A stretch of 63,799 nucleotides of DNA, the filler included, from Cladosporium halotolerans (taxonomy: Eukaryota): NCBI RefSeq assembly GCF_011745625.1. It is 32 parts of 32 records of this genome, joined end to end, with 100 filler letters (N's around TTAATTAATTAA, not from the genome) between each part and the next. Parts side by side here need not be neighbours in the genome. Positions count along the whole stretch, not along the records: positions 56,712 to 58,433 come from NW_027191813.1; 31 more parts are not named here. One strand, given 5' to 3'. The notes under the pieces are model-generated. The model saw only the letters and a program-made list of their open reading frames with translations, was not told the DNA's origin and searched no databases. This document shows, in pieces, positions 1-63,799 of this stretch. The position numbers and the translations under genes were made by a program. Positions within the stretch are counted from its first letter, which is position 1. The number at the start of each line of letters is the position of its first letter.

Positions 1-2129
1 ATGGAGCATCGCAGAACGACACGGCTGGAACGGAGAGACAAAGACATTATATGCTGCGATCAAGTTTGTGACGCTTGTGGACCCGCCGCGCTGTACATCC
101 TGGAGGTGACAGCTGGGGCAAAACAGCATGCATCACCACTGGATTGCACCCTGGAAAGCCATCAGCCTGTTGTCGTGGCCATGGGCAACAGCCCATCAAA
201 GCGCGCACGGGACAGAGCAGTCGTACGCCCGGCGACCCAGTGCGGACGGCAAGCAAGATTGAGGCAAGTACGGCGAGGCGGCATGAGCATGTTCGCATCA
301 GGCAGGACACAAGACCGACTCGGCCGAAAAGCGGCGCTGTGCTGCAATGGCGCAGGGTGTGTCACATGATCATCTTCCTCATGCGGCGATGCGAGCCCTT
401 CCCGCGCTTGCAGCACTGCACTGCTCGTGAAGGACAGGGATCATTCTGGCGAGTCGAATTCCGGCAATACTGCTGCCGAGCAACTGAGGGCCTAGAATTA
501 CGGACCGGACGGCTCGACGACCGCGGGCCCGATCACCATAGCCCTTGAAGAACAGGGATGTCGCGCAGCAAACCTAGCGTCGGCGCGATTTTCTGCAAAA
601 GTCGTTGATACTGATGTAATGGCACTTCAGGGCTCCAAGAGATCAACGCTCCTTCGGCCACACGCAGATGTTGCTGCTGTGCGTCACCGGCTCGTCGCTA
701 TACCGTCGAAGGGCGTGCCTAGGCGCTCACGTCTCTTTGGGATTATGCGGAGATCCAAATGCCCCGGCAGTAGTACTGTAGTTCAAAGGCGTTCTGCGAC
801 TCTTGAGTTCTTGAGTGATTTGCGCCTGCTGGCGCCACCTTTTGTGCGTGATTCACGAGCGCTCAGATACTGCTAACCGACCGCGAATCCATCGCTTATC
901 ACAAAAATGACGATCTCTGCGTTAATGCCCTGGCAAATGATCAACGCGGCTTGCATTGACGCGCGTCTATCGGAAGGATTGCATGATCGACGCGAGGACT
1001 GCGTGAGCCAATCTTCATTCTGAACCACGTTTCGGTTTTGTGGCCAATTAAAAACGGCCAGTCCTTGCACACTGGTTCTGAACAAGGCTCTAGACATTTC
1101 CGGGAATCCACCCATTGGCTTGACCTGGGCTACGGAGTGAGGGCAGCCGCCAGAAGTCTGGCCGTTGCATCCTTGCAACCTTCATGGACCAGTCTTGCGC
1201 AAACGCTTGGCTGCCGCGGGGCCAGCCTTCCATCGTGTGCGCACGGTCTCCCGTCGTTGGTGCCAATCTGCGGCAAATCCAATCGCGGGACGGAGTCTCC
1301 GGCGCATACCATCCAGCGCAAGCAGCCGTTGAAAGTTTGCTGCGCTGGTTGCGCCAAACACCCCTGCTAGAATCGCAGACCTGTCGGTTTCTTACAGTGG
1401 TGGGTGGAGGAACGCTTCCGACCACGCGAGTCGAGTCGGTCGATGTCGATGTCGGCCGACGTGAACGCCAAAACCTGGTCGGAGGCCCCTGCTTTGCCCG
1501 TTCCGTTAGCTTCCGTACCATCCCTGCTTATCCAAGAGCGCATGCGATCGACAGCGGCGCCGCGTTCCCTGTGGCCGTTCGACACCATGGAATCGCTCGA
1601 AAGATGGTTATCATCGGCAGCACAATGCGCTTCGAAGGATTGAGCATCGCCGTCGGACTCCAGGTCTCTGTTGCTTGTCCTTGCGGTGTGAATAAGGGCC
1701 AGGCAGGTTGAGGGCTGCACATTTGCTGCGATCAAACTTCCGTACTAGCATATTGACCAACGCGACACAGGATGGCAGGCTGGGGAAAGTTCGCTGGACC
1801 CCAATGACCCACAGCGAGAAAGTGGGACTCTGTACTTCCTTGTCTCGCCCTCCGACCGGACGAGACCCCCGCAGGGATAATTTGAGGGGCTGCGACCCGA
1901 CTGCCTTCACGTGCCGCATGGGTCCTCTGAGGTCCGACACTCGTGAGATGGTTGCATGCGATGCTTCTTGAAAGCGCTCCGCCACGAAATCACGCGCTGC
2001 ACTCGACCGTTCCGTGGGCGAAGCCCAGCTTCCGCCCGTTTCGCATCTTCAGGGCAACTTCCGTGAAAAGCGAGTCACGCGCAGAAGAAGGCAACACCCC
2101 GAAGTGGCCAATGAGATCAATGTCTTCTC

Positions 2130-2229
2130 NNNNNNNNNNNNNNNNNNNNNNNNNNNNNNNNNNNNNNNNNNNNTTAATTAATTAANNNNNNNNNNNNNNN
2201 NNNNNNNNNNNNNNNNNNNNNNNNNNNNN
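2130..2229. other. Artificial contig linker (first of 31; last at 62017-62116)
   Basis: 44 N + TTAATTAATTAA (stops in all six frames) + 44 N, repeated identically; contigs fall in length from about 2.1 to 1.7 kb. Confidence 0.99.
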
Positions 2230-4520
2230 CTGAACAAAGAAATCGATTCGCCGACCAGTGGTGAGATGGGCCGGAGCCTGCCGACAATGCACTCGGTGCG
2301 TCGCCAACGAGGCCAACGGCGTTGCCAAACAGCGATAGCCAGCTCCAGGTGGGAAAGGATCAAACGCTGCTCTTCCCAAAGACCGAGGACCTTTTCCAAG
2401 TGCCAAGCGGCCAGAGGCATCAAGGTGGTGCTTCAGACGGGACAGAGGGGCCGAGTGTGCGGCAGGCTGAGGCACCTTCGGTGTGGACATCTTCATCTTC
2501 CTTCGCCTGCCCTGGTCGTGGCACGGGCGCTGAAAGTGAAGCCGCCCGAAGACGACGCTCCGTCTCGGGGCGCCCGTTCGCCCCGTCGCCGGCGCATCGG
2601 CAGACTCGGTGGGCTTCGGAGTGCCGTTCCAGCATCAAGCCCGACCGGATCCATAGTTGAGCGACCCTGCCAGCCAAAGGCCAAGAAGCGCCTGCGTGGT
2701 CGTGTTGCTACCCGACAGACGCGTCGACGACGGCGTGCGCTGCAGGCCTTGGTCTGGACAATGCTGATGGTGGCCCGTGAAATTAGCATCTGAGGTGCTC
2801 TGCCGCGTGAGGCGCTCGACTTTGGACGCGAAGGTCAACAACGAAGACGAGAGACAGAGGAAGTGGTATGAGAAGAAACATAATGTTGCCAGTGACACCA
2901 GAGGGTGTGCCGCCCGAGTCGTTCCATGTTGGAGTCGCAGTTAAACAGGGGGAAAGGAAGAAACAGAAAGTGGGATGAGAGGAATAAAAAGATGTGGCCA
3001 GCGACACTCAAGGGTGCGTTCACATGGCTTGCTTGACTTACTGTCCTAGCCGCAGCGGTAGCGTCGCGCACGGACGCCCATCCGTTCTCTGGAGAAAACG
3101 GATCGGCGTCCGTGCGCAGCAGCGCCCGGTAGCAGCGCCCGGTCGCAGACCACTGCGCTGAGGCACCTCAGTCAATCTCGACGAACAATGAGGCAAACGA
3201 CATGGCGAAGACGGTCGCACGCCGCCGTCCGCAGGTTGATCTGGCTCATGTCAACGAAAACGTCGTTGGAACGGAAACGGAAACGGAGTGCGGAGTCCAG
3301 AGCGAGTGGCGGCAGCCAGCAAGGGGACGCAGAACCGCACCTGTTTCGTGCAGAGCAGTGGAATGATCGGAAGCTGGCGATGCGGCCAGACGCACCAGAA
3401 GGTACATCTCAAGCGCTTGGCTCGCGATCCCGGCCGCTGTAGCGCTCGATTGCAGACCACTGCGCCGATGCAACTTGGTCACCCTTGACGAACACCGTGG
3501 CAATCGATGTCGGGGACGGTCGCACGCCGCCGTCCGCGGATTGAGCTGGATCGTGACAACGGTGCAACGGTTCGAAAGTAGACGTGGTGCAAAGCCGAAG
3601 GCAAGTGAGGCCCGCCAGCAAGGGAACTCAAGAAGAAAGACATAAAACAGAAAGGGTGCAACGGCGGAGAGATGGAGAGATGGTGGGAGAAGAGGCAGCT
3701 CGAAGGTTGAGGCTTTGCCCTGAAACAAGCCAGGCTGCGTCTTGGCGAGTCTTGGCTCACTCTTGGCGCAAGACGGAATGAATTTGTTTTCCCAGCCTTG
3801 CCGCCCGGCCTTGCCTGCGCATAGGTCCAGGAGGCCCTTCGGCATACGCACCGCTTCATCCTGCTGCCAGAGGTTGGCGACAGCCACACAGCCGTTCGCC
3901 CTGGGCACCAATCGTGTTGCATAAGACCCACCAAGCGCAGGCAAAAGACGGGATCGGGTCGGGTTTTGCGACGTGCGCCCCCCCCCGACCGGCGTGGGAG
4001 AACTCCGTGTGCTGGCCTCCCTGTCGGTCCAACTCGGCTTTGCCGTGCACGCCATGCATTGATCGATTGACTGATTGATGAATTATGTCATACTCGGTTT
4101 CAGCCGCTTTTTCCAGCAGCTATGCACGGTGGAAGAGGGCTCGGCAGACAGCCGACGCGTCCCGTACGGGCCGGCCCACTTTGCCCAGTCTGACACTTGG
4201 ACAAGTTACAAACTGGACCGGTTGCCTCCACAGCCCTCCCTTCCTCTCCTGCCAGCCTTCGCAGACGGTGGTTCACTTGCTGTATTCTCTATCTGCTATG
4301 GTCTCCTCGTTTCTAGCTTGCNNNNNNNNNNNNNNNNNNNNNNNNNNNNNNNNNNNNNNNNNNNNTTAATTAATTAANNNNNNNNNNNNNNNNNNNNNNN
4401 NNNNNNNNNNNNNNNNNNNNNATTGGTGATAGGCCGTAGGGTCAGGTCTGGAATTCTGTCCCCAAGGACAGGAATTTGCGCTGTCCCCAGGGACAAGACT
4501 TCCGCTCCTCCGACCTCCGG

Positions 4521-6260
4521 CCTCCGCTTCTCCGAAAGTTTTCGAATTTCCGAGACTGCCTTGGCTCTCATGTGTTTTGAGACAGAATTGGGAGGCAGAA
4601 AGGCCCAACGCAAGTGATACTCAATCTCTGCTCAGACGCTTGGCCACACTGTACAATGAATCACGCCCCGTCGGACTTACAGTACTACACTGGGCTTCCT
4701 CAATCTGGATGGAAATACACATCGTCTTTGAAGTTTTTGCTCCCTCCAACCATCTTGCACCTCTTTGCAAGCTCTCTATAGGCAGCTCTACATACCTTGC
4801 CCCTCACTGTCTCATCAAAGTTTTTACTCTGCCAGGTCTGTTTGAGAAGGTCTTTTGCCCTCTGCACGGTGGAAGCTTGCGCATCTCTGACTTCGTGGAT
4901 GAAACTCGCAAGTTTTCTTTCGTGCTCACCTTGCAGACCTTCGATTGGTGCTAGGTCGGGTGAGTTGCCAGGGTGATTCACAAATATAATGCCTTGCTGT
5001 TGGATGACGGGTTGCAATAACTGGCGAGCCTTTAGATGCGGTCCGTGATTGTCTTCTTGTATCACCACTCGCCTGCCCGGATTGTGCCTACAGATTTCAC
5101 GATAGTACGGAAAAAGAAGCTTCCTGTACACCTCAAAAGCATACCACACAAAGTTCAGCCTCTTTGTCCCCTCCTTCGGATCATGGCGTTGGTAAGGGAA
5201 AAGGCGCTCTGGAGTCCAGTTCTTAGGGCCTCCACTGTCATCGGCATTGGCACGCATCCAAAGACGTCTGATCTTGACTTGCGTATTCATCCAGACGAGG
5301 TATTGATGTTCTGGCGTGCCATGGATTTCGGCGTGAGCCCGCTGTTCTTCGGTGATCTTCCTCGCCTGTTCGTTACACTCATCCAACTGCTTCTGTAGGT
5401 CCTCGGAAGTCTGATCTCGAAGCTCCCAGACAGTCCAAGGTCTCTTCACAGTGCAGTCATCGCCACAAGCAGCAGCCCACTGCTCGAGTTTGAAACGCGT
5501 TGGCGCACAACTTTGGTATGAGCTCGTGTTGATTGGTAAAGTTACATGTTGATCAGGTGTGCCGCCGAAATGGTAGCCTTTCTCGTCACAACATATGATG
5601 ATCGCCTCTGCTTGGTCCAGCTGTTCAACCTCGAATAGATAAGCCTCAGGTTTTGAGATGTTGGCAGCGCTGAGCTCGTTACGTCTGTACGCACGGTGCC
5701 GCATGTACGCTCTCTGGTCGTCTGGGTCAGCAGCGCACTGCCCAGGGTCTTGCAAGACATTATACACCTGCTGCACCCCTAGTGGTCGGATGTTGTGGTC
5801 GATTTCGCCGAGTACCTGGCGTTCCCTAAGATAGCGGTTGGCTGCGTCATCCATAGCATGAAATGGGTGCTCTCGGACACCTCCACGGACGGTAAGGGAT
5901 ACCTCGTCACCGGGAGCAGCTCTCTTCGGCCTTCCGCTGCGTGGTTGTACACTGACCGCTGCTTGCAAGTCCGCCAGATCTGAGGATGAACTGCGCGCTC
6001 TCGCGGCTTGAATGAGAGTGCTGACAGTTGGCCTTGTCAAGTCCAGTCTTCTTGCAATCTCAGTTTGCGGCATAGCTAGATCAAAAGCGTACGCAATCGC
6101 GCAATGGCGCTTCCACATAGGCGTTTCTGGGCCTCTGCCCATGGTGTGCTGACGCAATGCTGTGGTGTGTTGGCCGTTCTCAGTACGTCTGAGATGCGTC
6201 TTGCGGAGACGGGTGGTCCCATGGCTTGGCAAAGTTCGAAAACTTTCGGAGAATCGGAGG
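4521..6260 (-). mobile_element. IS630/Tc1/mariner-superfamily DNA transposon, about 1.74 kb, 29-bp TIRs
   Basis: 4521-4549 CCTCCGCTTCTCCGAAAGTTTTCGAATTT is the inverted repeat (27/29) of 6232-6260 and brackets a transposase ORF. Confidence 0.85.
4700..6142 (-). CDS. Tc1/IS630-like DDE transposase (about 480 aa from first ATG)
   Basis: N-terminal HTH (QTEIARRLDLTRPTVSTLI), PRSGRP linker, catalytic CCDEK ... QEDN ... HPGNSPDLAPIE. Confidence 0.9.
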   Translation of the reverse strand: MGRGPETPMWKRHCAIAYAFDLAMPQTEIARRLDLTRPTVSTLIQAARARSSSSDLADLQAAVSVQPRSGRPKRAAPGDEVSLTVRGGVREHPFHAMDDAANRYLRERQVLGEIDHNIRPLGVQQVYNVLQDPGQCAADPDDQRAYMRHRAYRRNELSAANISKPEAYLFEVEQLDQAEAIIICCDEKGYHFGGTPDQHVTLPINTSSYQSCAPTRFKLEQWAAACGDDCTVKRPWTVWELRDQTSEDLQKQLDECNEQARKITEEQRAHAEIHGTPEHQYLVWMNTQVKIRRLWMRANADDSGGPKNWTPERLFPYQRHDPKEGTKRLNFVWYAFEVYRKLLFPYYREICRHNPGRRVVIQEDNHGPHLKARQLLQPVIQQQGIIFVNHPGNSPDLAPIEGLQGEHERKLASFIHEVRDAQASTVQRAKDLLKQTWQSKNFDETVRGKVCRAAYRELAKRCKMVGGSKNFKDDVYFHPD

Positions 6261-6595
6261 GGAGCTTAGGGTCTGTACGTTCCTTGGCCGAGGCTGAAGC
6301 TTACGCCAAGCCTCGGCTAACGTTAATCGCCTCTTCGCGACTCCAAGCAGAGACTGACAGGATCTCGTATTGGACGTAAGCTTTGCAGTTAAAGGATTGG
6401 AAGCGATAGCAGGAATTAATGTGGAGCTGGGTTGTTGGATGTACACGTATTGTACCGCGCAAAAAGAAAAATTTACTCGGTGCATCTGGGGCACANNNNN
6501 NNNNNNNNNNNNNNNNNNNNNNNNNNNNNNNNNNNNNNNTTAATTAATTAANNNNNNNNNNNNNNNNNNNNNNNNNNNNNNNNNNNNNNNNNNNN

Positions 6596-7846
6596 CATCG
6601 ATGGCATTGACTGGATACGCAACAACTCTGAGCGATGCGAGTACGACAAGACGATAGGCACCAATGCGCAAAGCGATGCCTACACAGCCGCACTAGCTTC
6701 GATCGAAGTGGGACTCGGTTTGGTCGTCAGTGCGGTGTACGACAATACACTGTCGGCGCGCGTGCGAGGCCGAGTCACGCACGTGCTCACCAACAACCGC
6801 ACCGTTCTGGTCACGTTGCGGAATGGCACCCGAAGGTCCGGACAATGGATCATCAGCGGGATTCTAAAACATGTGAGACGTCTGAAAGAGTCGCACAACC
6901 GCGTGGTCTTCACGTGGGCCCCGGTGAGCCCGATCTTCGAATTGGGGCAAAAGGCAAAGCAGCTAGCGCAGCGATCTACGGACGAGGGACGAGTGATCAG
7001 AGACCGGCCCAGGTTGACCAGGAGTATGGTTCAAAAGACACAAGAACGCCTGAGGCGAGCGACTGAGCAGGTGCCGGCGACTGTCGGGGAATCCGTACGC
7101 AGAATCGACACTGCCTGGCCTGGAAGTCACACTCGACGCATGTACGACGAGCTCAGCAAGAGACAGGCGAGCATTCTCGCGCAGCTCCGCACGGGCATGA
7201 CCCCTCTGAATGGGTATTTGCACAACATCAAGGCAGTGGAATCGAACCTTTGCGAGTGTGGCGAAGCAGTTGAGTCAAGAGAACATTTTGTCTTTCACTG
7301 TGCCAGGTGGACTGAGCAGCGGAGAATCTTGGGTGTGTACACAGACGAGGACGATTTCTCGCGTTTGCTCGGAGGCAAATCCGCAATGGACACTGACGAC
7401 TGGACACCGGACATAAATGCCGTGCGAGCTGTGATTCACTTCACACTAGCCACCAAACGATTCGAACATGACAGCAACGAGCGAGTCCGAGTGACACGAT
7501 AACTCAGACCGTGGACGTCGACAAGAAAGCCGTACCCTACTAACCCTCAACGCCGCAACGCCGCAACGCCCCACACCCTCGTACACACGGCAGGTCCCCG
7601 CTTCATCCGCTGGAGATAGGACGATGAACACTTGGAAACACAGCTTCAAGAGCGCCCGCCGACCGCCAAGCACGAGCACATGGAGACTAGAAGCAGCACG
7701 CACTATTTGGAGAGCTCTCAGTGACGAGAAACAGTGGGCAAGGAGTTTTGTTATGTTAACCCCGCCAGATTGCATGTATACTTTGTGACGTACATAGTGC
7801 AGTGCCCTTTAGGTGCTTAGCGCCGGGCGGAATAAATTCATCATCA
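6596..7846 (+). mobile_element. Tad1-like LINE 3' part (degenerate RNase H, zinc knuckle, 3'UTR, (CAT)n tail)
   Basis: ORF to 7502 with LAQLRTGMTPLNGYLH and CECGEAVESREHFVFHC; ends GGCGGAATAAATTCATCATCA. Confidence 0.85.
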
Positions 7847-8658
7847 CGTCCCTAGACACCAGCGCGTCGGTCAGGAACCAGCTGGTCGGTATCGGTGGCG
7901 CGATCGAGAGCATAGATCGGATCAGAAACCACACTGCGCGACACGGGTACGACAAGAATTAGGCACTATCGGGCAGAGTGATGCATACACAGCCGCTCTG
8001 GCCTCGATCGAGGCAGGTCTTGGTTTTGTTGTCGGCGCGGTGTACGCGGGGACTTTATTGGCGCGAGTACACGGCCACACCGTGCGCGTGTTCACCAACA
8101 ACCGTACTGTCCTAACCACGTTAAGAGCTTCCCCAAAAGGGACCAGACAATGGATCATCGGTGGGATTCTGAAACATGTAGAATTCTTGAAAGGATTCGC
8201 CCTCCGCGTAGTATTTGCGTGGGCTCCAGTTAGTTCTATCTTCGTGCTCGGGCAAAGAGCGAAACAGCTCGCGCAGCGATCCACTGAGGAAGGGCGAGTG
8301 GCCAGTGACCGACCCAGACTGACCAAGTAAATCGTTCTAAAAGCCCAACAACGCCTGGCGCAAGCGACTGCGCAGATGCCGACGACATTCGGTGAAGCAG
8401 TGCGCAGAATCGACGCTGCGTGGCCTGGCAACCACACGCGGCGCGTGTATGACGAGCTCAGCAAAAGACTGGCGAGTGTCCTCTGGCAGCTTCGCACAGG
8501 GATGACACCACTGAACATGTACTTGCACAACATCAAAGCAGTGGGAACGAATCTCTGTGAATGCGGCGAGGCAGTCGAGTCGAGAGAACATTTCATCTTT
8601 CACTGTGTCAGGTGGAGCGAACAACGGCAGATTTTGGGCATATGGACAGGCGATGAGG
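7847..8658 (+). pseudogene. Second, degenerate copy of the same LINE (RNase H/zinc knuckle region)
   Basis: Paralogous to 6596-7350; in-frame stop at 8328-8330; CECGEAVESREHFIFHC. Confidence 0.85.
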
Positions 8659-8758
8659 NNNNNNNNNNNNNNNNNNNNNNNNNNNNNNNNNNNNNNNNNN
8701 NNTTAATTAATTAANNNNNNNNNNNNNNNNNNNNNNNNNNNNNNNNNNNNNNNNNNNN

Positions 8759-10778
8759 GGGTACCGGGCGACCTGGTGGCCTGGATCGAAAGCTTTTGCA
8801 ACGGACGGAAAGCTTCAGTAGTTGTAGGTGATTTCGAATCGCCAATTTCGAAGATCGAACACGCTGGCATCCCTCAAGGGTCGCCGCTCTCTCCAAAACT
8901 GTACGTCTTTTACAAAGCAAACTTTGTGCAGGGCCACATCAGTAAGGGTGAAGGCTCCATCGGCTTCATCGACAACTACAACGCGTGGGTAAGTGGGTCG
9001 AGCGGGGCAGAGAACACGAGAAAGCTGCAAACGCAGCTGCTACCTAGAGCAGAGAAGTGGGTACGAGAAAGTGGCGCGGTGTTCGGAGCCGAGAAGAGGG
9101 CCTTCATTCACTTCATTCGGCCGCTGCAACCAGATAGAGGGCCATCGAGCCACTTGATGTTTGGCAACCAAACGATCGCACCAAAGCGCAGTGTGAAGAT
9201 TCTGGGCATCACACTCGACTCAGGACTATCCATGGACGAACACGTGTCGAAAGCCGTAGCAAAAGCGATCGGCAAGTGTATGGCTTTGAGGAAGATTCGT
9301 GGCGTCTGACCAGCGCAGATGCGCCAGATTTACATGGCAGCCGTAGTGCTCACGACGGACTACGCCGCGGCGACATGGTACGCGCCCTCGCGCATCGGAG
9401 TCAAAAGGCACGTGGTCGCTCTCAAGCGAGTGCAACGCCTTGCCTCAAGACTGATCTTACAGGCGTACAAGTCTGTCACGATGCTTGTCCTACAGAGTGA
9501 AGCAAAGCTGCAGTCGGTGAGCGAAAGGCTACACGAGCGTGTGTCGAATCACTTGATCAAGCTGTGTAGCCTTGTAGCACTGCATATCATGGTTCCCACG
9601 ACAAGGCTCAGCGTTCTCAAGTCCGTTGAGGGCGGTTTATGAGAAGTATGAGGTACAATCGGAGCCAGAGCCGGGCTTGCGGATCAGTGAACGACTTTCG
9701 TGGGCGATTCCGCCATGGCAGTCTGGCAGGGTCGGTCACGTACTTGGAGCCGGCCGAAGCAGTGCAGCTCTGTCGCTCGCTTCGATTCCGGGGTGCCTAC
9801 CTGTACTACGCGGCTGCGGCGACACAGGACGGACGTTATGGCGCAGCGGCAACTATCAAGTACCGGATGACGACCGGCACGGTCAAGCAGCAAGCGATGG
9901 CGGAGGCTTCGACGTGCTCACCTGTCAGTGCCGAGCTGACGGCCATACTATACGCGATCGAGCATGCAAGGGACACACTGCGCAAGACGGCGCATGTCTA
10001 CGTAGCGACAACAAGTAAAGAGGCACTGTCGGCCATCGAAAAAGGCCAGAAGGTGGGGTGCGGAAGAGAGGTGGCGCACAACGATGCCGTCCTCGAGATG
10101 GAGAGCGACGGTCATCGAGTCACGGTCTTCCTCGTTCCTGGTGACAAAGGCATTCGCGGCGTTACAGAAGCAAAGCGTGCAGCAGCATCAACCATCGACA
10201 ACGGCAGCGAACTCACAGCCGCCCCTGCCGAGAGGGTGCGCGAGCTGTCGGAAGTGCTGCGCTTGGTTTAGGCAGAGCGGGCCAAGGGTCCGCATACCAC
10301 CGAGGACGACGTCTGCGTGAAGTACTACACGTAGAAGATGGACAGAGCCTGGTCGGGCAAGCACACGCTCCATCTTTACGGAGCGCCGTCTTCCGACGAG
10401 GCTTCCATCTTGGGGCAGGCTCGGACGGAGCACTGCGAGCTGAACGCCTGTCTCTTCAGGAAGAAGCTCGTAGACAGTCCGGCGTGCGAGTGCGGACGTG
10501 GCGACGAGACAGTACTACACGTGCTGCTGCGCTGCGACAAGTATGCTGAAGCTCGCAAGGCTTTGCGGGAGGCAGCAGGCGACAGGTGGGGTGACGCTTC
10601 GTACTTGCTGGGAGGATGGAGCGGCCGGAAGAATATTAGAACGGGCAAGCTCGTGGACGGCCCACGCGAAAGCTGGAAGCCGGATCTGAAGGTGGTCAAA
10701 GCTTCCATCCGTTTTCTTTATCAGACTGGCAGACTGTCTCGTTCTTCGTACATGAGGGTCGGGCGAGGTGTTGGCTAA
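8759..10778 (+). mobile_element. Degenerate Tad1-like LINE ORF2 (RT C-terminal half, RNase H, zinc knuckle)
   Basis: GIPQGSPLSP, GFIDNY (decayed F/YxDD), VKILGITLDSGL, AELTAI, CECGRGDETVLHVLLRC; several stops and frameshifts. Confidence 0.9.
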
Positions 10779-12595
10779 TCTCTCGGGTCATGAGTGCAAG
10801 NNNNNNNNNNNNNNNNNNNNNNNNNNNNNNNNNNNNNNNNNNNNTTAATTAATTAANNNNNNNNNNNNNNNNNNNNNNNNNNNNNNNNNNNNNNNNNNNN
10901 GGCACGGGCGCGAGATAGATCAGGGATACGACGTGTCGGCTGTTTTTGAGGAGGACCCATCCAAGCGGCTCCCCTTCCGTGTGTCCACGGCACAAGCAAG
11001 AGGGCTGGCTCTTAAACCCAGACTGGACGACAACGCGAGGAGAGTGTGGGATGTCCAAACATCTGCAGCTCACGCCTTCCGCTCGTGGTGGTCAACATCC
11101 GCGAGTCGCTAGACAGTATTCTCAACTGCGTTTGAGAAAGAGTGCTAATGACAGCCCCTTATTTTCCTCACCGCCTGGCCGCGGATGTCACAATCGGAAA
11201 GATTCCGACCTTTGACTACCCAAAGGCCCCGACCCAATTCGGTCATATCTTGATGCGAGCCAAAGCGCTCAGCACTGCATTGGCATGGACCATGTCTATA
11301 GTTGTATCCTCAAAGCGTTGAATCTACCTCGCGACCACAATCAAAGCATCAGCCCAATAAGCTGTGTGATACGACCGCGCAGCCGACTATATGTTGTTCG
11401 ATCTTCCAGGGCCGCGCGAATTCTAACGCCCACGTCGATCAACTACATCGCGCCTTACGCTTCGTCTTTGGCCAGTGCTATAGCGCAACCTCGTTTTGCG
11501 GCGAATGACAATGAGCTGTTCCAGCACACGGATGGCGTACAGCTGTGATCACTACGTATTTAAGTTACCGCACAATTTGCCGAGCCGACCAGGAATGATG
11601 AACGACAATGACCATGTTCAGCGCTGCAACGCAAGCAAAATGGTCAATGATTGGTTTGGGTGAGTGCTTTTCCACTTGACTTCCTGTTCACATGCTCACG
11701 TTCTCTCAGAAAGAGGGTGCAGCGATGTTGCTGTAAGCAGGTGCCTCGAAAATGTCGCCTTAACTGACATCCGGCAGTGTTGTGTACGTCGCCATCCGCA
11801 TTTACGCAATTCTATATCTACGACAAGTTCACATGCGAAGTGCTGATTGTCAAGGCGGAAGAAGCGAAGAGAGTGGCTCCGCTCAGACTTAGAGAAGGCA
11901 CGGGTTACGAGGTGCTGATGTTCACGCATGAGGAGGAGTAGCCTTGGATTCGCTCAGACCACGTGCGATCTGGTGTCAAATGCACTATATTGAGAATCGA
12001 TCAAGAAGCGCGCGCAGTGGAATGCACGATGTGCTCGAGATCAATCTTGTCCATAGTTGTACTCAATACACCTGTGCCGATCGCCTTGTTGCTGGGTCGC
12101 TCTTAATGACAGATTGAATGCAGCTGCAGACGCTTTGATGAAGCGAGCCGAGCTCGAGGCGCTGCTGTGGAACGCTCTCGACCTTGATCGCTGATCATCA
12201 ACGCTTGTATGCCTGCCCTCGCCAGTGCCCTCAGCCGCCAGCTTTGCTTCGCCTATCTCGCCTACCATGTGATACTTTGATCCACCGAGCTAGTGACTCT
12301 GGTCCTCGGGAGTCGTCATGCGAAGACGGCGCAGTCCTGATGCTGGACGCCCGATGTTTTTTGCGGTATCGTGAAACGATCTTCTAGACTAGCATGGCAT
12401 TGACCATCACTGTTCTTCATGAGCGGCTTTTATGCTACCCTTAAGGTACTCGGTATCCATAGCTTCATTCGGCACCCGTCAACCTTGTTAGTCGACCCAC
12501 ACACCATACAAGAGAGATCGCAAAACATCAACACGGGTAAGCACTCTTGATGGTCAGCTCTGCCAAAGTGAGAAACTGCCCGCATCAATCCCGAG

Positions 12596-12935
12596 ATGCC
12601 TCGCGGCGAGTGTGAATCCTGGTCCTCCAACAGCGATTTCCATCCCGGCGCCGAATACGACCTTTGTGACCGGCTGGCAGAAGGCGTTTATCACACTGTT
12701 TTTGCTGCATCACACAAAGAATCCCAGCAGCAAGTCGCCATCCTCAGATCAATCCCGTTCGAACATCTGGAATGCGGTCTGCGCGTCTTGCGCGTGATCA
12801 AGCTGCTCCGTCACTTTCACCACGAAAACATAATTTCGGTCTTAGACGTCCCTCGACCGCGCAACTCTGAGTCCTGTCAAGAGGTCTACATTGTCCAAGA
12901 GTTGATGGAAACGGACATGCAGTCGCTCATAATGG
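12596..12935 (+). CDS. Fus3/Kss1(PMK1)-like MAP kinase paralogue, N-lobe only (contig end); catalytic residues substituted
   Basis: KLLRHFHHENIISVLDV...EVYIVQELMETDM matches Fus3/Kss1 MAPKs; GEGAYG changed to AEGVYH, VAIK to VAIL, LRE to LRV. Confidence 0.8.
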
Positions 12936-13035
12936 NNNNNNNNNNNNNNNNNNNNNNNNNNNNNNNNNNNNNNNNNNNNTTAATTAATTAANNNNNNNNN
13001 NNNNNNNNNNNNNNNNNNNNNNNNNNNNNNNNNNN

Positions 13036-13132
13036 CTTGATCATGACCCTTTGGCTTGCTTGCTTGCTTGGTGCTCAAAATAGCCAAGCGCAAGCAAGCC
13101 GCTCGTACTGGACTTGCTTGTGGACACCACTG
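13036..13132 (-). mobile_element. hAT family A terminus
   Basis: Reverse complement starts CAGTGGTGTCCACAAGCAAG; (TTGC)n subterminal repeats. Confidence 0.8.
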
Positions 13133-14250
13133 GTCTGCGGGTTTCTGTTGCTGCCGACTCCACCTAAGAGCTCATGTCTTTCCGCTATTTCGGCTTGAGA
13201 ATGGGAGGCTTCGATCTCAAAGCATATAGCACTGGGTGGCGTAGTAAGTTGATGCGAAGGATGGGTGGCAACTCTAATGGGGAACGACCAATGGCTGACT
13301 GGCGCACCAAGTAAAGCCGCCGGGGTGGGAGGAGCTTCAACACCGACTCCACTGCTTGACGGCGAGCGGCAACTCTGGTAATTGTCATCGCACGTATTTT
13401 CAGTCAAGCACGGGAGGTCTTGTTGTTTGCGAGAGCTGATCTCTGAGAACATTGTATCTGAATCTGGTGTTCGAGGGGTAAGCGGCTCTGGTGTAGGTGC
13501 ACGGGGAGACCTTCGCCCGTGTTGGTATTGGAGTGTTTGCTCATTGTCTGGTAGCGGAGTCTGAATGTCATACTCGATTCCTGGAGCCAGGGATAAGGCG
13601 TGTAGGCTGGAAGACTGAAGTGGATTCTGTTGATTATTCGCAGCGACGAAAGCTTTGCTCGTCTCTTTTCCGTGGTCGGATTCCGACGAACGCACAGTCC
13701 CCTGAGTAAGACGAAAGTTGCGAGAATCATGGCTCATAGAATTAGTCTCTCTTTCCCCACCCCGGGTTTCGTCTCGACCGTCGGCCGCTTGCAACAGGAT
13801 CATATCCTTCTGCTTCTTCTGATTGCTGTATGCCACTGAAACTTTCTTAGCCACCCATTCCAAGAAGGCCTGCCAGTGTCTCCAATATGTTTCTTCCTCC
13901 CTCTTCACCAAGTTCCCATTCCAGATATTGGTGAGAACTTCCTCCGAAAATATGAAAGAATTCCCTGGTGCAAGCCACGTGCATCCCAACTGATCTTTCG
14001 GCCACAATAGAGGTCCAAATTTAGCATATAGCCGGGTGGCACGGTCAATGAATGGTTTGGACTTCAGATACTTTTGGCGGGCTTTGTGGTTCTTCGAAAG
14101 TCTGGTCACAAGCTTATAGACCTTGCCTTTGAAGACTTTGAACATTTCGGATCCGGTTGCTTCTCGATCCTGCAGCACACCCCTTTTGTTGTTTTTAAAA
14201 CCAAGTCGTGTCTCCGGGCGTTCCGACGAAGTTTCAGCGATCCCATCCAT
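13075..14250 (-). CDS. Hypothetical protein (391 aa); C-terminus runs into the hAT end
   Basis: Long ATG-initiated ORF; last about 18 codons lie inside the transposon terminus. Confidence 0.55.
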   Translation of the reverse strand: MDGIAETSSERPETRLGFKNNKRGVLQDREATGSEMFKVFKGKVYKLVTRLSKNHKARQKYLKSKPFIDRATRLYAKFGPLLWPKDQLGCTWLAPGNSFIFSEEVLTNIWNGNLVKREEETYWRHWQAFLEWVAKKVSVAYSNQKKQKDMILLQAADGRDETRGGERETNSMSHDSRNFRLTQGTVRSSESDHGKETSKAFVAANNQQNPLQSSSLHALSLAPGIEYDIQTPLPDNEQTLQYQHGRRSPRAPTPEPLTPRTPDSDTMFSEISSRKQQDLPCLTENTCDDNYQSCRSPSSSGVGVEAPPTPAALLGAPVSHWSFPIRVATHPSHQLTTPPSAICFEIEASHSQAEIAERHELLGGVGSNRNPQTSGVHKQVQYERLACAWLF

Positions 14251-14961
14251 GGTTTTCGTACGCTCGAGAAAACAAGAGTAGGATAATCACGACGACCGAG
14301 TGTCAGAGCAGGTTCGCCCGATGCGTGATAAGAGAAAATGATCCGGCAGTACGGGTTCCAATGCCTTCTTCAACCTTGGGTGTGCCATTTCTCGCCTCAA
14401 ATATCTGTGCGGATGATCTCGCTTAGCATGGGTGGTGTTTCCAGTATGGGCCACGTCAATTATGCGAGAGCCAACAGCCGAGACTTGGTGCCTGCTAGCG
14501 CGCTCACTGATGTGAAGCGGCTGCAGAGAAGACAGGGGACAAGATAGCACGGCCACATCAGCTGTGGTGGACAATAGAGCTTGTCCCTGTTGGCACATGT
14601 AAACACCGAATGAAGGCCCGTCAGCCCTATACCGGTAGAAGGCCTGTCGATGGTAAGCTTCCTGTCAGCAGCTTTGTGTAAGCACTTGCCCTATAAGTTG
14701 AGCCGGAGCATTATACCATCGGTTCCCCATGGCAAAAGCTCCTCATCAGCCGGCCGTTCCTGTCTGCTACAGATCTGCACAGGGTCGGCACTCAGCTTGC
14801 AGAGATCGTGAAACACGGGGCATATGCCGTATGCATGCAGAATCCCATCGCACTCAGCTACGCTTGGCCGTTACCATAGACGGGTCGATTGACAGATCTT
14901 GGACTTCAGCCCCTGCGTCATGCGCATGCTCCAATGTCGCAGTCCGGCTGTCAGGCAAGAC

Positions 14962-15060
14962 CAGTGGTGTCCACAAGCAAGCAAGCGCCATGCTTGAGGT
15001 CCGCCCGCTTGCTTGCTTGATTTGGGGTCGTGTGCTTGCTTGCTTGCTTGATTCGACCGA
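14962..15060 (+). mobile_element. hAT family A terminus (opposite end type)
   Basis: CAGTGGTGTCCACAAGCAAGCAAG plus (TTGC)n; near-identical to 21271 and 35557. Confidence 0.85.
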
Positions 15061-15160
15061 NNNNNNNNNNNNNNNNNNNNNNNNNNNNNNNNNNNNNNNN
15101 NNNNTTAATTAATTAANNNNNNNNNNNNNNNNNNNNNNNNNNNNNNNNNNNNNNNNNNNN

Positions 15161-16983
15161 ATGGAATCTGCCCCTTCTGCCAAATTTGGTGGCCCGTGCC
15201 TCCCATACATTATCATGGAATCTGCCCCGGAATCTTTGAAGGATTGTGGATAGGGTTAGGGTTGGGGTAAAGTATCAAAACGCGCCTAGTCCTATAAGGC
15301 TTTATCACTAGCTAATAAACGCGCGTAGGTACGCGCTAGTACCGAAGTCGCGTCGCGCGCGTTTCCTTACGCCCCGAGTATATCGGCTATTGCCTAGGAA
15401 TAAGGCTAAGATAATATCATAGTTAAGCTTAGAGATCGTAGAGAATATTAATAGCTAAAATCGATCTAGCGACTTAGATCTTAAAGAGCTATAGATCCCT
15501 AGTTCTCATAACTTAGACTAGCGGCGTCTAAAAGGTTATAAGGCGGCCTATAATATTAAGAAGAATCCGTCTTAGATTTAGTAGTATGGCTACCGGCTTT
15601 AGAACGAAGATAAGCTAGAGTCCTAGCTTTATAAGCGATACTACTATAGGCCGGTAAAACGCCCGTTTCCTAAAGGCTATATATTCTAGATAACGCGCGT
15701 AACTTCTACCGTAGCGTAATATATAATAAAATAGTATTCGATTAGCGAGAATAGGAAAGTGACACCTTTATAATCGCCGTCGAAGAGGAGGAAGCTGGAA
15801 GACTATAACTTTGGCATAAATACGGCGTAATAATAGAGCGTCTTATCCTTCGACCGTAACCGATTTCGCACCTTACTACTCGAGTAGATTATTACCGATA
15901 GTATCCTTTTCCGAAAGATAGAATCCGAGCACTTCTATCAGCTATTAACTTTCACTAGCTATAACTTACGTTTAGAAGATTATCTCCCAAGTCGCACGAC
16001 GCTTTCGAGATAGGTTAGCAAAGTATACGACTAGTAGTTCGTCGCTATTAAGGAAGTAGTCTAGTCGGCTACGATACGGATCAATTTATCCTTTAACCTA
16101 TAGACGTCGTATAACCAACTTACGTTATTAGGTCTAGTTATATATTTCCTTAACTACTCGGGAGTACTAAGAATAGTTCTACTTAGCCTACCTCGCTAGA
16201 AAGGTAGATATTACGGGTAAGGGATATCCGGGATAATCGCTAAAGTTATTCGCGAATTTAACGTTAGTAATAAGCTTAGCTACTTTATTATAGATAATAC
16301 GTCGAATAACGTAATATACCTCTAATTTCTCGGCGAAGAGTTTAACTTTAGCGCTCTTAAGCGCTATATACGCTACGCCGGCTATATCTTAAACTTTATC
16401 GCGAAAGCTATTCTCTTCAGAAGCGATATCGACGCCTTCGAGTACGAGCTTTAAGATCTTAACGTTGAAGAATAAGAGCTCGGTAGGTGGCGAAAGAAAG
16501 GGCCTATAGGAAGGCTATATAATATCGTTAAGTATATAATAGTATCCTCGTAACGTATTAAAGCTTTCGAAGATATCTAGTATAAGAATATAGTAGACGA
16601 GAACGGTAGCGCTATCCTAAAGCTCGTTAAAGATAACTTTACTAAGTAGAACTCCTTCGACGATTATATAGGGTATACTATAGGACTACGTAGGTCTATC
16701 GATAACTTTATCGAGGAGGAGCGCGACATTTAGATTAATTACTAAAGGCGCCTCGACTAGAAGCGCCACGAAAAGCGATACGCGAGGGGTAAGGAACCCT
16801 CGATCCTATAAGATTAGCTTTCGTCTAACGACTAGAGTATAGTAGTATAGTACCATAAGATACTTCAACCGTTTAAGAGCGCGACTCTATACCTCTAAGG
16901 CTAGATCGGAGGTTGCACTAGCGCCATATAGCAGGTCCTGCCGGTATTCGAACACCTGCTTACTCACCTGAAGGATCAACGAT
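15161..16983 (+). pseudogene. RIP-inactivated hAT transposon
   Basis: TpA-rich, CpA/TpG-poor, CpG retained; about 16488 translates WRKKGPIGRLYNIVKYI, matching WRRKGPCGKLHNIVKYI of the hAT at 43592-45422; subterminal ATGGAATCTGCCCC x2. Confidence 0.9.
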
Positions 16984-17166
16984 CAGGGTGGGCAAGGAAC
17001 AAACGAACACCGAACAGGCGTAGTGCTCGTTCGTTCGGCTTCTTGGACAGGTTTTGTTCATTTGTTTAGGGTCCACTCGGATGTTCGTCGTTCGTTCGGT
17101 GCACGGTCCTCCCGGGTGCTCGGGAGTGTAAGAAGCTTATGTCCATCACAGTAGTCCTTCCGAGTA
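16984..17166 (+). mobile_element. Probable hAT family D terminus inserted in the RIPed element
   Basis: Abrupt start CAGGGTGGGCAAGGAAC followed by GAAC/GTTC(G) subterminal repeats. Confidence 0.6.
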
Positions 17167-17266
17167 NNNNNNNNNNNNNNNNNNNNNNNNNNNNNNNNNN
17201 NNNNNNNNNNTTAATTAATTAANNNNNNNNNNNNNNNNNNNNNNNNNNNNNNNNNNNNNNNNNNNN

Positions 17267-18015
17267 ACATTCGGGGAAGCAGTGCGCAGAATCGACGCTG
17301 CGTGGCCTGGCAACCACACTCGGCGCATGTACGACGAGCTCAGCAAAAGACAGGCGAGTGTCCTCTCGCAGCTCCGCACAGGGATGACACCACTGAACAT
17401 GTGCTTGCACAACATCAAAGCAGTGGAAAAATGCGGCGAGGCAGTCGAGTCGAGAGAACATTTCATCTTTCACTGTGTCAGGTGGAGCGAACAACGGCAG
17501 ATTTTGGGCATATGGACAGGCGATGAGGACCTCCCGCGTCTGCTCGGAGGTAGTGTCTCGACAGATATCGATGACTGGACACCGGACATGGATGCAGTGC
17601 GAGCTGTGATACATTTCACCCTGGCTACCAAACGGTTCGAACGAGACACCAGCGCGCGAGGGCGAACGACGATGTAGAAGATTATCAGCGACGACCCGAA
17701 ACCCCGTACCCTACTAACCATAAACTTCGCACACCAACCACGCACCCTCGTGCACACGGCAGGCCCCCGCTTCATCTGCTGAAGATAGGACGATGAACAC
17801 TTGGAAACACATCTTCAAGAACACCCGCCGACCAGTAATCACGAGCCTTCCAAAGTGAGAGAAATACATGTCGATGGCTTGACTTCAATGGTGAAGGACA
17901 ATGAGTTTGGGAGCTTTGTTTCAACCCCACCAAGATAGGACGTAAACTTTGAGACGTAAATAGTGCGTTGCCCTTTAGGTGCTTAGCGCCGGGCGGAATA
18001 AAGTTCATCATCATC
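17267..18015 (+). mobile_element. LINE 3' end (same family as 6596-7846)
   Basis: RRIDAAWPGNHTRRMYDELSKRQAS...TLATKRFE; tail GGCGGAATAAAGTTCATCATCATC. Confidence 0.9.
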
Positions 18016-18035
18016 GACAAGACGTGTAAACAAGG

Positions 18036-18199
18036 TGTTGATCAATTTCTGATCAGTAGCATCGTACGCAAGATCATTCCCATACATTCTCTACATTCTG
18101 GAGGTAAGGACTGTATATATGTAGCCAACCTGAAACACTAGCGTATGATGAGCTGATAACAGCTGCAGTGTTAAAGGGCAGGAACCCAGTTTCACAACA
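18036..18199 (-). mobile_element. Solo LTR (164 bp) with 5-bp target site duplication
   Basis: TGTTG...CAACA termini flanked by CAAGG at 18031-18035 and 18200-18204; second partial copy at 23298; orientation tentative. Confidence 0.85.
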
Positions 18200-18249
18200 C
18201 AAGGCGATACACTATGGCATTGCAAAAGACAGCCTGCTGCGTCATGCGG

Positions 18250-18441
18250 TGTCAAGCGTTCTGTGATGCGCACCTTCGTGCGAAGAAGACGGTACCTTAG
18301 ATAGGGTCTATGAATAGGACGTAGCTCGAAGAGCTACAAGTGAGGGTTAGAGCGGGATTCTTAGGTGAAGCCGACGCTCGGCTTACCTGCTATTCTATAG
18401 TCACGAACATTATCGGCATACCACGGGCTTGGCCCGTAACA
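18250..18441 (-). mobile_element. LTR-like remnant
   Basis: Reverse complement TGTTACGGG...TGACA; shares two hairpin motifs with the LTR at 18546; left boundary uncertain. Confidence 0.55.
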
Positions 18442-18545
18442 TTTATATTTGGAATATAAAGGCATCAACTTAAAGATCTAGACCTTAAATTGAATTTGAA
18501 TTAGAAGCATGAAGTAAGGAGTGCTTTAGTAAACTGTAATATATG

Positions 18546-18779
18546 TGTCACGGTCGGGATCCCGGATCCCGTGATATTGCTTATAGTGCTTGAGAAGGCA
18601 GGTAAGCCGAGCTCCGGCTTGACATGCGCTTCTCCTTTCTATATGTTTGTAGCTCTTCGAGCTACGTCCTCGTCATTCAAGCAGCCACCGGGTTGCGACC
18701 GAGACCGTACGTAGCTCTGTATCTGATCTGATTGGCAACTATACCTACGTACTGCGCACACTGCCTCCCGCCCGTGACA
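18546..18779 (+). mobile_element. Solo LTR-like element (234 bp)
   Basis: 8-bp terminal inverted repeat TGTCACGG...CCGTGACA; no TSD seen. Confidence 0.7.
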
Positions 18780-18881
18780 GCAGAGATGCGTCTAGATAGT
18801 GCGAAGTCACACCTAGAAAGTCAAGGCCGTTATCGGCGGTCCAATTGTCGACGTTATGCTGCTGCTGGCTGCCCGCCTCAG

Positions 18882-19171
18882 CATAGATCTTGAATCTTGA
18901 ATATTCAGAATCAGAGAGAGCTCAATCAGAAATCAAATCAATCAGGTGGGCACTCAATCAGAAATCAATCGCCAATCAGGTGTCATTCATAGCCATCATT
19001 ATCGTCGCTGTCCATGATATTGCCGTCAACCTTCATATCAGCAATTCCTTTTCTCTGCCAGTCTTTGAACAGCTCTAGACGCCCGATCGTGGCACCATTC
19101 AATTGGGAACGATCCCACGAGGTCGTTCGCCTTGCACTACTGAATGTCCGTTCAGACTCTGCACTCATCGC
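18882..19171 (-). mobile_element. hAT family C 3' end with transposase C-terminus
   Basis: TIR CATAGATCTTGAATCTTGAA; AMSAESERTFSSARRTTSW is homologous to the ORF ending at 47234. Confidence 0.9.
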
Positions 19172-19268
19172 CAGAGGTGTGCACAATCAATTTTTTACTT
19201 GACAACTTGATTGATTGATTGTTGACTAAGCAATCAATCAAGTTGCACCTCATGACCAATCAATCAAT
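19172..19268 (+). mobile_element. hAT family B terminus nested in the family C transposase
   Basis: CAGAGGTGTGCACAATCAA plus (CAAT/ATTG)n; reverse complement of 29736-29833. Confidence 0.8.
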
Positions 19269-19368
19269 NNNNNNNNNNNNNNNNNNNNNNNNNNNNNNNN
19301 NNNNNNNNNNNNTTAATTAATTAANNNNNNNNNNNNNNNNNNNNNNNNNNNNNNNNNNNNNNNNNNNN

Positions 19369-19467
19369 ATCTCTTCAAGGTGGACGTAGACTTTTAGACG
19401 TAAACAGAGTGTTGCCCTTTAGGTGCTTAGCGCCGGGCGGAATAAAGTTCATCATCATCATCATCAT
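19369..19467 (+). mobile_element. LINE 3' terminus with (CAT)6 tail
   Basis: CCCTTTAGGTGCTTAGCGCCGGGCGGAATAAAGTT(CAT)n, as at about 7805 and 17971. Confidence 0.85.
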
Positions 19468-20511
19468 GCCGCCGTCGACAGGAAGCGCAAAGCGTCAACT
19501 TGCCGATGTGATCCACAGCACGCGGTCGCTAGGCGCATTGAGGACGCCGCGGGACCGTTGCTGTTTGCTTCAACTCTTTCCAGATGATATAGATCCTTTG
19601 GCGCAGCACATTGGACACAGCACTAACAAATGTAAGACCTGTACGTTATGGAAGATGTGATCAATTCAGAGAGCTCAGCATGGTCTCAAATTCAGTCAGC
19701 CTCGCCGCCCAGCCGAACAGCGGAGAAGCCTGAACGCTTACCGCAATCGAGAGATGTCGGGAATGAATCCGGAAGTGCCATGACCCTGACGACAGAGGTC
19801 TGTCATAAACTTTCGTTGTCCAATCAGATGATAGGGGGCTTCCTGATAGGATTTGGCGATTCCTGCAAACTTATTGTGCAAGCGATACGTCTAATTCTCT
19901 ATGCCTGATGTTGGTGTTCCCGTTCCCGATGCAGAACAACGCCAATTTCGCACGCAGATTGATAATATGGCTCATTGAACATTTTCGACAACTTGTTAAG
20001 CTCTAAAACATCCGCCTTACCATGGTCAATCTGCAGAAGCGGACTTGTCCGGTCCGGCTCTCGCGAGCAGAACATCGGCAATGCAGATGAAGAAGTCTAA
20101 GCGTTGTGCAAGAACCGCTTTAAGTGCCAGTAAAGCGCTGTCATCGTGATCGAATGGATATGTAACACCGCATCACCTTCTCTAGAAGGAGGCCTTTATC
20201 TCTTTCGTCAAGGTACTCAAGTTACCTAGAGCTGCTTTTGAACAAGAATAATTCTATGTCTCTCCACGAAGTCCGTCTTAATCTCTTACCATAATATTGC
20301 CAATGTCTCGCGCAGAGGGTTTCACTGCTTCCAGGCATAGCGCCGAAGGGTTCATGGGTTCATCAGCTGATTCAATTCGCAAAAAGTATGTGATTGCTTC
20401 GAGCCCATAGTATTTGCTAAGCGTATGATAATCTCTCAAGTTGCCACCAAACGCAAACGGCTCCAAAGCCGCAGGCTTCACGCTACTGTGACAGAAGTCG
20501 TTCGCAAAGCA

Positions 20512-21236
20512 ATGGCGTATCAAAAATCTCGCGGCCGCAGTACTGTCCCACCGGATGCACAAGGCACTTTCACTGTGTTATGTAAGGCTTGCCATCTCAG
20601 ATACCGATCACCTATCGCTCATCACACCGATATTGACATCAACATTAATCCCAGTAAGCGCGGCACGTCTACGCCTACGCATCGGGAAGTGTCTCCTCAT
20701 GACAGCAATATTCGAACTTCGACACCGCCAGCCGATACTGAACAGCGACCTCAGAAGGACAACAATTGCAGACGTACATTGATTCGAACTGCATGCTTCA
20801 ATTGTAGGGCAAGGAAAGCGAAGGTAATGTTTTCGGTATGATTCGGACTCTTCTAAATCTCAGCTAACGAGTGGTGCAGTGTAACGGCTTACGGTGACAG
20901 ATACTCCACCGATTGCAAAGCGCGCGTTCCGACAGCTTCTGACTTCCTCACAGCCCGTCATGCTCCAATTGCCAAAAGCGAGACGTTGATTGTCAGTATT
21001 TCACGGATGAAGGGGAAACCCGGTGGGGCGCTTTACGTCGAAGGACGAATGTGCTCCAGCAAGAACGCGACGAAGCTTTCGAACTGGTGCAATTGTTACG
21101 TCGTTGCCCTGAGGGGGCTGTCCCGGACGTTCTCCGCTGTCTCAGGAACAGCCCCAGAGACACCAAAGAATCCTTGAGAACCATAAAAGCAGTGCTGGCG
21201 CCGGGGCCTTCTTCGAGACATTGTCGTTCAACATAG
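20512..21236 (+). CDS. Short Zn(II)2Cys6 transcription factor-like gene (start uncertain)
   Basis: Introns 20824-20879 and 20894-20953 restore CFNCRARKAKCNGLRPSCSNCQKRDVDC, followed by a coiled-coil-like segment. Confidence 0.8.
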
Positions 21237-21270
21237 CCACTTTATCAATACTCCGAAACCTATCGAGGAA

Positions 21271-21369
21271 CAGTGGTGTCCACAAGCAAGCAAGCGCCGT
21301 GCTTGAGGTCCGTCCGCTTGCTTGCTTGATATGCGGTATTGTGCTTGCTTGCTTGCTTGAATAGACCGA
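21271..21369 (+). mobile_element. hAT family A terminus
   Basis: Identical to 35557-35655. Confidence 0.85.
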
Positions 21370-21469
21370 NNNNNNNNNNNNNNNNNNNNNNNNNNNNNNN
21401 NNNNNNNNNNNNNTTAATTAATTAANNNNNNNNNNNNNNNNNNNNNNNNNNNNNNNNNNNNNNNNNNNN

Positions 21470-22078
21470 ATGCCGACGCTGAGATACAAGTCGGTAATAC
21501 CACGGTTCCGATCCATCGTCTTGTGCTTTGCTCACAAAGCGAATATTTTGCAAACGCACTAGAAGGCAGCTTCTCTGAGGGTAATAGCAAGAAACTGGTG
21601 TGCCCAGCAGAGAGAGAACCGGCATACCTACGAATGCTTGAATTTCTGTACACAGGTGACTATAGCCACGAAACATTCGAGGTGTTGAATCAAGAAGGTG
21701 CGAGGATATATCATGTCAGGTGCCTTGGATATCGCTGACTCGAAAGTAGACGATCCTGAAATCATGAAAGATGCCCGGGTCTACTTCCTTGCCGATCCGT
21801 ACATGCTGCAGGGCTTGAAAGAGTTGTCACTGGAAAAGTTCCGGTTGAGTTTTGCCGCACTTTGGGCAAGCGATGAGTTAGCAGAATGCATCGTAGAGAT
21901 ATACAGCAATACTGTGCATGAAGACAATGGCATTCGAGATGCAGTCATAGCTACGGTACAAAAGCACTGCAGACAGCTTTCGTCGAATGACGCCTTTCGA
22001 AACCTCATCGAAAGTAGAGGGAAGCTTGCCTCCGACCTGATCAGCGCTCTAAGTGCAAACATTCACAACTGGTATTGA
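21470..22078 (+). CDS. BTB/POZ domain protein (5' truncated by contig edge)
   Basis: ADAEIQVG...IHRLVLCSQSEYFANALEGSFSEG...MLEFLYTGDY; intron 21698-21749; VYFLADxYxLQGLKELS. Confidence 0.9.
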
Positions 22079-22522
22079 ACAGACATATTTGTATAGTAGA
22101 ATGGTTGCTTTCGTCATTCACGCAGCTGGCTTGAACATCCTGTCGAAACCAGGCTTATCTGCAATGGTGCACGCTGCGTCTGCCAGTTTTAGAAGCGCAT
22201 TTGATGTGCCCGAACGCCATTTAAGCACATGCAGCCATAAGCTGGATGGATTCAGACCATCGCTGCGATCTGCGCTCCTTTATCACAACCATTCATCAAG
22301 CCGAATTGCGTCCGGTCAGTAGCATTGCGCTTAGATCGGCAACATTGCTGCGGATATTGTGACCAACCCTGCTTTGCTCAATTATCGGGTGCCACGTGAA
22401 CCCTCATCCAATGCATACAGCTTCGCGCACCCTCGCTTAGAATTCGGCCCACTGTCGCAGCCGCCCGCGAGAACGCATGGCTTCACGATAAGTCAACTGT
22501 AGTCAACCAGTAGCGCAATTTC

Positions 22523-23284
22523 TTGACTCAACAAACCGTAGTCTGGTTTCGTCAAGCGCCCACACGAGATTCCATTTTGTGCGACCTGACTTTACCGAGG
22601 AAGCCTCCGGCTTTCCAACGTGCTTTCAGAAGCCAACTGTGGATCTTGATCGACAATACTCGACATCGTATATTCTTCTACAAAGAGCTATCTCGAAAGC
22701 TCTCTGGATATCTCTGCGCGCTCGGTCATACCTATCACGCCCTCGTCTCGAACAACTTGGAACGGTATGGAGCGACGCAATCCTGTAGCCGCAGAGACTA
22801 CATCATCCGTACTAATAAGCCACTTACTCAGCATTGCAGTCACCGATCCGCCAATGAGAAGTCGGAGTCATCGTTCAGGGACATGGCGTGCGTCGAAGTT
22901 CCCAAGGAGGGTTCAAATATGTTGCGCGTCAGAAAGCCATTTCAGTATGAAAGGGAGAGGTACTATATTGCGATGTCATACTCTTGTACACCTACACCTG
23001 GGCCCGAGGACACGAAGAAAGGTAGCTACGCTGTCTTCGGATCTCAAGGCAGATATCCTCGCCGTAGCAGGGTCCGCGACCAAGTACTTGAGCGAGTTTT
23101 CGCCTACGCCAAAGCAAAAGGCGTGCGCCGTTTCTGGGTGGCAAAGGAATGCAGTCCCCAACGTGATTCAGAAGAGAAACCAATTGGCATGGATTCAATG
23201 GATCTTGTCTACAGTGGGAGCAGATACACCATAGGCCTTTTGGTGATCATTCTACAAAACCAGAACGGAATCAATTGTCTCTAA
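22523..23284 (+). pseudogene. Degenerate/truncated HET-domain gene
   Basis: YIAMSY...FWVAKECSPQ...SMDLVYS (HET W-I-D motif altered); stops just before an LTR/LINE insertion. Confidence 0.7.
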
Positions 23285-23297
23285 GCACTGATGATGG

Positions 23298-23345
23298 TGT
23301 TGTGAAACTGGGTCCCTGCCCCTAAACACTGCAGCTGTTATCAGC
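23298..23345 (+). mobile_element. LTR fragment (family of 18036-18199) interrupted by a LINE
   Basis: TGTTGTGAAACTGGGTCCCTGCCCCTAAACACTGCAGCTGTTATCAGC matches the reverse complement of 18152-18199. Confidence 0.8.
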
Positions 23346-23459
23346 TTTTTTTTTTTTTTTTCATACTGCATTCAAGCTAAATAGCTTATGGCACGTCGGC
23401 TATCTTCGCGACAATCTCCATGGCTTCCAGGTTTGCTCCCGCCTTGATCTTTACTCGTA
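23346..23459 (-). mobile_element. Poly(A)-tailed LINE 3' end
   Basis: T16 followed by CATACTGCATTCAAGCTA...; same 3' end as 60354 onward. Confidence 0.85.
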
Positions 23460-24429
23460 NNNNNNNNNNNNNNNNNNNNNNNNNNNNNNNNNNNNNNNNN
23501 NNNTTAATTAATTAANNNNNNNNNNNNNNNNNNNNNNNNNNNNNNNNNNNNNNNNNNNNGTTGTGGCAGGCTGCCAAGTTTGCGAGAGGTCGTCCTGACT
23601 CAAGCCCCGGGATTGAAAGAGACTAGCACCACGATGCGTTGGCCTTCAGTCCAAAGTTCTGGAGAAACCACTCTTCTCCAACGCGCAGACAAGCCTGGCA
23701 AGACAGTAAGCAGATCTGGACCCCAACCACTTGCTCCATCGCGCTTCACATTCTTGACTAAAGCTTCAGTGAGACTGCTTCCCCGCCACGTTCGACCAGA
23801 CGCGCTGAGGCAGCAAGCAGGCCCAGGCCCCCCGCCTCCAGCCCTGACCCACTAGACGGCTTGGCTTAGGTTCCAGCATCATCGTTTGCGGAACCGGTTT
23901 CCGGAATTGCATCGTCTTTCTGGTTGATCCCTACGCGGCAGATGCCGTCACCAAGCCCTAAGCCAAATCGAGTTCGAGCTTAATTGCATGCGGCTTGAAG
24001 CCAAGGTGCGGAAGCTGCCGCGCGCGGAGTTTATATCAATAACATCGCAATTCTGGACAATGGTTTCGCAGTCCACTGTAGGACTGCTCTCCCTTGGTGA
24101 TGGGCGAGATGCGGTGGCCGAGCGAAAAGGTCTGTCCCTCGCTTCTGATTCACCGGAAGTCCTGGCCAAAGTTGCCTTGGGCCCGGCGATTGTCGAAAAC
24201 GCTCCACCCCTTGCCGCCGCGGAAGTCCTGTCGCACTTCGGCAAAAGTCCTGGTGAACATATTCACTGGCTCGTTGACAGTACTGCTGGCTTGCCATCAC
24301 AGGGCATATCTTAATGTGAGCACGACGACACTGCCGACGACCTACGAGAAGATCCCCGTGGCATGGTTGATTTGGCTCTGCAGGTGGGCGCTCGTTCTGC
24401 AACATCCAGACGAGCTCGATGCAATCGGA

Positions 24430-24533
24430 AGCCATGGCGGCCGTGATGGAGGGTGGCATCAAACCGATGTTGCCGTGATGGGGGGTGGTATCAAGCCATA
24501 GCGGCCGTGATGGATGGTGGCATCGAGCCATGG
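24430..24533. repeat. Imperfect 32-bp tandem repeat, about 3 copies
   Basis: GCCATRGCGGCCGTGATGGANGGTGGCATCRA units starting near 24431, 24463 and 24495. Confidence 0.75.
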
Positions 24534-26264
24534 AACGCGTGGCATCTGTCGCCTTTGCCAAAGTACCGGCGGGTTGCCAAAATGGGCAGGATCAGAAGTC
24601 AGGTCAAGCCGCAGATCGCGTTGCACCCCATGTATTCGGTAAGTGCCGCCTCAGGGCCAGCCCTGCCATTGCGGAAGGTAACGCCATCACCAAAACTTGG
24701 ACACCTTAATATTTTTGATTGGAGCCAGGGACCAGCGCGATGCGGTGCCTGCTAAGGTTAAACAGCACTCGGCTGGTGGGCGAAGCCTGGCACTACCTGT
24801 TGGCTGACGATCCAGGGAAAGGCTTCAGCGCCACGCGACTGCTGCCAGCCCTCCCATCAAAGGACCGTCCCCGCCGTCTTGACGAGCTTCGGCCTGCCTC
24901 CTTGTCAATGGTGGAACACTGCGCCGTGGAGCTTTGACGGGGCAGGACGAGGATGGCCAACGCTCCAGATCGCCGTCTTTTGGTGGTTGCCCTGGTCATG
25001 CCGACAAGGGCCAACAATCACATGCAGGTGCCGCGCGTCCACGCTCCATTGCTCTACCGGGGTTTCTCCATCAGCACAAGTCTTTCAGATAGGCGGGCCT
25101 GACTTCCCTGAATTACACTCCGGCGTCGAGCTGTGCCGGGGCAGACGGCCCGGAAGCTTCAGGGTGGGCAACTCCGCCTTTGTCTGGCGGATTTGCTGCA
25201 CTTTGGCGAGACTGATCCATTTCACGTGATTGGTGTTGCAAATTTACCTTCGCCTCTCTGACGGCGACCGCGGTTGAGTACACACCACGCAGTCCAAGGG
25301 CACTGTCGGTGTGGGCGGTTTCTCGTCTTGCTGCGCCTGCAACCTGTACGCTGACCACCTAACGCAACGCAGGATGTTTAGGAGCATTCAACCACTGAAA
25401 TCCTGTTCAGTACTGTACTTTGGATCTCCACATACCGATTGCGGAACCTCGGTCCAGCGACGGCAACGAATATTGAGAGGATACCATGAGCAGCCAACCG
25501 ATACAGTAAGTATGGTCTGAGAAGANNNNNNNNNNNNNNNNNNNNNNNNNNNNNNNNNNNNNNNNNNNNTTAATTAATTAANNNNNNNNNNNNNNNNNNN
25601 NNNNNNNNNNNNNNNNNNNNNNNNNTGTGTCAATATGTGACCCGGACATTGGAACCACTCATACTCACCTGGTTTTGGAGCGTAGATGCGAGGTCGTGTA
25701 AAGACATGTTGATCGGTGACGGTGTGGTGCACTGCTTCGAGCAAGAGATGGAATGACTACACCTATGGTGGTATGCATTCAACAAATTTACAATGTCGTC
25801 AAGGCACAGGACCCCGCCGGCTTCGTCACACCGCCAGTCTAACACCACGCAGGATGCTTACATGACAACGTGAGTCATAAATCCCAAGCTCCTTATGTAT
25901 AATACAGGCGATATTGCACTAAAATGCTGGACGGCTTTGAAGCTGAAGGATACGCTGCAACCCCACGATGACCGCAGTACCGTGTCCACGAGATCTTCGG
26001 GTAGCATTGCTTGAAGCCCTAGTAAGATCTACACGTCTGGGCGTCGTTCGATACGTTTCTCTCATGCAGTCGCTAACACTTCGTTCATCATCCATCTGAC
26101 ATCGTAGCAGTCCTTTGCATTGAGATCACGTACAAACTACAGTGGTATGGCCCTTTCGAAAAGAGGACCAACATAAAAGGTATCGCTAGTCCACCAACTT
26201 ATGAAGTACAAATTGGTCAAACAGGTTCCAACATCTCTTATCGCCAGTCACGACCCATTTAAGC

Positions 26265-27079
26265 ATGTCTTCACCTTTCATCCTCGATGACGCAAGACCT
26301 ATTACCCCCTCTGAGGGTGGTCTGTCGAACGAGTCAAACGTTGAGCACCTTTCTTCTGGGCAAGCCATACGTGCACCAGAGGAGGAGGCTCTCTACTGGT
26401 ACGGCAAGCAGGTACTTGCTTTCCGATTGGCGAGTGACGTGATACGTCAGGCCAAGATGGATCTCACCTCGAATGAACTGGACGTAAGTGACTGCATCCC
26501 ATATTTTGAAACAATATTGGACGCGCTTTTAACTTTCTGCAGTTGGAGCTATGCAAGCATATCGCAAGGATTCCCTGTCTAGCTCGGCTCAATGCTGTCA
26601 ATAATGTTGCCGGCCGACCCCTGTGGAGCAGCGCTGTGACATCTCGTGCTGCGGGGTTGAGGGCCTACTATGTGGCTATAGGAGCTCTGGCGAACATTGG
26701 CGATGATCGCAGTGTCCAAAGCTTGGATTCGTTGATCCAGGCTGACACGATCCCACCCGAAGGACTCGTTGATAGGTCCAATGCATCGTACATCACAGAT
26801 CGTCGGGACAGCAACGTGGGTGGCCCTGTGTCTCCGTTACCGAGAAACATTGCTGGTGATAGGCAGCTAGCATACTACAGCATGGCGCTCAAAGAGCACG
26901 GTGACACCATCGGGAGAGAACCGAGATACGACATCGAGCCGTCACCGGTGCACCCGTCTCAATTTCGAGCACGCGTATCAGTGAACGGCTCTTTCTTTGA
27001 AGGAGAAGCGAGTACCAAGAAAAAAGCAAAGCATTTAGCTAGCAAGGAAGCATGTCATGCGTTGGGAATTGCAGTGTAG
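26265..27079 (+). CDS. Protein with C-terminal dsRNA-binding motif and a degenerate RNase III-like helical region (about 251 aa)
   Basis: Intron 26484-26542 joins the frames; C-terminal PRYDIE...FRARVSVNGSFFEGEASTKKKAKHLASKEAC fits the dsRBD G-x-A-x-x-K-K-x-A-K-x-x-A pattern. Confidence 0.75.
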
Positions 27080-27345
27080 GATTTGCATTGGCTTCGCTCT
27101 TTTACATGAGAAACGCGGTGCAGGCGAAAAGACAAACTTCTTGCTTTATGTCCATGTAAATTCATCTTCGATCTATACGTATCAGCACTCGAATCACGCA
27201 CAAAGGGCACCAAGCTTATGTATAAAACTCATCTCAGTCATTACACCACACAGACCTCGGAACGGCGCAACGGTCTTAGTTGCTCTCACCAGTTTGTACA
27301 CTTCCAACGTCGACTCAAAGCTTTTCTTTATCAGAAAAAGCAAGA

Positions 27346-27590
27346 ATGGTTACTTTACAGGATAGTCGGAACATCGACCAGGATGCCACTATTGTATCGT
27401 CTGATCTATATGACAGCTTGTTCCTGCAAAGTCTTCTCCAGCATGGCTCATACCCGCAATCGAAGGACGCGAGAATCACGCATACATATTCAGACACTCG
27501 AACGGACTGGCATAGGTTCTTAGATGACCTCTGTTCTCTATGCGACTCGCAGTGTGGTGGCAAAAGCGTCGTGTCTATCGGTGTGGAGCA
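27346..27590 (+). CDS. N-terminus of a probable fungal OTT_1508-like deaminase family protein (truncated by contig end)
   Basis: RFLDDLCSLCDSQCGGKSVVSIGVE resembles the FLDxLAxLCDxxxGGxTVxAVAxE N-terminal motif as recalled for this family; catalytic HxE/CxxC not in the contig. Confidence 0.45.
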
Positions 27591-28245
27591 NNNNNNNNNN
27601 NNNNNNNNNNNNNNNNNNNNNNNNNNNNNNNNNNTTAATTAATTAANNNNNNNNNNNNNNNNNNNNNNNNNNNNNNNNNNNNNNNNNNNNAGCAGACACA
27701 AGCGACGTTTTGATGCAAGGATCGGTATATATTATCGTCGAAGCGAGCCCACGGCTTTGGTCAAGTTTTAGCTGGCCGCAGGTATGATCGGGGGACCGTG
27801 ACACAAGATTGGGCTGTCACATGTGGCAGCGGGCAGCCGCGGAACAAGCGATGTGCTCCGTGAAATTCCTCCCTGTGAAGGATACCCTTCAGGCGACGGA
27901 GGCGAGCGGTGGAGCTACCATCGTTAAGGAGGGACAGGTAAGCGTAGCACGAAAGCAGTTCCTGCTATTTTGCAACGAGCGGCAACGGCCACACATCTTC
28001 CGGAGACGAGAGCTTAGAACTACCGCGCGCCTATTCTTGGGTGAAGCTCCGCGGCAATTCTTCTCCCGACTTCTAGAACACTGTCACGGTTTATGGGCAC
28101 CTTGTGTTCACTTCAAAAGAAGCACCTTTGCATCTACTGTTGCTACATCATCATGATCTGTTTACCCCAATTCAGGAACGTTCTCTTCTGTACGCGATAA
28201 ACCGGCACGATTCACTCAACGATAGCTAGCTCTATACTTGCAGCT

Positions 28246-28370
28246 ATGAGATCCTCCGATTCGCCTAATATATCCTCTGTCGCAAGAGCCCATAAAGTGA
28301 ACATACCAGCGCTCAGTAAACGGTTCAAACTCAAATCCTCTTCTAAAGCTCTTGAAGCTGAAGTGCGATG
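28246..28370 (+). pseudogene. Possible pogo/Fot1-like transposase N-terminal HTH remnant
   Basis: NISSVARAHKVNIPALSKRF resembles the Psq-type HTH start of fungal pogo transposases; very short. Confidence 0.3.
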
Positions 28371-28730
28371 TCACGTCTGGAAAATGCGCTGGGTACTAAT
28401 AAACCACGTTAGAGATTGTCCTTCAATCTAAATCCCCGCCAACAGGGCTGCTACATTCGCCCGCACTCCCACTCGGCATACGGATGATCCGCTTGCCGAC
28501 CTTCTTGAGCACCCACTTGCCGTCCTTGGGCCGCCGCCCACCGGCCGTCTTGGTCGTTGCCCTCAGGCTTGACAACCTCGGCGGAGTTGTTCTGTTGCCT
28601 TTGGCCGGGGCCCCTTCTATTCTTGTATCGAGGCGGCCCGTATCCCGACTAGTCTCGCCTGGGCAGATACGATCGCAGCTTCGGAATCGTCGATGGCGGA
28701 AAGAGAAAGTCATTGCTGGCCGCAAACACC

Positions 28731-29635
28731 CTACTCAGCTGACGACACCTCGCTCGCTAGGCCACACCCACTGCTCGGGCAGTGCATGTTATATGAACCC
28801 TCGCTGGCGGGCGTCTGTGGCGTCTCCAGCTGGAAATCCATCTGGCTCCTGATACTCAAAATCCACTCGTGCTGCAGCAGTTCGGCGGCAGACGCGCGCT
28901 TGCTGGGGTCGCGCGAAAAACACCTACGCAAGAAGTCCAAGCCGAGATCGCTGAGCTGGTCCTTGGTAGGCATCTGCGGGCTGCAACCTTGAGCGATGTT
29001 GTACATGATGGCCCACTCGTTGTCGAGCGAGGCCCAGGGGCGGGCGCCGGTGGCCATTTCGGTGACGACGCAGCCGAGCGACCAAACATCGACAGCGCCG
29101 AGGCGGACGTGGTGGTGCTTGCCGCCCTTGACCACTTCGGGGGACATGTACATGGGCGTGCCAGTGATGGATTCCTGACGGGGTTTGCCGGAAGGTCCAT
29201 CCATGACTATGGTCTTGCCCTGGTTGGCGATGACTTTGGCGGCGCCGAAGTCGACGAATTTGATGATGCCGTTGTGGTCGAGAAGAATGTTCTCGGGCTT
29301 GATGTCGCGGTGCACGACATTGGCTTCGTGCAGGTAGCCGAGGCCTTCGAGCATTTGCAGGGCGTAGACTTGGATGACGGTCTCGTCTTCTACACGGCCG
29401 TGTTCGAGCATGCCTGCCAACGAGCCACCGGGGCAGTATTCCATGAAGATGTACACCTTATCCCTGTGAGGCTCAATGCCGTAGTACTGTACGATGTTCG
29501 GGTGGTCGAGGACTTGCAAGACGCCCATTTCGTCTTTGATTTGGGAGACGATGGTTGGGATAAGCTTTGGATCTTGAAGGCGGATTTCCTTGACAGCCAT
29601 CAATTGGCCGGAGTCAAGATTAATAGCAGTGTAGA
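28731..29635 (-). CDS. SSK2: MAPKKK Ssk2/Wis4-like kinase domain (3' part of gene)
   Basis: AINLDSGQLMAVKEIRLQDP, HRDIKPENILLDHNGIIKFVDFGAAKVIA, GTPMYMSPE, LDNEWAIMYNIAQG. Confidence 0.85.
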
Positions 29636-29735
29636 NNNNNNNNNNNNNNNNNNNNNNNNNNNNNNNNNNNNNNNNNNNNTTAATTAATTAANNNNNNNNN
29701 NNNNNNNNNNNNNNNNNNNNNNNNNNNNNNNNNNN

Positions 29736-29833
29736 AATTGATTGATTGGTCATGAGGTGCAACTTGATTGATTGCTTAGTCAACAATCAATCAATCAAGT
29801 TGTCAAGTAAAAAATTGATTGTGCACACCTCTG
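29736..29833 (-). mobile_element. hAT family B terminus
   Basis: Ends ...TTGATTGTGCACACCTCTG; reverse complement of 19172-19268. Confidence 0.8.
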
Positions 29834-30839
29834 AACGTTGGATCCAAAACGGAGACTGACCGTCCATCCCAGCCGCTGCATACAGTTCACTGTATTCTGC
29901 GAAGCTCACAATTCTTTCGATACATTGAGCCGGTACCCAGTCGTACACAAGCCAATGGTCGACGCTCGTAAATTTCACCCCGTCTTGTCGCGCTGCTGAA
30001 TAAACGGTGATGTTCGCCTGTGCGGCCAAAAGATCTGAGCGTTGATAGATAATACCCATGCGACGGAGCTTCTCAACGTTCACGAAAGCTACGCGACGAT
30101 GGTCATCCGCGGAGGGTGGATGTTTTGCAAGCGGTGAATCCTTCAAGAGCCACTTGGTGTTGTCTGTCAGAGAGATGAAAGGCGAAGGCCTTTCGCGGCT
30201 CTCACAATGACTTTTCAAATGTTTTCGGGAGAGTATTCCCAGCTTTATGAGTGTCTGTACACCCTCCGCCGAAGGATTCAGGTGTGACCCGCTACTGCGG
30301 AACCCAAGATCCGCAGAGTAGTAGGTGTGAGATGTTCCTGGTATGAAAATTCTAAGAAGAATCTGAGGCTCAAGGAACGGATTGACAGGTCGTCTTGGTG
30401 TCGGGATAGAAGGTGGGTTCGGTCCGAGTTGATAGCTTGCCAGAGCAGCTTGGAGCACACACAGAAGACGAAGCACGGCAGTATGCTCCTCCAAGCGGCA
30501 ATCTATGTCTTTGAGCTCTTCGTTGACAGTCCTGACCAGCGTATGTGATTGTTCAGCTCGAGGTATGTGGTAGCGTTGACCATAGACAATGAATGGTAAT
30601 ATGCGTAGGCGTAGGAAATCTACCGCGCTATAACACTCGCGAAGTCGCGCGGTTCGTGAGGCTAGCGTGAGATACATTCCATGAGCGGCTTGGTCATCGA
30701 AACGAGGCCAATCGCTTGGAAGCAAGACAGGTACGCCGGCGGAGTTTCTTCGTGACGCATAGTAACTGGCGAATTTCGAGGCCATGGGGCTCAATACAAA
30801 CTCGATGAGTTTCACGAAGCGACATTGGAGCCTAATCAT
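29787..30839 (-). CDS. Hypothetical protein with an ADP-ribosyltransferase-like (DUF7587-like) domain; 3' end disrupted by hAT
   Basis: LLRIF...HL..H...PSPFISLT...VAFVN...HWLVYDWVPAQCI follows R-S-E ART motif spacing. Confidence 0.55.
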   Translation of the reverse strand: MIRLQCRFVKLIEFVLSPMASKFASYYASRRNSAGVPVLLPSDWPRFDDQAAHGMYLTLASRTARLRECYSAVDFLRLRILPFIVYGQRYHIPRAEQSHTLVRTVNEELKDIDCRLEEHTAVLRLLCVLQAALASYQLGPNPPSIPTPRRPVNPFLEPQILLRIFIPGTSHTYYSADLGFRSSGSHLNPSAEGVQTLIKLGILSRKHLKSHCESRERPSPFISLTDNTKWLLKDSPLAKHPPSADDHRRVAFVNVEKLRRMGIIYQRSDLLAAQANITVYSAARQDGVKFTSVDHWLVYDWVPAQCIERIVSFAEYSELYAAAGMDGQSPFWIQRSEVCTINFLLDNLID

Positions 30840-31580
30840 CCGCGATCGCCTGAAACTTCAAAGAGTGTGGGGCGCTACAGCCGGGGTCATCGGACCGTGC
30901 TTGACACCGCCGTATTGTGCAGAGTCCGTCACCCCCGCCAAGACAACCTTGCCAGGAGACAACGGGGTTTTCACCGCAATTCCGTGGGGTACGATAGGTC
31001 GTCGCTTAACAGCGGAGAGATTTCGCACGCTAATCCTCTCGCTTCCATAACAGATGTTCAGCCCTGCGCCAATCCATTAGCGCCCGCTCAAAGCTGAGCA
31101 ATCAGAGACACAAGAAGCATGGTATAGCGGCCAGGACCTAATACTTGGAAGCAGGGGTAAGCTCGGCTGACGCTCCCAGCCTATGGCGGATGACACTGAA
31201 GCCTATTGATGGCATGAATTTGTTCCGTACGGGTATTCCAAGTTCGGACATCTCTGGGACAAACTCGATCAAGACCCTCTACTCGAACGGCATGAGGTAT
31301 TGCTGGCGCTGGGCTTTCGCTTCATTGGATCTACGGCCGCGCGCACGAGCGTGGAGGGTATAAAGGGGGTTATCGCCGTGATCTGCAATAGCACGCATTA
31401 ATCTCGGTTGGCCTTCTGCAAGACCCTGCGCCAAAGCCAGGCTGGCTCTGTCCATCCTTGCGATGTCGCCGCACTGTCAAAGTACAGCGATACACTACGA
31501 TGGCCGGTGGACAGTCGAGAGGAAAAGCGGCTGATCGGCCAACCCTGTAGAATGCCAAGCATTGCCAGACTCAACGGCTA

Positions 31581-31679
31581 CCTCCGCTTTTCCGAAAGTT
31601 TTCGAATTTTGCCAAGCCATGGAGCCATCCGTCGCCGCGGAATGCTTCTCAATCGTACTGAGAATAATCAACAGACCAA
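31581..31679 (+). mobile_element. 5' terminus of a second Tc1-like element related to 4521-6260
   Basis: TA|CCTCCGCTTTTCCGAAAGTTTTCGAATTTTGCCAAGCCATGG; continues homologous to the reverse complement of about 6160-6260. Confidence 0.85.
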
Positions 31680-32159
31680 NNNNNNNNNNNNNNNNNNNNN
31701 NNNNNNNNNNNNNNNNNNNNNNNTTAATTAATTAANNNNNNNNNNNNNNNNNNNNNNNNNNNNNNNNNNNNNNNNNNNNTGGTCAAGGCTGGCTTCGCTG
31801 AAGTCTTCAGTCTGGAAAGCTCACACTCAGGCCCGCCGTGGAGCTGCCGGGAATATATACCCACCAGGTCACATTCGGTCAAGACATTGCGATCTGCCGA
31901 TCATGATCGAGAGGGTCCTCCCTGTTTACCTGCAGCAGTCTTTTCCGCCTGAAATGTACTTCACTGCGGCTGATCACAAAATGCCGACATCGTCAACTGC
32001 GTCGCAAGGACTGCACATACTATATATTGACTATAATTTTTGGCGCAGCACCAAGTCACAGTCCTTCTGCTGTATGCTTTGCAAGATCCAGCAAGAACGC
32101 CATGCCGATAGTAAAACGAGCGCCGAAGGCCGCCAGACGTTGGTTCGAAGTCATCGCAA

Positions 32160-33340
32160 TAGCATCTCCGGCCATGACGACCCTTTTTTCTTGGTCCGCT
32201 CGTCGTCCAAACGACCCAACATCTTTGTCCTTCGATCCAGTGGATGCTTTCAGACCCGGGTACTCCGCGAGAAGACGCCCCCACGCGAATAAGTCTCTGG
32301 AACAGATCGGTCCGGCACCTGGTCGCACCGCAATCACTGATCCCGAGCTTTGCGTCGGCATCGTCACCGTGCAAAGTGATAGCCACTATCTTCGCTCATC
32401 AGTTGTTTCCTTTCTGGACGGCTTGTCTCCGGAGGAGCGCGATGGAGTTCACCTAGAAACCCTGATTGCGGCTACAGGCCCAGGTACGCACAGTGCCCAC
32501 ACTACAACCAGGCTCGGCTTTACCGCGGAACGAACCGCGTTCTCGCGTACGAAGCAGCGTCGGGAGAGGAGCGCGCGATGCCCTGAGAGCTAGAAGCACG
32601 CGATTCGGATCACCAGGTGAAGCGCCTCCGTGAGTACGTCAAGGTTTTACGCAGCCGTCACTCCACCGGTGCGCCTTTTGTCATGATCCTTGACCATGAT
32701 CTTTTGGCTGGTGGTGGTTAGTATCGTTGGGCCCAGCGTACACTGTGACAGCTGCGAGAATCGAGAGGTTTGACAGCACCCTCTATCTACGCCTCTTCTA
32801 CAGCTCGCACCTACTCAGATGGAACAAAGAAGAGTGGTTGAGCTACAGTCTCTCTGGAAGGCCCTAGTGATCGAAGCTGCATTCTTCTTGACGTTGGCCT
32901 TTATCCACGCCATCGACGCGTCAACCACCAGGATATTGGACGGCGTCACCGTCAGCCTGGTAATGGTTGTCTAAGTGCCAATGTGCATAGGACTGTTCCT
33001 CGCTGCTGGTAGGCGTACGATTTCACGAGGGATTCAGCGGATGCACGGGTGGGGGTGTTGATCGCAAGCCCTAACATTCCCACATCTACAAGTGTTCGGT
33101 CTCGCGGACTTCCTCGATCGTGGTGGCGTTGGCTTTGTCGACTCAATCGCGGAAGAGTACGCAGACGCTGAGCGTGTGGGGCTATGCGCGCTGGTACCAC
33201 CTGTGTTGCAACACGTTGGTAAGAAAAGCTCCAAGGGTGATTATTCTGGGGAAGGAGCACGTTGGCGACGGAGCGTCGCGCAGACCATTTGGAACTCCAA
33301 GTACCAAAGTCTCGACCAGAGCTGGCTGGAGGCATAGTAA
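32160..33340 (+). pseudogene. Decayed fungal membrane glycosyltransferase-like gene
   Basis: DPTSLSFDP...YSARR...LCVGIVTV...YLRSSVVSFLDGLSPEER...LYLRLFY...WNKEEW motifs broken by stops and frameshifts. Confidence 0.55.
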
Positions 33341-35556
33341 GAGTGCTCGATGGTACAGTAGCATCTGAAGCAGGGGATGATCTGAGCGCGTCATGCCGTT
33401 GTCGGGGCGCATGACTGTGTTGCTCTTCACGCCGACACGTGAAGATAGGACTCTGGCCTGAGATGAAGTAATGGTCCGGTGAGCAATATGCACTGTAATG
33501 TAACATTACTGTAGGATCGGTAGTGTTCCATCCGCATAAATGCGTCGTCAGCATAGCCCTGCTACGATCGTGCGGCATCTGGCATAGAGTAGACGATATC
33601 TTAATGCCTACCTGACAGAAAGCGAAGTACACCTGCTTGCGCGTCCAGCTTGCCAAGTCAGATCACATTAGTTTAACNNNNNNNNNNNNNNNNNNNNNNN
33701 NNNNNNNNNNNNNNNNNNNNNTTAATTAATTAANNNNNNNNNNNNNNNNNNNNNNNNNNNNNNNNNNNNNNNNNNNNGCCATGGTTAGGAAGATATCGCG
33801 TGTTGAAGCGCGTTGTTGTCGAGCTTCCAAAGTGTGCACGAGTCAGGGATGTGCACGAGCCAGGGAAGACGTCTAGGGTAATCCGCTAGCGCGCGCTTTC
33901 ACACGCCCAATAGCAGTCACCTATCAAGCTTTTCCCATAATGCTGATTCTGATGAAGATGATGATGACGGCAATGGTGATGACGACGGTTGATGGTGACG
34001 ATGATGATCATGATGCTATCTCATACATGGCTATGCGTATGAGCCGTCCCAGAATACTGCCTTTCCACGACGATGAAAGTTGCCTTGCAGTCCTATGTTA
34101 GCCACCTTGTCTATCCGACCCTCATGTCCGGAGACCGAGATAGACTGCAAGTCTGGTAAAGAGACCGGATGGAAGCGCTGGCGGTGGCGACCTTAAGATC
34201 CGGCTTCCAAGCCTCACGTGAGCCATCCATAAACTTACCCGTTTGAAACGTCCTTGCGGCCACTCTATTCCCGCGGCAAGTGCGAAGCGTCTCCCCCCAC
34301 CAATCGCCTGCTGGTTGTCGAAGCGTTTTCCGGCTTCAGCACACCAATCGCATTGTGGCAGCAATGCCGCAGCCGCATGACGACGTCCGCAGACACATGT
34401 CAAATTGTCCGCTAGCTTCTTCCTGAACAGACAGGCGCTCAGCCCGCAGAGGCTCTAATGAGGAAAACGTTCCTTGTGAAAACCACTTTAACTGGCCGTG
34501 GGTTTACGGGAGCTAACGGCTGACCATTCCGTCGGACACAGCTCCTATGCAATATATGCACCTCCATGACTAGCCCCGCATTTTCATGTTCACGAATTTA
34601 GTTATTATCTGTCAGACTGCTACGGAGATGTCCGCCTGGAGCGACGCACATGGGCTCGATTCATTAGTCTGCTAGCGACGCTAACGTGAAAAAAGGTTTG
34701 CGAGGCTGCATCTTTACAAGTGACGAAAGCGAGCTATTCTAGCGTCGTTGACTGTCCGTCAATGCCGAATCACGTGGCACTGAGTGAGACGCTGAGGTCG
34801 CCACACCGCATTTCTGCCATCGCGACTTTTCTTTCGAGGGTTGTTGCCCACAGCGCGCTGTTGACTTTGTTCTACGGCAATTCGCGCAGAAAAAAGGTTT
34901 GGCGGACGATTTGGTGCCAAGTGTAACCAAAGCTATCTCTCTTGACCATGTGCGACGCAATCCTGGGGGCGTCTGATCTCTGTCGAGGGGCAAACCTTGT
35001 CTCCAAGTCTGGTCGGCTTTCCAACACGTACTTACTGTATGTGATACGCCATTTCGGATCGCCACCAAGACAGTTTTTTCTGCCTTCGCGCATTCGGGCC
35101 ACTTCGTTTAAAACTCTGGGTAACAGATCGCCTATGTTTTCCACACGAAGGGTTCCAGTAAGTATACTAATTAGGTATCCCTCTCTATCGCCGCTTTCAG
35201 CGCGGTATCCGTTGACACTGCTAGGCCATTGCAGTCGTACTGTAGCACCAACATCGTCGATGGACGTGAGAATCGGGTTGCTTGGGCTCTACACCATGTC
35301 GGTGATCAGACTGCCCCACCTGTTGGCCTAAGTGATAACCTAACCTATAGGAATTACAGATTGACGCCGGACTCCACGCACAGCACTGGTTGTTTAGGAA
35401 TCCATTTTTCCACCGGGCGTTTTGTACAGCAGCGGCTCGCTCGTACAGCAGCGGTCGTCCTTCTGCCCGTAGAACTTCACTTGCCAAGCGCGGAATGCAA
35501 TCCTGTCTTGGCGGCTTTGTCCACCAGTGCGATGAAAGTCGTTCAACAATCTGAAT

Positions 35557-35655
35557 CAGTGGTGTCCACAAGCAAGCAAGCGCCGTGCTTGAGGTCCGTC
35601 CGCTTGCTTGCTTGATATGCGGTATTGTGCTTGCTTGCTTGCTTGAATAGACCGA
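35557..35655 (+). mobile_element. hAT family A terminus
   Basis: Identical to 21271-21369. Confidence 0.85.
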
Positions 35656-35755
35656 NNNNNNNNNNNNNNNNNNNNNNNNNNNNNNNNNNNNNNNNNNNNT
35701 TAATTAATTAANNNNNNNNNNNNNNNNNNNNNNNNNNNNNNNNNNNNNNNNNNNN

Positions 35756-36862
35756 CCGTATCCTGAAGCATCTTGCCGCACACGCCGTCGTCGAAGAGGT
35801 CACCGCCGACACCTACAAGCAGACTCCTTTCTCCGACGCCTTGCTGACATCTGCTGGCGCAGGTATCGACTACTTGTAAGCCTGAACGGACCGAACAGTA
35901 TCCTCACAGGAAGTGGGTCAGCGGAATAACCTCAGCCTAGTTACGATACCTCGGCGAAGCTGTACCTCAACCTCCCAGAGTACTTCCGCAGTCACTCCTA
36001 TGATCCCCCTCCCGGCGCTCGCGACGGGCTTTTCCAACGCACCTTCGCTTGCCAAGGACTGACCGCCTTTGATTTTTACGGTGCGCCTGAGCAGCAGGAC
36101 ATGTCGAACACCTTCAACGAGTGGCTCAAAGCCTATCGTCTCCATCGCGACCCGTGGACTGACCTGTACCCTCCAGAGAACATCCTCGCCGGGTACAGTC
36201 AGGGACCGCTCATTGTTGATGTTGGGGGCAATCTTGGAGAAGACTTGGAGCTTTTTCGACGGAAGTATCCCGCACACGGTCAGCAACTGATCCTGCAAGA
36301 CCTTCCTGACAAAGTGGCACGCGCAACTTGTTCAGCAGAGGTCCATCGCATGGCGCACAACTTCTTCACAGCGCAGCCCACGTTGGCGCGGGGTGCCCGT
36401 GTGTACCATCTACACAGCATCATCCACGACTGGGACGATTCGGACGCGGGGCGGATTTTGGGCCACATTAGGGATGCAATGATCCCCGGGTACAGCAAGC
36501 TGCTGATCAACGACGTCATTATCCCGGTACGCTAGCCATCCCGCCGCGACACGTCCGTGGATGTGCACATGATGGTGAAGCTGGGTGGCAGGGAGAGGAC
36601 GGACGACATGCTGCGTGGCCTAGTCGAGAAGCTTGGGCTGAAGGTATGTGGTGTCTGGGGATCTGGTTCTTCGGAGACGAGCATCATGGAAGTTGAGCTG
36701 CCCTTTCCAAAGTGTGAAGCACAAGCTGCACCTGCAGTCGGCGTCGAAGTGGCGGGTGTCAAGCGAGGACACTCGGTAGTAGAGCGGCAGGGCACAGCGT
36801 GGAGGGTCGGTAGCGGTTCGGGCTTGCTTGAAATTCGCAAGCTTAGCGCCTCCCTCACTTGA
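35756..36862 (+). pseudogene. SAM-dependent O-methyltransferase (secondary-metabolism type), 3' part, one in-frame TAG
   Basis: IVDVGGNLG, LILQDLP, HNFFTAQP, SIIHDWDD, GGRERT; intron 35876-35940; TAG at 36533-36535. Confidence 0.85.
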
Positions 36863-37089
36863 GCCTGTGGTCTCCGCATCTCACGTCGGGTGGGTAGTCA
36901 GGGTTAGGGTTGGGGTTATGTCATCTCTGGTCTCTCGAATAGAAATAAGGTCCATGTGAGTTTTTCCATCATGTCTGTTACAAAACTCGGCTGAAAGAGC
37001 TTGCACGCGATATCTTGCTGTAAATTTGGTACAGTAGATTTTATACAGTCTGTCTGTAAACAACCACGGCCAAAGATGGAAAAAGATAA

Positions 37090-37158
37090 AAACCGCACGA
37101 CATCGTGCTACACGACACCGCGCCACACAACATCGCGCCACAACTTTACGGAAGCCTG
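37090..37158 (-). mobile_element. Possible hAT-like terminus (family E)
   Basis: Reverse complement CAGGCTTCCGTAAAGTTG followed by about 15-bp TGTGGCGCGRTGTYG repeats. Confidence 0.4.
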
Positions 37159-37165
37159 ACAACGC

Positions 37166-37631
37166 TTAGCGGTCCCAGTCGTGAGGCCCATTTCCTTCCC
37201 GACGTCTGCCGACCAAGGCAAACAACGACCGGAGACGCGTCTCTTGATCGGGAGGGCAGCTCTCTATTGACACCCCGCCTTTTTCGTCTAGCCAAGCGCC
37301 CTCATCGCTGACATTGGTGTCGCTCACCTTGCCCGTCGCATCTCGGATCTCATCTTTGCTGAACCCCAACGGATCGCATGGAATCCACACGATCGGTTCG
37401 CGATTGCAGCCGCACGATTGCATTGTGTCGCTGATGCTCTCTTCAACCCCCGTGGTAGACGGACCGCCTCGGGTGCTGCCATCGTCATTGTCCTGTTCGT
37501 GCTCAAATACCGGCAGGTAACTGATGAGCGACTGGAACGAACGGTTGACGAACAGCTGATACGCCACCGTCAAACCCAGTACTGCGGTCATGGTGATGCC
37601 GTGAGGCACACACGCGGCTCTTCCGTCGGCA
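37166..37631 (-). CDS. C-terminus of a CSC1/OSCA (DUF221, PHM7-like) membrane protein
   Basis: PIVWIPCDPLGFSKDEI...VSDEGAWLDEKG...PPD tail motif preceded by a TM helix. Confidence 0.7.
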
Positions 37632-37731
37632 NNNNNNNNNNNNNNNNNNNNNNNNNNNNNNNNNNNNNNNNNNNNTTAATTAATTAANNNNNNNNNNNNN
37701 NNNNNNNNNNNNNNNNNNNNNNNNNNNNNNN

Positions 37732-38428
37732 CGATCAGGTCTTGGAGGATGCGCAGGACTTTGTGTATCGTACTGTGGCAGACACCCGGCCTGAAATGGA
37801 ACCGCCCAAGGTCATCTTTCAATGCCAGGCAGCCATCGAGCAAACCCGCCAGCATTAGTGCTCCGTTGCTGCTATAGATCTGACGCGAAAGTAACCCGAC
37901 AGTCTTGTCAGCTTTTTGATACACCAGATCCATTGAGTTTATTGCTTTGGCTTTATTCTTCGGGTGCCACTGGTCAATGCAAGCTTTGTCGATCCAGAAG
38001 GTGTCTAATTTGTGCACTGTCATGTAGTTTATCACTCTGTCTAGTACACAATCCCTCACATGGAACGCCTCCGGCTGCGTGGGTTGCTTCGAGTACCTTC
38101 CACCACGCGTGGGCAAGATGGAATATTTGCCCCACTTGGGATTTTCCCAAAGCGACGGCTCTCGGGTCCATGAGACAGCAAGAAACTTGCGACTTGTCGA
38201 ACGATTGTAGACTTTTCGAAAATGAGGACCGAGAGATGAATCATAGCGTAAGCAGAGGAGGTCTTTCACCCACTCATGCGGTTTCTCGACCGGCAGCCCA
38301 TGCTTCTGTATGACACGAAGCTCTGACACGAGACTCAAGCGATGAATACGTGAGATGGTTTCCAAGGGTTTGCGTCTATCGTCCTGCATACCACGAGTCA
38401 TCTTGTCTGTATCGCTTGTGCCGCCCAT
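37732..38428 (-). CDS. HET-domain protein (3' truncated)
   Basis: FLAVSWT...FWIDKACIDQ...KAINSMDLVYQKADKTVGLL. Confidence 0.85.
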
Positions 38429-39212
38429 GGCTGGGTGGAGGTGTCTTCGCGATATATGATTCCTTCACACCACTCTACCGTAGTCGCAGTTTGGGTGCTT
38501 GGAATTCAAATGGTGAGATCGAGTCTCTCGACCACGTCGTCGCGGTCTGAGTGAGCTCGTCTGAAGACCAATCACGTGAAATCCTCTTCGTTCACCGGTT
38601 TGCCCCACAGTTTCTGTAGGCGAGTGGGTAGTCCCCGCAGACTGTCTGGCACTTTGTCCGTCATGGCTAATCCATGATCCCGATCACATCGTTGCCGAGG
38701 TTGGCTTTATGCTGTCGTGAATGTTATTGTATTCTCTCTCCATTCACCGTCTGCTGCGTTAACTGATAATTTGAGCTACAATCCGAATCTCTTTGTTTGA
38801 GCATGTGTTCAATGTTTGCGGCGGCGCTGGTGAAAGGACTGGTGAAGATTCAAGCCAATTGACGCATGCCACGCCGACGTGCAGGTGGCTTGTTGCCACT
38901 GATATCAGAATCCGTCGCCATTAGAGTATGTACTGTGACAAGGATACTCGCTGTCCTTGTGTGCATGAGGTGGAGCTTTTCGGTTACATCGTATCACGTC
39001 CTGCTAGACACACTGATGCCACCGGTCTGATTATACAGATCGCCATTGTGGAATCGTTTCTGTCCCAACTTCCATCATATACTAAATCTACGATCATCTT
39101 TGAATCCGTTCAAGGGAGTGATTCAAAAGTCCAGTGCAACAGTAAGTCTTTTTACCCTTGCTTGCGACCACTCAAGCTTCGACTTCTTTGGTATATTGAC
39201 TTGATTTTAGGA

Positions 39213-39458
39213 ATGGCTGACCAAGAAATGCGCTATGATCTTACCAGCATTGCTCGACAAGCATTCGACGAGGAAATCAACGTGGTCAAAGACTTGACGA
39301 AGAACTCGGAAATGCCCTTTGCGCGAATGAGCATGACAGTAACATTCGCATGTCAGTCTTGTCAGGAGACTAAGAAGTCCAAACTGGTTGCATTCCTCGG
39401 CGGTGATCCTACGAAGCCAATTTGTAATGCTTGCTACGGAACTCAGATGAGCGGCTGA
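39213..39458 (+). CDS. Small (81 aa) putative zinc-ribbon protein
   Basis: FACQSCQETKKSKLVAF...ICNACYG (CxxC...CxxC); candidate upstream intron 39142-39210. Confidence 0.5.
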   Translation: MADQEMRYDLTSIARQAFDEEINVVKDLTKNSEMPFARMSMTVTFACQSCQETKKSKLVAFLGGDPTKPICNACYGTQMSG

Positions 39459-39753
39459 ACAGATTGATGCGGAGGCTTTCGGGAATTCTTTGCGGTATAC
39501 GTGTTTGTGATTTAACTTATGTGCAAAACACGCGTTCTTGAACAAAGTCGCTTACCACTGCCGTTCAAGCGAGGGTTTCGAGATTATGACATTCTCGTCN
39601 NNNNNNNNNNNNNNNNNNNNNNNNNNNNNNNNNNNNNNNNNNNTTAATTAATTAANNNNNNNNNNNNNNNNNNNNNNNNNNNNNNNNNNNNNNNNNNNNA
39701 GTAGTAGCCAGACGCTCCCGCCAACAGGCCCCACGCTAACGGCGAACGTCCAG

Positions 39754-40855
39754 AGCGAGAGCAACTTCCGCAGCTCCACCGTACGTCGTACAGTATCCGC
39801 CACTGCGGGAGAACCCCTGAGTCATCACGGCTGACCCACTTGTCTGTAGCTTCTTCGAGCCCGTCGCGATAGGTGACGACGGAGTGCACCGGGACGGCGG
39901 GTTTCGCAATCCCAACAACACTGACATCGCCATGGCAGAGAGCTTGAGATTATGGCCGGACACGTCGCCCTCTGTCATCCTTTCTCTAGGTACCGGGCAG
40001 ACTCGGCGGTCGCAGGTCCACACTCAAACACCCTTCCGGGGAAAGATCCAGAACGGCACGCTGGCCAGGCTTCTGCGATGGTCCCGAGCAAGGTTGCTGG
40101 AGGCCATAGATGGCGAAGAGATCCACGAGCGAGTGCGCGCCTCCTTGGATGACACCAGGCGTATGACATACTTCAGAATGAACCCCGAGTTTCCAGACGG
40201 CCTTCCGCGTCTGGATGATGTTGAACAGATGCAGCACATCCGCGAACATGTCAAATCCTTCCCATCCAAAGAAACGCGGACCGAATTCAAGATCGCACTA
40301 ATCGCCTCGTCCTTTTTCTTCGAACTCTGCCGCAGTCCAAAGCACGGTCGGGCCGCCACGTATCTATGCGAAGGAACCATTCGCATCAGAGGTGATCCCG
40401 GTCTCGTCCTTGACTTGCTTCTTTCCTTGAACTATCCGTCTGTAGAGTTTGTGAGCGAAGAGGACGAACTGGGCGAGGTGTGCTTGGCAGACGCCATCTG
40501 TCCAAGTTGCAGGATGTTCGCTCTGCATGTCCAGTTCCACGTCCGTGACCGAGACAACTCCCACGCCATCTACATCAAGCTCGATAAAGACGTGAAGTAC
40601 CCAATATCGGGCTTTCCTCAGACAATGTCGTGGTTCTGCAAGCAACAGGGCATGTTCGACGCGTTCCCCGCGGGCCCTTCAGAACGTGAGCGGTGTGTTT
40701 GCGATCGTTTGCCAGAGCTCCCCAAATTGGACACCCGAAAGCGGAGGGCTTCATCTCAACAGCTTCCGACACAAGCCTTCAATCACCGCAAAGCGAGAAA
40801 GCTAACGCACGACGAGCTCAGTCCTACTCCTGATGCGGACTGCAGTGGGGCTTGA
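39754..40855 (+). CDS. Patatin-like phospholipase, 3' part
   Basis: ARATSAAP, intron 39781-39849, FFEP, DGG, SLGTG, YFRMN; C-terminal ASSFFFEL...ISGFP extension. Confidence 0.9.
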
Positions 40856-41283
40856 GCAGGTCTCGAGAAATGACGACCTTCAAAGTAATGTTGTTGGTAC
40901 CGCCAGGTCGTGCCATGAGAAGGCATCAACGAGAACTTTCGTCGTGGGAATTCAGGAGTTCTTCGAGAGATGGATTTAGGTATGACTTGTGCTCGGGACT
41001 GTTATCCTGCCACAAACAGACCTTTGCGCAACCCTTTTGCAGGCCCTTGTCGCTGCCGAAGACAGTGCTTTGACGACAGGCAGTCCCACCTTTTCCCGAG
41101 ATTTGCTCACCAAGCTCCACCCTGGAAGCCCTTATGTCGATTTGCATAGTGCTGTAAAACTAAATTACGTAGCTCCGCTAGATACGTTCGAACCATTCCC
41201 AAGAAGACCCTTATAACGTATGTTCTATCCGCGCGACGTCTGATCTGGTCATTCTTTGTCCAAGTCGCACCACCGCACCAACA

Positions 41284-41558
41284 ATGGAGACCGTCCGGGT
41301 GTTGCGCACCATCTCCCGAGAGTCTTTTGCAGCCAATCGAGACCGGATCGAAGCCGTGAATGCGTGTCAAGCGCTGCTGACCAGGCTGCAAGATCCTTTT
41401 GAGCGCGTTTGGGAAGTCGTGATCGACGTTCCCGCCCTCACGGCTTCCGTCAAGTTGTGTTTGGACATTGGGCTCTTTCAGTCCTGGAAAGAGTCTGGCG
41501 ATACGCAACAGAGCTGTCGCGACCTAGCGAAGATGATCGGCTTCAAGCAAGTCGACGT
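41284..41558 (+). CDS. O-methyltransferase N-terminal dimerisation region (probably the 5' half of the gene at 35756)
   Basis: ALLTRLQDPFERVWE...VKLCLDIGLFQSW...DLAKMIG. Confidence 0.7.
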
Positions 41559-41658
41559 NNNNNNNNNNNNNNNNNNNNNNNNNNNNNNNNNNNNNNNNNN
41601 NNTTAATTAATTAANNNNNNNNNNNNNNNNNNNNNNNNNNNNNNNNNNNNNNNNNNNN

Positions 41659-42260
41659 TGAAATTTGGAGCTAGGGGCGGTGGTGCCCGATACTGTACGA
41701 AGATGACGACCGCACCGCCGCGGATACTGTGGGACACCCCAAGGCCGGGGATGACGCATGCCCCGAACCACAAACCTGGCTAACGTTAGTCAATCGGGAG
41801 CTTTGTAGCACAAAGAAGGCTGCAGTATGTGTGCTGTACGGGACCTGATGGCAATGCGCACCCACAAGGTGAGGATGCCTCGTGTGCCTCGGTGCCGCAT
41901 CCCCTCAAGAGGTAACTCTTCTACAATACGAAGCGTGAGCGAGGCCGTGAAGCAGACCCAACCGGTCTCCGTGCGCACAAAGTCTGCACTATGTACCAGC
42001 CTTTCCGAAGACCACCAAGCTTCGGTTCGTCTTTGTCAGACTCGCAATCAATCATCTCGTCAGCTTCCACAGAGTAAGCCGGACTCGTCGAACGTGTCCC
42101 ACACCCCAGTCTCCAATCCATTTCGGGATCGACTTGAACAATGTCGGGCATGAAGGCCGGCCGAAGCACCGCGGAAGACGCTGCGGTAGACAGGGCACCT
42201 GTCGATGCGTTCCCGTGAGCACCTGCCATCGAGAACGTCGGTCGAGGTCCCTCAAGAACA
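41659..42260. repeat. Dispersed duplicate of 59627-60228
   Basis: Colinear and highly similar over about 600 bp. Confidence 0.95.
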
Positions 42261-43063
42261 GTTCCAGACGCCTCCAAGGTACTGTAGAAGTTGGTAGTCA
42301 GGTCTTGAGGGTTGGGCAGGCCGACGGCCCCACCGGAGCTGCGGCCCTTTGCGCATGTGAGAGGACATCGAAGGGTACCGTGCCGATCAGCGTCGTCTTC
42401 GTGCTTGAGGGTGTTGAGATTGACGTCAAATGCGAAGCGCTTCTTCCACTTGGCCGAGAATTCTTGGTCGAAAAGCGTGCGAGAAACTGAGCTCCACCGT
42501 GAGGACACGCCAACTGGTTGTCGTCGTTTGCGGCATCTCCGGCAGCTATGGGCGTTGACGTTCGAACGTGCCGATGTCAAAGCGCCATCGAAGTTCACAA
42601 CCCCCTCTGTGGTCTCACACCTTGTCCCAGACCAGGGCACTTCCGGAGCTGCATCCACGTTGCTGCACGGGCTTCGAAGCCCAACGCAGTACGCACACCT
42701 GGAAGCACGCCCAAGGATATCACAGCGACTGTCTCGGCGGTCGTCTCCGCACGTCGTTTCCGAGCCGTGCTCGCAATAGGTGTCGTCTGCTCTTGCGTCT
42801 CGGCTCGCGGCGCTGTCGAGCCAGTGCATGCAGTTCGGACGGGCTTCTTCGGTCTCAGGAGAATCCCCTGCGCTTGGTTGCATTCGATGTAGGTCTACAG
42901 ACCAACATCCTCCGCTCACGCGATCGAGGCTGCTTGGTGTGTCATGGATAAGCGCATCGGGCGGGAGTAAAGCTGGACAGATTGCACGAATTGTTTTGGG
43001 CCTCGGGCGGCCGACCACGGATGAGCCGAATGTACCAAGTGTCATCGACGGTCCTGAATGCAT
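41921..43063 (-). CDS. Hypothetical Cys-cluster ORF (380 aa), coding status uncertain
   Basis: Long ORF with CAYCVGLRSPC and CRRCRKRRQP clusters; no clear family. Confidence 0.3.
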   Translation of the reverse strand: MHSGPSMTLGTFGSSVVGRPRPKTIRAICPALLPPDALIHDTPSSLDRVSGGCWSVDLHRMQPSAGDSPETEEARPNCMHWLDSAASRDARADDTYCEHGSETTCGDDRRDSRCDILGRASRCAYCVGLRSPCSNVDAAPEVPWSGTRCETTEGVVNFDGALTSARSNVNAHSCRRCRKRRQPVGVSSRWSSVSRTLFDQEFSAKWKKRFAFDVNLNTLKHEDDADRHGTLRCPLTCAKGRSSGGAVGLPNPQDLTTNFYSTLEASGTVLEGPRPTFSMAGAHGNASTGALSTAASSAVLRPAFMPDIVQVDPEMDWRLGCGTRSTSPAYSVEADEMIDCESDKDEPKLGGLRKGWYIVQTLCARRPVGSASRPRSRFVL

Positions 43064-43591
43064 GAAGAAGCGACGCGTCGAAAGAAGGTCCGCTGGAGAC
43101 AGGCACCGATGGGGTGGGGGGTGTTAAAGGAACCCCAAGATGACAGCTGAGGCGCGACCGCGTCCGGCGAGGCATGCTGGAAGCCGGACGCGGTGGCAAC
43201 GGCTCCATTCAAAGACCCCATCCCTCCACCACGGTGCCCCCATCATCGGCACTTCGACGTCATTCGGGCAGGCTCTCTCTCTCTCAATCCTTCTTTAGTA
43301 CAATAACGTACGGACCAGCAGGACTGGAATGCACCGGTAGCAATCTTTCGCGATCAACATTGAACGTGACGGCCGGCGACCTTGCACTTCAACAAAGAAA
43401 CCGTCTCCGGCGAGCAAACTCGAAGACCTGCCGTCAAAGACCGCTCCTCCAGAAGGATGGCCGCCGTCCTCACGGCCGCAGCAGTTGCAGTNNNNNNNNN
43501 NNNNNNNNNNNNNNNNNNNNNNNNNNNNNNNNNNNTTAATTAATTAANNNNNNNNNNNNNNNNNNNNNNNNNNNNNNNNNNNNNNNNNNNN

Positions 43592-45422
43592 GTCCCAGCT
43601 GAAGTTGCTGGCGATGAAGCTACTTTATGTTCGTAATTGTGACGCCAGTACTTGTCAAGCTCCACTTTCCAGGTACTCAGCCAGTCCTCACGGCCGGTCC
43701 ACTTGGTCTTGAAGTAACGCCACTTCATCCGCGGGTGTAGGACTACTGCTGCGACATAGACTACGTTGTCGTCAAGGCGCTTGTAGTACTCGTTGAGTTT
43801 CTGCCAGCCAGCATTGATGTTCGTACTAAAGTGCTGCTCAGCATCGATGTAACCCAACGTTTCGCACTCGATGTCTTGCCAATCACTTGTGGTAGTCCCA
43901 TCTTTCCCCCGTGTGATCTGGTGCTGACTTGTATCGTCGTTTGGAGGACGATCATGCCGCTGCGAAGGCTGTGACGGCTGTGGAGCTGCTTGCCGACCCT
44001 GGATTGGTAGATGACGCTGGCGCTGCTCTTCGAGATGGGTAAGCAAGATTTCGAACTGGGGCAAGACTTGCCAGATAGCCCCAAAGCGGCCACCAATCTG
44101 TCCTTGCAAGATATTTGTAGACTTCTTTATCGGTTGTAGGATCTCATGATATGCCTTCAGAACCACCCAATCGTCGATAGTCAGACGGTCGTCAGCAATC
44201 AAGGGTCGCTGCGCTCTCTGCTTACGCCGACGTGCCACATGCCAGTTGTCTATCTCCTTCTCGACGAACTCATCGATGGCTGAATGCAAATAAAGTGCTC
44301 TCTCAATGCAGTCGTCCATTGAGTTCCATCTTGTATCGTTGTCTTCCACGAGTTTGTACACTTCAGCTTTGCCAGCCGGCCGCGTTGGAGAGATCAGGCG
44401 ACGCTGAATATCCTCGAATTGCTCTATGCGTTGTGGGGATCTCTTAATGTACTTGACGATGTTGTGCAACTTGCCGCAAGGCCCTTTGCGCCGCCAGATG
44501 TCCATGTGCCGCCACTCTTCGTCCTGTGTCCCGAGCAGGTCAAGCTCTAGTGCGTCTACGTTATTGCCGAAGAGAATCGATTGGGCAACGAGGTTAAGGA
44601 CGTGACCCGAGCAGCGGATCCACTTGGCTTTTGCACTGAACCGGAACTCATCTGCAAGTGCCGATATACAGGTTGCATTGTTGCTGGCGTTGTCCGTGAT
44701 GAAGAAGCCAAGAGAATGTTCAAGACCGTACTCGGCGATGATACCGGCGACATTGTCCGCTATAGAAGCGCCTGTGTGTTTGCCCTGCTGCCTTGGCAAA
44801 CTCAACAGCATGCTTGTCGGCTTGCCCTTGGCATCGATGAAGTGAGTCACGACGCCGAGAAGAGCGACACTGGAGCCTGATGTCCACAAGTCGAAAGAGA
44901 GCGAAACTTTCGTTATTGCAGAAGCCAGTGCCTCTGTAACAACCCCGAGCTGTTGATCATAGGCTTTGGTGATCCACCTTGATATCGAGGTGTGCGATGG
45001 CAGCTGAGCCCGTGAATTGGCGTACGTGATGAGCCGTCGCAAGTGGGGAGATTCGATCTTGTTGAAAGCGATGTTGTCGGCTATGACCCATTGCAAGAGT
45101 AATGCTCGGAACTCAAGCAAATTGAATCCCGCGAGAGCCGTATTCTCAATAGCGGTAGCAGTATCGTAGCCGCCGAAATATCGGTCCAGTTTGCGCTTCT
45201 TGTGGTGCCCCGGCGATCGCGGCATCTCCCCGTCAGCACTTATCCGATGCTCTGCTTTCATGTGATTCCCGGCTCTTGTTGTTGACTTGAAGGACTTGAA
45301 CCAGTGCTTGATCGAGCTGCGGCGGCCGTGACAGATCTTGCAGAGCCAATACTCCTCACCAATACTATCCCAAACCCTCCAGCCATGCTTCTGCTTCCAC
45401 ACCCACGAGTCCAGTCGTGGGC
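43592..45422 (-). CDS. hAT transposase (Restless/Tfo1-like), uninterrupted, truncated by contig ends
   Basis: BED finger CKIC...H...H, SFDLWTS, TDNASNN, RCSGHVLNL, TRWNS, LHPR. Confidence 0.95.
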
Positions 45423-45522
45423 NNNNNNNNNNNNNNNNNNNNNNNNNNNNNNNNNNNNNNNNNNNNTTAATTAATTAANNNNNNNNNNNNNNNNNNNNNN
45501 NNNNNNNNNNNNNNNNNNNNNN

Positions 45523-47234
45523 GCTTGTCACATCTGAGCGTCACAAGCGACGCTTTCAAGGACATGATACTGGCTGCTAATCCAGAAGCTGGACACGCAT
45601 TGATCAATGCTGCCACTACACTGAGGCCTCGGATCAAGAGACAGTTTGAAGAGCAACAGCTTGTCGTCATCCAGTGGCTCACTAGGTCGCTGAGCTGCTT
45701 CCACATCTCGACCGACACTTGGAAAGCGAGGCATGGCCACAAGCACTTCCAGGCCGTGAATTGTCAGTTTGTGGACGAATACGGAGTGCTCAGACAGGTA
45801 CTCCTAGATCTCGTTGAGGTGGATGGTGAGCAACGCAAGACTGGCGCCTATCTTGCCTCGCTTCTCATCAAGACATGCCAGGACTACTCGCTACTTCACA
45901 GACTTGGTTGGATCACCTCTGACAATGTCACTGTCAACGACACGCTTGTCCGCTCCATCGAGGCTCACATGCACGACTCTGGCATCCCAGATTGGACCGA
46001 GAAGGCACGACGGCTGCGCTGCATTGGTCATATCATCAATCTAGCGACTCAAGCTTTCATGTTCGCTGACAATGCAGAAGCAGCCGAGATCGCGTACACA
46101 CGTGCTGAACTTTCTCAACTCGACAATCAACTTGACAATGAAAGTCTCTTTAGCATGGAGTCCACGAATGACGGACTTGTCAAGCATCCGGCCTTACAGA
46201 AACTCAAAGCGCTTGCGGTTGCTTTGCGAGAAGATAGGTTCTGGCAGGCATTCAAAACGGTAGCAAGAGGCTTCCCGGAGCTACCCTCGACTGTTCCCAA
46301 GGTTCCGGGCGAGACACGCTGGAACGGATGGCTACTAATGATTGAGGAGGCTTTCCAGACAAGGCCTATTCTGGATGCGCTGCTGGCGCGATGTCACGAC
46401 TCTCTCGAGCTGATGATACTGTCAGACGGAGATTGGCGGCTTCTCAAGCATATTGCAGAATTCCTCACACCCTTTAAGGAGGTCACTAAGAAGAACGAGG
46501 GCCACAAGACGACACTCGACAGCTTTCAACCGAGCATGGAGTTTTTGATAAATCACTTCGAGAAGCAACAGATCCTCCACACACGCCGTGAGGTCATGCT
46601 CAGGCCAATCAACACTGCCTGGCTGTTGTTCGAGAAGTACTACAGTCTCATTGATCAATCAGGCGCATATGTCACAGCACTTCTCTTGCACCCTGAGCGT
46701 CGAGTGAAGTGGCTCAAGAAGCGTTGGACGACCACCGAGAAGAAAAAGTGGTTGACCAGTGGCTTGAAGCGAGCAAGAGACCTGTGGCTCGACTACAAGC
46801 AGCGGCTACAGCCAGAGTCTACAGTCACTGCTGCCAGTACAGAGAGTCTATCAGCATTTGAGAAGTGGCAACAAGACCAAGATGTCGTTCCGGATGAAGA
46901 CGACTTCACTGCGTTCATCAATGCACAGCCGTGCAAGCTACCCATAGTAGGCGAGCGGCAATTGAGCGTGATAGAATGGTGGACTTCACCGCTTCAAAGA
47001 CAATCTTATCCCGCGTTGTCACAGCTAGCGATTGACGTCTTGTCCGCATTTGCGATGAGTGCAGAGTCTGAACGGACTTTCAGCAGTGCAAGGCGAACGA
47101 CCTCGTGGGAGCGTTCCCAACTGGACAGTGCTACGATCAGGCATTCAGAGCTGTCCAAAGACTGGCAGAGGAAAGGAATTGCTGATATGAGGGTCGACGG
47201 CGACGGCACAGACAGCGATGACAACGATGGCTGA
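45523..47234 (+). CDS. hAT family C transposase (5' truncated), followed by subterminal repeats to 47301
   Basis: STDTW, SDNVTVND, RCIGHIINL, TRWNG, YPALSQLAIDVLS, SAESERTFS. Confidence 0.95.
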
Positions 47235-47923
47235 ATGACACCTGATTGCTGATTGATTTCTGATTGAGCGCCCACCTGACTGATTTGATTCCTGATTGAG
47301 CNNNNNNNNNNNNNNNNNNNNNNNNNNNNNNNNNNNNNNNNNNNNTTAATTAATTAANNNNNNNNNNNNNNNNNNNNNNNNNNNNNNNNNNNNNNNNNNN
47401 NTATAGCGCGCTTTTGCGGTGCACATCAAATGAGGTCGCAGAGGACTCGCGCGGCTCATTGCCGATGCCGATGGCTGCACTTTAAATTTTCCAGACTTAC
47501 TTACATCACAACCTATATTTTGTGAGGTAAGTAGATGCCGAGCATTCGGAAGCAATGCAGATGGACATGGAGCTCATAGGTAGCATCTCTTAGCGTCAAA
47601 GGCAACTACGTGGTGTGCATACATTTCGGCAACAGGCTCCGCTTCCCCGAGAACACCTCCACTGTCAGCTTGAATGGCGAAACAATGATCGGCTCGATCA
47701 AGAGTATCAGATCTCTGATTGCGGACGGACTCATGGTTCGACACGCCGAAGATCTACTTGTACCGGTGAATTTTGAAGTTGCCATCGCGCACCTGCTGGT
47801 TCTTAAGGGCGGCTCTTTAAACAGACGATCCATTTCCTCGCACATGCGTACACTACGCACTCTCATTTATTGATCGCATTTTTTCTCAAGTCAAGACCAT
47901 TTAGCCCCATATCTCGACCTGAT

Positions 47924-49178
47924 ATGGCTGCCTCTGATTTTTGGAAGGCGCTGGATCGTCTAGGCCTTTCGCAGTACCACGACAGACTTCTCCAAGAGGC
48001 TTTTGATTCTTGGGAAGTCCTTGCTGACATCACGGTAGAGGATTGGTTGGTCCCCATTTCCTTCAAAAGATGACTTGGTGTTTCTAATGATCCAGCAGTG
48101 ATGCGCTGGATATAAAACTGGGACACCGCAGAGTGAGTATTGCTTTTGGAGCTGCAATACCTTACCTAAGCTGGCTGTTCACACTCGTCGTTGCAACCGA
48201 GTCTGACCTTATTCCACAGATTTTACAGCGAGCAATAACCGAATCCCACAGAGGCAGACCGCAACCATTAGCGATTGCAGTTCCCCACGTCAGGTCCAAG
48301 CAAAGGGCTCCGGACCCACCAAGACCCGTCACGTCGCGAGATCCCGGCCATGATGTAAGTGCAATCGCGCAGGCAAAAGCGGGGAGCAAACGAAGATATA
48401 GGCGGCATCCAAAGGTGAGGCTTTCCGGACGAATATTCTATGCCATATACATCAGCGCGACGAATCTGGCAGAGGGTGGTCGCTGATGAGCACGCAGCCC
48501 GATCAAAATGCACCTAAAAGGCCAACATCTGCATACGTCCTATTCTCAAACCGTGGGCAGCAATGAAATCTTTGCACCGACCACCCAATGCTGACCTTTT
48601 TCCCAGAAACAAGAAACTTACTGAAGGGCCAGGGCCTTAGCTTCACTAAAATCGCCAAGACAGTCGGCGAACGATGGCAGGTACTTCCACTCGAGGAGAA
48701 GGCGATCTACGAAAGCAGGGCCCCGAATGATGAAACATCAATATCATACCCAGTTGGCTGAATACAAAAGAACTAAAGATCATGCGGATTACCAGGAGTA
48801 CCTTGCGGATTTCCACGTCAAGCACGACCACCAACTCAGCAGTAAGTCGTCGAGCGTTGGCATCGATTGATAAGTTCTAATACTTTTACAGCTCAGAAAA
48901 GAATAAAGGGTGATTACAAATCAAGCCCGCACCGACGCCGCAACCACGAGAGAGGGATCGGTAGCCCCGATGGCAAAGAGGGCTGTGCTAACCATAGCGA
49001 GCAATCCTCCGGCGACACGCACCTTTCCGGTTTTCAGTCCTCAAAATCACCTACTCGTGTCAATCGGCCGCTATCAATACAACCAGCCAATGTTCTGTCA
49101 AACATCGCACCCATCATGCTGTCACCAGCTTCCGGATCTGCCTCATGCTACACCAACAAAAACCTTGCAAGCATCAGC
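47924..49178 (+). pseudogene. SAM-domain plus HMG-box protein, multi-intron, apparent +1 frameshift
   Basis: LDRLGLSQYHDRLLQEAFDSWEVL...KLGHRR (SAM); KRRYRRHPK, PDQNAPKRPTSAYVLFSN, VGERWQ (HMG); frame break at CCCC 48721-48724. Confidence 0.8.
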
Positions 49179-49278
49179 NNNNNNNNNNNNNNNNNNNNNN
49201 NNNNNNNNNNNNNNNNNNNNNNTTAATTAATTAANNNNNNNNNNNNNNNNNNNNNNNNNNNNNNNNNNNNNNNNNNNN

Positions 49279-50106
49279 CCTCGCTTTGGCTTCTTCCTGG
49301 ACTTTTGCATTGACTACGGCGTCGTACTCTTTCGCGGCCGGATCGTCGAGCGGATCAGCTAGCATTTTTCCGAACAAGTTCTCGAACCTGCTGTTACCAT
49401 TGCAGATATGTGCTATAAAGTCTGGAGCTTCTGTCTCGCTCTTCCGGGAATCCTCGATATGAGGAGGGTCCTTTGCTCCTTCCCTTCGGTCCTCCAAGAA
49501 ATCGGGTGCTTTGTCAAGCAAAATCCACTTGTCACCCTGGAGATCATAGTAGTCCTCGGTCAGGCCAGAACGTTTGCCACGGCTTTGTACATATTGCACA
49601 ACTTCGTTAATGACTTGAGGCGGGAAGGGAAACTCGTTGTCCCCTGCATTGCTTGCAGTTTGCAGTTCAAGGGTGAGTGCTGAAAGCCCAATCAGTCGTC
49701 TTGTTGTGCACTAGATCCGTGCAAAGTTCCACGTACCTTGCGTGACATATTCTTGAGCCTCATGCTCGGTGACATTTTCGACAATAAACCGTGCATAGGC
49801 GCGAAGTCGACGACAACGAACATATACATTGCGATCGGCCGTACTTGTCGCGGATAAGCCCTTCTCAGGGTGCGGCAGATCGTCATCGAATACGTTGTTC
49901 CATTCTGGGTGTGTTTTTTTGTATTCTTCGCGTCTTTCATCGGCTTTCTTTAGATTTGTGTAGTAAGTGGCGTAAAAATCTTCAAAGGAAAATGCTACAT
50001 CGCTCGGAGCCTTATTTGCCTTCGTGCCGCCTTGCGCTGGAGAAGCAAGAGCTTGGCCAAATGTCGCACCTTGCGCGTTTCGGTGGGTTTTTGTTGCGAC
50101 TGACAT
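49279..50106 (-). CDS. Hypothetical protein, two exons, 3' truncated
   Basis: Intron 49680-49736 (GTACGT...CTGAT...CAG) joins two ORFs in frame. Confidence 0.65.
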
Positions 50107-50750
50107 AACGAGCGCAAGATTGATCGATGCGTTTCAGAAAGTGGTTGTTCGGTCGCTGTGTTGATAAGCTGGTGTCTGTTAAGGATGCGGGAGATACAGT
50201 TGATACTCATGCGGACTATATATTCCTGCCAGGAGCGCTCCTCGAGTCAACATTTACGATGATAGACCCAATACGTGCGAAGGGGGGGCAGAGTTTTGGA
50301 AGAGAGGCGGGAGCCCCTGGGGTCCAAAAGTTAGCTTTCTAACTTGAGTCCCAGTGCAGCGTGACTGGTATGATTGTCAGACTATACAGTACTGTACATT
50401 CGGCCCTGACATACCGGACGTGGCTACCTAACGAAAGCGCTGGAATGTGCGTCCAATTCCATCACGCGCAGTTCGGCAGGTACGCATGCGCTCGACCTGC
50501 GGCCCCTCACGAAAGCTTTCTGGCAAGGTTGTGCGCACCACGGCCGCCCCATGCTCTCAACAAAGTTTGAGCAGTCTCCGTCAACGTCGGTCGATCGTCG
50601 ACTCACTTATGACCTTGGATCGTACTGTAGAGGTACAGTAAGTGGCTGACTTGCCAAGTTCTGCTGTGATCACCTCTCCCCCATTTCTGCGGTTGACCGT
50701 GCTCTTTTCTTGTTTACCTCCTTCAATTTCGTATTTGTCCGTCGTTGAAC

Positions 50751-51055
50751 ATGCGCAGCAATAACGTTCGACAGATTTGCCCGCATAAGTTCCTCCGCAT
50801 CGTCCTCGCCGTGGCTGTCGCTGCCGCTGTCTTCTTCTTCGCTACCATGGAACGCGGTTCCACGAGATATGCCGAAGTCAGTGCAGCGTCCGATCTAAGT
50901 TTATTTGGAAAGTCACCACAGGCAGTAGGACCCTGCAAAAGCTTGCCTGGTGCCGACAGAACTGTCGTCATCATTCGGACTGGTTCGACTGAACTAGAGA
51001 ACAGACTCCCTATCCACCTGACGACTAGTATACGGTGCATCTCAGACTACTTGAT
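50751..51055 (+). CDS. GT31-like glycosyltransferase N-terminus
   Basis: Signal anchor, then CKSLPGADRTVVIIRTGSTEL...LPIHLTTSIRC. Confidence 0.7.
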
Positions 51056-51156
51056 NNNNNNNNNNNNNNNNNNNNNNNNNNNNNNNNNNNNNNNNNNNNT
51101 TAATTAATTAANNNNNNNNNNNNNNNNNNNNNNNNNNNNNNNNNNNNNNNNNNNNT

Positions 51157-52512
51157 TTAGCTGGCAGAGGAGCGGACCTGGTTGATGGAGACGGCAATCG
51201 TCTTCCCGATGGCGAAGATGTATACAACACCTGGTCGAAGCATTTTCATGATCTGTTGGACAGCAAAGGGTACCCTCCGGAATGGATAAAGCATTTCAAC
51301 CGCACTGTTTCAGGACTGGCCGCGCGGCGCGGGAAAGATTCTCCCTATACAATTGAAGAGATTCAACGGGTTGCCTCGCAGCATGGAGAGCCAATGACAG
51401 AGTCCGTCTATACGAGGCAACTGCAAGAACGTGATAGCGCCATCAAGTCCTCAGAGACGCCGCTGACTCCGGAAGCTGATGCTCGCAAGCGCAAGAGGCG
51501 TGGGTCCGGCCCGGATGGAGATGGAGATAGTCCTGCGCACAAGAGACTTGACGATCGAAGCTCAACTGGGCCTCGATCTCCACACGACGTCAGCAGCAAT
51601 GAGCCATCAGTCGAAGGCGAAACCTTAAACGATGCGAATGGTCCCCAATCAAGCCCTACCTCAGCAGAAGCGCAGACGACAGATCGGGACGCCGCTATGG
51701 GCGAAGGTGGTATCCCTCCCACCGCTGAAGAATCGTCCTCGCAGGTCAGAAACGAAGTCTTCACTGACCCCGATCGACAAGAAGGAAAGATCGGTGGGTT
51801 CAGGGTGGCGAGCAAGAAGCGTGACGGAACGGAATACTACCAAGTGTTGGTTGAGGTGGGCACCTACAACCAAGGACGTATCACCCTATGGCATATCAAG
51901 GCAGCGACTATGTACCGCGAGTCACTTGTCGACGAATACAAAGACAGCAGAGGCATCGAAATCACCACTGCAGATGGTAATGTGGCTGAACTTAAGAAGC
52001 ACCCCTTCAAAACAACTGAAATATCTGGGATCGCAATGATCCCGAGAACGACGGGGAAGAACCTCAAGAAGATGCCGACGATGTTCATACGCTTAGATCT
52101 TGATGACGGTCAGGGTCCACGTTTCTGGTCAAGAAGCTACATGGGCAAGGTGTGGGGCGTCGGGCCTGTGAGCCGGAAGATTCGAGACCTGATGAAAGGC
52201 GCTGGGATGCCAAGTGTAATCGTGCCTGAAGGTGCAAGCAGGCGGACCTGCAGGGACTGGGGGGTGGAGTACAAAAGTCCAATGGAGGAACCCGAGAGGG
52301 GAGAAACCTTGGAAGACGAGAGTGGAGCAGAGCTGGATCGAAACGACGGCGTGTACGATGAAGACGGTGGGTTTGTTGTACCCGGTGAAGATCCGCCGCT
52401 CGAACGCAGCTCGAAGGAATTATTGAGGGCCGACAAGGAGAGGAGGCTGGAGGAGCTGAGGGTGAAGACTGCCATGCTGGAGAAATCTTTGGCGGAAGAG
52501 ACGGAAACCTGA
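51157..52512 (+). CDS. Hypothetical protein (over 450 aa, open at the contig start)
   Basis: Long uninterrupted ORF with NLS-like RKRKRR and an acidic C-terminus. Confidence 0.7.
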   Translation, partial: LAGRGADLVDGDGNRLPDGEDVYNTWSKHFHDLLDSKGYPPEWIKHFNRTVSGLAARRGKDSPYTIEEIQRVASQHGEPMTESVYTRQLQERDSAIKSSETPLTPEADARKRKRRGSGPDGDGDSPAHKRLDDRSSTGPRSPHDVSSNEPSVEGETLNDANGPQSSPTSAEAQTTDRDAAMGEGGIPPTAEESSSQVRNEVFTDPDRQEGKIGGFRVASKKRDGTEYYQVLVEVGTYNQGRITLWHIKAATMYRESLVDEYKDSRGIEITTADGNVAELKKHPFKTTEISGIAMIPRTTGKNLKKMPTMFIRLDLDDGQGPRFWSRSYMGKVWGVGPVSRKIRDLMKGAGMPSVIVPEGASRRTCRDWGVEYKSPMEEPERGETLEDESGAELDRNDGVYDEDGGFVVPGEDPPLERSSKELLRADKERRLEELRVKTAMLEKSLAEETET

Positions 52513-53900
52513 TACAGTCCTGTAGGACGTCTCAATGACAGACTTTGCCGGGACAATGTCCAGATGGAATACTACATGCGACGGGCTCTTAGTGAGGAAT
52601 AAGGCGCTTTTCCGGGGGTGAGCTCTTAAAGCTGGCGCAACATCTTGTTTTTAGTCTAGTCGGATCCTAATTTAGACTAGGCTGGCGTTGTGATCCAGAG
52701 GTGGACCTGTGCACACAATCTTCGTCATGCTCTTGGTAATACGATACGGTAGACCCAAATAAGGTGTTCCCAATGGATTGAACTTACGATCCTTTTCATG
52801 TTGTTGAGGACAGCTTGGTTATTTAGGTTTACGGTAAGTCGGTCTACTTGCTCGACAATGGGCAGTGACGGTATAACATTGGCGATCATCATGAACGCCA
52901 CAGAAGCAACACTTGCGCCTGGNNNNNNNNNNNNNNNNNNNNNNNNNNNNNNNNNNNNNNNNNNNNTTAATTAATTAANNNNNNNNNNNNNNNNNNNNNN
53001 NNNNNNNNNNNNNNNNNNNNNNCTCCCTGGTGACCAATGCCAATGCAGCTACGACACCGTGTTGAAAGACCAGTGCATGATACGGGGTGATGCGATCCCG
53101 GCCAGCTACGGTCTCGGGCACGAACCTGCTGCGCACGCTGTTCCAGTAATGATCGCCATCATCGCGGCCTACCGGATTCTCGCATGGCTCGTCCTCGATC
53201 GCAGGCGGGCGTGATCGACGAACGGTGTCGGAGCCTTCCAGGCGACGAGAGAGTGAGGAGGCGGCCTCCGCTACGGGTGTTCGAGGCAACAGACAGCTCA
53301 ATAGTGATGTAGAGTACGAATGGTACAGTATTCGCGATCGACCGGATTCTCCCCAAAGATTCAAGTCCCCTCTCAGCTCCATGAGACAGCAACGCTGCTC
53401 ATGTGGCGTGCTTCCGACAGCAGCTTCGCAAAGCACGGAACTTTGCAGAACGGCTGCATCACGCATACCGGACGGAAGACTATATTCACGTCTTCCAAGC
53501 CGCCATTTGACTTTGTTTCCCCCAAGCTCACCTGAATTTGGATCTCGGTAGTGGAACAGGGGAAAAGGCACAGATCAGGACACTGTACAAGGAAGTAGAG
53601 CTCACCATTTTGCGGCAAAAGCCGTGTATTCTATCCGGAGACTATCGCTTGTTCCAATGCTCCTGTGCGTCTCGCTGGGCCGTGTCCCACACTTTTCTGC
53701 CCCCCGCTTCTCCGTGCATATTTGAACGAGAAAGTACCGCTGACGTCATCGACGGCTGACTTTGGCCGCGTAAGGCGGGGGCGGTGATACCTTACACTTG
53801 AGTTGTCAGCGGATACTGCAAGATGCCTGTAACTGACAGTACCGGATCCCACGGTCCCCGCCCTACGCCAAATCACCACGTATCGCAGCGACAGCCCAAG

Positions 53901-54780
53901 CTACGGCATACGTACCTCTGACGCTTCGATGCTCGAGCTCTTGCATCTCTCATCCCAGGAGAACGAAGTCCATGTCGACCGGCCCACGCTGGAGCTGTCG
54001 ATTGTGTCGCGAGGGCTCGCTTGGGCAGCTTCACTCGGTGACCCTCCAAGCGTGTCCTCAGTCTCCGCATACCCGCAATGACTGTGAAGGTCAGGGATCG
54101 GAGCTTGTCTCGGCGCACTCGCCGGAGGTGGAAGCAGGACGCTGTACTCCCGGCTGAGCCTTCGCCCGGGCCCGGACACACACAGTCCGGGCGGCACCAG
54201 CGCGGCGTCCGCATCGATGGCGACACCTTCAGCCGCCATCACACCGCGCCTCCAGTGTTCGGTGTGCGGATTGCTCCGTTTTGCTTGGGGCTCCCACGGC
54301 TCGGACAACCCGCTGCTCAGGCAGTGGCTGAACGTCAAAGTGCTTTCGCTTTTGCGGCGAGAGCGACTGCCCTCCTTTGGCCAGCAGATTCGCATCGATG
54401 GGTGCAGAGCGGAAACAATCGACGACTCTGACCCTTCCGTCCCGTGGTACTTCCCAATCCGGTTCGCGACGGGGCTTGAAGGCTTTCGAGAGACGTGCTG
54501 TGGGAGTTGCGAGCGGTGCGGGTCGATGAGTAGCCGCGGGAGGCCACCAATGGGATAGCCGTGCGCGAGGTGACCGGTCGAGGGCGCGAAGAACAGCTGG
54601 ATGGATGATGGCTTTCCCAGCGAGCGATCCAAGCAGATGCTCACCGTGGGCCGCTGGAAGATGCCCTGACCGATCATGGTATCGATCCTCTCGACGGTGA
54701 CGCTGACCCTCGTAGCGACCTGCGCCGAGTCCGCTGCAGGACGGATCTCGAAGTATGGCTCGAAGTCGACGCCGACGAAC
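53901..54780 (-). CDS. Hypothetical ORF, open at the contig end
   Basis: About 290-codon open frame; no recognisable motif. Confidence 0.3.
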
Positions 54781-54880
54781 NNNNNNNNNNNNNNNNNNNN
54801 NNNNNNNNNNNNNNNNNNNNNNNNTTAATTAATTAANNNNNNNNNNNNNNNNNNNNNNNNNNNNNNNNNNNNNNNNNNNN

Positions 54881-56611
54881 ACCTGAAGTCCCACATCGAA
54901 CGCGCCCTCGAACAGAGTCAGAATGAACACATTGCGCATGTGAAGATAATGTCCTCCAACCACCTGAAGAGCGGTGACTCGAGCCTCAGAATAGCTACTA
55001 CCTCAGAGACACAGGCACTCAGACAGTTCGCAGACGACTGGGTTTGCCAAGTCGGTAACGAGGCGGACATCCGCAACCCGACGTATAGCGTCTTCGTACA
55101 CGGCATCCGCACCAGCACCATGGAAATGGACAATTTTGAAGAGATCCGGAAGAACATCCTATACGACAATCGACCGTTCATAACACAAGCGGAGATTCAA
55201 TATTTGGGCTGGCTGACCATAAATGCCTGTAGCAAGTCGGCACCGTCGGCAATCATTGAGTTCACTCGGCCGGAAGACGCAAACAAGATCATCGACGAAG
55301 GCCTGGTCTGGCGGGGCGAATTGTTCCAGTGCGAGAGGTACGAACGACTGTGTCGCTTAAAGCCGTGCTTCAAGTGTCAGAAATGTGGCCACATAGGAAC
55401 CCAGTGCAAGGCAATAGACACAGCATGTGGCTACTGTGCGCAGGAGCACAACTCTAGGGATTGCCCGTCGAAGGCTGACCGGACGGCGACCAGGAAATGC
55501 GCAGCCTGCGGCGGCGCGCACGAGGCGTGGAACTAGAATTGCCCGATCCGGAAGGAGGAGCTCGCTCGGACTAAGGCAGCATACGCGACACGGGCTCAAT
55601 ATTACCCGGTGCCGGAGGTTTCCAGACCGGATACTCTGTCATGAGCGGTGACAGGAACGCTACGGAGGACAAGATCTTCGATGGACCATGCCCATCCGTC
55701 GGAGACGAACATCGCAAGGGAGACCTCTCCACCAGGAAGAGGGCAAAAACGGACCAACAATGGAATGCCGCTTTCGACAGCAGATAAGGAGAATGAGCCA
55801 CCAAGGGGAATGCATGTTCAGAGACCCCAGAGGGCTGCCAACCCATCAAGGAGGGCGCTCGAAGCTCTAGAGATCACCATGCTAATCCTTACCAACAGCC
55901 AACAAATGGAGATCGACTCGGACGTGGTGAATTCGAGTAACATTCTAAAAATACTACAGCACAACGTTCGAAAGTCTAGAGATCCAGTGATGGCCACTCT
56001 GCTACGAGACCCCTAGTATAATGGAACACGACATCCTCGACATCCAGAAAGCATGGAGAAACCCGTTCTTGACAAGAACACACCATCCCGCTAAGGATCG
56101 CTTTCACCTTTGCTTCCCGGAAGCTGTGGAAGATGGACTCGCCAGGCTATGCTTCTTTGTTAACAAAGGACTCGACAACACGAAGTGGCAATTCGAGTGG
56201 CATACGAAAGACGTGTGCTCGCTCCATATCCATTGCGAGGCAGGAATCCAAACACAGGGGCGGCTACACGTTCACAATATCTACAATCCTGGCCTAGCAT
56301 CAGAAAACCGTGAGAGTGTCTTGCCTCTAATCTGTACACTTCTCGAGAGATACGAGCGGGACGAGCAAGCGGTACCCTATGACTTCGATCTCCACCATCG
56401 CTCGTGGGGCGAAGATCGAGTGGTTCAGGAAGATCAGGAGGCCGAAGAGCTCATTGTCATCATGGAGCGCTTCGGCATGACAAACACACTCCAACAGGGG
56501 TCAGTGGCGTAGGCGGAACGCAATGCCCAAACGACTATCGATTTATGCTATCACCCTAGGTCTTCTCGACAGGCTTATCAGAAGCGAAGTGAACAAAGAA
56601 CTTGACCACGA
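54881..56611 (+). mobile_element. Degenerate Tad1-like LINE: ORF1 gag-like C-terminus and ORF2 AP-endonuclease start
   Basis: CFKCQKCGHIGTQC, CGYCAQEH, CAACGGAHEAW knuckles; LKILQHNVRKS, IQKAWRNP, HNIYNP; multiple stops. Confidence 0.9.
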
Positions 56612-56711
56612 NNNNNNNNNNNNNNNNNNNNNNNNNNNNNNNNNNNNNNNNNNNNTTAATTAATTAANNNNNNNNNNNNNNNNNNNNNNNNNNNNNNNNN
56701 NNNNNNNNNNN

Positions 56712-56808
56712 TGATTGCTGATTGATTTCTGATTGAGCGCCCACCTGACTGATTTGATTCCTGATTGAGCTTCACCTGATTCTGAATATTCAAGATTCAA
56801 GATCTATG
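56712..56808 (+). mobile_element. hAT family C 3' terminus
   Basis: Ends TTCAAGATTCAAGATCTATG; overlaps the sequence at 47242-47301. Confidence 0.9.
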
Positions 56809-56954
56809 GAGCAGGGGAAAAGAAAAGAGGACAGGAAGTCGAAAGTAGAAGAAAGAGGAAAAGGATCAACATGAAGGGGATGATGAATATGGACATAGAT
56901 ATAGAGATGAATATAAACATAATCATAGTCAAGAAGGAGGAGGAGAAGATGAAG

Positions 56955-57138
56955 GAACGGGAACAGGAACAAGAACAGGAAGATGAAGTGGAATGTGGAA
57001 ATGGATATTAATAAGAGCAGGAACAGGAACAGGAACAGGAACAGGAACAGGAGAGAGGAACAGGAGAAAGGAACAGGAGAAAGGAACAGGAGAAAGGAAC
57101 AGGAGAAAGGAACAGGAGAAAGGAACAGGAGAAAGGAA
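56955..57138. repeat. (AGGAAC)n and 13-bp (GGAGAAAGGAACA)n tandem repeats
   Basis: Direct inspection; about 6 copies of the 13-mer. Confidence 0.9.
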
Positions 57139-58335
57139 GATGTAATTGGTTATAGATTATAATGAAAAGATGAGATGGTTGAAGGAAAGGGAAGGGGGAA
57201 GGAAAGAAGGAGGGTGAAATGGATTGGAATGGTAGGGTGAATGATTGTTAAGGATTGGAAAGGATAGAGAGGGAAAGGGAGAAGAGAAAAAAAGAAAAGA
57301 AAGTATTGTGGGTGGAATAGAAAGAGAGAGTGAGGAGGAAAGGGTATAGAGTATAGGGATGAAAAGAAGTGGATATGGAGTAGGTAGTTAGGATGAGATA
57401 GTAAGGTAAATATGAGAGGGAGTGGGATGGGAGGGTAAAAAGGAAAGAGTAGGTTGTTGTAAGGGATAGGGAGTGATTTGAGAGGAGAGAGAGTGATGTA
57501 TAAGAAGTAGAGTGGAGTGTTTTAGGGTTAGGGTGTGTGGAAGTTGGGGGATTGGGATGGGGAGGGTTTTATATAAGAAAAGAAAGGGAGGATTTAGAGG
57601 GGTGAGATAGAAGGGGAAGTTTGAGTGTATGTAGGGTATAGAAAGGAGGGTTTGGGGGATGGTTGTTAGAGAGGGGTGAGAGAGAAATGAAGGATTAGGG
57701 AGAGGAGAAGGGTTGTATTTGAGAGAATGTGAAGAGAGGGGAAATTAAGAAGAGGAATGGATGGGATGGAAGATATGGGTTGGTAGAAAGAAGTTGAGGA
57801 TGAGAAAGATATGGTAGTATTGATTGAGGGATATTGATTGAGGGGAAGGTTGAAATTGGTTGGATTTAGGGTGAGGGTGAGGGTGTGTAGGAGTTAAGGA
57901 ATAGGAGGTGGGTAATGTGATATGGAGGAGGAAGGTGGATGATTGGGGTTGGGTAGTGAGTGTTTGGAAGGGTATGGTGAGAGAAGTGAGAGGGAGAGAT
58001 AGGGGGGAAGAGTGTGAGGGTTAGGGTGTATGGAAGTTTAGGGAATGAATTAGAGAGGGATGTGTGAGGGAAAAAGGAAGAAGGGAGGGAGAGAGGGAGG
58101 GAGAGGGGAAAGGTAAAGGATGGGATGAAAGGAGAGAGAGTGGATTTGGGTGGAGGATGTGAGTTGGTAGATAAAGGTTGAGGGTGAGGGTGTGTAGAAG
58201 TTGGGAAATGGGAGGATGGGTTAGGGTGAAATGGAAGAGGAGAGTGGGTATGAGGAAGGAAGATAGAAAAGGGATGAAGTGTTGAATGAGATGAGTTAGA
58301 GGAGAGATAGGGAGGGAGAGAAGAATGAAGTGAGT
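57127..58335. other. 1,209-bp cytosine-free (+ strand) purine-rich tract
   Basis: No C between the C at 57126 and the C at 58336. Confidence 0.95.
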
Positions 58336-58533
58336 CACGAGCTATCTATCCTCCTAGGGTTAGACTTCAATATACGACTTACATCTTGTTTTACTTCACT
58401 AGCATATAGACTAAGTACAGTTCTATCGCCCTANNNNNNNNNNNNNNNNNNNNNNNNNNNNNNNNNNNNNNNNNNNNTTAATTAATTAANNNNNNNNNNN
58501 NNNNNNNNNNNNNNNNNNNNNNNNNNNNNNNNN

Positions 58534-59433
58534 GACGGCGTAGCGCGGGCCCATGTTGGCGTCGTCTACGATGAAGCCGCGCATGGTCAGGCGTTTGGAA
58601 ATGATCTGCATGAGGTTGCGGATCGGGTATTGGTTCCCCGGGAGTAGGTTGTACTGCGAGATCATGCCGCAGGCGACGATGCGGCCGAAGTTGTTCATGC
58701 ACGTGATCGCCGCCTCGAGCTGCTCGCCGCCGACATTGTCGTAGTAGATGTCGACGCCGTCGGGCGCCAGGCGCTTCAGTGCGTCGAGGGGCTTCTCCTT
58801 CTTGTAGTTGAAGCCAGCGTCGAACTTCAGGTCCTTGGTGATGAATCCGAGCTTGGCGTCGTCGCCGACGGAGCCAATGACGGTCAGGCCCTCGTTCTTG
58901 GCCAGCTGGCCGACGACCTGACCGACGGGGCCGGCGGCGGAGGAGATGAAGATGGTGTCGCCCTTCTTGGGAGCACCGATGTCGTAGAAGGAAGAGTAGG
59001 CGGTCAGGCCGGGCATGCCAAGGGGACCGAGGAAGTACTTGACGTCGAGGTTGTAGGGATTGACGATAACGGTGGCGCTATCAACGACCTCTCTGGGCAA
59101 AGCGGCGTACTCGGCGGTGGGAATCTGAAAAAGGTTGACGATCTGGTCACCAGCCTTGAAGTTGGGATTGTCACTCTTGAGGACGGTCGCGATGCCGCCG
59201 TTGGTGATTGCGCTGTCGAGCTCGTAGGCGGGATTGTAAGACTTGACGTGGCTGGGTCGTATGCGGCCGCGCTGGTAGGGGTCGAAGGAGATATAGTGGA
59301 TCTTGATGGTGACGCCGCCGGCGGGGGGAGCTTGCCCGAGGTCAAAAGTACTTTTCTTGATGCCGATGTGCTCGCCGGGTACAATCTTCCCGCTGGAATG
59401 GGCAAGGTACGTGAGAGTCTTGTTTTGTGCCAT
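58534..59433 (-). CDS. NADP-dependent zinc-independent MDR oxidoreductase (prostaglandin reductase/alkenal reductase-like), 3' truncated
   Basis: SFDPYQRGR, LGMPGLTAY, SSAAGPVGQVVGQLAK, DIYYDNVGG, CGMISQYN. Confidence 0.92.
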
Positions 59434-59626
59434 GATTGCTGTGGTAGGGATGTGAAATGAGAGATGTTGGTGGTAAAGAGTACTGTAACGAAGTTTGGCT
59501 TCTGTACTGTACTGTAAGAAGTCGAGTGAGGAAGTGTTGTAAGGAAACTGCGGGCATGGATTGTGTCATGACGCGTCTAGTGGAAGATACCAGAGCGACC
59601 ATGCCGACTACTGCAACTACAGGTGG

Positions 59627-60228
59627 TGAAATTTGGAGCTAGGGGCGGTGGTGCCCGATACTGTACGAAGATGACGACCGCACCGCCGCGGATACTGTGG
59701 GACACCCCAAGGCCGGGGATGACGCCTGCCCCGAACCACGAACCTGGCTAACGTTAGTCAATCGGGATCTTTGTAGCACAAAGAAGGCTGCAGTATGTGT
59801 GCTGTACGGGACGTGATGGCAATGCGCACTCACAAGGTGAGGATGCCTCGTGTGCCTCGGTGCCGCATCCCCTCAAGAGGTAACTCTTCTACAACACAAA
59901 GCGTGAGCGAGGCCGTGAAGCAGACCCAACCGGTCTCCGTGCGCACAAAGTCTGCACTTTGTACCAGCCTTTTCGAAGACCATCGAGCTTCGGTTCGTCA
60001 TTGTCAGAGTCGCAATCGATCATCTCGTCAGCTTCCACAGAGTAAGCCGGACTCGTCGAACGTGTCCTACGCCCCAGTCTCCCATCCGTTTCGGGATCGA
60101 CTTGAACAATGTCGGGCATGAAGGCCGGTCGAAGCACCGCGGAAGACGCTGCGGTAGACAGGGCACCTTTCGATGCGTTCCCGTGAGCACCTGCCATTGA
60201 GAACGTCGGTCGAGGTCCCTCAAGAACA
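59627..60228. repeat. Dispersed duplicate of 41659-42260
   Basis: Colinear high identity. Confidence 0.95.
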
Positions 60229-60353
60229 NNNNNNNNNNNNNNNNNNNNNNNNNNNNNNNNNNNNNNNNNNNNTTAATTAATTAANNNNNNNNNNNNNNNN
60301 NNNNNNNNNNNNNNNNNNNNNNNNNNNNCTCAGGGGTTGGCTGCGTCACCCCG

Positions 60354-61919
60354 TTTTTTTTTTTTTTTTTTTTTTTTTTAATCATACTGCATTCAAGCTA
60401 TATAGCTTATGGCATGTCGGAAAATATCGCGACCATCTCTATGACTTCCACGTGTGCTCTCGCTTCGGTAATCGTCCGCACAAACTTGCTCGCTGTCCCG
60501 ACTTCACCAAGTCGCCACTGCTTTCGGGCTTGGTGCCCTCCTACTTTCCTGTCGTTATCACTCCTCATCTTTCCCCTTAGCCCCTTCCGTCCTCCAACAT
60601 CCTGTCTTCCTCATCTGCACTCCGATCCAAACGTTCGATGTCCCACGAGTCATTCTTGTTGGCATCTCCAACCGGCTTCTTGCCCACTTCTGTGTTTTCA
60701 ATAAATTGAAGGACCTCTATGATAGTTTTATTTGCGAACATTGTCTTCAGGTCTGCTAGGTTTCGCCGTCTGCTGATCGAGAGCTTTCTCGCGCGCAGCT
60801 TCCGCAGCATAGTGTCCCGCTGCCTTCGCCACTTCCGGCACTCCAGCAAGAGGTGAGCGACGGTTTGACTGCTCTCGCCACACCACCAGCACTGTGCGTC
60901 CTCGACTTTGCCGATCCTTAGCAGGTGAGCTCCCGTGACAGCATGACCGGACTTGAGCTGCAGGTATCGAGCTGCAACTGACTTCCTCGCATCTTCGATG
61001 TGTTTGTTCATCTTGGCAGTTGGCTTCCACCTCTCCTTAATGGCTTGTTTCACGTACGACAGCGAGGCTGATCGCATCTCTTTGGGTTGTTGCTTTGCCG
61101 CTCGTTGTGCCGCGGCTCGGGCTATCTTGTAGCCCTCAACATCTTCGCAATTTGAGAGCCACGTCAAAACCACTCGGCCTCCTGCTTCTTCGACACCGTG
61201 TGCGTGTCTTTTGATACCGGTGACGACTGGCGGTGTCCATTGCTCGCTGCTCTGAATGGCGGCCAATGCAACCCGCGACTCCGTAACAATCTCGGCACGG
61301 AGGTGATTCGTCCTCGAGAGTATCGGGATGAGGTTCTTCGCACCCATGCTGATCGCAACTATCGCCGCGTCGGCTGTTGTGATGTGATTACCCAGCGATG
61401 ACATTTTGGTCTTCCACGCACGGCATTCTCTCCATGCGATCCCCAGACCAAAACTAACATCCTTAGTTGTGCTCACGAACAGTGTTAGTTGCTGCGGATT
61501 GTCGGGTTGCATTCTTTGCGGCATCTGCGAGTAGCCTTGGGTCCGGATCACTGGGCTTGTTGTAGGTGAGTCCACCTTGCGAGGCAGCTCGAATCCGTAC
61601 TCGGTGTCGTAGCTGACGTGCCTCGCTACCTGCTGTGCGAGTCTGCTTCCGAACGATCGGTGTGTCTTTTCTGCTCTCATCCATCCAATGCTAGACGGCT
61701 GACCCGTTGCTCCTTCGTGTCTATAAAGCTCGCCGAGACGGAAATTGGCGGGCAGGAGCTGGTGCGTTGGATGATCTCCATTCGCATTGAGCGCCCGCAC
61801 CGCGAACGACGTCTGGCGACGGTCGAGAAGGTCTTGTGCGGTGGGCAGGCACGATTCCGTCCGAAGAAAGGCCAGAGGGGTCGATGTCAACAGCCCTGTG
61901 ATGGCTCTCGCTTGGCTGT
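60354..61919 (-). mobile_element. Poly(A)-tailed LINE 3' part (degenerate RNase H, zinc knuckle; ORF 60577-61890)
   Basis: T26 tail; YLQLKSGHAVTGAHL...CWWCGESSQTVAHLLLEC. Confidence 0.9.
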
Positions 61920-62016
61920 CATAGATCTTGAATCTTGAATATTCAGAATCAGGTGAAGCTCAATCAGGAATCAAATCAGTCAGGTGGGCGCTCAATCAGA
62001 AATCAATCAGCAATCA
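61920..62016 (-). mobile_element. hAT family C terminus inserted in the LINE ORF2
   Basis: CATAGATCTTGAATCTTGAA; exact reverse complement of 56712-56808. Confidence 0.9.
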
Positions 62017-62782
62017 NNNNNNNNNNNNNNNNNNNNNNNNNNNNNNNNNNNNNNNNNNNNTTAATTAATTAANNNNNNNNNNNNNNNNNNNNNNNNNNNN
62101 NNNNNNNNNNNNNNNNTTGAGACGACAATCTCGGTTCGTTGACAATCAGAGCTCGATTCAAGCGCGGCAATCTGACCGTCCGGAGGTGTCGGCGGAGAAG
62201 AGTCCAGGAAGCCTTGACGAGCGCACGCCTCGCCCTGAGCCGAAGCCACTCCAAGCGGGAAGCTTCGTGTTCGAGATTCTGCGTGGAGCCGGACCAGCTC
62301 GGGTCGTGCGTGTTCTCTTTCGCTGCAGAGCCAGTGACATGCAGCCAGCGCAGTGATCTGGAGATGGCGCCAGAAGTTCCGAGTTGCCTCAGGACTCGGT
62401 CGAAAGCGCCGGCCACAGATGAGAGTTGCTGCAACAGATTGTTCACGTCCAGTGTGTCGATTCGAAAAGCAGGCAGCCTTGTCAGGAATATGATCGCGGC
62501 AGCGGCGCCGCAGGCCAGCAGGGTCAGAGGGAGCATCGAGAGACTTTGCATCGTGTTGTGGCGGTAGCACAGAAGGTCGGAGAGCGATCCCAACGTGCGG
62601 TTTTTATGTCCCTGTCGGCACGCCGGCAGAGCCTACAGATGCTGTCAGACCCTGAAGGCCAGATGGTCACGCGCCGGCGTTCGACTGAACCCGACCGAGA
62701 AATACTGGCTGCCTGAAACGCTGAATGAAACACTGGCTCACCTTGCTTCCTCCTCTGGGGAACAGGGGGAAAGTTTGAGGAT

Positions 62783-63418
62783 GTGCCATATAAGCCGGTC
62801 GCTTGTGCGTATGTGCGAAAAGATGGACATTTGCCGGGCTCTGTAGGTCGCGGTGACACTGTCTGGTTTACTCGACTTGTTTGCCAGCCCTCTCAATCAG
62901 AAAAGAAACTACATCACATTATGGGCACGTGTTCGGAGGCCAGAAGGCTCAAAGAGAGATTCCACAAGTACAGGATGTCCCTGAAGAAAAAAGCGGACTT
63001 GGCCAAGGAGCACCAGGCGGAAATCCAAATGGTATTGTTTCGCAAAGGCGTGTTGTACGACATCCCCGGGGACCGTCGTGAAGTAAGCTCTCGACAGAAA
63101 GACGCCCCGCGTGGGCTACGAAACGGACTCTGCTGACGAGTTCAGGAATCGAGGAAGACGCTATCAAGTCGCTCCAAACACATTCCATTGAAAGCAAGTC
63201 GTCGACATCATTTCACTTTCGTCGAGCCAGCCGCACTACGTCCTTCGCAGCTCAGTGCGACAACAGCAAACCCTATACAAGACTCGCGGATGCTAAGACC
63301 GGTGGAGTCGTTGGCGGGACGGCGACGTGGGTCGGAGGTATCGAGCGTGCGACGCAATGTCGTGACCGAGCTGGCTTTTGAGGGGAGGGGAGAGCAACCG
63401 TCGCATCTTACAAGTTGA
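62783..63418 (+). CDS. Possible two-exon hypothetical gene
   Basis: GTAAGC...CTGAC...CAG intron (about 63083-63145) joins two ORFs in frame. Confidence 0.3.
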
Positions 63419-63799
63419 GTGCGCAAACAATTTCGGTATGCCGGGTCATCGATGGTGCAGTATGGCATGGCAGTGACCTCGCAATGTCCCCGTGATCTAG
63501 TCAACTGTACGATGCAGCGCCCTCGAAAACCAACAAGCATTTTCAGCCTCACCTTTTAGTCTCATTCCATTGCCTCCCACAACAATACTGTGGAGAAGCG
63601 TGAGTGTGTATTGAGTGCAAGACACATGTGCAGCACGGGAACGCAGCGCCGAGACTCCACATCACGTGATATTCCCGGCATCAGCCTACAGGCAATAACT
63701 TTACTGGCCTTCTCCGATGCTTCATCGAAGGCACATGCGCTTCGGCGGTCGTGGCGCCGCGTCATTCTCTCCCTCTTGCATCGACATTCGACGACCACG

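Follow-up and report, generated by a model that had tools for sequence, protein, structure and literature searches.

Can a kilobase of complex DNA dispense altogether with one of the four bases and, if it can, what keeps that base out? The question is posed by a contig of the fungus Cladosporium halotolerans (NW_027191813.1), in which 1209 consecutive bases of the + strand are without cytosine. This contig forms part of the window, the whole stretch of 63,799 nucleotides that was analysed. The window was made by joining 32 small unplaced contigs end to end, with 31 linkers of the form N-TTAATTAATTAA-N between them, and all positions given here refer to it. We propose that the tract lies next to a telomere and that, at somewhat less than even odds, its cytosine has been removed from a strand left single at the chromosome end. 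The evidence for each part of this proposal, and the alternatives to it, are of unequal strength and are taken up in turn.

A tract of three letters

The cytosine-free tract (57127..58335, + strand) is composed of 536 G, 417 A and 256 T, with a base count of 0 for C. The first-pass annotation, made before any comparison with other data, had reported a 1,209-base stretch of A, G and T alone, and the same sequence recurs in all four of the public runs whose assembled Logan contigs served for the comparison of strains (X2, X5, X6 and X10, each from a different study). Nowhere else in the 63.8-kb window does a C-free run exceed 43 bases, and no G-free run exceeds 36. With C at a frequency of 5%, the probability of meeting 1209 bases in a row without it would be about 1e-27, and with C at 10% about 1e-55.

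Guanine makes up 44% of the tract and thymine 21%. T is thus not in excess, in agreement with the earlier view that a simple C-to-T conversion of ordinary DNA does not account for the sequence. The description of the tract as mostly non-repetitive is likewise borne out. Dinucleotides occur at 0.82-1.18 of expectation (TpA at 0.82; TpG, counted 119 times, at 1.05), a search for periodicity or a hidden satellite returned no lag above z 3.5, and Tandem Repeats Finder reported only arrays of at most 28 bases within the tract, its hexamer arrays being limited to one 18-base array of AGGGTG. The diversity of 6-mers equals that of shuffles, as in a random three-letter sequence, while repeated 12-mers exceed the shuffles (z 7.2). 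Runs of GGG or longer number 66, and the exact hexamers TTAGGG and TGAGGG, both remarked on at first pass, are present seven and eight times, respectively.

The + strand of the tract holds no CpG and has a GC skew of 1.0 over 1.2 kb. Its predicted single-strand folding energy is close to 0 on both strands (0.0 to -0.3 kcal/mol for 600-base halves), as against -0.147 +/- 0.027 kcal/mol per base in 31 control segments. A G4Hunter score of at least 1.2 is reached in 271 of 1184 windows of the tract versus 347 of 58233 in the remainder of the analysed DNA. R-loop-forming sequences are recognized by clusters of G followed, on the non-template strand, by at least 40% G over at least 100 bases; by this rule, applied with our own script, the tract qualifies, with seven G-cluster initiation motifs that are each followed by 43-48% G. 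No Rfam family matched positions 56712-58433 on either strand at E-values up to 1, and no Pfam family was found in any of the six long reading frames of the tract, the long open frames on the complement arising because a G-free strand can carry no stop codon other than TAA. The tract is neither coding nor a known structured RNA gene. The literature searched yielded no published description of a complete absence of one base over more than 1 kb of complex DNA. Little weight attaches to the finding of 0 loci for a 25-base tract word in metagenome_contigs, or of none for a degenerate form of the 24-base anchor described below in metagenome_contigs and genome_contigs, since these collections are not fungal genome sets.

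Borders and flanking sequence

The tract sits in an orphan contig of 1722 bases that has repeat junctions at both ends, one of them hAT-like. The repeat at the left contig end (56712..56808), outside the tract, has all 97 of its bases in common with 61920-62016 read as reverse complement (100% identity), is 92% identical to 18882-18978, and coincides over its first 59 bases with 47243-47301, at one end of a contig encoding a hAT dimerisation domain. It is probably the end of a hAT-type transposon. Because this repeat is common to three other contigs of the window, the contig belongs to this genome. When the neighbouring contig was searched at the protein level, the best named relatives were from Dothideomycetes, at 62-67% identity, and proteins without a name reached 82-94%. 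In X2 and X6 a different sequence precedes 56809.

From 56809 onward X2, X5 and X6 share a purine-rich, C-poor proximal zone (56809..56952, + strand; purines 79-82%, C 6-7%), in which all nine C precede A (eight) or G (one). It is followed by two minisatellites that were delimited with Tandem Repeats Finder (56953..57138, + strand): (AGGAAC)n, with a period of 6 and 28.7 copies, and (AGGAACAGGAGAA)n, with a period of 13, 9.4 copies and 97% matches. Their copy number varies among strains, 59 bases being skipped in X5 and X6, and they contribute to a T-free run of 128 bases (57013-57140). Counted over all 318 bases adjoining the tract (56809-57126), C occurs 25 times, 23 of them in CpA. An earlier impression that the tract grades leftward through a C-poor zone is not sustained. 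Through 57126, where the region has its last C, every 100-base bin contains 6-10% C; from 57127, at the end of the 13-base minisatellite, there is none in 1209 bases. The left border is a step.

The right border is of another kind. The C-free run does stop at 58335, as had been noted, but the boundary between 58335 and 58336 lies 98 bases from the contig end and is a repeat junction instead of a natural border. In this strain the tract is interrupted by a second contig-end repeat (58336..58433), itself outside the tract, which is present elsewhere in X2: 58335-58433 recurs there, with 11 differences and other sequence before it, in a 5510-letter contig at a depth of 113.7 (31.5 for the tract). 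Past 58334, X5 and X6 continue with two telomere-type hexamers and more C-free sequence (30 letters shown, no C). Both contig ends are thus best read as repeat or transposon junctions and not as natural limits of the tract.

The tract in other strains

Part of the stretch is contained in 20 of the 24 listed runs, which come from 19 studies; three runs on record as RNA contain just 0.04-0.09 of the sampled words. Where a single run left a stretch uncovered, as X2 did at 57118-57291, the gap was given no weight. Single contigs bridge the C-containing and C-free parts (X5 record 9 and X6 record 15), running through a minisatellite with its ordinary C and on into the C-free sequence. The depth of the tract is equal to that of its unique neighbour (31-55 versus 47.7 in X2, 45-58 versus 55.6 in X5), which suggests that it is present as a single copy.

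Strains that share the tract differ by about 1.4%, or 17 differences in approximately 1200 bases. These 17 variant places comprise ten G>A, three A>G, three T>A and one G>T, and none is a change to C; in the contig pieces of X5, two of the 19 differing letters are not itemised, one of them within 57108-57303. The approximately 52 mismatches between internal repeat pairs (D2, D3, D5, D8 and D10-D12) likewise never involve C, and internal copies in the tract have diverged by 20-29% without acquiring one. These patterns indicate that the avoidance of C is ongoing. Structural variation is also found between strains, in a 6-base unit, in the 59-base minisatellite difference, in the telomere junction described below and in repeat insertions.

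The tract is real, heritable fungal DNA. An origin in bisulfite-converted or chemistry-damaged reads, in mis-assembly or in a contaminant might be suspected of an orphan 1.7-kb contig, lying among unplaced contigs and joining repeats at both ends, and the first-pass annotation had wondered about support from only a few single-orientation or low-quality reads and about bisulfite contamination. The recurrence of the sequence in four of four runs from four studies, with ordinary strain differences, the bridging contigs, the spread over most of the listed runs and the left repeat that ties the contig to this genome leave such an artefact a negligible chance.

Attachment to the telomere

A 616-letter contig of X10 matches 57342-57928 without a difference and then continues, to the contig end, with 29 letters of (GGTTAG)n. 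The tract is here joined directly to perfect telomere repeats (57928..57929, + strand), a junction seen in one contig of one run, whose type, RNA or DNA, is a guess. The contig in the window has no terminal telomere array of its own. Since the telomere repeats in X10 follow on the + strand, the C-free and G-rich one, this strand is the telomeric G-strand and runs 5' to 3' toward the chromosome tip. The tract is telomere-adjacent (subtelomeric) DNA, joined to a telomere array in X10 only. The remark that no standard fungal feature accounts for it therefore no longer applies to its location, and the earlier hint of a telomere proved sound. Toward the tip, the fraction of G climbs from 0.34 to 0.45-0.51 and that of A drops from 0.48 to 0.26-0.36, with purines constant at about 0.8.

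Words resembling the telomere repeat occur more often than in dinucleotide shuffles (z 5.4-8.8), the observed count being reached by none of 200, and they form six islands, all in the distal two thirds of the tract, spaced every 150-340 bases. Associated with these islands is an anchor of 24 bases in four copies, all on the + strand and each opening with two telomere-type hexamers that are followed by the same 12 bases, TGTGTGGAAGTT. The first copy (57522..57545) coincides with the island at 57519-57526. The second (57872..57895) has an extra TTAGGG ahead of it at 57866, and a 6-base unit at 57868 is absent from X2, X5 and X6. The third (58015..58038) accompanies the island at 58011-58018, and the fourth (58179..58202) those at 58179-58181 and 58216-58219. 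Outside an anchor of 24-35 bases, the units cannot be aligned above the background expected of three letters. The enriched words, the islands and the anchor together point to telomere ancestry for the tract. Of the two marks of a degenerate telomere-repeat array, the enrichment of words is there, and a residual 6-base periodicity through the tract is not (lag 6, z 2.1).

Proposed loss of cytosine from an exposed strand

The explanation that we favour, at a probability of roughly 0.45, is that the tract is a telomere-adjacent block, derived in part from telomerase repeats, which is kept C-free by strand-specific loss of C on a single strand exposed at the chromosome end. From the inside to the tip, the layout would begin with purine-rich, C-poor DNA and a pair of minisatellites that are likewise rich in purines, continue with a block of 1.2 kb or more that is written in G, A and T and carries the telomere-type islands, and close with a (TTAGGG)n telomere. 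The starting DNA would already have been poor in C, coming in part from telomerase-made repeats and purine-rich satellites, and C would later have been removed from this strand far faster than it was gained. The G-strand may be bared as single-stranded DNA in the 3' overhang that follows 5' resection, or as a constant lagging-strand template, and possibly also as the displaced strand of R-loops formed by tip-directed transcription. A C deaminated to U while the partner strand is absent would be copied as T, beyond repair, and the G of the same strand would be untouched. The exposed strand, predicted to be unable to fold on itself and dense in G runs, would then also offer many seeds from which telomerase could rebuild a lost tip, as X10 may exemplify.

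A count of zero C in 1209 bases bounds the equilibrium frequency of C at about 0.25%, by our own arithmetic, and such a bound would place the loss of C relative to its gain more than 100-fold above that in ordinary DNA. A bias of this size seems out of reach of spontaneous deamination in DNA that is single-stranded only transiently; an enzyme or near-constant exposure would be needed. There are experimental precedents for the individual steps. At uncapped yeast telomeres, resection converts subtelomeric DNA into a long, exposed 3' overhang, in which APOBEC3G or sulfite produces dense substitutions almost only at C of the overhang strand (PMC3521656), and resection may extend up to 15 kb, leaving strand-biased clusters of mutations (PMC2577886).

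Strand-specific deamination of DNA that is often single-stranded had been one of three options listed at first pass. It fits the orientation of the tract and becomes the leading mechanism, but the trace of conversion that might have been expected of it was not found. The step at 57126/57127 counts against it, since resection that depends on distance predicts a gradient. Words of the proximal zone that recur in the tract with C replaced do so as 39 T, 89 A and 98 G (k=7), in keeping with base composition and not with a C-to-T footprint, a comparison of low power. TpA is itself slightly low (0.82). An unconverted progenitor did not emerge from the rest of the window (approximately 60 kb) when blastn was run on either strand with C collapsed to T, A or G; matches of at most 65 columns, at about 77-100% identity, were all that was obtained and amount to noise for a three-letter alphabet.

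A broader version of the favoured explanation, which we consider less likely than not, is that the lineage maintains a kilobase-sized, mostly non-repetitive three-letter domain at its chromosome ends by active, strand-specific erasure of C. The eraser could be an endogenous deaminase of single-stranded DNA, or deamination coupled to R-loops or to resection at more than 100 times the normal bias, and selection for an overhang that is unable to fold back may reinforce its effect.

Alternative explanations

The other two options of the first pass, a functional skew element and template-independent or slippage-like synthesis, survive as rivals without taking the lead, and we judge both unlikely. 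In the second of these, the tract would have been assembled from C-free material alone, by telomerase additions after repeated loss of the tip, slippage of purine satellites, and recombination or template switching, and would be young, or so often renewed, that few C have yet entered. Telomerase copying a G-less template cannot insert C. A step border at the end of a minisatellite resembles an old junction, telomere-type islands recur at short intervals with a common anchor, repeated 12-mers are in excess, and the hexamer unit, the minisatellite copies and the telomere junction of X10 all vary by strain. The bulk of the tract, however, is not hexamer-periodic and has the 6-mer diversity of random three-letter sequence; the X10 end shows telomerase making perfect TTAGGG, so that it would not be the maker of such non-periodic sequence. 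Time is a further difficulty. Strains some 1.4% apart share the tract and yet show no change to C, and the divergence of the internal copies, attained without any C, implies that mutation had time to act.

Alternatively, the strand may be kept C-free by selection because it functions better in that state, a proposition that we would again rate as improbable. The benefit might be an overhang free of hairpins, or of the fold-back priming of inverted duplications; a G-rich strand that forms G-quadruplexes, or R-loops with a C-less TERRA-like RNA; or a supply of seeds on which telomere-binding proteins and telomerase can land. In keeping with these roles are the vanishing folding energy, the abundance of G4Hunter-positive windows and G-cluster motifs, the conservation of the 24-base anchor while the remainder of each unit drifted, and the telomere seeded within the tract in X10; in human subtelomeres, moreover, positive GC skew is reported downstream of TERRA start sites and predicts RNA:DNA hybrids (PMC5286223). 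To purge every C from 1209 sites, however, each C would have to carry a sizeable fitness cost, which is difficult to envisage for non-coding DNA, and no obvious harm comes to strains in which hundreds of bases of the tract are gone (X10) or repeats are inserted in it (the present strain).

Far less probable is a reading of the tract as a series of small mobile units, such as telomere-targeted retroelements, each inserted into telomere repeats and therefore starting with a short telomere tract. Four units do open with two or three telomere-type hexamers and then 12 identical bases, a layout known from the telomere-specific retrotransposons of Pyricularia (PMC8381367). The long frames nonetheless encode neither a reverse transcriptase nor any other Pfam family (six of six), the units cannot be aligned past the anchor, and the absence of C would be left unexplained.

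Repeat-induced point mutation (RIP), carried out by many Dothideomycetes, or a methylation-driven decay of a repeat, can be set aside, as was done at first pass from the abundance of TpG and the retention of G. The signature of RIP, an excess of TpA with CpA and TpG depleted, is absent (TpA at 0.82 of expectation, TpG at 1.05, G at 44%). G>A is indeed the commonest strain difference (10 of 17), but the product is not AT-rich, both strands would be affected, the preferred target CpA is intact next door (23 of the 25 C of the adjoining zone) and the depth suggests a single copy.

Comparison with known systems

Subtelomeres with a G-rich skew and telomere-like seeds were known already; a stretch of more than 1 kb from which one base is missing entirely, and stably across strains, was not described in the literature searched. 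The closest counterpart in layout is found in the class A subtelomeres of Chlamydomonas reinhardtii, which are described as Sultan arrays with telomere-like seeds, a Spacer, a G-rich microsatellite and transposons (PMC8287924). Read from the tip inward, both have a telomere, seed-headed units, a G- or purine-rich micro- or minisatellite and transposable elements, and the role proposed for the Chlamydomonas seeds is the priming of telomere healing at breaks, distal units being lost in the process; the X10 junction is of this kind. In contrast to the tract, Sultan elements are, in that description, well-conserved tandem repeats at most chromosome ends, whereas the units of the tract share only the 24-base anchor and are otherwise unique, single-copy by depth and wholly without one base, a feature not encountered in the Chlamydomonas account.

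The uncapped yeast telomeres (PMC3521656, PMC2577886) resemble the tract in the strand concerned, the one left after 5' resection, in the restriction to C almost alone, and in an extent of kilobases of subtelomere. As portrayed in those reports, they differ in being acute laboratory events, brought about by the cdc13-1 mutant together with APOBEC3G, sulfite or UV and yielding a few changes per kilobase. The tract, on the other hand, is a natural, fixed and complete state, for which a deaminase and uncapping are only putative. The skew at human TERRA promoters (PMC5286223) is comparable in that the G-rich non-template strand faces the telomere, over the last 1-2 kb and downstream of tandem-repeat promoters. 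The human skew is partial and variable and its regions are CpG-rich, compared with a skew of 1.0 and no CpG on the + strand of the tract. In Pyricularia, too, the telomere junction is strain-specific, and is explained by loss of the tip and formation of a new telomere (PMC8381367), but the excerpts of that paper relied on here describe no adjacent sequence free of a base.

SiRTAs, which are rich in G and T, resemble telomere repeats and promote de novo addition of a telomere where a chromosome has broken, are similar in character; they are short, internal and defined by the binding of Cdc13, whereas the tract is a continuous kilobase at the tip. Immunoglobulin class-switch regions offer a parallel of kilobase scale, with a G-rich non-template strand, R-loops and targeting by a single-strand cytosine deaminase; unlike the tract, they are repetitive and retain C. 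Proximal zones of human telomeres contain the TGAGGG and TTGGGG variants of TTAGGG, but stay hexamer-periodic and, in contrast to the tract, include the C-containing TCAGGG.

Conclusions

A practical warning follows from the setting of the tract, as sequences of this type land in orphan contigs and may be mistaken for artefacts. Whichever cause applies, the tract provides a compact, testable model, with one strand devoid of C, the other devoid of G, and no hairpins. Should selection be responsible, the tract would point to a role for G-rich, unstructured overhang DNA in protecting the end or in healing telomeres. If the cause is mutational, the tract would be a natural record of the time that the G-strand spends single-stranded at a chromosome end, and would point to a powerful activity directed at cytosine in a fungus that is common in air. 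Erasure of C, if real, would be a counterpart in nature, and a fixed one, to what APOBEC and sulfite were made to do experimentally at uncapped telomeres of yeast, and a route not described before by which a chromosome end shapes its own sequence. That one letter is missing altogether suggests a capacity of chromosome ends to rid a repeatedly exposed strand of its cytosine.

Composition of the tract

The + strand of 57127-58335 consists of 1209 bases without a single cytosine (G 536, A 417, T 256, C 0), the second-longest C-free run anywhere in the window being 43 bases. GC skew reaches 0.94 in the 1-kb bin 57001-58000 and stays at or below 0.21 in bins clear of the tract, and the chance of a C-free run of this length is about 1e-27 if C makes up 5% of the bases and about 1e-55 if it makes up 10%. 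The first-pass annotation had described a mostly non-repetitive tract with many GGG runs, scattered TTAGGG/TGAGGG motifs, abundant TpG and no excess of T, and this description proved correct on all points examined. Dinucleotides occur at 0.82-1.18 of expectation, z exceeds 3.5 at no lag and internal tandem arrays span at most 28 bases; the tract holds 66 runs of at least three G, with TTAGGG occurring seven times and TGAGGG eight times; TpG stands at 1.05 of expectation and T at 21%. A few old internal duplications account for an excess of repeated 12-mers over shuffles (z 7.2). The G fraction climbs from 0.34 to 0.45-0.51 toward the tip and that of A drops from 0.48 to 0.26-0.36, with purines at about 0.8 all along.

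At the left border C content changes by a step, with no gradient, the neighbouring 318 bases (56809-57126) holding 25 C. The base that follows is A in 23 cases, G in two and T or C in none; 16 of the 25 lie within minisatellite units, and eight of the nine outside the arrays are CpA.

Support from independent sequencing runs

Part of the stretch is present in 20 of 24 listed public runs (19 studies), seven of which hold at least half of the sampled words. Four runs from four studies (X2, X5, X6 and X10) were compared at the level of assembled Logan contigs rather than raw reads, and the tract was found in all four. Three overlapping contigs of X5 cover 57108-58334; X6 covers 57108-58207 and 58243-58334, X2 covers 57306-58334 and X10 covers 57342-57928. 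In X5 record 9 and X6 record 15 the C-containing minisatellite is continuous with the C-free part. Bisulfite-type conversion is excluded, since single molecules pass from normal C content to none. Recurrence in four of four studies, together with these bridging contigs, excludes an artefact and confirms the observation. Judged against the depth of a unique neighbour alone, the locus looks single-copy (X2, 31-55 versus 47.7; X5, 45-58 versus 55.6). Low-depth side branches of X5 contigs at 57303 and 57712 end in an Illumina adapter word and are library read-through, not biology.

Contig borders

The window comprises 32 contigs, sorted by length from 2129 down to 1683 bases and separated by 31 linkers (each 44 N, TTAATTAATTAA and 44 N), and is not a single chromosome piece. 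Since it is an artificial string of unplaced contigs, features that seem to cross a linker have no true adjacency. The tract's own contig (56712-58433, 1722 bases) is an orphan, and matches of its left-end repeat together with right-end data from three runs identify both of its ends as repeat junctions. Its first 97 bases match 61920-62016 perfectly in reverse complement and 18882-18978 at 92% identity, and 59 bases of this repeat recur unchanged at the end of a contig with a hAT transposase domain. In that contig a frame of 569 codons (45525-47234, + strand) encodes a hAT-family dimerisation domain (Pfam PF05699, E 6e-13), and the contig's end runs on into the opening 59 bases of the one that holds the tract. 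On the right, 58335-58433 sits in X2 within a 5.5-kb contig at 3-4 times the tract's depth and is preceded there by other sequence, and X5 and X6 continue beyond 58334 with two telomere-type hexamers and then further C-free letters. The sharp end noted earlier at 58336 is thus a genuine break in this strain but not a natural limit, since a repeat interrupts the tract and X5 and X6 remain C-free past 58334. The strain-shared core is 56809-58334.

Other contigs end in similar fashion. The 97-base repeat also lies at the end of a contig whose 437-codon frame (60577-61890, - strand) has a weak, sub-threshold match to cyclodipeptide synthases (22 bits, where the cut-off is 27; E 1.5e-4). Words of 20 bases common to several contig ends occur at 15041-15060, 21350-21369 and 35636-35655, and also at 19249-19268 and 29736-29755; TGCTTGCTTGAATAGACCGA is the terminal word of two contigs, a near copy terminates a third, and the contig starting at 29736 opens with the terminal word of contig 17267-19268 in reverse complement. 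Dispersed repeat copies are evidently where the assembly broke. The contig after the tract's carries a zinc-type enoyl reductase/alcohol dehydrogenase (58534-59433, - strand), whose best named relatives are from Dothideomycetes (62-67% identity), with other relatives at 82-94%.

Adjacency to a telomere

In X10, a contig of 616 letters matches 57342-57928 with no differences, and its remaining 29 letters, up to the contig end, are perfect (GGTTAG)n. Unique DNA meeting a telomere gives such a contig end in k-mer assembly. On the basis of this one run the tract is telomere-adjacent: in the strain of X10 the telomere begins past 57928, and the junction identifies the + (C-free) strand as the telomeric G-strand, whose 3' direction points to the chromosome tip.

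The one tandem TTAGGG pair of the entire window lies in the tract. Telomere-like words are enriched whichever of the six word settings is used (z 5.4-8.8; none of 200 dinucleotide shuffles matches the observed count) and form six islands within 57459-58219. Four of the islands open copies of a 24-base anchor word (57522, 57872, 58015 and 58179), in which two hexamers (TTAGGG or TGAGGG) are followed by TGTRTRGRAGTT, a pattern derived from these four copies, so that the match holds by construction; past about 35 bases the four units align no better than the three-letter-alphabet background. Read outward toward the tip, the region thus begins with C-poor DNA rich in purines, passes through two minisatellites, (AGGAAC)n and one with a 13-base unit, and reaches the telomere by way of the C-free block and its telomere-type seeds. 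In this strain, transposon-type repeats are inserted in the subtelomeric layout. At 57048-57108 the 13-base minisatellite is shorter by 59 bases in X5 and X6, and one 6-base telomere-type unit at 57868 is absent from X2, X5 and X6.

Origin of the missing base

By our own estimate from fungal mutation spectra, a random substitution at A, G or T would yield C about one time in four. Strains differ at 17 places within the tract (G>A 10, A>G 3, T>A 3, G>T 1), a tally that omits two of the 19 'other letters' of the X5 pieces, and none is a change to C (p about 0.01 under this estimate, or 0.03 if a cluster of five is taken as a single event). That cluster, five differences in eight bases at 57562-57569 (two G>A, TTT>AAA) common to X2, X5 and X6, has the look of a single complex event or a short patch of conversion rather than five hits. 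C likewise occurs in none of about 52 mismatches among internal repeat pairs, and these sequence comparisons show its avoidance to be ongoing. By our arithmetic, zero C in 1209 bases bounds its equilibrium frequency at about 0.25%; either the ratio of C loss to C gain on this strand is more than 100 times that of ordinary DNA, or the DNA is young.

Our preferred reading, to which we give a probability of roughly 0.45, is that initially C-poor DNA was kept C-free through strand-specific cytosine loss. The starting material would have been telomerase-made repeats and purine satellites, and the C-free strand would be the one that is single-stranded at the chromosome end, whether as a 3' overhang after 5' resection, as the constant lagging-strand template or, if tip-directed transcription makes R-loops, as the displaced strand. 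The orientation could have come out otherwise, and the C-free strand is indeed the end-exposed one. In yeast, uncapped telomeres exposed to a single-strand deaminase or sulfite acquire dense substitutions almost only at overhang-strand cytosines (PMC3521656), and resection extends many kilobases (PMC2577886). Against cytosine loss, the border is stepwise rather than graded, and the bias needed seems too large for spontaneous deamination; a conversion footprint was sought in the tract and the window, and none was found. The stepped border better suits a tract built C-free, in which an old healed break was followed by material from C-free sources only, but such construction cannot account for the zero C despite 20-29% divergence among internal copies and 1.4% between strains.

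Alternatively, selection may keep the strand C-free. Over 600 bases, single strands of the tract have a folding energy of 0.0 to -0.3 kcal/mol, whereas 31 controls gave -0.147 +/- 0.027 kcal/mol for each base; with an energy that is essentially nil, an exposed overhang would be unable to hairpin or to prime inverted duplications by fold-back. The tract is also rich in predicted G-quadruplex motifs (G4Hunter at least 1.2 in 271 of 1184 tract windows versus 347 of 58233 elsewhere) and in predicted R-loop motifs (seven G-cluster starts, then 43-48% G). In human subtelomeres, GC skew downstream of TERRA start sites predicts RNA:DNA hybrids, that skew being weaker than the tract's (PMC5286223).

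Other identities fail. RIP, already discounted in the first-pass annotation, is ruled out by TpA at 0.82 and TpG at 1.05 of expectation and by 44% G, and is contradicted next door, where 23 of 25 C are intact in CpA. Long frames on the complement arise because a G-free strand permits TAA stops alone, and with no Pfam family in any of the six a protein-coding role was rejected; no Rfam-type known RNA family matched; and a simple decayed hexamer array is refuted by the lack of a 6-base period and by a 6-mer diversity equal to that of random three-letter sequence.

Conclusions

The layout is like the canonical subtelomere of Chlamydomonas, with its telomere, Sultan units bearing telomere-like seeds, Spacer, G-rich microsatellite and transposons (PMC8287924), and the strain-specific junction resembles the private junctions seen at telomeres of Pyricularia (PMC8381367). 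No published description of such a tract was found in a full-text search of largely open-access literature. A telomere-adjacent block, G-strand skew, telomere-like seeds and junctions that vary by strain are thus known in kind; what had no precedent in that search is the total, strain-stable absence of one base from complex sequence 1.2 kb or more in length, for which strand-specific cytosine loss is the leading candidate mechanism among the readings.
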